A stretch of 64,000 nucleotides of DNA from Stylophora pistillata (taxonomy: Eukaryota). Position numbers and translations under genes: made by a program. The stretch's first letter is position 1, and the number at the start of each line of letters is the position of its first letter. The notes under the pieces are model-generated. The model did not search any database. It saw only the letters and a program-made list of their open reading frames with translations, and was not told where the DNA came from. Positions 1-64,000 of this stretch are shown here, in pieces. The stretch is from assembly GCF_002571385.2 (NCBI RefSeq), contig NW_019217786.1, positions 989,676 through 1,053,675 of the forward strand. The letters are read 5' to 3'.

Positions 1-600
1 GTACTCTTGCTGCAGATCAACATTTCCCATGTTTTCGAAAGATTTAAGGTCATTTTGTTACTATTAGCCCAATGTTTCATACTGTTGACTTCGTTAGTTG
101 TTGTATCAATACTGTGTTTGGTTACAGGGATGCTAATGGTAATATGGTCATTAGCAAATTTCATCATAAGGTTCCTTCTAGGGTTGGCTAACTGCACATC
201 ATTAACCATCAAAGAAAACAGAGTGGGGCTAAAAACCGCTCCTTGAGGCACGCCTTTATTAATGTCTTAGAACTCAGTAGTTAATCCGTCAACCACAACT
301 CCCTGTTTTCTGAGACTCCGAAAGTCAAGAATCCAATTGATGACGTAAGGATAAATGCCTGGCATCTTGAGTTTATCGAAGAGGATGTCATGAGGTACAG
401 TGTCAAAATGCTTTACTTAAGTCAAATGACAGTACCCGTGCGAAGTCTGCCATGGCGTCATTGTCCTGCCATTTCAACCAATTGTGCTGTGACTTTAGGA
501 GCGCCATTATAGTGTTGGAACTTTCTCTGTAGGAAAACTGGTCAGGTCAGTGACTCGAAAGCCTCTGTATCTCAGACCCGACTAGTAACTTCTCTAATAT
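1..600 (-). mobile_element. Degenerate non-LTR retrotransposon (CR1/L2-like) reverse transcriptase fragment
   Basis: The minus strand reads, with frameshifts, FDLSK/AFDTVPHD ... INKGVPQGAVFSPTLFSLMVND ... KFAND (a decayed YADD motif). Confidence 0.8.
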
Positions 601-899
601 TCTAGTTATGATATTTGTAAGGGAAATAGGTCGTAGCTGGTTGTAGCTCGTTAAAGGTGATTCCCTTGGAATAGGAGTGACATTGGCGAGTGTCCAAATA
701 CAAGGCACGGGTTGTTACAGCAACGAACGATTGAACAACCTCGTGATAACTGGAGCCAGGAATTGGGTGAAATCTTTCCACATCCAATAAGGAAGCCCAG
801 TCGATGTACGCTTTTGCTGTGTAAGGAATCTTTCGACCGAGTGGACTTCGAAAGCTGGGATACGAGTGTCAGCCGGAATGAGAATCGGCCGTGGGCTGA

Positions 900-1150
900 A
901 TACTAATTTAATTTAATTTATTAGCTTTGCCAAAAATACATACAATATAGAACGCGGATAAATTACAAAAACAATAACGGGCAGGCAACCACAACAGCGA
1001 TAGCCAATTACTGTGGTCCCAAGAGTAAAACGATTACATCAATAGTAGTAGTAGTAGTAGTGAACTTTATTTGTGTGTCGCGAGAAAATCTAGCGCGTAG
1101 CACTAATTGGGGACACACAGGGTAACAACGCTTAAAAAAAAGTTAGAAAT
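900..1150 (-). repeat. Probable LINE 3' ends with simple-repeat tails
   Basis: (AATTT)n at about 905-920 and (AGT)n at about 1044-1061, each followed by A-rich sequence like a reversed LINE 3' UTR. Ends at an N gap. Confidence 0.4.
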
Positions 1151-1162
1151 CNNNNNNNNNNN

Positions 1163-1478
1163 CTATATCTTATTAACCAAGCGCGAGGGCCGTACTGGGA
1201 GAATATCGGCCCGAGGTCTTGACAGTACGGACCGAGCGCAGCGAGGTCCGTACAAAAAAGACCGAGGGCCGATATTCTTCCAGTACGGTCCCGAGCAAGC
1301 TTGGTTAATAAGAGATTTATTATACGACTGAAGTTCAAAGGGACACAAGTGCGGTATCATTCGGGACCATTCGGGACAGTGCCCGGTCCAATACTTAGAG
1401 AATATCGGACCGGCAATAGAGCATTTTGATTGGTTGATTTTAGTTATTGGCCCTCTGACTGCCCGAGTCGTGTAATAA
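1163..1478 (+). mobile_element. Non-autonomous palindromic repeat element: 146-bp hairpin (1168-1313) plus an inverted-repeat-bounded body
   Basis: Arms TCTTATTAACCAAGC...GCTTGGTTAATAAGA. Second inverted pair TTATTATACGACT (1317-1329) / AGTCGTGTAATAA (1466-1478). A matching half copy lies at 26356-26416 on the opposite strand. Confidence 0.8.
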
Positions 1479-1480
1479 TG

Positions 1481-1725
1481 TCATTTACTAACAGACAGTA
1501 GACAGAGGTTGATTACATTCAGAGCATGACGTAGACCAGCATAATCGGCTTTTTTGTATTTGTAAACATTTCTGTGGATTTTCGTTGGTGCTTTAACCGT
1601 GGCCATGAGCTCAAAAGACAAGATATTGTGGTCAGTGAAGACTCCTTCATTTCGCGGGGATAATACATCAGTCGTTGTCACTCTTTGTGGGTTGCTTGAA
1701 ATGATAAGGTCTAAGACATTAACGG
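1481..1725 (-). mobile_element. CR1-like LINE AP-endonuclease C-terminal fragment
   Basis: The ORF contains NVLDLIISS...FTDHNILSFEL...VYKYKKADYAGLR, matching the LDL...SDH end of the APE domain and the following linker. Confidence 0.7.
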
Positions 1726-3329
1726 CCGTGCAATTCTCGCTGGATTGGTTGTTCGACAAACCAACTTTTGTGGGATTTTTTTGGGTGAACTTAAAGGGCA
1801 ACTATTTGGCTTTCGTGCTGCCAAGTTTTGATTCGATGGAAAGTATTTAAGTGTTGTTTTCGAGCGATTTTGGCGGGCATGTGTCAACAGAAGTTTCCTA
1901 CTTTCCCGTATCCTGTACACGGTGACTCGTGGTGAATAGGGCGTCAAGCTAAAACACATCAGAACGGCCTCAAATCGCGAGGAGAACAACACAGACTACT
2001 CTCTATGAAGGTAAGACTTTATTTCTTTGATTATTCCACACAACTTTACATTTACGAAGCTCAAAAGGAAGTCCAACTAAACCACTATACAAACTCTTTA
2101 ATAATCCACTCTGAAAGAGCCTGCGACAGAGCTTGGGCTACCTGTGGTTTCGTTTCGTTTCATTTCGTTTCTCAAAATAGCACTGATAAGCCGGTCGTTA
2201 TTGGTATTTTGTGAAACAAGGCATCGAGAGAGAACAGTTTTCGAAGAGAGGGAATAATTTCTTGTCGCGTCTGTAAGCCTGTCTTTGCTTTATCTAGCAA
2301 GACAACATTCGGGAGCAGAGCGCCTAAACAAATTCTCTGCGACCCTTGTTTCGTTTCGTTTCGTTTCGCAAATTACCGTAAGCCTCATGTTCACGTGCGT
2401 CTCTGAAGGATTCACATTTTCTTTCAGGTCTTGCAGGATGATTTTCTAGTGATATCCTCCAGTTTTCAAAACTTATGTCCACTACGATGAGATCCTTCGT
2501 TTAAAATTCAATCCAAGATGAATTAGCGTTTGGCTGTTGTAACAGAAGAATAGTCATGCTTGAGGGCTCATTTAAAAAGTCGTACTAGAGAACGACAGTA
2601 AACGGTAAGCTATTCGTTCGCTTTTTCCCGTGTGCTGCAAAAAATATCAGAAGGATAAAACCACGGTAGCCTCCATTTGGCGCAAAAATACGTTCGTCAC
2701 TTGTCTCTGGAAGGATCCCGCTGTCTCAAATCGCTGAAGAGTTGAACACGTACTAAGCGGGGGTGGGGAGTGGTCGGGTGCATTAGGAGTCCCAAATTGT
2801 GAAACCAATGGGGAAGGAAAAAAACTGGGCTTTTTTCAAAAATCCTGCTCTTATTTGAAGCGAGAAAACTGTCTACACTTCTCAAGGAAACAAGCAACCT
2901 AGCAAGGTAATAAAACTTAAATACATTTATGGGTAACAAATTTCGAAAAAGAAAAACATGCTTGATCATGATAACCTTCTAATTTTAGAAACCTGACTTC
3001 TAACAAAGCATTTCCTTAAACTGCGGAAAAGGGCAAGATTTCCGTAGAACCCTATACTTCATTATGCATTCAATTCTTGGATAAAGGAAAGCTGAGGCAA
3101 AACAACAGATTTCCTGCGGGACTACGGCTTTGTTCTTTTTGATTGGTATGGGGTTATACCACATGAAGCCCATACAATTTGTTTATGTAGCCCACTGTTG
3201 TTTTATGGAGTGCCAGATTTACCGTTTGCCTCACTTAGAGTAATATATTGTTGACTATGTACATAAATCATTGATATATAAATGTTGAATTACTTTACCT
3301 GTAGTGTATAGTTGTCCTTTTGCCTCAAT

Positions 3330-3436
3330 ATAACTTGGATATATCAACAAAGTTGAAGTGGTAAATTGGCCCGTAACGATTACAAAAGCTGACGTTTCGA
3401 GCGTTAGCCCTTCGTCGGAGCGAAGGCTCTCTCTCC

Positions 3437-3468
<32 letters not shown>

Positions 3469-3584
3469 TGTAATCGTTACGGTGGCCAATTTACCACTTC
3501 AACTTTGTTGATATATCCAAGTTATTTCGTTACTCCCACCGACGCAGCCCCAAACAGTTTCTTTCGAAACTATCAGCCTTTATT
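3330..3584. mobile_element. Penelope-like pseudo-LTR insertion in inverted (palindromic) arrangement with 13-bp target site duplication
   Basis: Near-perfect palindrome 3330-3525 made of the same sequence that follows the GIY-YIG ORF at about 35520. CTTTTGCCTCAAT is duplicated at 3317-3329 and 3585-3597. Confidence 0.85.
3388..3423 (-). ncRNA. Minimal type I hammerhead ribozyme-like motif (Penelope-associated, U4C variant)
   Basis: Reverse strand reads GCT-CCGACGA-A-GGGC TAAC GCTC-GAAA-CG-TC-AGC. The opposite arm (3433-3465, +) has GAAA changed to AAAA. Confidence 0.6.
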
Positions 3585-3754
3585 CTTTTGCCTCAATGTT
3601 TTTTTGAGCGAAAATAAAAAACATTTTTGAGGCAAAAGGACAACTATAGACCACAGGTAAAGTAATTCAACCTTTATTCATTAATGATTTATGTACATAG
3701 TCAGCAATATATCACTATAAGTGAGGCAAACGGTAAATCTGGTACATTTACCAA

Positions 3755-4173
3755 CAGGCAGCCCAAGGTCACTACTTGAAAAGCGGACGTGACTCTTAAC
3801 GTGTTGCGCAACGTTTTATATTTATAAAGGTTTATATGGGATGTTACCCTGGTCCAACACGTTCTCTTCTCGCTCCCGGAGTACGACAATTCGGCGCGAA
3901 GCGCCGACAAACGAGCTGCAAAGCAGCGAGCAGAGAGAACACCAACATAACGCTAACTCGTCGAAAACGCTTGAAAATGGCCTGAGACGCTAGGAATCAA
4001 CAGAGAAAACATCAAGGCAATAAGGTAAGTCCATTTTATTTCAAAACAAGACATTTTTTCCTCTCTTTTAAGGCAAACCGATAACATCCCATACAAACCT
4101 TTATAAATATAAAACGTTGCGCAACACGTTAAGAGTCACGTCCGCTTTTCTAGTAGTGAGCTTGGGCTACCTG
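3755..4173. mobile_element. MITE with about 90-bp terminal inverted repeats
   Basis: CAGGCAGCCCAAGGTCACTACT...GGGATGTTA mirrors TAACATCCC...AGTAGTGAGCTTGGGCTACCTG. The same terminus GAGCTTGGGCTACCTG also occurs at about 2129-2144. Confidence 0.85.
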
Positions 4174-4547
4174 TGATTCACCATACAAAACAACTGTCGG
4201 CTACACAAACAGATTGTATGGGCTCCCTCTGGTTAAACAGTAATCTTTCCCGGAAAAGTCCGCAGGTACAATCAACAGAAAGAAGAAGTGAAGGAAAAGA
4301 AGAAAGGTTGAAAGAGGGTTAATCGAGGATAAATGGCTCTGAAATTAGTTCACTCCCTCGTGTACACCCCTCTTCGCCTTGCAGATGGTCACAGCTTGTC
4401 ACAGCTGGCTTACAACCGACGTGACGCAATTTATTCCAGGATTAAATTTCTATCTAAATAAGACCTTGCTTGCGAGAGCTCCACTTTTCGCAGTTTCCGT
4501 TGCTACACAGTCAAAGTAAACGTTCAGGTTGTTCCATCAGCGCAGTA

Positions 4548-6900
4548 ATGGGGGAACGAAACACGGCCAACGAAATCTTGGCCACAATATTCACAAGTTT
4601 GTCCCTTTTTGGTACGCTTTTCATCATCGTCTCTTTCTTTCTTTGGAAGGATATTCGAACTACGTCAAGAAGAATTCTGGTTTACATTTCTATCGCAGAC
4701 TTTCTCACGTGTGTTGCAACAATTGCTGCTACGACAAACATTTGGTTATCAGGAACTGAAAATAAACATGTCTGTTTTGTCCAAAGTATCATTGGAACTT
4801 TTTCTGTGCTGACTTCTTTCTTTTGGACAGTTTCAATGGCGTTGTATCTGTACATCTCTGTTTGCTGGAAGAATTCTCGACTAGCTGAGCGTTCACTGTA
4901 CTTATTTCATGTTTGTGGCTGGGGAATTCCAGCAGTATTTGTCGGTGTAGCAGCGTCAACTCATAAACTGGGAGATAACGGCAACAAAGTCTCTGCAGGA
5001 TGGTGTTGGATCAGCATTAAATTGAGCTGGCTTGAACAAGTCGAGTGGATGCTTTTGGCTGGAAAATTGTGGGAAATAATGGCATTTTGTGCAATAGTTG
5101 TACTTTATGCCTTAGTCAAGCGAAACATGAAGAAGGAGGTAAGATTATTACGCTTTTTCTCGCTATGAACTCAAGCTATTTAACCAGGAAACTCCCAAGA
5201 TCCGATTGTAAATTCTCTCCTCTAGCTACTACACATTTCCTTATGAATTACACACAAGAATATGGTGTTAGATCAAGATAAAAACTTCTACCATTTTGGG
5301 TATTCTCATTACATTTTCGCTGGATAATGTATAGACCACTTTCATAAATGGCTGCCGTATAAATATTCTTTTGTTTAAATTTAAATTAGCCCTTCTGGCC
5401 TCGCTTGAGATAATGTATTCTTTTGAATTTTGTACTGGAGAACGAGGCCAGTAGGGCTAATTTAAATTTAAAGAAAAGAATATTAATCCGGCAGCCATCT
5501 ATGAAAGTGGTCTATGGATGTTATGGCAATAGGTTACATGTTAATCACTTCTGATAGTTCTGAGGTTCCAGTTAAACCATAATATTTTTGATATTGGTGC
5601 TTGTGTTGTGTCCCCAATCTTTCTTCAGCACTGAGGCCTCATTTGGTTGATAGCATAGAAACATTAGGAAGGGAACTATGTCATACAAATACTAAGATTA
5701 GTTGTTTTTGTATGGCTTGTGGTCAGTATGTTGGAGGAGTGTGTGCTTCTCAAGTCCCATTAGAGACAAAAAACTTGGAAACATGGTCAAAAATTAGGGT
5801 GCATATTAAACATGTGGGGCAGGGGGGTGTTATCATACAGTAACTATATCTTTAAAACTGTGCAAGTTGTGTGGATCCACGGCAGGAAAACATTATTATG
5901 AAATGAATGGTAGTATGATATTTATATATTTGAATATATATTTAGCCTTCAAACTTTAAGAATACTTCAATTTAAAACAACAAATGCATTGTTTGTTTCC
6001 TTAGCTTCATGAGAAAAACAGAGTTCTAACTGAAAGTACAGTGGTGCAAGCTCAGAAGGCAGAAAGGAAACTGATTTGTGTTCCCTTATTATTTGTGTTC
6101 CTGCGTGTTTGGGGAACTATAAGATTTCTCCTGATGATTGTGTGTGCTAAGAATCCAGATTATGAGTCGCCAGTTTGGCTGCTTATTCTACAGGTTAGCA
6201 AAACTGGTTTTATTAATTAGTAAATAATTTTAAAGTACCCAAGTTAGGGGTTCTCCTCAAGGACCCGTACTTGACAAGTTTCTTTTAGGTCTTCCAAAAC
6301 AATTTCTTACAATGAACACCGCCTGCAAATAGCGAGCTAATCTAGGGGGGCACTGACATTATCTTGCAAATCTAGGTAGGTACTGACATTATCTTGCAAG
6401 ACTTTCCACATTAGACAGTGACATTGCTTAGATTTCCAGACATACTTTCAAAATGCAGCAATATAATTTACATACTGAATTATTGTTCAAAGAAGTTGCT
6501 AAAAAAACAAATTGTGAATATTGCAATCGTGGCATGGATATTTCATATTGGTATGAGGTGTTTACCTTACATGTAAGTGATTTGATATGCTCACTTTATT
6601 GTATTGTTTATTTTGCAGGGTATTGGAGATAATGCCCCTGGATTTGCAAACTTTCTTCTATTTTGCTTTTTTACTGAAAAATGTCTTGGGAAGTTTCGTC
6701 GCTGTTTTCAAAGTTGTACAATGTGTTTTGACTCAAGATCTCCCATTGGATTGAACTGCTCCAACTCACTGCAGGCAAGTTATAGTTGTGATGTGACAAT
6801 TGGACAACCAATCATCAATCAACATTCCATGAATAAAGAAACTGATTGTTTGAAGGGGCATCATAATACTTCTGTTGATTATTCATCAATGAATTGCTGA
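4548..6900 (+). CDS. GPR157: GPR157-like G protein-coupled receptor (cAMP-receptor-like group), about 353 aa; exons 4548-5138, 6005-6193, 6619-6900
   Basis: Seven hydrophobic segments. Motifs RRILVYISIAD, CFVQ, SFFWT, GWGIP, SAGWCWI, LAGKLWEI, ERKL..VP..F..LRVWGTIRF and LQGIGD. GT-AG phase-0 introns keep the frame. The ORF-track start at 4470 is a TTG; the ATG is at 4548. Confidence 0.9.
5331..5515. mobile_element. MITE with long TIRs, nested in an older repeat (about 5180-5575) in GPR157 intron 1
   Basis: ATAGACCACTTTCATAAATGGCTGCCG mirrors CGGCAGCCATCTATGAAAGTGGTCTAT. Inner arms TTTAAATTTAAATTAGCCCT / AGGGCTAATTTAAATTTAAA. Confidence 0.85.
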
Positions 6901-7944
6901 ATGAAGAAATTTGTCTTTTTTGTGACTTTGCACTTATGAAAATTATCAGCTTGCACATTCATTGGTTGACTAGTGTAAAAATTTTATTCACCTAAGTGGA
7001 GGTGAATAGTGGTGGATATTTACTGAGCAGCAAAGTGGAGACACAAGTATCCACTTCTTTCTAGGACATCAAGTTGAATGAGGGGTTATTTATATAATCC
7101 ACACAAGAAGCAAAACATAAGTGTATTTCTGCCAGTAAATGGAAAAATAGTTGGAAATGAATCTCTTGAAGCACAATTTTGTCTCTTCAGCTGCTCGGGG
7201 TGAATAGTGCCTGGTGGCCTTGCTTCTCACTTTTCCTAGTGTGCCAGAAAATCAGGGCAAGGAAAAGCGGCGGTATTCACCCATGTGGTAATAAGTGCCT
7301 GTAAGTCGTAAGTTAGTAGGAAAATAATTTATTGTAAAAGTAGATTTAACTATTGCCACAAGATGTGAATGTCTTTTTTGGAGACAAATATATTGTGTAT
7401 GTGATGGAGTTATCTGTCTTTGAAAAGTATATTTAGAAAATCTTAAGTAACCTAGTAAAATGAAGTTCTGTCATAATTATTAGAGGTAGATTTTAGATTT
7501 TTTAACAACCAGTTTAACTCAAGCAATACATCTGGGCCATGTCCTTATGGATAAAGACTATACAACATTTATCTTAATACTTATTTAAGAAACTTTTTTA
7601 TATAGTGGTACTATTTAATGTGTATGTGGTGTGTCAATGGACAGTTAGGACCTCCATACTTGCTTATGACAGGTAACTATAGCTCATTACTACATAAAAT
7701 TAATATTTTTGTGAATTCCACTTGGTGTTAATGTTTTTGATTACCATTCAGCCCATGATTAGTGACTAAAGTTGTAGGTTATGATCAATTTTGTAGTTTT
7801 TTCAACAGTTTTGTATTACTAATTGATAACTCTGAGTCTAAAGAGGCCAAAGGCATGAGAGCTGTTAAGTCTCACCATTAAACTACACCACTTCATCAAA
7901 AATTTAATTATTTCACTCCCATGACTGACCAAAAAACGATTTCT

Positions 7945-8345
7945 CCTTAGTTTAGTTTAGTTTAATACATTGGCCACAGTTCTACAAATACAAATAACTA
8001 ATCTACATTACACAGTACCAAGAATCAAAAAGTAAGAATGGAGTGGCAGGAGACATGAACAGAACTTTCGTCCCAATTGACAACTAACCCCTATTATATA
8101 ACAAAAAAGTAAAAGGATACAATAAAAAGGCTAAAAAGAGTTACAAGGAAGGCAGGTTATTTAAGATTATAAAATACTAACCTGGAGGACCGTATGAGTC
8201 AAGTTTGGAAAAGTATAGGTTCTTTAAGTTAGATTTAAATGTTGGGAGCGAGGTTATACATTTCATTGTGGGTGGAAGAGTATTCCACAGTCCTGCAGAC
8301 CTATTAAAGAAAAATTTTCGAAAGTAGTCCTTACAACCATACTTT
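7945..8345 (-). mobile_element. LINE 3' fragment
   Basis: The minus strand encodes FFNRSAGLWNTLPPTMKCITSLPTFKSNLK, a typical ORF2 C-terminus. (TTTAG)n tail at about 7947-7965. Confidence 0.7.
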
Positions 8346-8429
8346 TCAGAAAAAAAAGTGAATGATAGGAAAAGTAGAAAACTGAAGGAAAAATAGCATA
8401 GAGATAAAGTTTGATTAAACAGTAGAATT

Positions 8430-9310
8430 CTTGGAGCAAGCTAAGGCTTGGAGCTCAATGGAGATAAGACGGAGCTGCTTGTCCTGTCTGCTCGCCATTG
8501 TCCTCAACCTCCACTGGATCCAATCAAGATCAGAGTTGACTTTATTAAAGCTAGTAAATCTGCCAAGAACATTGGTGTTTGGCTTGATAGTGTGCTTTCT
8601 ATGGATGAACAAATAAATAACATCTGTAAAATTGCCTTTTTCCACTTTCATAAGATAGCTAAAATTGGAAAGTTTCTTTCACACTGTCAGTGTGAAATAC
8701 TTATTCATGCCTTTATTTTGTTGAAGTTGGATTATTGTAACATTCTTCTATCTGGCCTACAGCAGTCACAAATTAATAGAATACAACATGTACAAAATTC
8801 AGCTGCGCACCTGCTTACAGCCACCAGCAGATATGATCGCGTTACACCTGTACTTAGAAGCCTACAATGGCTGTCTGTGTCCCCCCGTATTGATTTTAAG
8901 ATACTTCTTCTCATTTTTAAAGTATTTTAAAAACGGTCTGAGTCCTCTCTATCTTAGTGAACTATTAAGACTGTTCATTCCTAATAGAAACCTAAGATCT
9001 AAGAAAAAACTCTTAATGGTACCTAAATGCAATCTTAAAACATATGGATATAGAGCATTCTCTCATACAGCTCCTACGCTGTGGAATGCCTTGCTGGATG
9101 GTATTTGGCAAGTGGACCTTTAAACAACATTTAAGTCTAAACTTAAAACCCATTTATTTAGGCAGTTGTAGTTTTTGCTTTCACTGATTTTTCACTAGTT
9201 TTTTAATTCACTTTAATTCTTAATTGATTATATATTTCTATCACTATCATTGTAAAGCGCCGCTGGATCTTTGAGAAGCGTTGCACTCAGTATATAAGTT
9301 ATGTATTGTG
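8430..9310 (+). mobile_element. Degenerate L2-clade LINE 3' fragment
   Basis: ORFs 8448-8930 (LNGDKTELLV, LIHAFI..KLDYCN, QNSAA, L.SLQWL) and 8788-9123 (YGYRAFS..APTLWN) are joined by a frameshift. 3' TGTAAAGCGC motif at about 9252. Confidence 0.9.
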
Positions 9311-9659
9311 TTGTAAATTAAAAAACGAGATGTATAGCAGACAGTGTGGAAAACTGACAGTTTGATCTTGGTAGGAAGAGGGCTAAACAGCTACAAACTT
9401 GATCTGATCTGTGGAGTACCTCATGAAATTAGTTGCCACTAAAAGATCCAGTGTTTTATGTAGCAAGTGGTGTACACATTACAGCTGTTATTTAATATAT
9501 TTTAAGTAACTCTACAGGGAAAAAACATTTCCTCAATATAAGACAATACAAACAAAAAGTTTTCTAGAGAGTTGTATTTCTTGTAAGAATCTCTTCCAAG
9601 GAGAGGGAGGAACCATTGGCAGTAACTACAAATGCAATATTTGCCCCATTATCAACTCT

Positions 9660-11915
9660 CTACTTCAACACCATAATATCTTGAAGTGGTTTCCTTTTTA
9701 TGTCTGGAACTGTTGCATCTCTGGCTGGATAACCAATTGGAAGCAGCAGTATGAGCTTTTCATTTACTTTTCTTTCAAGCAAATCTCGCAGCCTTGGTCC
9801 TGCATTCATGGGTGTGGAAGTCACCGTGACTAAACCTGCATTCTGCAAATTACAATGTTAATGATGATAAGTGAGGGGGTTACCTTTTTACAAGCAAAGT
9901 CAAAATAGATTGATTAAAATACCTTTCCTAGACAAAGCAAACAGATCCATTACCCTGGGTTGGGTAAGGTGGGGTGGAGGGAAGGTACTCTTAGAAGTTG
10001 TCAGAAAGGGTCTGTGGCACACCTACTGTATGCACTGAAATTGGGCTACATTTCTCACCCTCAATAAGACACCACTTAAAAGCTAACACCTAATATCTCA
10101 AACCCAACCATGCTACTGCCAGTTATGCTGCAAAATGTAGTTAATACCTAGGCAAAAGTCTCCCCTGGAGAAGTCCTTCAGAAGTTCATACCCCGAATAC
10201 GTCCCTGCAAAGTCCCTCACCCTGAATAAGTCCCCTGTCTTACCTGAATGGCGGCAAGAAGAAGGCCAGTGGAGATGCACACGCTCATGTCATTATAGTA
10301 ATGTGTCTTCTTGCTTCCATCCTCATTAAATCCATACACTTGTTTGAAAATAAGAATAAGATATGGTGCACTGTTCAGGTATGGCTTGGACCAAGTTGTC
10401 TTCACAAACTCAAGATCCTTTACCCACTTTTCTCCCATTCTTTTGGCATAATTTAGTTTTTCTTCTTCTTCCACAATTTCCCGGATTGCAGCCTTCAAGG
10501 ATTTGTCTCTTACTACTACAAAGGTCCAAGGTTCTGTATGAGCTCCACTAGGAGAAGTTCCTGAAAAAAAATTTTAGAGACGAAATGAACTTGGGCTGAA
10601 CAGATTTCACCTCACAGGGATGAGTCAGCCTTAATACAAATGGGGAAAGGGTTTTCAGTGATAGCAAATAATTATGAGGCTTGGTAAAATAATAATTTAT
10701 TCAAACAACGTCAAGACTCCACTCTCTGGTAAAAAGTGTTTTTGTCCTCCTTATTTCAAGTCATCATGGTCAACAGTTTTGAAGAGAAGTTTTTTTGCAT
10801 TTACATGAATATTTTATCTATGAAAATTTAAGAAACCAGGAGGCTCTGTGACCTTGACCCAGTCTTAAAGATGGAGACTTACCATGACGGGTGAAGAATG
10901 CTCAACAGTGATCATAACAATAAAAACCAACCTGTTCAGCTTTTTTAAACTACAACAACAGTTTGAATTAGAACAAATAAAGTTTTTGATCCACCACCAG
11001 GCAATAGCTTCCAGAGTGAGTGAATAGTCATTTTCAATTACTAATACATTTTTAACATATCTATAGCAAGGCATCCTTGTAAATCAGGTTATGTTTTTTT
11101 CATTCTATTTAATTTTCTGGTGAGGGCAGAAACACAATGTTTTATCAGGTAGTCTTAATGCTGGTATGCACATTCATATCCATAACTTGTAACTCCTGAA
11201 GGATTAAATGTGGTTAAATAAAGTTGACTAAGACTAAGACAAAAGAATAGGATACTTCAGTTGTTCTATCATAGGGGGACATGATCACACTTTGGAGGGG
11301 TGGGGGGACATGACTACACTTGAGGTTGGATGACTCGGCTTAGGGGGCGATGTGACATATTATTTGTCCCCCCCCCCTCCCCCTCTCCAACTCAGTAGCA
11401 GGACACACCTCCACCTGACTTAGCAGTTCGTAAAAAACACTTTGCCTCGCCTTTGAAAGGCCGCTAGAGTTTACTAGAGTTAAAATTATTTTAACAGTTG
11501 AGCTTTCATGCCTTCTGTAAGGGTCAAATTTTATTCTAATACCTGCAGTTCTAATGAGATTTTCAATGACTTCAATAGGTACGTCCTCGTCGCTCATTTT
11601 TCGGACTGTTCGTCGATGGTTCATCTTCTCGTAAAACTCAGCCGATATTTTCTTCATTTGATCTTCTTCCAAGCGATCGTCGAACCAGGGATATGGTATA
11701 TGAGGGGCTTCGCCTTCACCGATCGGTCGATAGCTAAGTGGATCGGCAGGAGGTATGGCGGCCAGTTCTTTGTCTTCAAAGGGATCTACATCCACTGTGT
11801 AGCCGGGACTCTGCGGTTGGAAAATTCTGTTAACAAGCCGAGCAAGGAAGATGCCAACCAAAATCGAGGCAATGTACGGCCAGTAAGCGGCGAGGAAAGG
11901 TGCCGAGAATTCCAT
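9660..11915 (-). CDS. IYD: Iodotyrosine deiodinase (nitro-FMN reductase superfamily), about 290 aa; exons 11915-11543, 10560-10244, 9842-9660
   Basis: N-terminal membrane anchor, then [17 protein letters not shown]|[44 protein letters not shown]|[15 protein letters not shown] and [15 protein letters not shown]. Intron phases 1 and 0 are consistent. Confidence 0.95.
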
Positions 11916-12644
11916 GATCTCCTAGCACAACTATGACTCAGCTGAACATCCTACACAAACGGAAAAACCTGATCGAATGTGCACAGGAACACCAGTAAAT
12001 GGCTGAAATGGTCGGAAAGAACTAACAGAGCAACTTCTACGGTAATCGAGACAAAATCGTGGTCCCAATATCTTAAGGAATGACAGAACACACACAATAA
12101 ATTATATTAATTTATTGTGTGTGAAGAGAAAGAGAGTAAGTCGCCCCTGTACTCTGGTTCAGAAGACCTCAGTTGAAGGTGTGATACTCGTGATATATGA
12201 TATTATTGTCTTCGAGCTCTTTAACGCGACCATCTCGGAGAGCTTCATACCAGAGGCCTTTTGCAACAAACCGTCACGTGACTGATTTTCCCTTGGCAAC
12301 GCCTTACTGGAGGGCAAGCCATTCAGTCTTTCCTTGACAACCAACAAAGCGCGGGTGGGCGAAGTGGATACAAAGGTAAAGTAAAAGGACTTTTAAGGCG
12401 TTTATTTGTCGTTATGTCACAAGAAAACAATAAGATAATATCTCTTTANNNNNNNNNNNNNNNNNNNNNNNNNNNNNNNNNNNNNNNNNNNNNNNNNNNN
12501 NNNNNNNNNNNNNNNNNNNNNNNNNNNNNNNNNNNNNNNNNNNNNNNNNNNNNNNNNNNNNNNNNNNNNNNNNNNNNNNNNNNNNNNNNNNNNNNNNNNN
12601 NNNNNNNNNNNNNNNNNNNNNNNNNNNNNNNNNNNNNNNNNNNN

Positions 12645-13095
12645 GTAAAAGCCTTGAAAGTCCTTGAAGATGCTTGAATTTAAAAGTTAAAAACTCAGGC
12701 CTTGAAAGTACTTGAATTTGAGGTCTAAGGCTTGATTTTTGCAATGCTTTTTCTTTAGCAATTTTCAAGTTGAAAATTACAGTACTTTCATGGAAAAGCT
12801 GAGAAAAAATATATTTAATAATTAAAAAAATTGCTAATGGTAACCTTTCCAAAAGTGATTAATTTCCCACGCATGAGATTGCTATGTGATGGTTGTCCTC
12901 CCCTGGGGTGGGATGCGTTTGATTTATTGGGTGAATTACTCGCATGGTTCGCATTTGTTCCGTTCTAGTCCTACCCCACTGCGGTAATGCAGTGAAAATG
13001 GTTAGAAATAAAAAATGGTCCTTCAATTTTCTAAAACTTGGCCTTCAAAGTCATTGAAAAGTCGTTGAATTTCAACCTTTGGCATCTTCAGGAAC
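12645..13095. repeat. Probable non-autonomous DNA transposon remnant with TTGAAAGTCCTTGAA sub-terminal repeats
   Basis: Repeated (CC)TTGAAAGT(C/A)CTTGAA motifs at 12651-12720 and about 13040-13075, next to a roughly 200-N gap. Confidence 0.45.
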
Positions 13096-16000
13096 TTACT
13101 TCTATATGGTAATATATTATTTTGATTGTTGTCTAGTACCATAGCAACATTCATTACACTCTGGACAGCAGGCAAAAATAAACACAAGTAGACTTATTTG
13201 TGACCGGCAATGATGAAATTGCGTGACGACAGTAACAATGGCAATATGGCAGTCTCCTAAAGATAACTCCAGATGTGCGATATTGAAAGCCCGAGTACAC
13301 GCAGATATGCGTCTAGTTTTAAAGTATGGAGCTCTCCAAGATACAGTACAAGCCCTGTTTGTCTTCTCATGGTTGGCCAAAAAAAAGAACGCTGGTAATT
13401 TGTTCACGATATTCACAAACGGAGAAAGAAAACGGTCGGAGTTTCCCATTGATGATGATGTTGCCTAGTTTGAAAACAGCAGGCAGTTGTTATTAAAACC
13501 GTCCCTGTTCCCTGTTCCGTCCCCTGTTCCCCGTTCTCCGCTTCGCGGGTGCCCTGGCCTCGTTCCAGATTATAGGAACATCCACGATCGGCACAAAAAA
13601 AAAACAAAAAACAAAAATAGTTCAGCGTATGTAATAAATGAAATCGAGAAACTCATCTTAAAACTTCCTAAGGGAACAGAAAAGATGAGAAAAGTGAGGG
13701 CTTCATCCCTGAGGCAGATGTATTTTATAAACTGACATGTACATGAAGTGTAGTTTACAATTCCCTCATTTATTTCACTCATGAGGATCGGTTTTCCAAT
13801 TTACCTGAAGACCAAGATCAAGAGATCATAAGTGAACCCTTATGATCTCTCAGGGGTCAATACTTGTTTGTTTTCTTTCAAATTCGTTTCTGGTAAAGAA
13901 TCATACCCACTTGGACTTGCTTATTCACGAAACCTTTTTCCGATGAGAAAGAAAGTGATACGTTAGCATTGATGTTATTCAACATTTTTTTTCTCGAAGG
14001 AGATCTTATAGGGAATGGGGCCTCCAGCCTGAAAATATGTATGTACTTTCTCTTAATCCCACTATGATCTGTCCTCAGTCGATCAATACCTGAACTTTTT
14101 GAAAGAGAAATTATGTAAGAGACTCTATAGAAGCAGGGACAAATAATTTGTTGGAGAGGAAATTTGGACATGTTCCTGTGTCTTTTGAAGACTTTTTGGA
14201 GAAAGGACTGCAAAATACGATGCTTACTCGGATTATTATGATAACTGCAAATAACTTTTTAATGCAGTAGAGCCGAATTACTTAATCTTTTCTGGAATGT
14301 TCTTAGCTGTTTAGTGTGGGACAATTTTGCTTCAAATGGCTAATTAAAGATACGATGAATATTCGATAATCGGCCGCTCGCTAAATTCCATCTTTTTATT
14401 GTGTGTGTGTGTCGCTCTGCGTTACATTTATCATTTACAACACGAAATAGTCTATCAGTACGTGGCTAAACATTTCTCCATTAATCAGTGATTGAGAAAA
14501 CATTATCACGTAGATCTCTCTACTTATGGTCGGGCAATACATCCTGTACTCCTTAAAAAGTATCACACATTTCCATCCAGCTTAAATTAGTGCATAGTAA
14601 TGTTATTGAGTCGACCTCCTATCAATTTTGTTTATATCAGGTAGCGGTATCATATTATTTCTCTCCTCTTCTTTCTCCTCGTAGTTATCATCGTTATCTC
14701 GAGCTTGCTATTTAAAGTTTTATTTTTCGGTTTTGTTCTGTCTTCAAATATAATTAGGTTGTTCAACATCATCTGCAGAAGCTGATAAGGGAGTATTGGT
14801 ACTAATATGGGAGATTTGTGGCTATTTATAAGCCGTGTAATTGATACCATAGTTTGACGTTTCCTGCCTAACGAGCGCGACATTTTCCCTCACGTGCTCA
14901 GCGTGCCGCGCGATCTTTCATCATTCGCGTGATCAGAATTTACAGCATAGTGCAGTTCTGGACGGTGCTCGGTTTTCTTGACGAGACATGCCCGATTGTG
15001 GGAGACTAACATAACGCCCTGCCCCTCCCTCATGTGTGGTCCGTGGCACCTTTTACAAGCCGACTGGCCACTTACTAGCAATACCTTTATGTTTGTTTTC
15101 CTATGTTTGTTTGTTTTACTATGATTGCTTGTTTATTTCTATTAGTTTAAGACACGAGTACGAAACGTCGAAGCTCGTTGGTTATCGAGATCTGCAGAAT
15201 GGAAATGAATTGGTACTGCATTCTGTAAATAAAAAAAATTGATTTAAAAATTAAAAGGTAAACCTGTAGAATCAAAATCAATTTATTCTGAGTTGTTCTT
15301 CAACATCTATTTCAATCGGAAATCTTTATTCCTTCCGTATCAACCACACAAGAGGCTTCCGATATTGTTGAAACTGACACGAATGTGTTGTAGCTCAGTG
15401 GTACAGAATACAATACGTAATAACAAGTCTGGGGCTCGTTTTCTTACGTAACTTTTTCAATGCTCGGTGAAAACGATAAAAGCGGTAGAGCCACAAAACC
15501 TTTCCGTTTCCAAATCTTGTAGCTTCGTCGTGCAATACTGTTTCACATTAGCCAGCTATACATAGGTTGGGGTTGGTGTGAATTCTCAGCGGGAACCACA
15601 CACTTCCTTTGTCCCAAGTTGTTGGTGACAAATGAACTTAACAACTTTTGTGAAAACTGTAATCTCTACGAAGGTTCTGTCGTCACACGACATCATTCAG
15701 TCTCGCTTCTAAACCTCCTCACTTGTATCACAAATAGAATTTGGCGTCAAAATAGTTCATTGCTGAGAGAGAAAAAAAAAGCAGAGAACAGATTGTTCGG
15801 AATGTGGACCGGTAACAACAGGAGATTATTGGCGAAAGTTTTTCTCGTGAGTTATCAATTTTTCCGAGAGATTCTCATATTAAGACTCTCCCATCTCATT
15901 TGTTCGTCGTTAAAGGTTTGCAGGATGTAAAGAAATTCTTAGAAATATGATCTTTTGCGCGAATCATCAGTAAAAATATTTTGTCTGAGCGGAAATCCGA

Positions 16001-16777
16001 GCTTGATTGACAATCTGTTCTGCTTGAAGTTTTGACAGTGACAAAGTGAGCATTCAAGATAGGATTGATATTTTTTCTTTCAATCTTATCTTAACTCCCA
16101 AACAAAAACATGTAGGGTTTCTTAAAGTAAGATTAGCTTCGAGTTATAGGTATTGTTTCCATATCTACATTTTAATATAGCGGATGCTTTAGAAAGTCAA
16201 ATAAAGCGCTAAAGAATTCAGACTAAGGGTGTCTCAAAGTGGATTACCGTACAAACCGCCCTTTTCCCGGATTTGCGTGGATAATATCAAGACTTTTTTT
16301 CTGTTAATTAAAAGCTCCGATCCCGAGCCTTCGCATAATAAACTGCTTGACATGTTTCAAAGAATCCTTATTTTCTTATTGCACTCTACGTAATTTTTTT
16401 CTGCGTACATCCTGAACAGCTTTTGGACTCGAAAAAAGTCTCGTACGCTTTACAATGAAGTAAGATTCTCACTGTTGTTTTTCTCTACATTTAATTCACA
16501 ATAAATTTGTTAACACTTCCGGAAGACGCTCAGCTATTTCTCTTGTTTACGCACGTAGTAATGACACAAAACCTGCGCGCATTTCCTCGCGTGTTCGTCC
16601 GCCGCCCGCGCGTCAAAAAATGACATCCGGCGCGCCCTGAGGGACTGAAATATGAAAACCTTGTTGGATAAATATCAAAGCGGGATTTAATTTCGTCAAT
16701 GCATCGCGCTTCGCTTAACCTCTCCAGTGCATACCACAATGAACGCTGGACGCTCTAGAACGCGCACTGCTGAGAAT

Positions 16778-19700
16778 ATGGACAATTTTCAGCGCTTCCT
16801 GAGTACTGACGAGATCAAAATGGGTTCGGAGCGCTCATCTGCATCGAAGAAAGTAAGAGAGACAACTATTAAATCGTTTTTTGACTTAATTATATAAATA
16901 GCGCCTCTCAGACTGCGACGATGGGGTCGTAATGGCAGCTGGCTGGTCAAGCTGACTGGAATCTTTCCCTTTGCTCTCAGGGAATTTTGCTGCAGAATCT
17001 TGACGAAGGAAAGCCCTGTCTTAAATGCGGAGAAAAATGTTCTGGATTCAGTTTGCACGTGTGGCGGTAAGTGGTCCAAACTCAAGCATCTTAAACTTGT
17101 TTATTTTGTGGGTCCATTTTACGCATACTCTCAGTCGGGCTGTCAGCGAACAAAATTCGCGCACGAACTGAGAATTAATGAAATCGAAATTATAATCCCG
17201 TTGTTTAGACTAAAATTATTCTGTGTGTCACTTAATTAAGTACAATAAAACACAATGAATTTCTCGCGGATCGTGTTGTTCCCACCCGCAGAAAATAATT
17301 CTAGTGCAGCAAATTGTTCGCATTCGTATAACACTTCTTAACTTTGACTGTCTCATCTATTTTTCGCTCGTAAAGGGTGTGTATGAAAGTATTTATCTCT
17401 TAAAGCGCCTTTCATATCTATTTATCCAATTTATCATTTGGCGATCTCTGTGCTAAGGTATCATGAAAGTGAAAGACCCACACTAGTTACTAGAAGGTAA
17501 TATGTCAGTGCAGGCTGGCAATAGCGACTTGTCATTGTGGATATGTGTCAAGTTGCGAGCTGCCGGAGGGCATTAAAACTTCGATTTTCATTCATTAGCC
17601 GCTTCAGTGACTAAATACACAAGCTGTGTCCATGTAAAGCCCAGTGCGAAGTGCCTCGTAGATAATTTTTTCTGTTCGACCCCTGCCGGTTTGTTGGGGC
17701 ACTTAAAGCATTTCGATTGCGTGAGAAGCCTGTTTGAACACTTTATGGAGACTGTGAAGAAAGTAGAGAAGACAAAGCCTCCTCAAAAACCACCCAGACC
17801 TAGTATAAGGTTAGTGAAATGCAATTTCGCGAATGAATGAACACAGTGTGTGAGAATACATTTTAACGAGTACCGATTAAGAACAGATACCTAATTCGGG
17901 TTTCACTGCCTGCCGCTTTGATCAAGAAAACACTCTCAGGAAATTTTCACTTTCAAGAGCTTAAAGTAATAACACGGTGAGACTCTTTTGTACTTACCCA
18001 GCAGAAAAGCTGATCTAAGTGCAAAAGTTTTCTATTCTATTCTTAGCCGAAGAAAAATCGAGCGATATTGACATGTTATTTTTGAACATGAATCGTGACT
18101 GCCGAGCAGATATCAGGAAATCGTGGTAGGCTGTAATATCGCAGAATGACCAACGTCTAAAGATAAATTCTTCTTCGCAGAAGATGTTTAAACTTTCATT
18201 TTCAAACGGGACGGTCTTAAGTACTACAACAACAGTGCAATTATTTTGGACACTCATTTCACGCGTCTGCAGTGTTTATTTTGTTAGACAAGTAAACAAT
18301 TGCGTTCAAAAATTTAAGAGTTTTATGGATTGCCAAAAGATCCGAATTTTTTCCCTTTCCGCTTCTAATGATGCTCCCACAAAAGAAAAGGCCAGATTCT
18401 AGAGAGATCAATCTTAGAAGGCGTTAGAATAACATTTTTCAGACACGTGCCAAAAAACCCGCTGCGCATTATAAAGGCAGCTTTTAGGACGCAGCGCGAA
18501 GGTGACCGACTGAACTTTAATTCCATTTGAGTAGTTTTGTAACCAAACACCGAAAGTTATTTTGTCACAGAAACAGACTTGGTCGTTAGTTTTGACAAAC
18601 TGTGTGTAGAATATTTAATTTATGGATTAATAAACTTTGAGGGAGCAAACTTGCAAGAAGCGAGGAGTTTCTTGAAGGACCTAGTCCTAGCTCTCTCTGA
18701 ATAGCTATAAGTGAGCAATTTCAAGTAAGTGTCCTCGAAAGCATTTGCGAATTTTAATCTTCCTTTGAAGACACATCTTTTAAGTTCCTCGAAGGAATGC
18801 TCTCCGGCCACAACATATGGCGTTACTGCTTTTCCGACCGAAAGCAACAACAGCAACAAAAGGATGTTTTAGAAAAGACTGGTCACTTTTTGTTTCTTCG
18901 GTGTTCCAAGTCTAAACGAAAAATAACCTTCAAACAATTCAAGAGTTGCTGCTGATGTTTTCTTAACGATTTTCATGGAATATCTAAGCGTTTCTGCTTT
19001 TGAAAATGGCGGATAAAATGCCGCAAATTGCCCATGTGTAATTTTAAGGACATCCGTTTCACTAGAGATTGATTATTTCTATAAAAGTTTGCCGAAAACC
19101 ACAAAATATTCATGTAAATTGATTTACCACGTGGAAATCATTCGAAAGCAGATGAAGTTTAAGAACTGAAGACTTGAATTTTAAATCTCTTCGTTTTCTG
19201 TGGTCATATAATAGACACTTCGAAGAAAATTTATTAGGAAAACCACTGGCACTGAAAAAGATGCCTTAAAAAATTCCTCTTGTGATTCTATGATCAATTT
19301 AAGATTGCGTGTTACTTTGTTAAGTGAAACAGAAACATAGCTAAGTTTGGTTCCGATCGGGCGGATATTCAAGCGATTCGGTTTCGGAGAATTTGAGTTA
19401 TTGGGTTGTGGTAAAAATTCATTACACTATGAACACTAGTCGTGGTAGTAAGGTGAGCCATCTGACAGCAATGCATATGCATTGATAAAACTACTAGTTC
19501 GAACCTCGCATAAAAATAAACAGAAGTTACCATCCCTCGTGACATTTAGCGGCCTGTCCTAGTTTTTGGTGAAAGCTTCTGCTTTGCTGAACAATCTTTT
19601 TTATGTCATTGTGAGGAGTTTTCCGTTTGTAATAAGCATCTGTTTACAATCCATACGTTTATTTTGGAAATGAGGATCGCGAAAACCAAAACTATCGTTT

Positions 19701-22700
19701 TTTCCGTACAACCAAGACTCGCTCTTGTTTGAATTGTAGCCATATGACCAACCTACCGCCCAATTTTTGAGAATTTTTCTTAAAAGATTTGAGTTGTTTT
19801 AAAGAAGCAGGGCTGATTTTAACTTTATAAAAAAAAACATTAATCCGTCAGTCTTATAGCTGTTAATCTTTGTAGTGTAAATATTTACTTTTCTTTTGAG
19901 ATCAAGTTGCGAAAATGACCTTTACTTACTGCTCCAAATTTGATAACGATAGACAAGAAGCACTTTTGGAGCAATTAGCTTTTGAGCGCGGAAAGTAAAC
20001 TGAGGTTTTGTTGGTATTGTTTTTTGTGTGGCCCTGTGATAAGCTTAACCACTCAGATGCTGAACTAAAATCAATTGCGACCACACTCACGTTTCTCCCC
20101 TCTTCAGGTCGTGTGCATGTGATTTCGTCGAGTTTTTGTTGGCTCCTTGTAGTATTTTTCTTTTTTCCTGATAGGCCTGTAAAACGGATTTAGGTTGCGC
20201 ATGCAGGTAACGCCAGTATTATTCACGTATTAAAGTAAATCTCATAACGGATATTTATTACATTCATTTTGAAAACACTGGTGGTCCCTGTAATCTGATT
20301 GGCTCTAACTGGTGCGATTTATTCACGAATCGCACCATTTTTTGCTCTAAATCGCATCATTTTACGCTTGACTGAGTTTGGGACACATGACGTCAAAGTC
20401 TTTCTGTTTTGCATGCAAAATAAGATGTAGAAGCATTTCCGGTTCCGCTTTTTATTGAAAAAACCGGCTCAGTACTGCATCAGTAAATATTTAAATTGAC
20501 CAAGTCCTGTATTTGGGCGATTTCAAAATGGATGTAATAAAGTGGTAATTGAACGTCGTGTCATGCAATTTTGGTCATAAATCATACTTGTGATTTTAAA
20601 ATCACGCGTATGATTTCAGCCCAAATTGCACTCCACTCAGTTCAACTACACTTTCGCCTATTCTTTGCAAGTCCCTTGAATTTGGACATTTCTACCGTAA
20701 ATTTACAACAGCAACCGAAGGAATTCGATGAATAAAAGTCGCATGAAATCTCCTTGTGTCTAGCTGGAAAGAGTCTTATTGACTTTAACTTTTCGGGGAA
20801 AGAAAAACCGATTTACACACGCCATTACAGCTGACAACTCCAAAGCATACATTTGCGTTCACTTTCAATTTTACTTTCCGTGACATTTTAAAACGAAACA
20901 GAGGTAAATTTTCGTACATTGATCGTCGTTGAAAATAAACAATACTTTTCGTAAGATCTCCGAGTGTTTTTCAGTTTTACGAGAAGATCGTCAGTTAACT
21001 CGTGTGTGTTTGTCTTACAAGTTCTGTTGTTTATTAAAACGTGTACGCTTCTTTCCTCTTCAATTGACAGGTGTCACATCATGACAGTTACTAATCAAAA
21101 AATGTTTCAAGTTTGCTCGGAAGCCTTTTAAGTTGGGTTAAAGGGAACCTCCATTATTTTTACAAATATCGGCTAAAATGTTTCAATTGTACTTATTAGA
21201 AGATCTGAAATAAAAAAAGGGTCTCACCTAGTGAAATTAATTTTTTATCGTCCTTCAAAGATGAAAGCTTTCTCCTTAGTTTGGATAACGTCTGTTTTCT
21301 TTATTATCCACTCGCTAACAAATTATTAAGTTTATGGAGGATTTTCCCGTATTTAAACTCGTAATTGTAGCCGCAAATCACATGGGTTCTTATGGCAACC
21401 ATTTTCTATGTGTTAGAAAAAAATAGAAAATATTATTGACCAGCATAGGTCGGTCCGTATTGGGAAAAACTGTGGCCTCGGGCGGTATCCAAGACCTCGG
21501 GCACAGTTTTTCCCAATATGTACCTCCGGCTGGTCAATGAGATATTTATGCTTTATGCAGTCATCATACATATGCAAGCGTCAGGGGATGAAGCACTTCA
21601 TACATTTGCCATATTTTTTTGTAACCCTCTGACCACTTGTAACCGTTTAGAATTATCTATTCTTTGAGAGGAATCGACTCAATTCTCATGAACGATGCTC
21701 GGCGTTTTTACAAAGGTCTATGCTTTCCCTCTCTCTGCTCTCATAAATCTGTTCTCTCGCACAACATAGTAACAGTACTAAGATCCACTAAACGTTAATG
21801 ATAATGATTACCATCATTGTGGTAATGTGAACGAAGAGACATCTCTATTGAGTAACATTTTAACAACATGAACATGATTGCACAGTTTAAGACAACCTTA
21901 TATTTTCTTCATTTCGTTATGACGTTAGGTCATTACGTCCAACCGTGAACCAGATTTGACAAGCCTTTTTTTACCCCTGGTAACCTGACTTTTTTTAAAA
22001 TGTGCAATTCCATCTTTCTCGACAGAAAAGTCTGTGCGAACTGCAAATGTCCCCGTGAGAACCATGATCTGTCTGTAGATGTTGATGCTGATGTCGACGT
22101 GGACGAAGTTCAATTCAAAGTAAAAGGCCTTAAAATCAACTCGGACACGAACCGCGAAGATGATTTACCATCCCCTCCCCCGCTGTCAAATAACAATGAA
22201 TACCCAACGATGAGGGTTTTTACTACTCAATCCTCCCCTGTGGATAATGACTTCTTTCCCCCTCCGCCCCCTCCCTCAACGGCCTCAGATTACCTTTGGT
22301 CACCTCCAGGGTTGACAACTGGTCAGGTATGGAAAAACAAATATGTCATTTTCTTTCCGCATCAGAGCCTATTTTAGTCTTACGAAAATTTTTGTGTCTT
22401 CATTAATTTTCTGCATTTTTGGGGGGGATAATCTTGCCACAATTTTTTCATTAAAAGCATCAAAAAAGTTTTCCTTGTTTGAAAAATGCCTTAGCGCTGC
22501 GGTTTAATGGATAAATCGCCATTTAGGAAATGAATATTGGCAAACCGCACCATGCTTTCCGTCGAATAAGATTAATTCCGATGAATAACTTGAAAGTTAT
22601 CTTTGTGGATTAATAGTAAACAGAACCAATAGATTTGCGAACAGAACTTGAAAGACATCTTCATGCTTTAGACCAGGAAGGTTGAAGTATATGTCCTCAC

Positions 22701-25700
22701 ACAACGAAGAAATTTTTGAACTGAGACTGCACCTTATCCAGAAATTTTTATGCATAGTTGTGCTCTTGTCTGGATCATGATAGGTGGAGGCTTACATGAA
22801 GTCCCTACCAGAGGATAGAATTCCCATCGCTGGTACACCAGGAGAAGATTATTACATAAAACAGCGCGTATATCAAAACCCACCACAAGACAAAGCACCC
22901 GTGCATTTCTCAAATATTCCCGAGCCTCAAAGAGAAGCTTTTGTTCAATTCTGGAATAACGAAGACAATGCAAGAGGAACCGGAAAGGTCAAAGTTCCAC
23001 TTGGAAGAAGAGAGGTCAGAGAAACTCCTTGTCCTCCTTATTATATTGTTGATTTTTTCTCCTTGCAAGTAGAAGAAACAAGAAATACGTTCATGTCCAG
23101 CAGAGAAAAAAAAGAGAGACAGTTGATTGCATGCGCATTTCTTTCATCTCTCAACGTTAATGCTAAATATGTCAATTTACAACGTTTGACCCCCCTTAAA
23201 GACCTTAATCCTCAAACCAGACACAATGCTGGACTAAGGTTTTTCAATAACACACATACACACGCCCTGAATAGATACGTGGTCAAGTGAAGCCACAGAA
23301 CGTCAATACTGGCAGCAGTTCTCCACACTCAGAATGGCTTGTATTAATAAACTGTTTGGAATGCACTTAAATTATGAAAAAAAAAAAAAAATTACGGAAA
23401 GGCACCAGAGACGATAAAGAGTTTCTCTGGCGATTTTCGCCGAAAACTAGACGTAAGTTCGCTCTCCTGGATAAGAATGGAAGATTAACATGTTTGTGAT
23501 GAAAAAAACGAAAACAAAAACGATAAGATTTTAGAGTCACTTTGCTATAAAGCCTTTATTTTAGTGACTGATGGAACACTTCTTTCTCAGAACAGTGGAT
23601 TGCATCATAAAAAAATGGGCTTATCTGTGTATCTGCTCTCAGTATTCCTTTATTTCAAGCATTAATGAGCTTGGCGTGTTTTTTTTCTAATGAAGCATTA
23701 ACTTTTACTCGAAGCTTTGTAAGCGCACACATGCCAAGAAATGTTCATACTTCCTAGCCCTTTAACCCCAGGCAACAAAAGTTTCATAAGCTGGCTGGAT
23801 AATCTGCTGAGGTCTTAATCCTGCTTAAACAATAACTTGTCCAATCCGCTTTAAATTAAACGCTGTGAAATTTAACGTACAAGAAATGATTAGCTTTAGA
23901 TCAGCCTAGATAAGAACAAAACTGATAATGGTTTACCAAAACCATTTAGGTATGCTTTATGATATAAAGAGAATTCCAAGAACGAGACTGTAGATGTTTA
24001 CGGTAATCTTTCTTGAGTTCTTAAAGATAACTCTTGAAAAGGCGTGTATGAACACGTTAAGTTTGCAGGGATAACTTTTCAACGAGAGGAATTTGTCTTG
24101 TCTTGTCTTGTACCAAAGAGGCTCTGACTAGTTAGAGTTTAAGTAAATGTCCATTTGTGTTAACCCTGTTTAATTTGGTTGTTAATGATGTGCTTCAAGT
24201 ATGTGAACAGATGCGCATAATTCCTTACAGATCTTTAATCTTTCTTATAATTTTGGGCAGTCTATCCTTTCTGCGTATAATTATCATTATTATTTTCATT
24301 TTACGTATAGGAGCTCTTTAAGCTACTTCTCTATCATTGTTCACGCGCACAAAGATGTCTATATATTTTCCGGCTCAGCCTAATCTCTCTTAGTGGTTTT
24401 CTCGTGGGAGTGCGCTAAGTCCTCGCGAGTGCGAGGACTTAGCGAGGTGGCCGCTTGTTGCGCGGGGGTCGCGAGAACCACGCCTTGGATATCATAATTT
24501 ATTCTTACCACTCCATGGTATTGTAATTTCTCTTATTGTGTGGTTTAAGTCTTAACCTCGTCTCACATTTTACGATAGGTCACTTCCTCCAATAATTTCG
24601 TACAAAAAAAAGAATTGTCCAATAGTTGTGAAAAAATAGGTCTTGAGCGGTAGGACGCGGAATTTTGATTCGGCCAAGTGACACATCAATGCATGGTATT
24701 GTTTTTCATGATCAAACGCTACCGAGGTGTAAAAGATGAAGTTATTTGATTAAATTACTATGCAATATTCATGTTCGTTCCTGGTTCGTTACTTCACAAA
24801 GACCCCTGGTACAGAGTAAAATCTGTAGTAGGCGATCTAGTAAGCCCCCAGACCCTCTGGATATCTTATTTCACAGGGCGTTCGGGCTAACGCTCTTTAT
24901 AATAATAATAATAATAATAATTTACATTTCTAAAGCGCTAAAATTATAAAATATTCTAAAGCGCTTTACAACATTATTAACTACAAATATTAAAATGATA
25001 AACGACAAAATATCAAAACAAACTGTAAGCCAGCTTGAATAGATGTGTCTTAAGCTTTGACTTAAAAATCGTTACACTTGGACTGTTTCGAATTTCAAGC
25101 GGCAGTTCGTTCCACAAAAAAGGTCCAGAACGGGCAAAGGCACGATCACCAAAGGTCTTAAAGTTAGTTCTTGGGACCTTAAGGAGACCCTGATCGCAGG
25201 AACGTAGCTGATGACCCTTGACACTGTGTGGCTGCAGATATTCTTTTATGTATAGTGGGCCTTGGTTATTTAAAGCTTTATAAATTAAAAGTAACAACTT
25301 AAAATGGACGCGATAAGCCACAGGAAGCCAGTGAAGATTATATAAGGCGGACGAGATGTGGTGAAACTTGGGAATCCTAAAAATTAGTCGAGCAGCGGCG
25401 TTAAGCACCTTCTGAAGACGCTCTGTCTGGTACTTGGGTACGCCAAATAAAAGGGAGTTGCAATAGTCTAAATGCGAAGTCACAAATGCGTGAACAAGAG
25501 TCTTCGTGGACTCAGGACTGAGGAATTTCCTAATTTGGCGAATTTTATACAATCCATGAAAAGCTTTGCTGCAGATCTTACCAATGTGAATGGACATGGA
25601 CATATTGGAGTCAAACCAGGAACCCAGGTTTCGAACACTGTTGAGAGGCTGAATGGTAGAATTACCGACTGTGATGGAATCAATTGCGATTTTTGATAAT

Positions 25701-27406
25701 TGATGGCGGGAACCAACAACTAAGAATTCGGTTTTAGAATCGTTAATTAACAGGCGATTATAAATCAACCATGAGCGGACATCCGAAATGCAGGCTTCAA
25801 GAGCAGCTATGGCGTGGTCTTGCGAAGATATGTCATTGGGTCTAAACGACAGATAAAGTTGTGTATCATCGGCATATCCGTGAGCAGAGGGGAGATGGTT
25901 AGCGATCACGTGATATAGTCGAGATATGTATAATATGAATAAAATAGGACCCATACAGCTGCCTTGTGGGACACCGCAGTTCAAATGAAAATCATCTGAT
26001 GTTCGATCGTTTATGAGAACACGTTGTTTTCGGCCAGACAGATAAGACGCAAACCATTTATGGGCAGAGCCAATGATTCCAAAATCGCTTTCAAGAACAT
26101 TAAGGAGAATCTGATGATCGATTGTATCAAAAGCAGCGCTTAGATCCAGTAGCACAAGAAGCGTAATTTCCTGATGGTCCATTGACATAAGAATATCACT
26201 TTGAACCTTAAGCAAGGCAGTTTCGGTAGAGTGAAATCTTCTAAACCCTGATTGTAACTTCGGCAGAGGAGCATTGTATTCACAGTGCTTAAACAATTGA
26301 GAAAGAACCGCCTTTTCGACGATCTTGGAGATGAATGTTAGATTGCTTACCGGTNACTGTCAAGACCTCGGGCCGATATTCTCCCAGTACGGCCCTCGCG
26401 CTTGGTTAATAAGATACATGAAGCGCTAAAGAACGACAGGAGGGTTGCAAATAACATAAAGTTAAAGAGAAAAATTGAAAAGGAAATTCCCACCGTTTGC
26501 ATAAAGTGTAAGTAACAAGAGAGCCAGCAATGCTCCAGGTATTGAGGTCGACATCTGAAAAAAAGCGGTAACAAGTACCTGTAGCTTCAAATTATCTGCA
26601 AATGTTTTTAGGATCATTCATTGACAGCCTGAACAACAATTTACGAACTATTTTAAAAAAGAACCGAAGCTTTTCAATGTTGTTCATAGGTTCCCTTTTT
26701 GTGGATCATTTGATGTGGATACTTAATTTCCTGAAAATGATATGCTTGGCAGTCTAGTCAAAAAGAATATTTTGGCAAAAAAAGTCATCGTTGATTCATA
26801 ATCAGAAATTCTCAACAGAACTACAGTAAAAATAATGAGTAAAAGCCTTTTTTTTTAGAAGTCCCAAGGGTCAGAATGTTAAAAACTTTTCCAATTCCGA
26901 GTCCACGTAACAATCTCCAATACCGCATTTATGTATTAGTGACGTCGTCGTTATTTTGAAATGGTTTCTCGTGAGGAATATCGCCTTTAAGGGGACAGTC
27001 GTCCCTGATCAGAAATATTTGTTCATTAGGACTACTTCTCTCAGAACCCAGCCATACCTGGTGTAGTAACTTTTGTTTAAGGACAACTTTCCTGTCTCCC
27101 ACGTATTGCAACTGATGTAATCACCCTGTGTTAAGATAATCTTGTCAATGCCTTGTCCGACTCTTGTAAAACGGTTTCTTCTGTTGTGCGCGAAATTCAG
27201 ATAAATTATTTAACGGACATGTCACTGATAAAATGCACCTGCCAATAAAAAACTGAATTAGTTATGATGAAATTTGAAAGATAAAGAAATGTGTTAAAAA
27301 TTCTTGGGTTTGGCAGACATGAACGCTGTTTTTACTAGAAGTGCATGCTCTGTTCCTCTTAAAAAATATGACTAAGTACTGAAACTGGCCTATTCGAAGT
27401 TGATTA

Positions 27407-27439
<33 letters not shown>

Positions 27440-28760
27440 TTACATTTCTAAAGCGCTAAAATTATAAAATATTCTAAAGCGCTTTACAACATTATTAACT
27501 ACAAATATTAAAATGATAAACGACAAAATATCAAAACAAACTGTAAGCCAGCTTGAATAGATGTGTCTTAAGCTTTGACTTAAAAATCGTTACACTTGGA
27601 CTGTTTCGAATTTCAAGCGGCAGTTCGTTCCACAAAAAAGGTCCAGAACGGGCAAAGGCACGATCACCAAAGGTCTTAAAGTTAGTTCTTGGGACCTTAA
27701 GGAGACCCTGATCGCAGGAACGTAGCTGATGACCCTTGACACTGTGTGGCTGCAGATATTCTTTTATGTATAGTGGGCCTTGGTTATTTAAAGCTTTATA
27801 AATTAAAAGTAACAACTTAAAATGGACGCGATAAGCCACAGGAAGCCAGTGAAGATTATATAAGGCGGACGAGATGTGGTGAAACTTGGGAATCCTAAAA
27901 ATTAGTCGAGCAGCGGCGTTAAGCACCTTCTGAAGACGCTCTGTCTGGTACTTGGGTACGCCAAATAAAAGGGAGTTGCAATAGTCTAAATGCGAAGTCA
28001 CAAATGCGTGAACAAGAGTCTTCGTGGGGAGAAGAATCTTTATTCTTCTTTTTTGTAGCCCGGATAGAAAGAATGCCGTATTTAACGTGTATTTCTTTGA
28101 TAAACTGGAGGGGAAGAGGTAGGACCTTTCAGGGAGGGAGGGAGGGGCTTACACAAAAGCTCTGGACGATGGGTTTACTAGAGAAGGAAGCTCACTGGAG
28201 CGTTTTCGATCTGCATACCTTTCGTACGCATAGTTGAAGTTTACTGCGCTCGAATTTACTTTTGGTTTTCCTGTGCTTCTTTAGAATTGCCAATCGTGTT
28301 TCAAGACCATCCCTAAAGGTGACGTGGTGGTTTCAGCTGAGTTTGATGACAATGAAGTGTCATGTTATCACGCTGCATGCTTCTGCTGTGCGACTTGTTG
28401 GGAGCTGTTGGTAGACCTCACTTACTTCCGGTATGGAAACAAAGTCTACTGCGCAAGACATCACGCTGAGTTGTCAAGGCAACGTTGCTACGGATGCGAC
28501 GAGGTAAGATTAGCCGCCACAATATGTTATGCCATTTTGCGGTTGTCCACGCTCTAGGAGCACAGTAACTGACATAGCGTCATCTTAAGTGGAAGTCATT
28601 ACAGGAGTTAGTGGAAGTTTTGTTTATCAGTCGAACATTAGAAGGCTAGTGCACTGAAATCTGGTTTGTCATCATTTATGCCTTTGCTCTCAATAACGTC
28701 TACTGACAACAACTAAGAACATTCTATTGACAACAGCTATTCACTTGACTCTAACGATGA

Positions 28761-28792
<32 letters not shown>

Positions 28793-30370
28793 GCCACCGA
28801 CAACAGTCCTTCTCAGGACTACACTAACCCGGACGATCACACGGCACTTTCACATCTGTAGCACGTTAGCTGTGATTAATAGGTTTGGATTAATGTCAGT
28901 ATCTCAGCAATTGCGCACCTACCCCTCCCCTAATCAAACATGAATCGTAAATTGTTATCAGTTGACTGCTGTTGGGGAAGGGGTGGGGGCGTAGTGCTGT
29001 TTTTGGGGAAGGGGTGGAGGCGTAGTAGCTCAGATTCTTTCTTTGATCCAAAGCTTTTTGGGGCTTTGATCGAGTCAGTAGAGCTGGTCCTCTTTGCGAG
29101 GCCCGGATGTTCAAAGTCTAGGCTTCACGATAAAGTTAATTTTTTTTCATTTCAGTTTGTTACGCGACATTGACACATAATTAATTTTGAACTTTTTTTA
29201 TTTCCCTCTATCTGCGCATGCTCAGCTTATCTTTACTGGAGAATACACCATAGCCATGAACAAAAGCTGGCACTTGGGTCATTTCCGATGCAACGAGTGC
29301 GACGTCAGTATCACAGGCAAGCAGTTTATTGTCAGAGACGAAAAGCCCGTATGCGTTGACTGTTTTGACTGCAGGTGTGTTCTTTTTGCTAAGAATTACG
29401 TGACTGTGCGTTGTACGTGATATATTAATTTCATGGACGCTGTTATCTTATTCAGGGAGTCAAATGACAAGGAAAATCGTGAAGAACATTGAGAGATTTT
29501 TTCGCCAATTCTGCGTCTGAGACCAACTTTTTTCTCAATAGCAAGAGGGCAACTCAACAGCAGTCTTGCTACTACTGCTTAAGATTCTCCATTCTGTATC
29601 GATTAAGCGGTTTTAATGGTCAAAATTGTTTCTTTTAATGCAGATTTGCTAACGTGTGTGACTACTGTCATGGCAAGATTGGCCCTGATGCTAAAGACGT
29701 GTCAACGGCTGACGATCGACATTGGCACGAAATGTGTTTCCTGTGCGAGTTGTGTCGGAAACCTCTGCGATCAGACGGAAAATTTACTTTCTACAAGGAG
29801 CAAGTTCTGTGTAATGATTGCTACATCACGAACTTCCAGAAGACGTGTGAAGGATGCCATTATGCCATCGAGTCTGGAAGCGCGCGCTTGGAATATAATG
29901 GCACCTACTGGCACGAAGAATGCTTCAAGTGCGCCGTCTGTCGGGAAGCCATCGGGACCAGCGGTTTCGTTCCAAAAGATGACGAGTTCTATTGTCCAGG
30001 ATGCTACCAGAATTTGCATGCCAAGCGTTGCGCGGATTGCGGGGAGCCACTTTCCGAAGGCGGTGTCCTTTACAACGAACAGACCTGGCATAAGGAATGT
30101 TTCAGTTGTTTTACCTGCCATGAATCGTTGGCATCTCGACCATTCTCCGTGCACAGTGGCCACCGCTACTGCATCGAGTGTTATGGAAGGTTCCTGGCCA
30201 AGCAGTGTGAGGTCTGCTTTAAACCAATTATTGGCGGTGAATACTTCACGTTAGAGGAATCAAATTTCCACAAAGAGTGCTTTAACTGCACTCGGTGTCA
30301 GCGGTCTCTGGCCAATGAGGGATTCGTCAGGGAGGGGGTTGAACTTCTATGCGCCAGTTGTGCTGATTGA
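16778..30370 (+). CDS. Testin/LIMPETin-like protein (Cys-rich + PET + six LIM domains), about 581-595 aa; exons 16778 or 16820-16852, 16981-17066, 22026-22326, 22784-23014, 28285-28503, 29226-29374, 29644-30370
   Basis: Testin-type Cys-rich region GKPCLKCGEKCSGFSLHVWR|KVCANCKCPRENH. PET motifs YLWSPPGL..GQ|VEAYMKSLPEDRIP..GT.GE...QNPPQD. Six LIM domains starting CQSC, CYGC, CDYC, CEGC, CADC and CEVC. All junctions are GT-AG and in frame. The first exon is the least certain. Confidence 0.9.
20255..20649. mobile_element. Palindrome-ended non-autonomous element (inverted-repeat-bounded body plus about 105-bp hairpin)
   Basis: TTATTACATTCATTTTGAAA (20255) / TTTCAAAATGGATGTAATAA (20521-20540), then an imperfect hairpin GTAATTGAAC...TGCAATTT...AAATCATAC..GTGATTTTAAAATCAC..GTATGATTT...AAATTGCA...GTTCAACTAC. 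Confidence 0.7.
21435..21538. repeat. Degenerate palindromic element related to 1168-1313
   Basis: ATTGACCAGC...ATTGGGAAAAACTGTG / CACAGTTTTTCCCAAT...GCTGGTCAAT. Shares CAAGACCTCGGGC with the copy at 26356. Confidence 0.7.
24899..26354 (-). mobile_element. Young L2-clade LINE: uninterrupted RT and C-terminal ORF2 region, cut by an assembly N at 26355
   Basis: ORF 25013-26296 has QSGFR..HSTETAL, LLDLSAAFDTIDH, GVPQGS and YADDTQLY and continues upstream to PVSNLTFISK. 3' TGTAAAGCGCTTT motif and (ATT)n tail at about 24899-24921. Confidence 0.95.
26356..26416 (-). repeat. Half copy of the 1168-1313 palindromic element
   Basis: Reverse complement of about 1166-1226; truncated at the N. Confidence 0.85.
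27407..28027 (-). mobile_element. 5'-truncated copy of the same L2 LINE
   Basis: Sequence and translation (ORF 27531-28001) match 24899-25509 with no difference seen by eye. Longer (ATT)n tail. Confidence 0.95.
28725..28850 (+). mobile_element. Penelope-type pseudo-LTR relic of a second family, with a decayed hammerhead motif
   Basis: GACT-CTAACGA-TGAC...GTC-GAAA-CATC-AGTC at about 28750-28790 has hammerhead topology, with CTGANGA changed to CTAACGA. Confidence 0.55.
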
Positions 30371-30996
30371 ACGGAGGCGCACAAGTTGAACGAATAAGAA
30401 TTTATGCAAGTCTATAAGGGAAAAATTGTAAATCTATCAGAACAATATTTTATGAGTTCTTCTTATGTTTCCAAAGTAGGCTTGTTTTATTGAATTGGCA
30501 ATGAAGATTATTTGTTTTCATCCAATAAACCGACAATCCTAGCGTACAAGTAAGAAGTTGATCTGTTTGCCAGTATACGAGCTAACAAAAGGGACAAACT
30601 AAAGCAATGGAGCTTATGGGTGTAAAAGTAAGTGTTCATGTTTTTCCTGATTAAGGAAATCATCTATCAAAGCAGTTTGCTACGATGCGGAGAAACATGA
30701 AAATTTAGGAAAAAAATTACAAATTTACTTCTCTAAATGTATATCGTAATAATGAATATAGATTATCAGTCGCTGCAAGATCATGAAGTACCTATCAAGT
30801 TCAGAATTTATTATTTTTTTGTAACAATCGCCCTCTATTTTTCTTAGAGCATCAGCTAGTTATGTTTAGTACGTTAAGCTGCTACTGTCATGGTTAAAAA
30901 GAGTTTTTTTTTTTGCAGTAACAATCGTATTTTATGATTCCTTCGCAAGCTTTTGTTGCTCAATTATTTCTTGAGGGCCTCTCTGAAGGGAGTCGG

Positions 30997-31072
30997 GGAG
31001 GGGATGAGGTGGGCTGGAGGGGATGGGGTGGGCTGGAGGGGATGGGGTGGGCAGGAGGGGATGGGGTGGGCT
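30997..31072 (+). repeat. G-rich 19-bp minisatellite, 4 copies (G-quadruplex-capable)
   Basis: Unit GGAGGGGATGGGGTGGGCT repeated four times with single substitutions. Confidence 0.9.
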
Positions 31073-31749
31073 AGAAGGCTATTGACAGGCTACCAACTCT
31101 TTGCTAACCTTCTGCAGAGTCTTCAGCTTAGCTGTTTTGAGGTTTGGTAAGTTTTCCGTTTGTTTTTGACGTTTTTGGATACCAGTTCTGTTAACTTTTG
31201 TGATGGTTAAAATTATCATCAATAAAGTGTTTTTTGTAGAATTGTCGTGCGGCAGAAATGCCATTCAGATTGAAAAAGGAAAATGGTTCTGCTGTTTTCA
31301 GAACACGACTCATACAAAAACTTAGGATCATGGGACACAATTTCGGTTTACTGTTTGCAGACGTTTATTGACGGTGAGGCCTATATTTCGATAACTTTTT
31401 GAGAAGGCTGAGAACAAAGTGAACAGCATCTATGAATCTCTAGCTGTGTCTCCTGCATCTATTAATTAGTTAATTTGGTTAGGCAGGGGGGAAGTTAAAG
31501 AACCCACTCACGAGATTTCTGTGATGTGGTCTGGCCTGTTTACTGGGAATTGGGGGGGAAGGGGGCATCTTCAAATAAGTTTCCTTCGATTGTTTGTAAA
31601 CTGCTGATGCAGTCTGGCCAAAGTCCCCCGAAAAGTGTTGTGATGCGCATTTGATCATATCCACATGTTAATTTGCGCAATATAAATATTAAATTATTAT
31701 TATTATTATTATTATTATCAGATTACAGTTACCACCAATCTCTGCCAAA

Positions 31750-33276
31750 TTACTTGTTATCAATCTTCTCCTCAGCCTCGTATAGTGTGTTGAGAATTAT
31801 CAGAATTTTGTTCGTATAATAAGTTACAATCATATAAACAGTCACAACACAAACAATAAGATGCGATTTCCATTTTACATTCCAAACTCTAAGAACGGGA
31901 ATATTTCTTGCACGTGTTAAAATCATTACAAGTATTACGTTGAACATGAACTATACAAGCAGTGCTAATATTATTCGTATCAAAAGATCCACAACCGTTT
32001 CCTGGTACTCTTCAGGACGCAGTTTCCGGTGAGTTATGCCATACATTTTGGCTACTTCAACCGAAAGGATAATTGCTGCTGCGCTAGACATCCTTTCGTG
32101 TATTGGTGGGTCAGCGGCTAGCCTCTGAGATCGACGTTTTGTCATTTTGGCGGCAGTTAATGGCCCTGTGGGATCTGCTTCCAAACCCAATAGCAAAATT
32201 TTCTCATATTGCAATTTATCCTCATGAGATTTTTTAGCTTTGACGATCAATTCGTACATTAGGTGAATCGTTCGATCGCCAATACTTACGCAATAAACGC
32301 CCAAAGGGTTTTAAATTCGGCCAGCATAAATCTCAGTGCTATGCAAACCGCACTAGATGCAGAAGACACTAAAACGTTCGTAGAGCCTGGATTTATAATT
32401 TTCAATCCTGACACATCGCTTTGAAACTATCTTAGGTATTATGGCAATTGAATATGAAAGAGCAATCATGGCGACTTTGAAAAGACCGAGGTGCGCAAAC
32501 TGTGGACACAACACATACGCGAACAAATAAAAAACTGGGGACCCAAGGATGAACTGCCCGCAGAGCTTAAAAACCGAATAAACTCGCGCTAAAAATATTT
32601 TTCTGAAAATTCTCCCAATAGAAAAACTTTGGACAAGAATCAGAAATAAATAAAGGATGATCAGTGGATATGGAACCCACGGAGGGTAGTACAGTCCGTA
32701 AACAGCAACCACTGAAAAATCTGTAGGCGAGATCAAAGAAAACTCCAACCAGAGTAAACGTTACTAAGTTAACTTCTTTGATAAGAGGCCATCTGAACAC
32801 AAAAAGCAACATCAGTGGCTGCCAGAGATAGAGAGGTGAAGCCAGGTACGATTCTCCAATTATACGAAGTCGTTTTTTTTCTGGAGAGAAGGAACGGATC
32901 ATGGAGCTTCTTCCAATCATAGATGAAAATTGTCTTCATCAGATAGTATATAAACAAGAGGCATCCAACCTCTATTAATCCACCAGCCAGTACTGTTACC
33001 AGAAATGCGAACCAGGCACTCTTCTTTAAGGAGACTTTTATAGGTAGTCTTTTTTTCTCTCCAAACAGCTTTATCTCTGAAGTTTCGGGGTTTTTAAAAC
33101 TCTTCACTCGAGGCATCTTCTGCGTCAAAGTGTGGATAATCAATAGGCAATTCTCTGGTGGATGGATCCTTGTTTTCGGAAAGTTCGAGGCCGAATTTCA
33201 CATTAATGATGTGTTCTGTGAACAACATAAAGCCGCTGCATAGCAGCTCTACTGGTACGGAAAGGAGTTCTGACAT
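31750..33276 (-). pseudogene. Intronless, disrupted gene for an uncharacterised multi-pass membrane protein
   Basis: Six consecutive or overlapping hydrophobic minus-strand ORFs: 33094-33276, 32769-33143, 32567-32920, 32353-32748, 31951-32304 and 31750-31947. They join through frameshifts and stops; the TAG at 31951-31953 is in frame with the last ORF. Confidence 0.7.
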
Positions 33277-35099
33277 GATCAGTCTTGCATGATAAACTGT
33301 TTAGGAAATACAATGTCTCAGTTTATCACAATCTGTGCTTATTGAGGAAGTACGCGCTTCTCAAACTTTCGAAAGCGACACTTTGAATTTTGATTTGACT
33401 TGGAGAGAGTGGACAAGGATCGCTATCTTGGGATTATTTCCTTACTCAAACTCTTCAATGGAAATATGTCAAATCGTTTTCAACAATTACAAAACAGACT
33501 TTCAAACAGAAATTAACATTTTGGGTGGCAGTTGATCACGACTAAAGAACGGTTAACACCATCAAATCTGGATAAAAAAACCTCAGCAGTTCTAGAGAAA
33601 TATCCTATTTCGTACATACGACTTTGATTTATTTGGATTTTTGCCATGATTATTAAAAGGGCGTCCTTCCTTGTTATCAAGGGAAAAGCCCTGGGAATCA
33701 GGACGACGTGAACCAATATAGGGCGCGTTTAATCAATTAAGACTTGAATCATTTGCGTAAAACGCACAAGTTCGAAACTAGCCATTAAATTTGAAGTTTT
33801 GACATGTGGTTTCTATTTACTCGAAAGTAAGTTTCCTAGCTCTATCACACTATCTAAGAAATAACGCTTTTTTTTTTCAGCTCTCTGCCTACTTTTCTTT
33901 TGGTTTAATGTTCACAACCACTATGTGGATTTAAAATTATCGGACGATCACTACACGAAGTGCACCATTTTGGAAATCTAAACTGAGCTACTATACTGAT
34001 TGTAATCACGCGTTACAAGTAATACTTGGAATCGGTTAGGTTCAAATTCAAGTTTGCATATTATCCTGAGTTTCAGTTCCTCGGACTGTTGAATACAACT
34101 GGATCCTTCTTGTCAGTTTTCCGCAAGTTACTTCTTTTGTACAATTTGTCCTCCATGTTGCACGTTACTGAACATTCATGATAAATTGTAAAATCTTTGG
34201 TCGCCTTTAATTATGGTAAAAAGTTACAATAAGTACAACCCAAACAGTTTGTTTGAAGCCAAAGCACACTAGAAGTAATGACATTCTCTGGCTCATCGCC
34301 ATCCACCTCCCGAGCTCCCAAACACGCCAAAAACTTCCGTTTATGAGGAAAGTGCTGCTCAGCAGCTGATTGAAACAAAAGAAATCACGTCATGTATTAT
34401 TCATTGATTTGTCAGATGGCGCTTTACAGCAGTCTTTAGACCAAAGTCTATTCAAAAAATGGTCTGTAACTCCCGAATTCCCCTTAGAAATCGGTTCACT
34501 CGGTTTTTAGAATCATTTTACTTAAACAGAGACAATTTTTATTGAAAAGTTAAGTAAAATATTTACTTCGCACATACGCATATCATTTATAGGAAAGTTA
34601 AGCTCGTTAGTGGGGTACCGCAGGCCAATATTAACTCTTAGATAAACAATTAATCGTAAAATAACAGAAAATCTTGTTCTCTAAGGGGAGAGGAACTTAG
34701 AATTTTAAGTAACGACTTAGGAAATGTAATGAAACGGATTTTCATCAAGTACACACACTTTCTTCTTTCTTATCATGAGTTGCGTGTTTATTGCTTAGAG
34801 TAACTAGTTTGCCTTTATAAAACCTCCTCGTCGTTTTGTTCAGGAACAGTCATTGAGGACTTCTAATTAATGCTTAAAAATCTCCAATCTATGCATGATG
34901 AACTGAAATCTTCGAGGGTTTACTTGACTCGAAAATAGCTGGCCATTTCGAGGAACCTTTCATCTTGAAGTTCATGCTAACCTGTTGTTGGTTTGTCGGG
35001 TCATTCAATCACTCATTCATTCAATTATACTGCATGACGGTCAGTCAATTAGTCAGTCAGTCAGTTAATTAGTTGGTCACTCGGTCAGTCGGCCAGTCA

Positions 35100-35620
35100 G
35101 ACAGACCAAATGTCACGTGCACCTCCGCCAATGTCATCTATTGCATAACTTGCTCTAACTGCCAAGAAATATACATTGGTGAAACGGGAAGATGGCTTGG
35201 TGACCGATTCCGAGAACACCTTCGCGACGTGGAGAGGAATGACAAGGACACACCCAAACCAGTCGCTGGACATTTTAATTTACCTAATCATTCTAAGCAA
35301 CATATGGCAATCTGCGGTCTTTCCTTACACTTAGGTAGCACAAAAAGCCGTAAAACTCTTGAACAAACTGAGCTCATCTTTCAAACCGGCAATCTAAATC
35401 CCACAGGTATCAACCGCTTTTCATTCCACTAAGTTATTTGTGTTTTCTCGTGGCCTTGTTCCCACCAATCACGTAGCTCCATTCTCTGCCTTTAAAAGTA
35501 CCGACAACCCACAATTCCTCTATTCGCTCCGACGAAGGGCTAACGCTCGAAACGTCAGCTTTTATAATCGTAACGGTGGCCAATTTATCATTTCAACTTT
35601 GATGATATATTGAAATTATT
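35100..35620 (+). mobile_element. Penelope-like element 3' fragment: GIY-YIG endonuclease plus pseudo-LTR
   Basis: NVIYCITCSNCQEIYIGETGR.LGDRFREH...PVAGHFN..NHS...GIN is a PLE GIY-YIG domain with CCHH residues. It is followed by the hammerhead-bearing terminal repeat. Confidence 0.92.
35526..35559 (+). ncRNA. Minimal type I hammerhead ribozyme-like motif (U4C variant)
   Basis: GCT-CCGACGA-A-GGGC TAAC GCTC-GAAA-CG-TC-AGC; helix III is reduced to the palindrome ACGT. Confidence 0.6.
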
Positions 35621-38600
35621 TAGTCAGTCAATGAGTCAGCCAGTCAGTCAATGAGTCAGCCAATCACTGAGTCAGCCAATCACTGAGTCAGCCAATCACT
35701 GAGTCAGCCAATCACTGAGTCAGCCAGTCAGTGAGTCAGTAAGTCAGTCAGTCAGTCATTCTGTTAGTCAATCGATCAGTCAGCTAGTCAGTCAATCAGT
35801 TAGTTAGTTTGTCAGTCTGTCATTCTGTCAGACAGCCGATCGGTCAGTCAGTCAGTCAGTCAGTCAATACTGAATCAATCAATCAGTCAGTCAGTCATTC
35901 AGTCAGCGTTAAATTGGTAAGCCTCTGAGTAGTGATCGGACTTAAATACCAGCTGAGTGACTCATGCACTGATGGACCGTCGGGCTTGTGATCTAGCCGT
36001 TGCATAGTATGATCATCAAATTTTAATCCCAGCTTTTCACTGATAGACTCTCGCTGATTTCGCCGCAAACTATCTTAACAAACTACTTTGGTACAACTAA
36101 AAAATGTACGTACTATGAGTTAAAAATAAAATCAGCTTTCAGGGGCTTGTACCCCGACGACGTTTTTTAGTATCGCACTTGTACGCAGGAAGTTGTTCGT
36201 GTTTCCTTTTCCTGTATCTTTGTGTCACATACAACACACCATGGGATTAGAGTAATTAAATGATTCACGATCACGCAACTTTTTTAATCTTGATAAGTCA
36301 CAACAGGATTTAAGATTCGTTACTAAAAATCGAACAGATATAAATAGCGAAAAAGCAATATTTCTCAGCTCTTCATGGGCATTTGGACGCGAAAATAGGA
36401 AGTTGGTTTTCAGTTGTTTTTCCAATTACGAGAATGATATGAGTGTCATGACAGCGAATGCTGGGAGTTCTGATGTGTAAGGGTCTGCTAAATAAATTGA
36501 AAACTGTCAGGCAGATTGCTCGAAACAGATAAAACACGAGGAAATTGTTTGATTTGGAGAGAAATTCCTGTTTCTGTGCTGAACTGAACTTATTCGTGAG
36601 GTATTGAAACGTTTCGATATCTATCCAATGTGTTAACGACCAGTTTTCTTGATTTCTGAGCGGATATAATTAATCGAACTGCATTGTTTTTCGTGATCCC
36701 CTTTAAGTCAAATTATCTCTCAAGGGGGATACAGTTGAGCGAAAACTGAGCGACAAAAACAACCCCCACGTAAAAATCGGGAGGATTTATTCTCCTTTGT
36801 TAAAACGCACGCTTAACTGTGTCTGTTTCGCAAAGCAAAGAAAAAACGCATTCTTAGCTTCCTTCCCTCGTCAACGCTTTTACAAGATTAAGAACCTTGG
36901 GGGTACAATATTATCTTTAAACAAAGGTTTTGAAGTAATATCCTGTCTTGTTTTAATAGAAATTACTTTGCAATCGATATTTCTTTATGTGTACAGATGA
37001 TTTTACACTTAACGAGGGAGATGATTTTTTCAATTAAATTCGATAAATTTAATTTTAGCCTTTCCCTGTTATGTTATACGCTGAAAGATATCAAATCAGA
37101 ATATCTTATCGGTTGTTTTATCTTCTCCCTCAAGTATGTTTTTCAAAGAGTTTAGTTTCTGGTCTCTTGAAGATGTCCAAGATACATAAGTGACTTCAAA
37201 TTCGCAACATAGTTCACATATCGAACCTAACGATTTCATTGGCCAATAACAATTGCCCATTGTCCTGCTTTTTGCCGCGTCCGAGATCATTGAGTCCATG
37301 CTCCGCATGAGCGAATATTTCGGAAATACTTCATCGCTGATGTGTTGTGTCTCTGGGGCACTCCACCTAGTCCTTGGAATATCGTAGTAGGCTGTGGCAG
37401 TCGTGGTTCAATTATTCCTTCGTTTGGTACTTCAAAGGAGGTTCGTGGGTCGTGAGTCGAAGGCTTATTCGCTGGTTGTGCAGCACACGTTAGTTACGGG
37501 CCCTCTGTAATTCACAGGCATCGACTGCTCTTTTCGCTCTGCGAGCGTGCTACACAAAATCATCTGGTTTTTATTGGGTCGATGCATTCAATGTTGAGTG
37601 AGCAACAGATCGAAGACTTAACTAATACCCGTGTCTTTTGTATCCTTGTACAGTTTTGGAATGCTTTGTCCCAAATGTTGATGAGCAATTGATCTGCAGT
37701 GGTCGAATTGAATATAATCTTTCTGCAAGCAGTCATTGACAGAATTTCAACTGAATCTTCAGCTGGGAGGTATTGAATTATGAGTTTTGAAGAAGACGAT
37801 AGTGGAACATTTACACTTAGAATAAAGTCACGTTCAGGTAAGATTTGTGGTTGATTATGGAATACTTCCCTGGGCGAAATTAGACATGTTATAAACATCT
37901 GAGTGTGAATTCAGCTGTTGGATCGTGATTTCAGTTATCGCATGACTGAGTTCTAAAGCGTCTTTTTATTTCGGTAACACTATTTTGGCTGTATTGAAGT
38001 CCTCTCCAATCGTCAGAGAAATCTTTTGTTTATAAGCAATATATTAAACGAAAGCTTTTTATTTATACGAGAATTTTCCTTTATGTCGTCTTCTGAAGGT
38101 TTCAAGGATGTTTGTAAGTCCGCGTTGTAGAACGGAAGGGTGGTTTTCTTGCGGACAATAAATTGATCCCGCAATTGTCATCGGGATAGAAATTTCTTAC
38201 ACCAAAACAATGAACTTAATTTTTTCCCGTGGGTTCTATCTTCGCTTTTGTGGTAAACAGTTTCAGCGTTTAAGCGAAGCAACTCGTGCCTGTTGAGCTT
38301 CTCACGTCGCTTTCGCCATGTTGTTTTGCTAGTCGTTCACGGCTTACTTGATGTATTTTTACACTCTTTACGTATCGTCTTGTTCGGGTTCTTCACTCTG
38401 ACACCTAAATGAATGAGAAGTGCTACTTTGTTTACTTTAAAGGTCTTTGAATAGAAACTTTGAATACCGAGTCGTTTTAATTTGGAAATTGTAGACGTTG
38501 TGGCATTTGAAAATTGTTTTGAAGGTTTTATAGCGCGCAATGTTCTCATTCCTTCACTTTATGGAAACGGTACACGCCGCTAGCCGTTATGACAATAGAT

Positions 38601-40089
38601 AAAGTACATAATTTCCATAATTAACCTTGAAAAGCTGACGTACTTTCTTACTCAAGACCATACTCCAGGAAATTAGAACACCAATGTTTTCACAAACGAG
38701 ATCGGAAAAAGGGTGAAATGCAAAGTTTCCTCTGAATTTTTACCACGCGAGGTTTATCTTGTTATGAGTCGAATACCTCGCATTTGAGAAATGCCTGCGG
38801 CTTATTAGGAGCTTACTGTCTTTTCACTCTTGCCCGTTCAATGACTCCGTTGAAACCTACATCGTTGTGAATTCTACGAGAAATGGAACACGCGAATTTC
38901 ACGCAACCCGTAGAAGCAAACGAGCTTATATAACGAGGAGACTATCATATCAGCTGAGTAATTTAAGTGATTTTGACCCAGACGTAAAATGTTTACAATG
39001 TCAAGATATTTTCGAGGGGGAAACCCACAATACATTTTACATTTAGAATTATTAACACACCAATTCAATTAGAGGGCTGAGATTAAACACACATTAACTT
39101 CTCCGTTATCAGCAAGGTTAAAATATCAATCAACTCATCAAGTAAAATCGAAATTTCAGCCCTTCGTTTGTTAAAAAAATAATGTTCATTGTGCATGGAA
39201 GACACTCATTATATTAGCTCATTATTTCTTAAAAGCAGTGGCAATGTAATTTGGTAAAGTCAAATTTGGGGTTCAAATTAATTGATCTATCAGAACTGTG
39301 GATTTTAAAAGAGCAAATGTAATTTGATCCAGTTTTGATTCCCCTTAGAGTACCACAATCATTTGTAATTTTTGTGCAACTCTACTACTACCACCCAGTA
39401 GCTAAACTTTGTGCAATTAAAGGAAAAGTAATTTATCATGCTTGATGGAATACAGTGTATGTAATGTCTTTCTCTGACTCTCTGAACACCTTGTGTGAAA
39501 GTGTACTTGAGTGCCACCAACATGTTTTCCTGTAGCCTTTTGATAAGAAACCCTTGCAGTGATTGAGAAATGTACCATTCTGAATATTCTATCTTTTTTG
39601 TATCTAGACCTCATAGAGAATCTTTCTCTCTCCTAGATGTTCTTGCCATTTTTCCCTTATCCCTGTAGTTTTTTGTTTTTATCCATTTCTTTGCCTTAAT
39701 TCTTCAATTTTTCTTTGCTCTTCTGGCAGAAGAAGCATCTGTGATTTCTGTTAGTCAATCATCCCTAGGATGAAAAATTTATTATTAAATTGGAGTTATT
39801 GTGGACTCAATGTAAAATGTATAATTCATAAGATGATTGGTCTTTGTTCTCTCTCAATTTTTGTTGATGTTCCTCTATGTTTCTTCAAAGGAGTACTTAA
39901 TTTTCTCTCTGTCATACTGAAATATTGGACATGTATCTGATATTCTTTACTCTTGTATGTAGTGCACCTTTCACCTATCATCATTGCTGTTATAAATTTA
40001 GATCTGTCACGGGTGAAAAGAAAGTTCAAATTCTTTTAATGTTTGTGGGTATGTTCTCTGATAGATTCCCTTCTCTGCTCTATTTTTAG

Positions 40090-43000
40090 ATGAACATGAA
40101 GGAACACAGAAGAAAACATTCACAAAGTGGATAAATGCCCAACTAGCCAAGGTGCAATATATGTTTTATCATTTCACCCCAGCTTTGTGATGCTATTTTA
40201 TTTTGTCATCCCTGTTTTTTTTGTCTCCAGAGGCAGTATCCTTGGATGTCAAATAGTAGATGTAGTGGCATAATATATACCTGTGATAGTTCCTTTTCAA
40301 CTTTGATAGTTAGCTGAGAAAAAAAAATGTTCATGTGTGGTCAGGGCTCTCAACAAGGTTTAAAGTGAGAGCAAAGAAGAAATATTAGGCAGCAAGGTTA
40401 TTTGAATTGCATGTTGTTTTGTCAGATTGCATGCAAGACTGGGAATTATTTGCATGAATCTTCCAGCAAGCTCTGGACATAGCATCCATTCACACATCCA
40501 AACTTGTTAGTTGTAACTTTATGCATTTAATTTCTTTTAAAACTGGGAAAAGGCAGTTGTTCAAATTTTTGTAGTGGAGTTATTTCTGATAGCAGTTGTT
40601 GTAAAATGAGTGGTAATTAGCACGTTAAAGGTGACAGACCAGCCAACAGTTTTGGCTGATTTGTGGGTCATAATTTAGCTTTGGGGGTGAACTTGGAAAG
40701 GGAGGAAAAAGGGAAGGGAGAGGAGAGAGGAGAGAGGTTTGGTTAGTGTAGCCAGGGTAATGTAGATGTTTAACCCCTGTAAGTTTGAGATGGTCATTGT
40801 GGTCTCTTTGCACAGAAGTCAAGAGTTAGTTTCTTTCACCATTTGTGGTCAGACTGTAGAATTCATGGATACACCCTTTTTGGCAGTGTAATTTGAATTT
40901 TTCAAAATTATTCATATTCTATGTTGGTAGGCTGGCAGTGGCCAACAAGTTAAGGATTTGTTTGAAGACCTAAAAGATGGAACCAAACTACTTCTGCTAC
41001 TAGAAATTTTATGTGGAAAACGAATTGTAAGTCTGCTGAATTTTTTTTCTTTCAATTTCTGTGTCGTGGTAATGTTTTGTAATTAAAAGAAGCAGTGTTT
41101 GGGACTTTACTTTGAAATGCAGTTACATGGATTGTTCATAATAACCTCAGACAACTCTGCAGCCTAACCCTTTAACTCTGTGACCACTAAGAATGACTAA
41201 CATTTAATTTCTCTTTACAATATCACCCCTGAATCACACAGTTATGTCATGAGAATAAAGGAAATGGTCAACAACTAAACAAGCTCTTGACTGTTCAACA
41301 AATTCTCCTTGTCCACTCCCAAGGAAATGTATAGAGAACAGTATAGAGAATATACATGCTGATGTTAGGGGGTAAAGGGTTAACTCCCACAACTGATTAA
41401 GATATAACTTCTCCCTACAATATCCATACATCATCTTGTAAACAGGTAACATAAATACTCAAACTTATAAGGTAAACATTGTTATCTTGATCTAACTCCA
41501 AATTCTTTAATTAAGAATCAGGTCGTGTGAGTTAAATGGTTTAGATTCAGATTTCCTAAGAAATAACGCAAACTTTCGGGGCACATTATTTAACAAGACA
41601 CAATTAAGGCTAAGTTCTCTATTTTTTTACCTCCATTTGTTTGATTTTGTCTGATAGAAAAGTGAAAAAGGTCGCACCAGAGTTCACTTTATGACCAATG
41701 TAGACAATGCCCTCAGGATTCTAGAGGAAAACAATGTAAGTGGTTTTTACCAACTTTTTTTGTGTTATTAAAAAGTGTATGCATACTTTTTGAGGTTTTT
41801 ACCAACCTTAAATAATTGTATGTTTTTTCTGTTGGTCAGGTACGACCTGTTAATATCAGTAATGATGACATTGTTGATGGAAACCCCAAACTAACCTTGG
41901 GGCTGATGTGGTATATCATTTCACACTTTCAGGTATGAAAATAGGAATTTTTGTCTTTGCCAGCATGATGTATTGTTGACATGTGACAATTAAACTCTGT
42001 GAGAGGAGCAGTTAAATGAGCAGGAAGATAATTTCCTATAAATGTGACAGACTCTGGTCACCTTTTCATATCATGTATCCACACAGTAAGGTTGCTTTTG
42101 CTATAAATGTTTCAATACGTGGTTTGCTTTATGACATTGCATGGGTAAACCTCATGCAGGACTTGTATCATCATAGGGGCTAAAGAATCTTGTACCTTCA
42201 AGAACTGCAGGCTGAAATTCCCTTGAAGGGGTATTAAGAAATTCATCTTTATTCCGATCCAAAAGAAGGTTGCAACAGCCACTAAAGAAAGAACAATGAA
42301 ACTGCGAGGTTAATAGTTAGATGATGCAATAGGAGAGCAAGTGTAATTCCCTAGAGTGTGTCACATGATCTTATCCAACGAATCACATTACATGATTATT
42401 ATTTCTCCAACAAAGGGTTCAACTCCTTATTGTTTATTCAACTCGGGATTGTAGAGATACATGTACTCGGTCTTCATCTCTTTGTGATGAGGCGTATGCC
42501 CAAAATGAAGGATAAAAATAACAGTGGGCTGGTTTGTGCTCTCAGAAACTTTGGGAGTAGACAGATTAAAATCAACAAAAATCTGCTGACTTATTAACGG
42601 TACACTGATGCTGAAAATTAGACCTCCAGTGTTCAAATTTAACCAAGTGACTTTTCCACAGAGACCTTACTATTTGCAAAATGGTATTGTAAGAGAGATG
42701 CTTTGAGATGGAAAGGCTGATAGAAATGCACAGCTTTGCAAGACTTATTTACTTTGTGTAGAAGATCATATCTACAATGTTTGCAACAAGTGATTAATAA
42801 CTCAGTGTTTTGCATTGTAGTTGCAATTGCTGCTCAAGAATTTGATGTTGGATTCTGATTCTGAAACACCAGAGGAGAAACTGCTAGCCTGGTGTCGGCA
42901 GTCAGTGAGAGGGTGAGTGATGCAAGGACTTCAGAAAAATTAAAGATGGATGCATTCTGAAACACATAGGATAGTACGGGAAATAACACTGGGATATAGC

Positions 43001-44557
43001 TGGAGTTTTGTACATAGGGAAGTTTCCATTTAATGGAATATGCTCTGAGCTAAGGTCTGGAGAGCTTTTTCAAGAATTCTTCCTTGTTTTTCAGCTTAGA
43101 ATTACATGTAGGGTGAGAGTGGTCCATGTAGATGTTCAATGTGTGTGCTCTGTAATTAAGGATCTGGTGCATTTTGATGGCAAGTTACAGTCATGTATGG
43201 TGGCTTAACTGATTTATAAATAGGATCAAAGATGCATGATGTAGTAATATCCATCAATGTTTTTTCATATAAGATATGATGGTGTGGATGTCAAGAACTT
43301 TACCACCTGCTGGCGTGATGGACTGGCATTCAATGCATTAATCCATAGATACAGGTATGATGCTTCTTAATCTCCAAAACATGTCATATACCTCATTATA
43401 TCCTCTGCTCTGTGCTACTTTCACTCTCTGACCTGTCTGCTGCCCACAATCTATAACCAGATTTCTGCTATCTACCACTTTCTTCCTGCCACCCATCAGG
43501 AGCAGGTGACCTCCTACATCCATGATCTGATAATTTCTTCTCATCATCCTGTACCGCAACTCGTCACTTTAAGTCATACTTTAGTTGCCACTCATCGATA
43601 ATTAATGTACCACCCACATCCATGACCTGATACCACCCAGCTCCTCCTGGCAGATCCTGCCACCCATCAGAAGTAGTCTATTGCCTTCAACCATGACATG
43701 ACATACACTAGCCATCTTCCTCTAGGAGCAGTCTACCACCCACATCCATGAATTTATAAATACTTCCTATAATTCTCAACCCACATATCACCACTTAAGG
43801 TGTACCATCCACCGTTTTTTAAATCATCACCCATGATGTCACTGTTAGTTTAACACCCACACCTGTCAGCTAATACCACCACCCACTGGATAAGTGCAAA
43901 ATGGATAAAAAGGAGCAACAGTTAAAATGAATAAAAACCATTACCTTTCAAGTTGTAAAAGACAATAGCAAGATTAATGTAGTTGCTATAGTTTAACATC
44001 ATGCAATTGGTTTGTTCTCCTCAGACCCCATCTGTTTGACTACAGTGACCAGTTGGACAAGACTCCTTCCGATTGTTGTGAACACGCTTTTTCAGTTGCA
44101 GAGCAGTTTCTTGATGTGGACAGGCTTTTGGATCCTACAGGTACGGGTTAAGCCTTTTTTTTTTTTTTCTTAATGAGTGCGCTAGGGTGGGAGACTACTT
44201 GTTTAGAAATTTTGATATCTTTTATCATAATCAATTTTGTTTTTAGAGGGTCACTAGGGAGAATACTTTTTATAATAAACAGGCGCGTAGCGTCCGCTAC
44301 GCATATACGCACGTGCGTACTTGAAGTGACCAGAAAAATTTGAAAACAATGTTGTGTTTGCGCCAAGTTTGCTCAAAATAAGGGCAAGACGCTTTGTTCT
44401 TTGCTTGTATTCACACAACTATTTCAAACAAGAAATAAAGAACGCAGTATTTTTCGCTCAGTTTACTTGGGTTTCTAGATCATATGTACTTGTGTGTACT
44501 TGAAAAAATGACCACGCCACACGCCTGATAATTGGTGTCACCCTCTTAAATAAAGGT

Positions 44558-44592
<35 letters not shown>

Positions 44593-47500
44593 TAGGATAG
44601 GTCAACTTTAAACCTCACAAAATAAAATAATAATTTTTTTTTAGTTGAGTTCAGTGAGTTCTCTAATTTCCTGAATTTCTAGTATTTAGTTTCTCAATCT
44701 ATTTCATCCATGTAATAATTAAGTAGATTTAGGCATTTGATTCACCCACCTCGACTAGCAAATCTGTTACCAGCGGATCAATTTATTCTTAACTGTTGTT
44801 CTGAAATGAGTGAAGTGTTTAATTGTGAAGTGCGTATGTGTGATTCGAGCCTCAATAATACAAGCGAAGTCCTAAGACTCAAAATTGAATCTTAGCGATC
44901 TCTGTTTTTCCCAGATGTTGTTCGTGATCGCCCAGATAAGAAGTCCATCCTGATGTACGTTTCCAACTTGTACAACAAGCTAGCGCCTGGCGTTACTCAC
45001 ATGACCGTACAAAGGAACCCTTCAAGTACGTCACGCAAGATAGAGAAGTCGGAACACACCCATACCGTGTCGAAACGCACGATTAGCAGCACGTATCACA
45101 CTGAACACACAGTGAAACACGTGAAGAAAGGTTATGATGAGAGAGAACCCGTGAGATATGTGACCACCACGAGTACCACAGTCAAGGAACCACCTATACA
45201 ACACTCAGCTATTACTACTGTGGTAAGTCTACAATCTTATCGGACATGCAAGTCACAAAAAGAACGAATTGAACTTGAAAGGTACATCACAATTTAAGAC
45301 ATCGTAGAAATGTAGCTTGAAAAAGAAAAAAAAAGAGTTGTGCTCCGACGATGTTCGACCAGTGATTTCCAGATACAACTGGCTGCTATTACTAACTGAG
45401 CAACGAAGCCACATGGTGGCAGCGAGACATGAACTTTGTTTGTAATGGTAATAAGTTAGAAATAAACAAGCCGTTGATCAAATTTAATCAGAAATGTTTT
45501 TTTTTTTAATTAGTTACAATTCTCTCTGATTTCAAACAGGATGCTTGGTTTTTTTTTCGCTTCCTGTCTGTAGGGCCTTTTCGACGCACTTGTTTTAATC
45601 GCTCCATCTCGTGATATTCATGCGTTTCGTAATCAAAACTTAAAGTTTTTAAAGAATCAAAACAGTGTTAGTGTAAAGATGCCAAGCGCACGAGGCTGCA
45701 GCACTGGATATTTAAAATTCCTTCAAGAAGCTAGATTAGAGATATGTTTGTAATGATCTTAGGTCGTCGTGGAAACTAGAAGAATTATGACGGAAGCTTT
45801 TAGATTCGTCGTGGCGGTAATTTTCAATTCCTTCATGTTAACCAGGAAACTTAGAAAAATCGCCCGAAAAATTCCCTATATTGGTGGTTTACACGTTACG
45901 TCATTGCCGCCATGTTGGTGGACGTAAACAATAGATATCTTATTTACTCCTTTTGTTCGTCCACCAGCATTTGTTCCTTTCACCATTCTTACCTGTGTTT
46001 CTAGAGATTGGTTGCAAACCACCTATATGTCCAGGTCGGACTTGCTTTAAAGAATGGACAAGGGCTGTTGTTGATGACCCGATTTTTTTTCCATCCCCAG
46101 GTTGAGCGCAGTCAGGAATCAGAGAGACCCGACTCCATGGTTAGTGAAACCAGCAGTATCCGTGATTCCGTCGGTTCGTTTAAAGAATGGGAAGACTATA
46201 ACACTGCGCTGCAAGATGTCTTGAACTGGCTGTCACAGGCAGAAAGAACTTTGGAGTCACAAGAGAACATCTCTGGTGAAGTAGACGCCGTTAAGAAACA
46301 GTTTCACGGACATGAGGTGAATACCACTTCTTATTAACCGACCCCGAGGTCTGTTATCTTTACACTGAGATATTGACTCGACACTGTAAGTTCGAACAGG
46401 AACACTATTCTTCAGTGCGAGCTCATACACATTCAAGATACTTACATTTACCAGCCATGCTATTAAGATAGCGGGTGATATTGGTGACTGAGAGGATCTT
46501 CGACGATACATTGAGAGGTTCCGAATTTCTCAAATCTTTCGATAACTTTTGACTACGCTGTCCTTTAAGGTCACTTCGAGCATTTCGACATAATTGCGAA
46601 GTGTCTGAAGATTCAAATTGTAATTAAATAAACTTTATTTGATCTGAGGATTGAAAACCAAGAAAAGCAACGATCTTCGTAAGTGAGCTGCAATTTAAGC
46701 AACTGTAGGAAAAAAAGCCCGAAAAATAAAAGCTTCAATGGGATTCGAAACCTGCCTCCCAAACTAGTTAGGCGTTACAACCAACTGAGCTACGTTGTTG
46801 CGCCACACTTTGGGAGTGGGGCAAATTTTTAGAGAGTTCTTCTCTCCCGTGAAGGAATCTGATAAAATTTGCAGTGAAATCAATTTCATTTGATTTGCGG
46901 AGTTAAAACCAAATAAAGCTTTGATCCTTGCAGAAGATGCAATCTTAGCAATTTCAGAAGAGAGGCCTAAAAAAATTGCCAGAGGCTTTAAGAGAACGTG
47001 ACTTCCGACAATATCTGATTTCTGTTTTTCGATGATTGAGAGCGTAAATGCGATTAAGTTAAAAACTATATTTATTTGAATGAAAAATCTTTGTAAGAAT
47101 AGTTTTTTTTTTCCTAATTCCAGGACTTTATGATGGAACTCACGTCACATCAGTCGGAGGTGGGAGCAGTTTTAGAGTTTGGTAACCAGATGATAAGTGA
47201 GGGGCTTGTGAACGAGAAGGAAGAAACTGAGATTCGAGAGCAAATGATGTCACTCAATGATCGATGGGAAGCACTCAGAGTTGCGGCCATGGACAGGCAG
47301 ACAAAGTATGTAAAAACAATGCCACAACTGCTACTAAACTCTCTAGCGTCCACATAAATGACAGATTGTCGCTTGCACAAACGGTGGACAACAGTGGATT
47401 TATTGTTTGTTTTGGGAAACTGGCGGAAGTTAGGCATGGTTAAACCCTATGACATGTAGTACAAGAACTCTCAGCGGTTTTCGTGATTCGAGAAATCTGA

Positions 47501-50500
47501 TTGGCCCTTTATTTTGTGCTAAATATATTTTATTAGACGTTTTGTTGTGTAGTATCGCTGAGTATTTTTACGACAANNNNNNNNNNNNNNNNNAAAAATG
47601 GTAAACACCACTCGTACCTACAATTTCCCATTTCAAAAACGAGTGGAGCCACTCGTTTTTGAAATGAGGAATTCAACTCTTCGCTTGCTCGATGCGAGAA
47701 AATCTGTTTAACGGGTACTCTAGAGTACAAATACCGCGTGATATTTGTACTCGTCTATGGCGTTATTTGTACTCCACGAAGTGTAGTTGGATAATAATGA
47801 TCACTATTCGTTCCTTACGAGTGAAAACTGCGTGAACTTAAAACTGGAAACAAAATGGCCGGCGTAAGCTCGCGTTATTCGCTAGCCTAGTTATTTAGAA
47901 GATATTTTTCCGATAGGGAAAGCTTAAGAAATCTTCAAAACCTTTTCATAAGGTTGTTCAGTTTTCATCTTGATTATCCTTAATGTACGAAACTTAAAAT
48001 TTTTAAACTTCCTTACAGGAACAATTTACCGAAATACGAATGATTCGTTCTGTAGCCTTGTTTGCCTGACAAGACTAATTCCTTACCGGAATAAAGCTTT
48101 TCATGGCACTACGAAAATATCACAAAATCTTAAAATAATGCAACACTTTCCTTACTCAGAGTCGCTTTTGATGGGCACCTTTGAACGACGCCACAAGATA
48201 AAAAGCCCTCAGTCTTCCGCACTCCTTTCACTTAACACTTTGTGAAAATTTTGCCGTCAAAAGTTGTGAATCTCCACATCTCACCGTTACTGGTGGAAAA
48301 TTAATCGAATTCCAACAACAATTGTCCAAAGTTCGATGTCCACCGTAGTGTCCTCGGGGCCTCCCATGACCACTGATTTTTATCAATAAACTGTAACTTC
48401 AAATGTTAGCCCAATTCTTTTCTCAAGCAGACCATTGATTTCTGTTTTGGATGAGTCTCTTGTGAATGACTCCTTCAAAATCTCTTGAGGAAACATTATA
48501 CAAACTGTTACCATTTTGATTGCGCGCAAAATGTTTACCTTATTTTATGGAATAATAAAAATATCACTGAGAAAATATAGGAAAGCATCACACCTGCCAT
48601 GGCGTGTGATCAGCGCGCGCTCCTGCAAGAATGGCGGCTTTCTCTTTAAGGCCAAACCTCGCCATAGAGGAAAGTCATCAATTTATCGACAATAAGTTTT
48701 GTGACCTATCATTATTTTTCTTAGCTTAGCAATAGTTACATTTAAACGGAGCACTTCTCAGTTCAAAATGAGAAACAATCGGTGTANGCTTTTGTAATCG
48801 TTACGGTGGCCAATTTCCCATTTCAACTTTGTTGATATATCCAAATTATTGTCCAACTTCATTTATTTCCAGAGAAAGATGCACATTCAATACACTCTTC
48901 ACTATCAATGCTTCGATTTTTCAATGCTTTCGACTCTTACGCTTCTTTTGTGCTTAGCAACCTCTCGCGTGCATCCATAACTCAATAGTGTACGCTGTGG
49001 TGTTTACCATTTGTTAATTCCAAAACATTGTGTTGTTGTTATCTTGCGTCAGGCTTCACATACAGTTGATGGATCTCCAACAAAAGCAAATCAATTCGTT
49101 GGGTGACTGGCTGGCTGTGGCCGAAAAGCGAATCGAGAGTTCGGAAAACATTGGCTCTGATCTGGACACCGTGAAACGCCAGGTGGAAAACCACAAGGTA
49201 CAAGATTCACTTTCTGTTAAATTGCTACGGTTCATTTTTTATTTGTAGTATTACAATACATAATATGAATGTCTGTACAGCGCTTATTATATTCATGGGA
49301 TCTTAAGTATAAGAAATGAGTTTCTGTCATTTTGCAAAATCTTAGCCTATAAGTGTTCCCTCATTATCAGCGGTACGGCACAAGCATTTGTTCTTCCGTG
49401 AGAAAGTTTGAGGCCCTGACCGATGCGAGCTGTCGAGAGTTCTGCAAAGGGTTTGGTTATATCTCGTAATAATTTTTCCCCGACCCAAGCGTTCTTCTGG
49501 GTGATAGCCTATATATTCTGCATCAATAGATAGTTGCTGTCATGAATCCCTCCTTCTCTTTCCTTCGTAATCGCGCAGAATTGGCATAATTCGAAAGGGT
49601 ACTAGTGACGCGGCTCCAAACAGGAAAAACATGTTGATGACTCGTCAATTTACATTTTTCAGCATACACAAGGCAAGCATTTTTAAGTTCGACGCTCCGC
49701 TCCGTAAACTCGTCAAAGATTCGGAATCTTAGCACTCGTAATCAATATTGTATGAATTGAAATTAGTTTTGCCCGTATATGGCAAACCGTTCCCCCAGCT
49801 ACGAAGGCTATTGACTGACATTCCATTTGTTGGTTTTAACCTTGTTGGGTCACAGAGTTTTTCCAGGAAGACCTCGAGAAGCAGCAGGTGCAGGTGAACT
49901 CACTGACGCACATGGTTGTTGTAGTTGATGAGAGCTCCAATGAGAGTGCTACCGCCGACCTGGAGGAACAGTTGGCGGTTCTTGGGGAGCGCTGGTCAAA
50001 CGTTTGCAAGTGGACAGAGCAGAGGTGATAAAATCTTAATTAAGATTCTGTGTGTTGATCTTTGGTAATATCTTCTCTCCGCTCGCTCGAAGTCTCTCGT
50101 CCCGGATTCGCTATGCTGAAGTTTTCTCATCCATTTGTATCTGTAAGGAAAGCGATCCTGTAAATGTACCCAAGTAAAACGATGGACTATCCTAAATGGA
50201 GCTATACACGCATCAAGTCCCTTGTGGCTTATCAACAGATGATCTCTGCGGTTAGCTTGTCACGCAGTCTCTTACATCTTATCCCCGATTTTTGAAGGAT
50301 TGTTTGCGTGACGCGCCAAACGAAATTGTCTTGTCCAATCAATGTGACGTTTGCAGTCATTCGATAGTCTGAAGATCTAAGTATCAATACTCTTCCGTCA
50401 CTGTCTGCCACACGTTTCTTTTATATGTAAACCTAGCTCTGAGAATGTGGCTTTAAAGCAGACAAAATCTCCCAGTCGATAAATTTTTTTTCTACTCGTC

Positions 50501-53500
50501 ATCTTTGACATCTTTTTGCTTGAAAATTTAATGATATTTAAAGGGGAAATTCCTTGTTACATGCTAGGTGGTCTATGTTGCAAGAAGTGTTGAAGAGCTG
50601 GCAAGAGTACAGAGACGAAGAAAGGAGGTTGTCCAAGTGGCTGAAAGAAAAGGAATCACAGATTGAAGATATCAAGCATATTGACTTAGGCGATAGCGAT
50701 GTGGTAAAGAAAACGGTCAAAATGTTAATGGTTAGTATTATGTGTGTGGTCTGGGTGACCTTCCTCTTGTTCAAAATATGCAGCATGCCCTCTTGTTGTG
50801 GTTTTTTCAGTCTCAAGCAATCCAATGTGATCCAAGTATGATCCATGGGTTTGACTTTAATTTGGAGGTCTGCGATTCCGTGGCCATGGTACTATTGAAG
50901 TTCGGCAGTATTTGATATCTGCCAAAATTTACCTTCACTTTCATTTCCGGCAGTAATCGTTGATGCTGGAAATTTGTTTTTGTCTTCAGTCGCTGTGAAC
51001 ATCGTGTAACCAGTTTTATTCATTATCATTTCTATTTTGCACAGAGTTTAGAGCAAGAAATGGAAGCACAACAGGCTACGTTTGGAACTTTTAATCTTGC
51101 TGCCGAGAAAGTCGCCGAAAACTTAGACGAAGACTCGCCTGGAGTCACCGAGATTCAAGACAAAATGGAAGAGTTTAATGACAGATGGAACAAAATTACC
51201 ACAGAGGTTTCCAGTAGAATATCCTTGGTAAGAAATGGTGTGGCACTCATCGAATATTAATCAAAATAATTACGCTCACGGGTGTTTCGTCTGGCTTTCT
51301 CTTGTTTGACCCTTTCACTCCCAAGCTCTTAATAGTTATTCCCCTCACTGTCTACCTTAGAACTCTTATGATGTTTGTTTGGAGAATTTGGTATTGGATC
51401 AACTAATATTCCTCTGATTGATATTTTTCTGTATTCTCACCACTTGTCGCTTAATATTGTATCGATTGTAAGGAGAAATTCTGTCTTGGTCACTCCCGGG
51501 AGTCAAAGGGTTAAAACTCAAAATGCCAAATGATTTTTGAAGTAAAACTTCATAGATAATCTGGGTAATTGAAACGAGGACCTCCCGTGTGACCTTTCGG
51601 TCGTGTTCTTTGAAAACACAACAGCTTGCACATAACAACCTAAACGAAAGGATCTTTAAAATGACCAGTGGGGGAACCAGACCTTGAGTTAAGCTGTGTG
51701 TACACCTGCCTGCTTTTCTTCCTTCTGCGTTTATTATTTTTTTTTACCCAAAATCAGGGAGGAGTGGGGTGGCCTCCCAGGTCCCCTCCCCTAGATCCAC
51801 CACTGATGACAATGGATATACATGCGCTTTGAAGATTCAAGCCGATTGGGGATTTCACTATTTAAAGATCTTGTTTAGCCATGTCGTGTCTATCGTTGGG
51901 ACTGCTTCATTTCTCACGCCCCATCCATTGCACCTAACAAGAGAATTTTATGCTAAATAAGATTTTGTGTCTGTAGCTGGAAGGTATGGACGTAAAACTG
52001 CAGCATTTTCTGTCCGACTTGGTTGATAAAAGTCAATGGATCACAGATACAGAGACTCTGCTTAAGTCTCCCGCTTTTAGTCTGGATGACGAAAACATCT
52101 CCAGTGAAAAAGTGGCTCAACAGAACGACCTAATTGAGGTAATAGATAAAAAATAGACGAGGCGTTTTGAGTTTGGTCGTTGAATGGAGAAAGATTCTCT
52201 TTATTTGTTTCAAACGAAGAACATAGGACATATTATCCCTACGCTAAATTTGTTGATCAATCACCATTCTTCTATGCTACAAGTATATACTGCAAAGGAC
52301 GATAGCATTCTGGGCGATTGAGTAATTGGTGAGGTCTCTAACATGAGATCTTTGTTAACTAGGCTTGTGTGCTCTGTTTAGCGGTCTGATTTGTTAGAGA
52401 GAACTCGCTGGGGACACATGCTATGTTCACATTTGACAGGTGTTCTGTGTGATGCAAAGATCTGCAGTGATGTAATCGGCTTAGATCTGGTCTTAGTTGC
52501 ATTATTCATTGAAGTCTAAACTGGAAAAAGAATTGCGTGAAGTAGACGGATTACATGTCTCTCGCGTCCATGATTTTGATGTATTTTTGAGAAGAGTTTT
52601 CCTTTGCCTTCACAGACTCTTGACAACGGTAGAAGACAGAGGAAATCAAGTGTGACTACCGTACAGAAAAAGGGAGAAGAGTTAATCGAGTACTGCCGTA
52701 GTCAAGGCAACATACCAGTGTCACTTGAACAGTCGCTTAGCAACTTCACCGACCGCTGGAATACCGTTAGTAGCTTGATTGATGATCGTAGGCACAAAGC
52801 TCTGCTGGCGCGTCGAAGGCGGGAGGTACAAGACTTGATGATAACTCTAGAAGCAGTGATCAAGGATGTGGAGAGAGTCATTAACAAGTTCAGTACTGAA
52901 GTCCCTGAGAATGAGTATGAGATGAAATCACAACTGGAGTTATGTAAGGTGAGTGGGTGGAATGGAATCAAATCCTTTATAGCTCACCTCCTCTCTTCTG
53001 GTTCCAATCTTCAATGGTCGATTACCAGCTTTCTGAACTCAGTTCTCTTAATTCCAAATGATTTTCCTTTTAAAAACAATGTAGTCATCCACACTGGGTT
53101 GCAGAAGACCCGACTAAGCAAACGTGAGAGTTGACACGAACATAAACTGTTCCACTGTAGATAAAACTCGAGGAAATGTCCACCAATGAGGTCTCCATGA
53201 TCAAAGTGCGTGAACTGTCGCGGACACTGAGTAAAGAGGACAGACACACCCCACACCTCCAGTCTGGAGTGAAACGACTGGATGACCGCTGGACAAAAGC
53301 ACAGGCGACGCTAGAAGATAGACAGAGACAGCTGACGGCCGCACTGGAGTCTGGGCCTCCAAAGCAGTTCCTCAGCACAATGGATACCGTCCTGCTGAAG
53401 ATCAAGAGCATGGAGTCTCAACTTGGCTCGGAGTTTCTTATTTCTGATACAGCTTCTCTTGAGGAACAGTTACAGAAGTACAAGGTGGGTAGGAGTGTCA

Positions 53501-56500
53501 TGATTAATTTATGTCTTTAGAGAAGTGTCATTTAATGTGTGGCTAGCGTCAGAGGTTTGCAATGAGTTCAGCAGAAAGCCACTCAACTCCCTGAGCGCAG
53601 GGCTGAAAATGTTTTCTGCGAATTTAAGATATGTTAGCTGCAAAACGAGGGACGAGTGCACGAGGTCGGGTGTTATGGATATGAAGAAAAGGAAGAAAAA
53701 TCATAGAAAAGCTTTACAAAGCACTTAAACTACGGGCCAGTATTTCTACCTTGTAACAAGACATATCTCACGCTATGAATTGCAAGGGAGCCTCAACAAA
53801 GTTATTTATCTTCCTAAAGATTCGTATCCCATGTTGTCGTTTGTAACAACTAATGTAGTTGTTTTTCTACAGCCTGCAATGTTCTTTGGGCTGAAAGCTT
53901 CGTTGGTAAGAAGTATTAATTTTTCTCTTCAACAGCAATTGCAAGCAAACATGGTTGAACAGCAAGGGAACATGGACTATCTCAACAGCACTGGAGACAA
54001 GTTTGTGAAGTCTCTTCCCCGACAGCGATCAGAACAGCTTAGGATGAAGCTTGCAGACTTAAATGATAAATGGAGAGACATCAATCTTCATGCTGAGAAG
54101 CGACAAAACCAGGTAAGAAAGCCCTTTTACTCCGAACTTCGTGTAAAAGATTCTAGAAAGTTTCCTTTTTATTATTGATTTTAGTTTCAGAAAACGCTTC
54201 TGACGAGCTGTCATTAGTTGACAGGTATTATGAAGGAAAATTATAATGTTTTCCTCCGATTTTGCCAGAAATACGAAAGTCTTTGGATGGTGTTAAGGGA
54301 AAGTTCCTGGTTGTTGTAACAAAGTTTCTTTGTCAGGTTGGAAAGGCCGTCAACCAAACTCGACAATTTACGGAAGAGATCCGAGGATTGTTTAAATGGC
54401 TGACGGACGCCAATGATTTCCTCAAGGATCAGGAATCTGCTGCTGGTGACCCGGAAACATTGGAGGCTCAGCTGGACCAGAGCGAGGTCAGTTCACTTAG
54501 CTTTGGAGACAAATTTTTCCTTACCTTCACTCTTACTTAGTTCTCAAGAAAAATACTTGAACTTTATTCGTTAATGATGTGGATAACCAGATCATCACAG
54601 AAAGCTTCTCTTTGTCTCAATGTTTCTGTTACCCCAATATTGTTTCACAGGCCTTGCAAGGCGATGTGACTAAACTTCAGCGCAAATTGGACTCTTTGAA
54701 TGAAACTGGAACATACATGATAAGCAAAGCTTCACCAGCGTATGCCGATAAACTCAAAAATGAATTGGATGAACTAAACGGGCGCTGGGACGAGCTGGTG
54801 CGTGTGTCGCTCAGGGTGAAGGATAACTTAGTGGCAGCTTTGGAGAAATATCAAAAGTTGACTCACGACATGAAGGAGATCAGCCATTGGATCATGCAGG
54901 TGGAGAGGTCTATTGTTGATGATGAGGGGGAGATCACGAGTGGTGGAATCTCCAAGGAGAAGATGGACCATTATAAGGTAGGAATACGTGTCCAAGAAGA
55001 ACTGGATGCCTGGGTGAGGGATCATGTTACTCGATTTTTATGTATTAAAGAAAACGTTTTATCTCCTGAACGGGAATATATTCGTTACATTTCTTTTTCA
55101 AAATTGGTTATTCTATGTGTGATTTGGTTTTATCAACTGAGTTGATAATGTAAACTGGCCACTGTAAATAGTTTCAAAACTGACGTTCCGAGCGTTAGCT
55201 CTTCGTCATTCGCTCCGACGAAGGGCTAACGCTCGAAACGTCAGCTTTGAAACCCTGTACGGTAGCCAATTTACATTACCTGTTACCCCTACCGACGCAG
55301 CACCACAGTTATTTTAGCAACTTGCCGCCTTTATTCTATGGGTATATAAGAAGTTTCTTTTTTTGTATCGCAAGTTTATAAAAGAGTCTTCGACTAATTA
55401 ATACCTAAATTTGTGGCACAATACTTTTTTACAGGAACTACAACAAGATATATCGAAGCGTGCGCCAGTAGTTGTTCGAATCAACACGACTGGAAATCAA
55501 TTAGTTGACCGCACAAAACAGGGAAGCCCCGCCCTCCTTAAAGAAAACTTGAAAAAGCTGAATGGCGATTGGAACCGACTGAAGACAAAGGTTGCACAGC
55601 GGCAACACGAGTTCAAGCAGACTCAGTTAGAACTGGAGCAGTTTCATGTGTTGATTGAGCGAGACAAGAAGCTGATCGGTGAACTGGATCGAGTGGTGGA
55701 GAAGAGTTATCATGTGCTCGAAGGAACTGAAACCGAACTTGAAGAAGCTCTGAGGGTAAGCTTCTGAAAGATTCTGAACTAAAAATATGAACTGCAAAGG
55801 AACAGAGGGTCAGTAAACAGGATTCAACTAATACATGTGGTTGACGTATTGGCCCAATGGTCAGCGCAATTGATTCAGGATCGTAAGACCTTGAAGGCCT
55901 TGATTGTGTTGTTTTGTTGGTCCAAACGCTTGATATTATAAAGACTAGCAGTGCTTTCCCTCGCCCGAAGGTTGTTAATTCGGAACAAACTGTCGGAGAA
56001 ACCTGCCCCAGGGCTGGGCGATCAATTATGGTTTTGACTAACATCCCACCAGGGGTAGTGACAATACTCAAGGGAGTCCTGACAGTAGTCCTAGTCGCTT
56101 CATGCCACAGAATCCTTGATAAGCTCCGGAGGTGACGGGTGATTGAAATGTTGCCAATGTTAGTTGTCTTATGTCTTTTATAAGCCACTTGTAAGTCGTG
56201 ATGTCCTAAACGATTTTGCCGACATAACGATATTTAGATTTAGATTTAGATATATAACTTTTCAGTGTACCTCTGTTTTTCTCTTTTTAGAATCTAAATC
56301 GTCATTTTGCGGCCATCAAGGAAAGCGGTCCAGGCTCAGTATCAGAACTCGCCAGGCAGCTGACGAGTAAAAGAATCGCTGTAAATGTGATCAGAAAAAA
56401 TATGGACGAGTATGAGGTGAGATAAGTACTTATTACTTTGTAAAAGCGACTCTTGGTTCTTGACCAAGGATCAGGTTTCCGTACATCCTTCTATTCTCTG

Positions 56501-59500
56501 ATTTAATCCTGGCTTTTTTTTTTCATTATTATCAGGATCGGTTGTCCGACATCAAAGGTAAAGTTGACAAAACACGCCAGGTTCTTGAAGGAGAAATACA
56601 GCGAAGACAACAGATGAAGAAAGACCTGGAGACAATTAGGATGTGGTTTGTGAAGATTGAAGTTCTCATTAACTCGAAACTCACCAAACACGAAGAGATG
56701 GATGAGAGGGAAATGAAGGTACGTGTAAATAACAAACTAAAACAAGAAACTGAATTACTGACGGGCTGACGGATTCATGGAGAGATAACTAGATAACTAG
56801 AATGGCGAGACAGACAGACATTCAGGTAGACATTCTATAGACAGACTATAAACAGAAAATACCAAACACACTGGCATGTTGAAAATAATGTGGTCATTCA
56901 GAATAACAGTTTACTTATCTCCCATTTAGCCGAACGAGGAAATAATCAACAGTTTTTTTTTTTTTTTTACTGAAACACTTTCGTAAATTCATTTGTTAAA
57001 TGGATTTCATGGCTGTCGTGTAAAATGCACCTCGTACAAAGTCGAAAAATTATTTTAAAATTTTACTTGAACCGTTCAGAGTCAGATCGTACATCGTGTT
57101 CCTATGATAAAGACGCGAATGATGATTATATGATGGGGGACGTTTCTTCTTTATAACAGGCTCTAGAAGAAGAGTTCGCCCTAAACCAGTCTCTAATGAA
57201 CTCAGTGGAATCAACGGCAACGGAACTCAGCAAAACCCCCAAAGGATCTGTCTACCTCAAGTTGTTAAGGGAACTGGACCAGATTAAACTTAAATGGACA
57301 ACAATCCACACTAAGTTTATAGAAGTCAAAGAGCAACCAGGAAAAAAACTCGAGGCGGAGTTTGACAAACTTCATGGTCAGACATTGACTGATTTGGATA
57401 AAATACATAGAGGTGTGAAAAAGCTAAAGTTAGAGTCCGCTGAGCCAAGGAATATCAAAAGTCTTTTGGATAAATGTATGGTAAGTTAACTGATTATTTA
57501 TTCGAGAAGGTATACTCTGAAAATGGTGATTATTGATATAATTATATATTTATTACATTATGAGTATTATTCTTTTATTTATCATTATTATATTATAATT
57601 ATTATTATTTTTATTATTATTATTATTTCTATTTTTTAGGATCGTCGTTTATCACTCGGCGTAAACATGCAGTCGCATCTGAATAACACGTTGTAGTTGT
57701 AAACAATTTAAATGTCACCCTTTGTCATGAATAGCACCGACTCTTTTTAGCTGTGCTGGTCCTGCATATAATTCTTAAAACATTCGTAAAGTAAAAATAT
57801 ATTTTGACATCGAACGTGTTAAGGCTTTTTTTCTGAACATCAGTTTGAGACTCTTGATTTGTTTTGGATGAAACTGTATTTGGCATTCAAAAAATCTGTG
57901 TGCATGACCCCAGTTCAAAATTAATCGAATAAGTAATAACTATGTACTTCCTGTTGATAAACAAGCTTTACTAGTTTCTGTGAAAATATGCAGTGCTTCT
58001 AAAGCAGTCACGAAATTGTAATTTTGGTTTAAATTTTTGTTGCCAATTGATTTTCATATCCAATTTGAACTCTCCGAGACTCGTTTTAAAGTTTATCAAG
58101 TCATCTGTTGTTTAGATTTTAAACAAAGTTTCTCATATCGCACAGGGAGAAATTATTTAATCAAGAGGACTACCTTTCATTACTTCCCGAATGCAATTTT
58201 GGTGAAGTTGTTGATAAACGCAACCTATTTTGGTTTTGAGGCGAGATCTTCAGATAATTTGAGGTTTCCATGTTTCGGGATTACAATAAGGGTGGTAAAA
58301 TGTTTGTTTTGAGATCGAGCTTTTGTAATTGTCTTGATGTAAATTAGAAGAGTAAACAATATTTTTAATATTGATTGTGTGTACAAAGGTCTCTCTGCTG
58401 GCAAATCTGAGACAGACCTTATTTACTTACAAATGCCCTGTTCTCGAAAATTTCAAACTCCACAGAGTGAAAACTAAACTCGAAAACTGGATTCCAGCCA
58501 GTTGTAATTGACTCTCTTTTGGCTCTAAATTAAAGTTCCGTTAGAATTTTAAAAATAAATTACAGCTAGTTGTTTTAAGATGACCTCCTGAAGTGATTGT
58601 TTTGAGCAAGGATATTCTCTTCTGTGGTCTTTAAAAGTTCGCAGATTTCTAATGCAGATTATTTGTGAGTACAGTTTGCGGGATCATGTTTTCGTCATTT
58701 TGTAACAAGCTGCGATCTGTAGCTGAGGTAATCATGTTTCGCGTTTTGTTCTTCCATTCTCTGTCTTTGTATTTTCCTTTTAACTCGGTGGTAAAAGCGA
58801 GCACTTCTCGAACCGTCTCACGAATTATTTTATTTCTGTAACCAACCTCTATTTTTATTTTGTTTTGATGAAGTGCGCTTCTTGCCGCGAATGTTGGTGG
58901 TAGAGTTTACTACTGAAAAACTTTAAAAACTTTTAAAATCCTGCAGTGAAGATGCAGAAACTTGTCGGAGTTTTTCGTTTTTTAAGCTAATTAGACTAAC
59001 CGTAAGTCATCTCTTTTTTTCTATTTTATACAGTTTTCTAAGGAGCTTCGGGTTAATCACGCGCGTCTCTAGGCGAGAAGGGAGATTTTTTTTCACAAAG
59101 AATTTGTGATACTCATTTCAGACAGGAAAGAAATAAATTCTTTCGTTGTATTTCTTGTTTCGTTTGCTGTTTTTCAAGTGTACGATTATATTAGAAAATT
59201 GTAGTATTTTGAGCGATTTACGCATTTCTTGTAAGCAAAACATATTTCCCTATTTTTGACCGGATGCATCTGAGCGACCTCGTATTTTGGTTTCATAGCG
59301 TTTTCTTCGTCTCAGCAACGTCGTTGAGGATAGTTCATAATGGTTGTTGTCGGTTTAACTTGGTCTTATTACAAAGTTATTCTCTCTCTCTCTAGTCCTA
59401 CAAAGATGAACTGTCCACAGTCAAGAAAGACTTGGAACAAGTCAAGAAGCTTGGCTTTCAGATTATGGAGCGTGTTCCAGAAGAAAAAAGGTCTGGGGTC

Positions 59501-61991
59501 GAAAAACGAGTGGAAGAAGTGGTACATGAACACAGAGAACTGGAGAAGAAAGTACGAAGCAAGGAAGAGGTTAGTGCATGCGCTGTAATGAAAATAAGAG
59601 TTAAAGATAGTGGGATTTTCTGTGCACTATTTTATATTAGAGGGATCAAAATATCTCTCGCTTCTTTCAGGTCGGGTCGTGTCATTGTTTGTCTGTAATA
59701 TTGAACGTACTTTACGACCCTAAATTTTGAATTCTCCGTTCGTCATCTCGCCTGTCGTTGCTCTAAGAAGTTCTCTTGCATAATAGCCTGGTTTCCGTTT
59801 GATCATGATGTAAAGGGCAAAGTTCGTTAGCGCTGTTAATTCCAGCTGTGCTTTAAACCAGTCGAGAGTTGATTTTAGCATATTACTGAGCTGACGTGGT
59901 CGAAACTATTACTCTTAACTTCTTTACCGGAGGAAAATCCTGTGGCTTCACCACGTCTGTTTTCTGTGGGAATTTATTTTCGGAAATCAGGTTTGTCTAA
60001 TGAGAAGGTGGACACGTCTAATTTACTTTAATTTGTGCGGCATTTGGTGAAAGTCTTAAATCGGGAAATAATTTGGATTGCGGTAAGTTTTGAAGAACAC
60101 GAAATCTTCTTGGACTTGTTCGTGACTTCTGGTTAGTAATCTCGTTACATTTTCAAAGCGTGAAAATCACGAGAGAGTCTTGGTTTGTTATTTTTGTGCA
60201 AGATCCGAACGGTAGGGATTACTTAGGGATTACTTGGGGATTTCTTAGCGTTCAGATTTTGTTACTTTTTCCAGTATTTTTGTAGTGGTGTAAATCTGAA
60301 TTCTATCATTTTTAATTTAACAATTCGTTCTCCACTGGACATCGAGAAATTATAATTTCTCGTTCAATTAGTTTCCTTCTATCGTGTTTTGCCACTGACA
60401 CATTTTTAAAAACCCACTAAGGGTTTCCGGGAGACCCCCCATGTAGAATCTAAGCCAACGTTTTGAATCCTTTCCGGGGGATCAAGAAACTAAAAGAAAC
60501 CTATTAACTAAAGAGCGGAAAAATAGAAAAAAAAAAAGAGAGAATCATAGAGCAAGAAATTCTGAAAATGCCGACGATCGATTTTGTTTACAATTAATTC
60601 TGTTTTTTTTTTTTTGTTATCAAAGTACCCGACATATTTTTTGTTGACTTGGTTTCCTTCATACTTTTACTATGTACGATTGCTCATGGACATTGTTTCG
60701 ACCTTGCTTTGTTTTGTTATTCATCCTTTTTAGCATAGCGATTGAAATATATTTCTTTTCTAGCAAATTTTGAGAATTTGCTCTAAGTTCATGTTTCTTT
60801 TTTTTTTTTTCCTTGTTGTAATCACCTGTTTGTCGGAACATTCGCTGATGAATTTATTTAAAACGATTCTTTCTGGGGAAGTCTGCAACAGTCGGGGGAC
60901 AAACCTCAGTTATCTGACATATTTCGATCTGCTTGGATCCTTGTGACTTGAAGATGGCAAATCATTTTATCAGCTTAAAATTTTGGTTTTATTATTTTGT
61001 GTTTAAATCTTTCTCGTCAAAGTACAGATTAATTGCCTTTCATTGGTAGTTAAATGTGATCTATTTTTGGTTCAACAAACATTGGCTTTTTCACGCCGAC
61101 TTCAACAATTATGAAATCGAAAACAAAATCTGCAGTTTATTCTTTCATTGGATTTTCATAGCGGACCCTCCCTGATCGTTACTGATAAAGCTATGACATC
61201 TGTTTTCATTCCCTTTGTATTAATTATTCCGACGGCGTCGTTGGATTGTGTGATTGCAGTCAAAATTATCGCTTGAGCTATATGTTACCAGACTTCGGCA
61301 GTAGTTAACTCATCACACTGGTTGCATTGAAATCCTCGGGAAGAATGCGGTTTTTGGTGAGATGCAAAGGTAGAAGAGTTTTGAACTGGAAAAGAGCGTG
61401 CATTTACGATTAGTCTTTAAACTTTAATATTTATTCCTACGTTTTGGATTGCGAACTCGTCAAATCAATTTCAAGCAATGTTTGAAAAGCCATTTTAAAA
61501 CTTCCCCGTATTTTCCCCTGACTTCGCCCTCTGTCGCATTTTTGATTTTAAACAAACGATCCCAATTTTCTAAATGAAGGCAGATCGTATCCAATCCAGG
61601 GATGTTCATTGATTTCTGAAAGTTGTGGTCACAAAGCCATAGTCTCCAACGAAATTCCTTGCGGTAATTTTCCTCTGTTGCAATGATCACTTTGTAGTGG
61701 TGAATATTTGTTGCTTTATTAGTCTTTTCTGTTTCTCGTTATCATGTTGTGTGGTCGTTTGTGTACCTATTTCTTACTTCACCCTTCACATTCTGAAAAT
61801 AGGAAACACAATGCATTAATGTAGATTCACAAATTGTATTCTTTTAACCACTTTCCTGTGGAAATTTCGTTATTTGTTACTGGATTTATTATGACAATGT
61901 TTTAAGTCAATCACATTTGCTGCATATTCATTTTGATAATCATTTAGTTCTCGCAAACAAGACTTTTTAAAGTCTAAAAGGATACCGGGAA

Positions 61992-62069
<78 letters not shown>

Positions 62070-64000
62070 TTGAAACGTACCGGGGTGAACTTGCGCTACT
62101 TAACAACTTTGAATTATCGACGAGTCATCATTGAAAGAGAATCTTTCTGCAATATCTCGCAGATAGTTTTCACTGTTTTCACTCTTTAATGCCGAATGAA
62201 AATTGTTGCTTTAGGGTTTGGATAGCTGTCGCACGAATGTTTAGGTAAATTTTTCATTTGACGGCAAGTCACGCGATGGACGAAGCGAGTGACGTGACGA
62301 ACTTCGCTCAAACGAGATCGTTAAATCTGCAAAGTTTAGAAAAATTTCGCAGATTTACTAAATTTGACATGATTAGGGAGACAAAATGAGCAATTTTATC
62401 CGGTGATGTTAAACACTGCTGATCATTTCGTTTCCAGTCTTTCCGTGAAGCGTTACCTTTGGCTCAACGCCTGGAAAGTGAGATGAGCAGTTTGGAAAAG
62501 TGGCTGGAGGACAGGACTACTGAAGTAAAGAAGAGAGAAGAGGACGGATTCCCAGAAGACGTGGATGGCGAGATTAAATGGAACAAGGTTAGCTTTTGAG
62601 ACATCATGACCACGATGTCCAACAGAACTTGTTTGTCGCAAAAGACCAACTTCAGGCATCTTCTCCATCTTCAGCCATCTTGTCCTTCTTGGTTCAATGC
62701 TGTTTTTGTGTTTTTCTATCTTAAAGAAATAAGATTTTGTAGTAATTCGCAATCTGTTATGGTTTATTATTATCTCTTTTGTGTTTTTCTATCTTACTAA
62801 ACTAATATTTTGAGCTTGTGTACAATCCGTGTCAATCTTGTCCATTCTTAGCATTACACTGCTCCTTCCTGGTTCAGTATTGCTTTTTGGTTTTTTTTTT
62901 CTACGTTACTAAATTATATGTTTTCGTCAATTCCAATACGGTTTAGTTGAACTCATCCTAAGCCATTCTTGCTTCTTATTTGCCTACTATTGCCTTCTTT
63001 GTGTTTCTATAGCTTGCGATCAGACGTTCCTCTTTTTCGAGGGAGCAAAATCTTGTGAAGCGCAAAAGCCAGGGGTTGGGATAGTGAGGGTGCTCTTTTT
63101 TCCCTTGCCACGTCCCCCCCCCTCCCATCCCATCCCCTGCCCCCACAAACTTTTGCGCCACTACAGTATCGTGCTTCCCCTGTAAAAGGAACGCCTGGTA
63201 GCAGGTTAGTATATCTTCAACTTGTCAACCCGATATTGTGCGATCTCAATCAATCTGGAGTTAGTTTTCTTCACCGCAGCAGGAGTGATTGCTGGGCTCT
63301 TTATGTGCATTCAAGGGACTCCTGTGGAGTTCTAGCAATATAGTTTGAAACTCAAAAGAATATCATTCTTACGTTTGTGATTATTAGCCAATATAGATAT
63401 TTCCGGCCTCGGTGTCTTCTTAACGATCGCTATATTCAAGAGTGTAATATTAACTCAATTATTAGCATCTGCGCCGCTCAAATCTAATATGGCCGGCAAT
63501 GTTGTCGTAGTTTTAATCCAGGCTTGTTCATGTATTTGTCTGCCACGAAGCGACCAGATTAGCAAAAACTCTTAGAACAATGTTAACCAGGAAAAGAAAG
63601 TTTTCTAAAGACGTAAAAATGCGCGAAGGTTTCGTTTTGACGTTTGAATCTACCAGTCGTCAAGCGAAGTATTACAAGGTGGTGTTCTGATCAGTTGATA
63701 CTTATGAGTTATCATTCTAATTGTGTTCTTTTTCTTGTGACTGCGGCCTGTGTCAGTTGTTCTAAGCTAAGGTATAAATCCGTAATTCTTATGTCAATAC
63801 CTTGGCTTCTTCCAATTTTTTCTGACGGCAAAGTACTTTGTTCGAATCGTTCATCCGCATTTTTGAACAATTTTGTAATGTGGTTGTATTTTCTCCGCTT
63901 AGGGTCTCGTGCAAGACGTTACTGGCAAAATGTCAGACGTGCAAAACCTCACACAAGTTGGTCGTGAATTGGTCGACTTGTCTGAAACTGGCCAACTTGA
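40090..64000 (+). CDS. DMD: Dystrophin/utrophin family gene, 5' portion (CH1-CH2 actin-binding domain plus spectrin repeats), partial. Exons: 40090-40151, 40931-41026, 41658-41735, 41840-41932, 42821-42912, 43274-43354, 44025-44140, 44915-45222, 46101-46316, 47124-47305, 49053-49197, 49858/49867-50024, 50568-50730, 51045-51227, 51977-52138, 52616-52948, 53161-53484, 53936-54112, 54337-54486, 54651-54977, 55435-55755, 56291-56416, 56536-56718, 57160-57480, 59396-59569, 62438-62587, 63903->64000
   Basis: [103 protein letters not shown]|[10 protein letters not shown] and the dystrophin-specific [21 protein letters not shown]. Exon phases are continuous. The first coding exon was not located. Confidence 0.95.
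41165..41543. mobile_element. Two adjacent TTAA-flanked MITEs (piggyBac-like CCCTTT termini)
   Basis: TAACCCTTTAACTC...GGTAAAGGGTTAA (41165-41383), directly followed by TTAACTCCCAC...GTGAGTTAAATGGTTTA. Confidence 0.7.
43380..43890. repeat. Degenerate C-rich tandem repeat in a dystrophin intron
   Basis: Recurring CCACCCATCAG, CCCACATCCATGA and TACCACCCAC motifs. Confidence 0.6.
44280..44527. mobile_element. Short MITE with CAGGCG termini (hAT-like)
   Basis: CAGGCGCGTAGCGT mirrors ACGCCACACGCCTG; internal direct repeat GTGYGTACTTGAA. Confidence 0.6.
45878..46027. mobile_element. Short MITE
   Basis: TATATTGGTGGTTT mirrors AAACCACCTATA; internal GCCGCCATGTTGG. Confidence 0.6.
46665..46850 (-). 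mobile_element. tRNA-derived SINE-like relic
   Basis: The minus strand has an A-box-like TAGCTCAGTTGG and a B-box-like GTTTCGAATCCC, but no complete cloverleaf. Weaker relics at about 45340-45430 (-) and 15390-15470 (+). Confidence 0.6.
48788..48850 (+). repeat. Penelope pseudo-LTR fragment next to an N
   Basis: GCTTTTGTAATCGTTACGGTGGCCAATTT...GATATATCCAA matches 3464-3520. Confidence 0.8.
51306..51514. mobile_element. TTAA-flanked MITE, same family as 41165
   Basis: TTGACCCTTTCACTCCC mirrors GGGAGTCAAAGGGTTAA. Confidence 0.75.
55141..55338. mobile_element. Inverted Penelope pseudo-LTR pair with a hammerhead-like motif (55212-55245, +)
   Basis: TAATGTAAACTGGC...CTGACGTTCCGAGCGTTAGCTCTTCGTC faces GCTCCGACGAAGGGCTAACGCTCGAAACGTCAGC...GCCAATTTACATTA. 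The tail ACCGACGCAGC resembles 3538-3548. Confidence 0.8.
61992..62069. repeat. (ATT)n microsatellite, about 26 units
   Basis: Pure trinucleotide run read directly. Confidence 0.95.

What the first reader, a model, noticed from the sequence alone, without database searches (positions are those of the whole stretch)
1168..1313. Strand-asymmetric DNA hairpin: three tandem GA/AG mismatches plus a GCA triloop
Seen: folding the + strand gives tandem 5'-GA/3'-AG pairs at 1185-86:1293-94, 1213-14:1264-65 and 1234-35:1243-44, each in a C-GA-G context. The apex is GC-GCA-GC (loop 1238-1240). A few ordinary bulges and one small internal loop remain. Established: tandem sheared G.A pairs in Py-GA-Pu context and C(GNA)G triloops are unusually stable in single-stranded DNA, whereas the complementary strand would carry TC/CT mismatches and a TGC loop. 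Inference: the element may be selected to fold as ssDNA on one strand, like bacterial attC sites, REPs or IS200/IS605 ends. That would point to an animal mobile element moved through a folded ssDNA substrate by an HUH nuclease or tyrosine recombinase rather than by ordinary cut-and-paste. No such enzyme is encoded in this window, and I cannot tell whether the family is already catalogued.
Basis: partly seen in the sequence, partly recalled or inferred. Interest (0 to 1): 0.8.

Follow-up and report, generated by a model that had tools for sequence, protein, structure and literature searches.

The report
Hairpin end of coral Crypton transposon
The 146-base hairpin is real: it caps one end of a very abundant, recently active 311-base mobile element of a stony coral. 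Longer relatives of the element sit next to a tyrosine-recombinase (Crypton-type) gene. Its G-A mismatches and GNA loop stay on one strand even in unrelated families, which hints, without proving, that the enzyme reads folded single-stranded DNA.

Summary
Window 1168-1313 folds into one long hairpin with three C-GA-G/C-GA-G tandem mismatches and a C-GCA-G apex.

It is not a stand-alone palindrome. It is the fixed left end of a 311-bp non-coding element (1168-1478). An exact 30-mer of the left end (TA flank plus arm) occurs 746 times in this 398-Mb coral genome, and at least 40 copies are identical over the whole hairpin. The element inserts just 3' of (A)TATA, has no target-site duplication, and has unlike ends.

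The asymmetry belongs to the family, not to single copies:
- The purine-mismatch arm adjoins the TATA flank 746:6 in this family and 166:12 in a second family of unrelated sequence.
- Stems covary between subfamilies while the GA dinucleotides stay.
- Five other palindromic repeat families in the same DNA lack the feature.

Longer relatives with the same hairpin/inverted-repeat junction continue into an internal region. At four loci that region abuts a tyrosine-recombinase gene (DUF3504/Phage_integrase) on the opposite strand.

Best reading: a non-autonomous Crypton-type element whose hairpin is the recombination end. Use of folded ssDNA is inferred only. I tested the Helitron2/Helentron reading and found no support. 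Earlier follow-ups of this scan reported the same hairpin class elsewhere in this genome.

The parts
1163..1167 (+). Conserved left flank CTATA (ATATA in most copies). It is the preferred target or crossover sequence, and the element starts right after its last A. An N run (1152-1162) lies just upstream and was left untouched.
   Evidence: TATA precedes TC in all 30 readable copies, and ATATA in 28. Further out the flanks are unrelated. In the second family the same position varies (ATATA, ACATA, AAATA, GTATA ...), as a target would.
1168..1313 (+). 146-nt terminal hairpin, the left end of the element. Its termini are TC-TTATTA ... TAATAA-GA.
   Evidence: At least 40 copies are 100% identical. 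11 of 60 pairs show compensatory change between subfamilies, against 3.9 +/- 1.5 in shuffles.
1185..1186 (+). GA of tandem mismatch 1 (partner 1293-1294), in C-GA-G context
   Evidence: The 3' GA is kept in 8 of 8 aligned subfamily members and the 5' GA in 7 of 8.
1213..1214 (+). GA of tandem mismatch 2 (partner 1264-1265), in C-GA-G context
   Evidence: It is kept in the 77%-identical L058 family while the flanking pairs changed on both sides.
1234..1235 (+). GA of tandem mismatch 3 (partner 1243-1244), next to the apex
   Evidence: In the L058 family the closing pair changed from G:C to A:T while GA/GA stayed.
1238..1240 (+). GCA triloop closed by C1237:G1241
   Evidence: GNA loops on the same strand occur in unrelated families (GTA, GAA).
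1314..1316 (+). 3-nt spacer GAT between the hairpin and the proximal inverted repeat. In the joined (circular) form it lies opposite the joint.
   Evidence: fold of distal end + hairpin + proximal end.
1317..1329 (+). Proximal 13-bp subterminal inverted repeat, TTATTATACGACT
   Evidence: Read directly. It is complementary in 12 of 13 positions to 1466-1478. The same layout is found in the L058, L013, L004_684 and GACG families.
1330..1465 (+). Non-coding body. It holds a small second hairpin (about 1380-1415) and two CCAAT boxes when read on the - strand (1427-1433 and 1446-1450).
   Evidence: It has no ORF, no tRNA and no Rfam match. It is a deletion derivative of a roughly 520-bp form seen in coral metagenome contigs.
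1466..1478 (+). Distal inverted repeat AGTCGTGTAATAA, the right end of the element. The flank beyond it is unrelated between copies.
   Evidence: copies are 310-312 bp long and the alignment collapses after TAATAA.
26355..26416 (-). Second, truncated copy of the same family: TA flank plus the first 60 nt or so of the left arm. It is broken at a single N and followed by reverse-transcriptase coding sequence.
   Evidence: (C3:1016062-1016091).

Best explanation
Window 1168-1478 is one copy of a young, very abundant non-autonomous derivative of a Crypton-type (tyrosine-recombinase) transposon of a stony coral. The 146-nt hairpin is its recombination end. Read on the strand that carries the recombinase gene in the long relatives (the window's - strand), the layout is: distal inverted repeat TTATTAC with CCAAT boxes, then the body (recombinase gene in the long forms), then the proximal inverted repeat, then the long hairpin, then TATAT. 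If the two ends are joined as in a circular intermediate, the two 13-bp repeats pair and lengthen the hairpin stem. The joint then sits inside that stem, opposite a 3-nt bulge. Proposed mechanism (inferred, not shown): the recombinase recognises this folded end on the strand that carries the tandem G.A pairs and the GNA loop, which is the bottom strand relative to its own gene. It cleaves at the foot of the hairpin (A|TC) and exchanges one strand with a target cut 3' of (A)TATA, and replication resolves the junction. That would explain orientation-specific insertion without a target-site duplication, much as integron attC sites recombine. Shown here: the anatomy, the copy number, the fixed polarity, the covariation with retained GA/GNA, and the physical link of the hairpin family to a tyrosine-recombinase gene. 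Inferred: the circular intermediate, the use of single-stranded DNA, and which strand is used.
For: (1) The hairpin is one end of a 311-bp unit. Copies share 1168-1478 and diverge outside it, with TATA always on the left, nothing conserved on the right and no duplication.
(2) Copy number and youth: at least 40 copies are 100% identical over 146 nt, there are 1642 first-look candidates, and the left-end 30-mer has 746 exact matches.
(3) Polarity is fixed. TA flank + purine-type arm occurs 746 times against 6 for TA flank + complement of the other arm. In the sequence-unrelated 'GACG' family the counts are 166 against 12, and 9 of those 12 are solo hairpins.
(4) The feature recurs. C-GA-G/C-GA-G mismatches and GNA loops on one strand occur in at least five hairpin families (ours, L058_653, L067_9005, GACG, L021_268/L058_352). 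Five other palindromic repeat families in the same DNA have none.
(5) 11 of 60 stem pairs changed on both sides between subfamilies (shuffles 3.9 +/- 1.5, 0 of 500; slid controls 1-4), while the GA dinucleotides were kept in 41 of the 47 aligned site-copies.
(6) Link to the recombinase. Coral metagenome contigs L075 and L073 carry the exact 27-nt hairpin-end/repeat junction of this element, followed by a longer internal region. In this genome the hairpin and that region are contiguous at six loci. The region abuts recombinase hits on the opposite strand at four loci: DUF3504 at C344:294569-295024 (340-aa open frame), C704:82025-82189 and C4789:21-200, and Phage_integrase at C29:674652-674912 (25.9 bits, below the 27.1-bit Pfam cut-off, E 0.0016).
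(7) The joined-end fold lengthens the stem by about 14 bp, and the same pairing can be written for the L058 family.
Against: The distal end of the long form, its length, the catalytic residues and the absence of other ORFs are therefore unverified. The recombinase-linked copies are 79-87% identical to the metagenome contig and look degraded (C704 lacks part of the domain; the C29 hit is below the Pfam cut-off). The enzyme that moved the 100%-identical 311-bp copies is thus not identified. Classical Cryptons are described as having no terminal inverted repeats and as flanked by 4-6 bp direct repeats (PMC3212892); I found inverted repeats and no direct repeat. Simple double-strand tyrosine recombination predicts the crossover sequence at both junctions, yet the right flank is not conserved. 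Both strands fold almost equally well under standard parameters. No empty site was recovered.
Confidence: 0.55

Rival explanations
1. Non-autonomous Helitron2/Helentron (HINE-like) element. A RepHel HUH enzyme nicks at the 5' inverted repeat, unwinds, and uses the oversized 3' hairpin on displaced single-stranded DNA as its stop signal.
For: The layout matches the published one: a 5' repeat at the very terminus starting with T, a 3' repeat just upstream of a terminal hairpin, and no target-site duplication (PMC3627910, PMC4067079, PMC7492417). RepHel genes are present: 42 Helitron_like_N hits, including a Rep+Pif1+APE Helentron on C13.
Against: The intact Helitron (C174/C410) has canonical ends...CTAG|T, and no long hairpin. 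Hairpin elements near Rep genes are nested insertions that split a Helentron ORF. No such hairpin lies downstream of the C13 Helentron, and no TTATTA-type terminus lies upstream of the C85 copy. The target is ATA, not TT or T-rich. The hairpin is 5-10 times longer than any described for Helitrons. The long relatives of this family carry a tyrosine recombinase instead. On the Helraiser model the transferred strand would carry the TC/CT version of the hairpin, not the G.A version.
Confidence: 0.17
2. Ordinary palindromic (fold-back) DDE MITE with a TA duplication, for example Tc1/mariner-type. The 311-bp form would be a chance fusion of the hairpin with a neighbouring MITE, and the GA mismatches would be hitch-hiking features of a successful master copy.
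For: 33 solo hairpins of two families are flanked by TA on both sides (pattern control 0). There is a preference for TA-rich sites. Old copies lose CGAG through CpG decay, so individual copies are not under selection.
Against: Solo hairpins are a small minority: 6 against 746, and 12 against 166. The dominant form has TA only on the left and no duplication. Polarity is fixed. The hairpin + repeat-bounded body layout recurs in at least five families, so it is not a one-off fusion. GA/GNA recur in sequence-unrelated families but not in the other palindromic MITEs.
Confidence: 0.05
3. The hairpin works as RNA. It would be the 3' stem-loop of a retrotransposed unit, either a SINE-like element read on the - strand with a (TA)n tail or a DIRS-like tyrosine-recombinase retroelement whose internal copy of the joined ends templates a circle.
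For: On the - strand the element ends hairpin-TATAT, often followed by (TA)n. The internal TAATAA-GAGAT-TTATTA resembles the joined ends. C-GA-G tandem mismatches are also stable in RNA (own knowledge). A reverse-transcriptase fragment lies in the window.
Against: There is no tRNA/5S/7SL head and no Rfam match. The 30 copies are uniform at 310-312 bp with no 5' truncation and no variable-length duplications. On the strand that would be the RNA the mismatches are U.C/C.U, the unfavourable version. DUF3504 is the Crypton-type domain (PMC3212892). Whether a reverse transcriptase adjoins the recombinase loci was not tested.
Confidence: 0.08
4. CGAG is a directional protein-binding word read in duplex DNA, with six copies all in one orientation, like Rep-binding GAGC repeats or iterons. 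The mismatches in the fold would be a by-product of that.
For: All six CGAG words point the same way on the + strand. The apex reads GAGC-GCAGC-GAG. Both strands fold about equally well.
Against: The words always lie at mirror positions, so that they face each other in the fold. GNA loops co-occur on the same strand in unrelated families. In the L067 family the site is GAG/AGA and in the L021 family C-GA-A/T-GA-G, so purine-purine opposition is kept rather than the word itself.
Confidence: 0.1

Closest known systems
Crypton transposons (tyrosine recombinase only; Goodwin et al. 2003; Kojima and Jurka 2011, PMC3212892). DUF3504 is the Crypton-derived domain.
   Same: Long relatives of this family carry a DUF3504/Phage_integrase-type gene. 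There is no target-site duplication. Cryptons are known from cnidarians. A circular intermediate with a short crossover sequence is the accepted model.
   Different: Published Cryptons are described as having no terminal inverted repeats and short 4-6 bp direct repeats at the ends. Here there are 13-bp subterminal inverted repeats, a terminal hairpin of 110-190 nt with strand-specific GA/GNA features, a one-sided ATA target, and huge non-autonomous families. I found none of this in the papers I could search.
Integron attC sites recombined by IntI
   Same: The enzyme is a tyrosine recombinase. An imperfect palindrome lies at the 3' end of the cassette or gene. Strand choice is set by unpaired bases, and the recombining strand is the bottom strand relative to the gene. 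Insertion is orientation-specific and makes no duplication. Structure is conserved while sequence is not.
   Different: attC sites are 55-140 nt, with extrahelical bases and conserved R/L boxes, not tandem G.A pairs or GNA loops. They are bacterial and their cassettes carry no recombinase gene. Use of single-stranded DNA is demonstrated for attC and only inferred here.
Helitron2 / Helentron and their HINE/DINE-1 derivatives (PMC3627910, PMC4067079, PMC7492417)
   Same: Asymmetric inverted repeats: one at the 5' terminus, the other just upstream of a 3' terminal hairpin. No target-site duplication. High-copy non-coding derivatives.
   Different: Their hairpin stems are 5-20 bp, against a 146-nt hairpin here. 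Their target is TT or T-rich, against ATA here. No RepHel partner was found, and the long relatives carry a tyrosine recombinase.
IS200/IS605 (Y1 HUH transposase acting on folded single strands)
   Same: Insertion 3' of a fixed short target on one side only. No duplication. Unlike ends. Imperfect hairpins recognised on one strand.
   Different: Those elements are bacterial, with hairpins of about 20 nt at both ends. Only one broken Y1_Tnp locus exists in this assembly, on a small contig.

Membership tests
Crypton (tyrosine-recombinase DNA transposon) | The autonomous form encodes a tyrosine recombinase | tested here: met
   The internal region that follows this family's hairpin in L075/L073 abuts DUF3504 hits at C344, C704 and C4789 and a sub-threshold Phage_integrase hit at C29. 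All lie on the opposite strand, 92-260 nt away. The gene sequence itself was not read.
Crypton (tyrosine-recombinase DNA transposon) | No reverse transcriptase, DDE transposase or RepHel in the same unit | not tested
   The DNA of the long copies could not be fetched.
Crypton (tyrosine-recombinase DNA transposon) | No terminal inverted repeats; short (4-6 bp) direct repeats at both termini (PMC3212892) | tested here: not met
   There are 13-bp subterminal inverted repeats plus a terminal hairpin. The left flank ATATA and the right end AATAA are not a direct repeat, and the right flanks are unrelated.
Crypton (tyrosine-recombinase DNA transposon) | Insertion without target-site duplication | tested here: met
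   No duplication in 30 copies. No empty site was recovered, so this rests on flank comparison only.
Helitron2 / Helentron non-autonomous element | 5' repeat 0-4 nt from the terminus; 3' repeat just upstream of a terminal hairpin | tested here: met
   On the - strand, TTATTACACGACT lies at position 0, its partner lies 3 nt before the hairpin, and the element starts with T.
Helitron2 / Helentron non-autonomous element | An autonomous partner that encodes RepHel (with or without APE) and shares the ends | tested here: not met
   None was found among 42 Rep hits and about 200 kb around them. The long relatives carry a tyrosine recombinase.
Helitron2 / Helentron non-autonomous element | Insertion between T and T, or in T-rich sequence; short 3' palindrome | tested here: not met
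   The target is (A)TATA on one side. The hairpin is 146 nt.
TA-targeting DDE MITE (Tc1/mariner type) | Terminal inverted repeats flanked by a TA duplication on both sides | tested here: not met
   The right flank of the 311-bp form is not TA. The TA-TA solo forms are 6 against 746.
attC-like folded single-strand recombination site | Structure conserved while sequence is not, with strand-specific unpaired bases | tested here: met
attC-like folded single-strand recombination site | The recombinase binds and cleaves the folded single strand | not testable with these tools
   This needs biochemistry.

The most novel reading that the evidence does not exclude
A eukaryotic tyrosine recombinase (Crypton lineage) that transposes through a folded single-stranded hairpin. 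The active strand would be marked by sheared tandem G.A pairs and a GNA triloop, and a single-strand exchange 3' of ATA would be resolved by replication. This would be an animal counterpart of integron attC recombination. It would also give Cryptons, whose mechanism has never been shown, defined ends and a defined substrate.
Probability: 0.3. Interest if true: 0.85.

Novelty: new variant of a known kind. Interest (0 to 1): 0.62.

Why it matters
Cryptons are the least understood class of eukaryotic DNA transposons. Their ends are poorly defined and no transposition reaction has been reconstituted.

This work gives a Crypton-linked family with thousands of near-identical copies, exact ends, a one-sided ATA target, and a conserved structural code on one strand (C-GA-G tandem mismatches and a GNA loop). 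That yields a concrete substrate: about 190 nt of joined ends, which can be tested as top strand, bottom strand or duplex against a recombinase that can be cloned from the same genome.

If the folded-strand reading holds, recombination of single-stranded hairpins by tyrosine recombinases is not a bacterial speciality.

There is also a practical point. These elements are very frequent, four in this 64-kb window, and they often adjoin assembly gaps. [quoted passage not shown]

Tried and rejected
- RNA gene: there is no tRNA and no Rfam match at E <= 1 in 1000-1700.
- Canonical Helitron as partner: the two 99.9%-identical copies on C174 and C410 end ...CTAG|T and have no long hairpin.
- Helentron as partner: the two hairpins 0.1-0.8 kb upstream of the C690 Rep frame are insertions that split the ORF. 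No hairpin lies in the 3.4 kb downstream of the C13 APE ORF. Walking upstream of the C85 copy found repeat boundaries but no TTATTA terminus.
- IS200/IS605-type enzyme: there is one frameshifted Y1_Tnp locus, on contig C1546.
- Flip/flop inversion of the hairpin, as in parvovirus telomeres: rejected by 746:6 and 166:12. Rare inverted-apex (C78) and arm-duplicated (C148) solo hairpins do exist.
- Empty sites: none of the 31 flank pairs has an uninterrupted paralogue in the roughly 360 kb in hand. The four DNA runs are kept only as short contigs that break at the repeat. They show the boundaries and the high copy number in four samples, but no empty allele.
- Viral contig scan for the junction 27-mer: 0 hits.
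- ORFs in the window and in the 13 metagenome contigs: no recombinase.
- Proximity of my listed copies to Rep or DUF3504 hits: none within 20 kb.
No sequence that I took for human was met.

Full report
THE OBSERVATION

Window 1168-1313 folds as single-stranded DNA into one long hairpin (-59.4 kcal/mol, z -13.7).
- G,A at 1185-86 opposite 1293-94, at 1213-14 opposite 1264-65, and at 1234-35 opposite 1243-44. Each is closed by C:G and G:C.
- The loop GCA at 1238-40.
- A 4x4 loop (1221-24/1254-57) and two small bulges.

The complementary strand carries TC/CT and TGC instead, yet it folds almost as well under standard parameters (-56.1 kcal/mol, z -12.6). The asymmetry lies in the kind of mismatch, not in the ability to fold.

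WHAT IT BELONGS TO

The genome is a 398-Mb assembly in 5513 contigs. Public runs that hold the locus are labelled as coral.

A search with the 146 nt returned 40 places at 100% identity out of 40 scored, from 1642 candidates. When 30 copies are aligned with their flanks, the hairpin turns out to be the left end of a longer unit:
- To the left, similarity stops after TATA (ATATA in 28 of 30), often preceded by (TA)n or an N run.
- To the right, it continues for 165 nt and stops after ...GAGTCGTGTAATAA.
- Copies are 310-312 bp long.
- The right flanks are unrelated and no target-site duplication is visible.

The body (1317-1478) is bounded by 13-bp inverted repeats (TTATTATACGACT and its near-complement), and the hairpin lies outside the left one. 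The body has no ORF, no tRNA-like head and no Rfam match. Read on the - strand it has two CCAAT boxes near the far end. It also has a small second hairpin at about 1380-1415.

IS THE ASYMMETRY A FAMILY PROPERTY?

Four results say yes.

1. Polarity. The exact 30-mer 'TA flank + TC + left arm through the first CGAG' occurs 746 times. The corresponding 33-mer with the complement of the right arm occurs 6 times, and at least two of those are solo hairpins.

2. A second family. It has an unrelated stem sequence (it starts TC-TTATTAGACG) and the same design: two C-GA-G/C-GA-G sites, a C-GTA-G loop, ATATA on one side and an inverted-repeat-bounded body on the other. Its polarity is the same, 166 against 12, and 9 of the 12 are solo hairpins.

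3. Other hairpins in the DNA I hold.
   - The feature recurs in L058_653 (77% identical to ours), L067_9005 and window 21431-21544 (GAG/AGA plus GA), L021_268 (C-GA-A/T-GA-G with a GAA loop) and L058_352.
   - Five other palindromic repeat families show only scattered single mismatches: window 3330-3525 with 55146-55278, window 5331-5515, window 20539-20654, L006_2244 and L016_2116.

4. Covariation. In an alignment of eight members of three subfamilies, 11 of 60 stem pairs changed on both sides. Shuffles gave 3.9 +/- 1.5 (0 of 500 reached 11) and slid controls gave 1-4. The GA dinucleotides stayed in 41 of the 47 aligned site-copies, and a closing pair next to the apex site changed from G:C to A:T.

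Old copies lose CGAG through CpG decay. Selection therefore acts on the active lineages and not on inserted copies, as expected for a transposon.

WHICH ENZYME?

My first reading was Helitron2/Helentron, because the published layout fits: a 5' repeat at the terminus, a 3' repeat just upstream of a terminal hairpin, and no duplication (PMC3627910, PMC4067079, PMC7492417). The tests did not support it.
- The genome has 42 Helitron_like_N hits.
- The intact element (C174/C410, 99.9% identical) has canonical ...CTAG|T ends.
- A Rep+Pif1+APE Helentron exists on C13, but I found no such hairpin downstream of it and no TTATTA terminus upstream of a related copy.
- The hairpins next to the C690 Rep frame are nested insertions that split the ORF.
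- A Y1 HUH transposase is present only as one broken locus.

Earlier notes of this scan reported the same hairpin class elsewhere in this genome. Their follow-ups were split between Helitron2 and Crypton readings. I took the Crypton claim as a lead and tested it.

The test ran as follows.
- DUF3504, the Crypton-derived tyrosine-recombinase domain (PMC3212892), gives 91 hits, many in open frames of 300-640 aa.
- A scan of metagenome contigs for the exact 27-nt junction of this element (end of hairpin + spacer + proximal repeat) returned 13 coral contigs. Most carry a roughly 520-bp form, of which the 311-bp element is a deletion derivative.
- Two contigs (L075, L073) continue instead into a longer internal region. 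That region has 8 places in this genome.
- At six loci the hairpin and this region are contiguous.
- At four loci the region is followed, 92-260 nt further on and on the opposite strand, by recombinase coding sequence:
  - DUF3504 at C344:294569-295024 (340-aa open frame),
  - DUF3504 at C704:82025-82189,
  - DUF3504 at C4789:21-200,
  - a sub-threshold Phage_integrase catalytic-region hit at C29:674652-674912.

With about 190 such hits in 398 Mb, four adjacencies out of eight cannot be chance. The hairpin family is therefore part of a repeat unit that carries a tyrosine-recombinase gene. The gene lies on the strand opposite to the G.A strand, and its 3' end faces the hairpin. This agrees with the CCAAT boxes at the far end.

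The far end of the long form, its single-ORF status and its catalytic residues remain unverified. The linked copies also look degraded, so the enzyme that drives the 100%-identical copies is not identified.

HOW IT MAY WORK (INFERENCE)

If the ends are joined as in a circle, the two 13-bp repeats pair and lengthen the hairpin stem by about 14 bp, with the joint opposite the 3-nt spacer GAT. If ATA is placed at the joint, only one A.G mismatch remains (-75.2 against -71.2 kcal/mol). The same pairing can be written for the L058 family.

Simple double-strand recombination would leave the crossover sequence at both junctions, and it is seen on one side only. Together with the fixed polarity and the strand-specific purine mismatches and GNA loops, this fits a single-strand exchange at the foot of a folded hairpin that is then resolved by replication. 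That is how IntI recombines attC bottom strands.

Sheared tandem G.A pairs in pyrimidine-GA-purine context and C(GNA)G triloops are known to be unusually stable in DNA (own knowledge). I did not measure them, and the standard model gives only a 0-3.3 kcal/mol difference between the strands.

A rival reading is that CGAG is a directional binding word read in duplex DNA. Minor forms exist:
- solo hairpins flanked by TA on both sides (33 places);
- in the GACG family, body-hairpin-inverted body dimers.

These minor forms could arise by recombination between the two TAATAA-spacer-TTATTA sites or by fold-back synthesis. I did not follow them further.

VERDICT

Relative to the literature I could search this is a new variant of a known kind, a Crypton lineage with hairpin ends and massive non-autonomous families. 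The same class had already been noted by this scan on other DNA of this genome.

Noticed in passing
window 21290-21547 (-): A copy of another hairpin-plus-body family, the same as L067:9005-9290. The hairpin has a GAG/AGA triple purine mismatch and the body ends ...GGATAATAAAG.
   Followed up: partly
window 47523-47797 (+): Left arm of the 'GACG' family hairpin after an ATATAT flank. It runs into an N run (47578-47594), and a body end ...GGATAATAA lies at about 47797 with a CAC-GAA-GTG mini-hairpin just before it.
   Followed up: partly
window 20254-20654 (+): An element with the same layout (TTATTAC ... CCAAT-type box ... GTAATAA, then a 116-nt hairpin), but its hairpin has no GA/GA or GNA feature.
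   Followed up: partly
window 3330-3525, 55146-55278, 5331-5515: Long near-perfect palindromic repeats of other families. The first two are related to each other. The third also occurs at L068:8308-8496, inserted in a Helentron copy. They served as negative controls for the GA feature.
   Followed up: partly
window 1152-1162 and loci L004, L010, L017, L020, L021, L023, L024, L028: In 9 of 31 copies an N run begins within 0-10 nt upstream of the ATATA flank. The left junction, perhaps a long (TA)n tract or the hairpin itself, seems to break assemblies. The Ns were not filled.
   Followed up: no
G000:C391:4899-5572, C64:904786-905459, C8:1408145-1408818, C3:2273725-2274398, C85:665860-666533, C339, C78: In the GACG family the body occurs as an inverted pair 179 nt apart around a hairpin (body-hairpin-inverted body). 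These are palindromic dimers, such as fold-back synthesis or recombination at the hairpin would give.
   Followed up: no
G000:C78:469405-469554 and C148:298990-299136: Rare solo hairpins of this family. One has the apex segment inverted relative to the arms. In the other, both arms are the left-arm sequence, which makes it a repaired palindrome.
   Followed up: no
L061/L031 (G000:C174:38500-50263) and L064/L036 (C410): Two 99.9%-identical copies of a canonical Helitron, with an uninterrupted frame of about 2013 aa (Rep + Pif1 helicase) and a second 355-aa ORF that has no Pfam match. The C410 copy has a tandem duplicate of the 3' 1.2 kb. It looks recently active.
   Followed up: partly
L063/L035 (G000:C13:786700-798412): A Helentron: Rep, Pif1 helicase and an Exo_endo_phos (APE) ORF in a row. 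About 15 diverged relatives occur elsewhere.
   Followed up: partly
G000:C1546:14997-15373: The only IS200/IS605-type Y1 transposase match in the assembly. It is split by a frameshift or a TGA and lies on a small contig, so it may be a bacterial contaminant or a transfer.
   Followed up: no
window 4470-5168, 22784-23290, 29654-30370, 25013-26296: Coding pieces in the window: a secretin-family 7TM receptor exon, PET and LIM domain exons (a prickle/testin-like gene), and a reverse-transcriptase fragment on the - strand next to the truncated copy.
   Followed up: no
L079, L082, L072 right flanks (coral metagenome contigs): In the related coral, several copies share sequence beyond TAATAA (ATA..., then GATATTGCCCA). 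Either the element is a few bases longer there or it prefers a repeated target.
   Followed up: no
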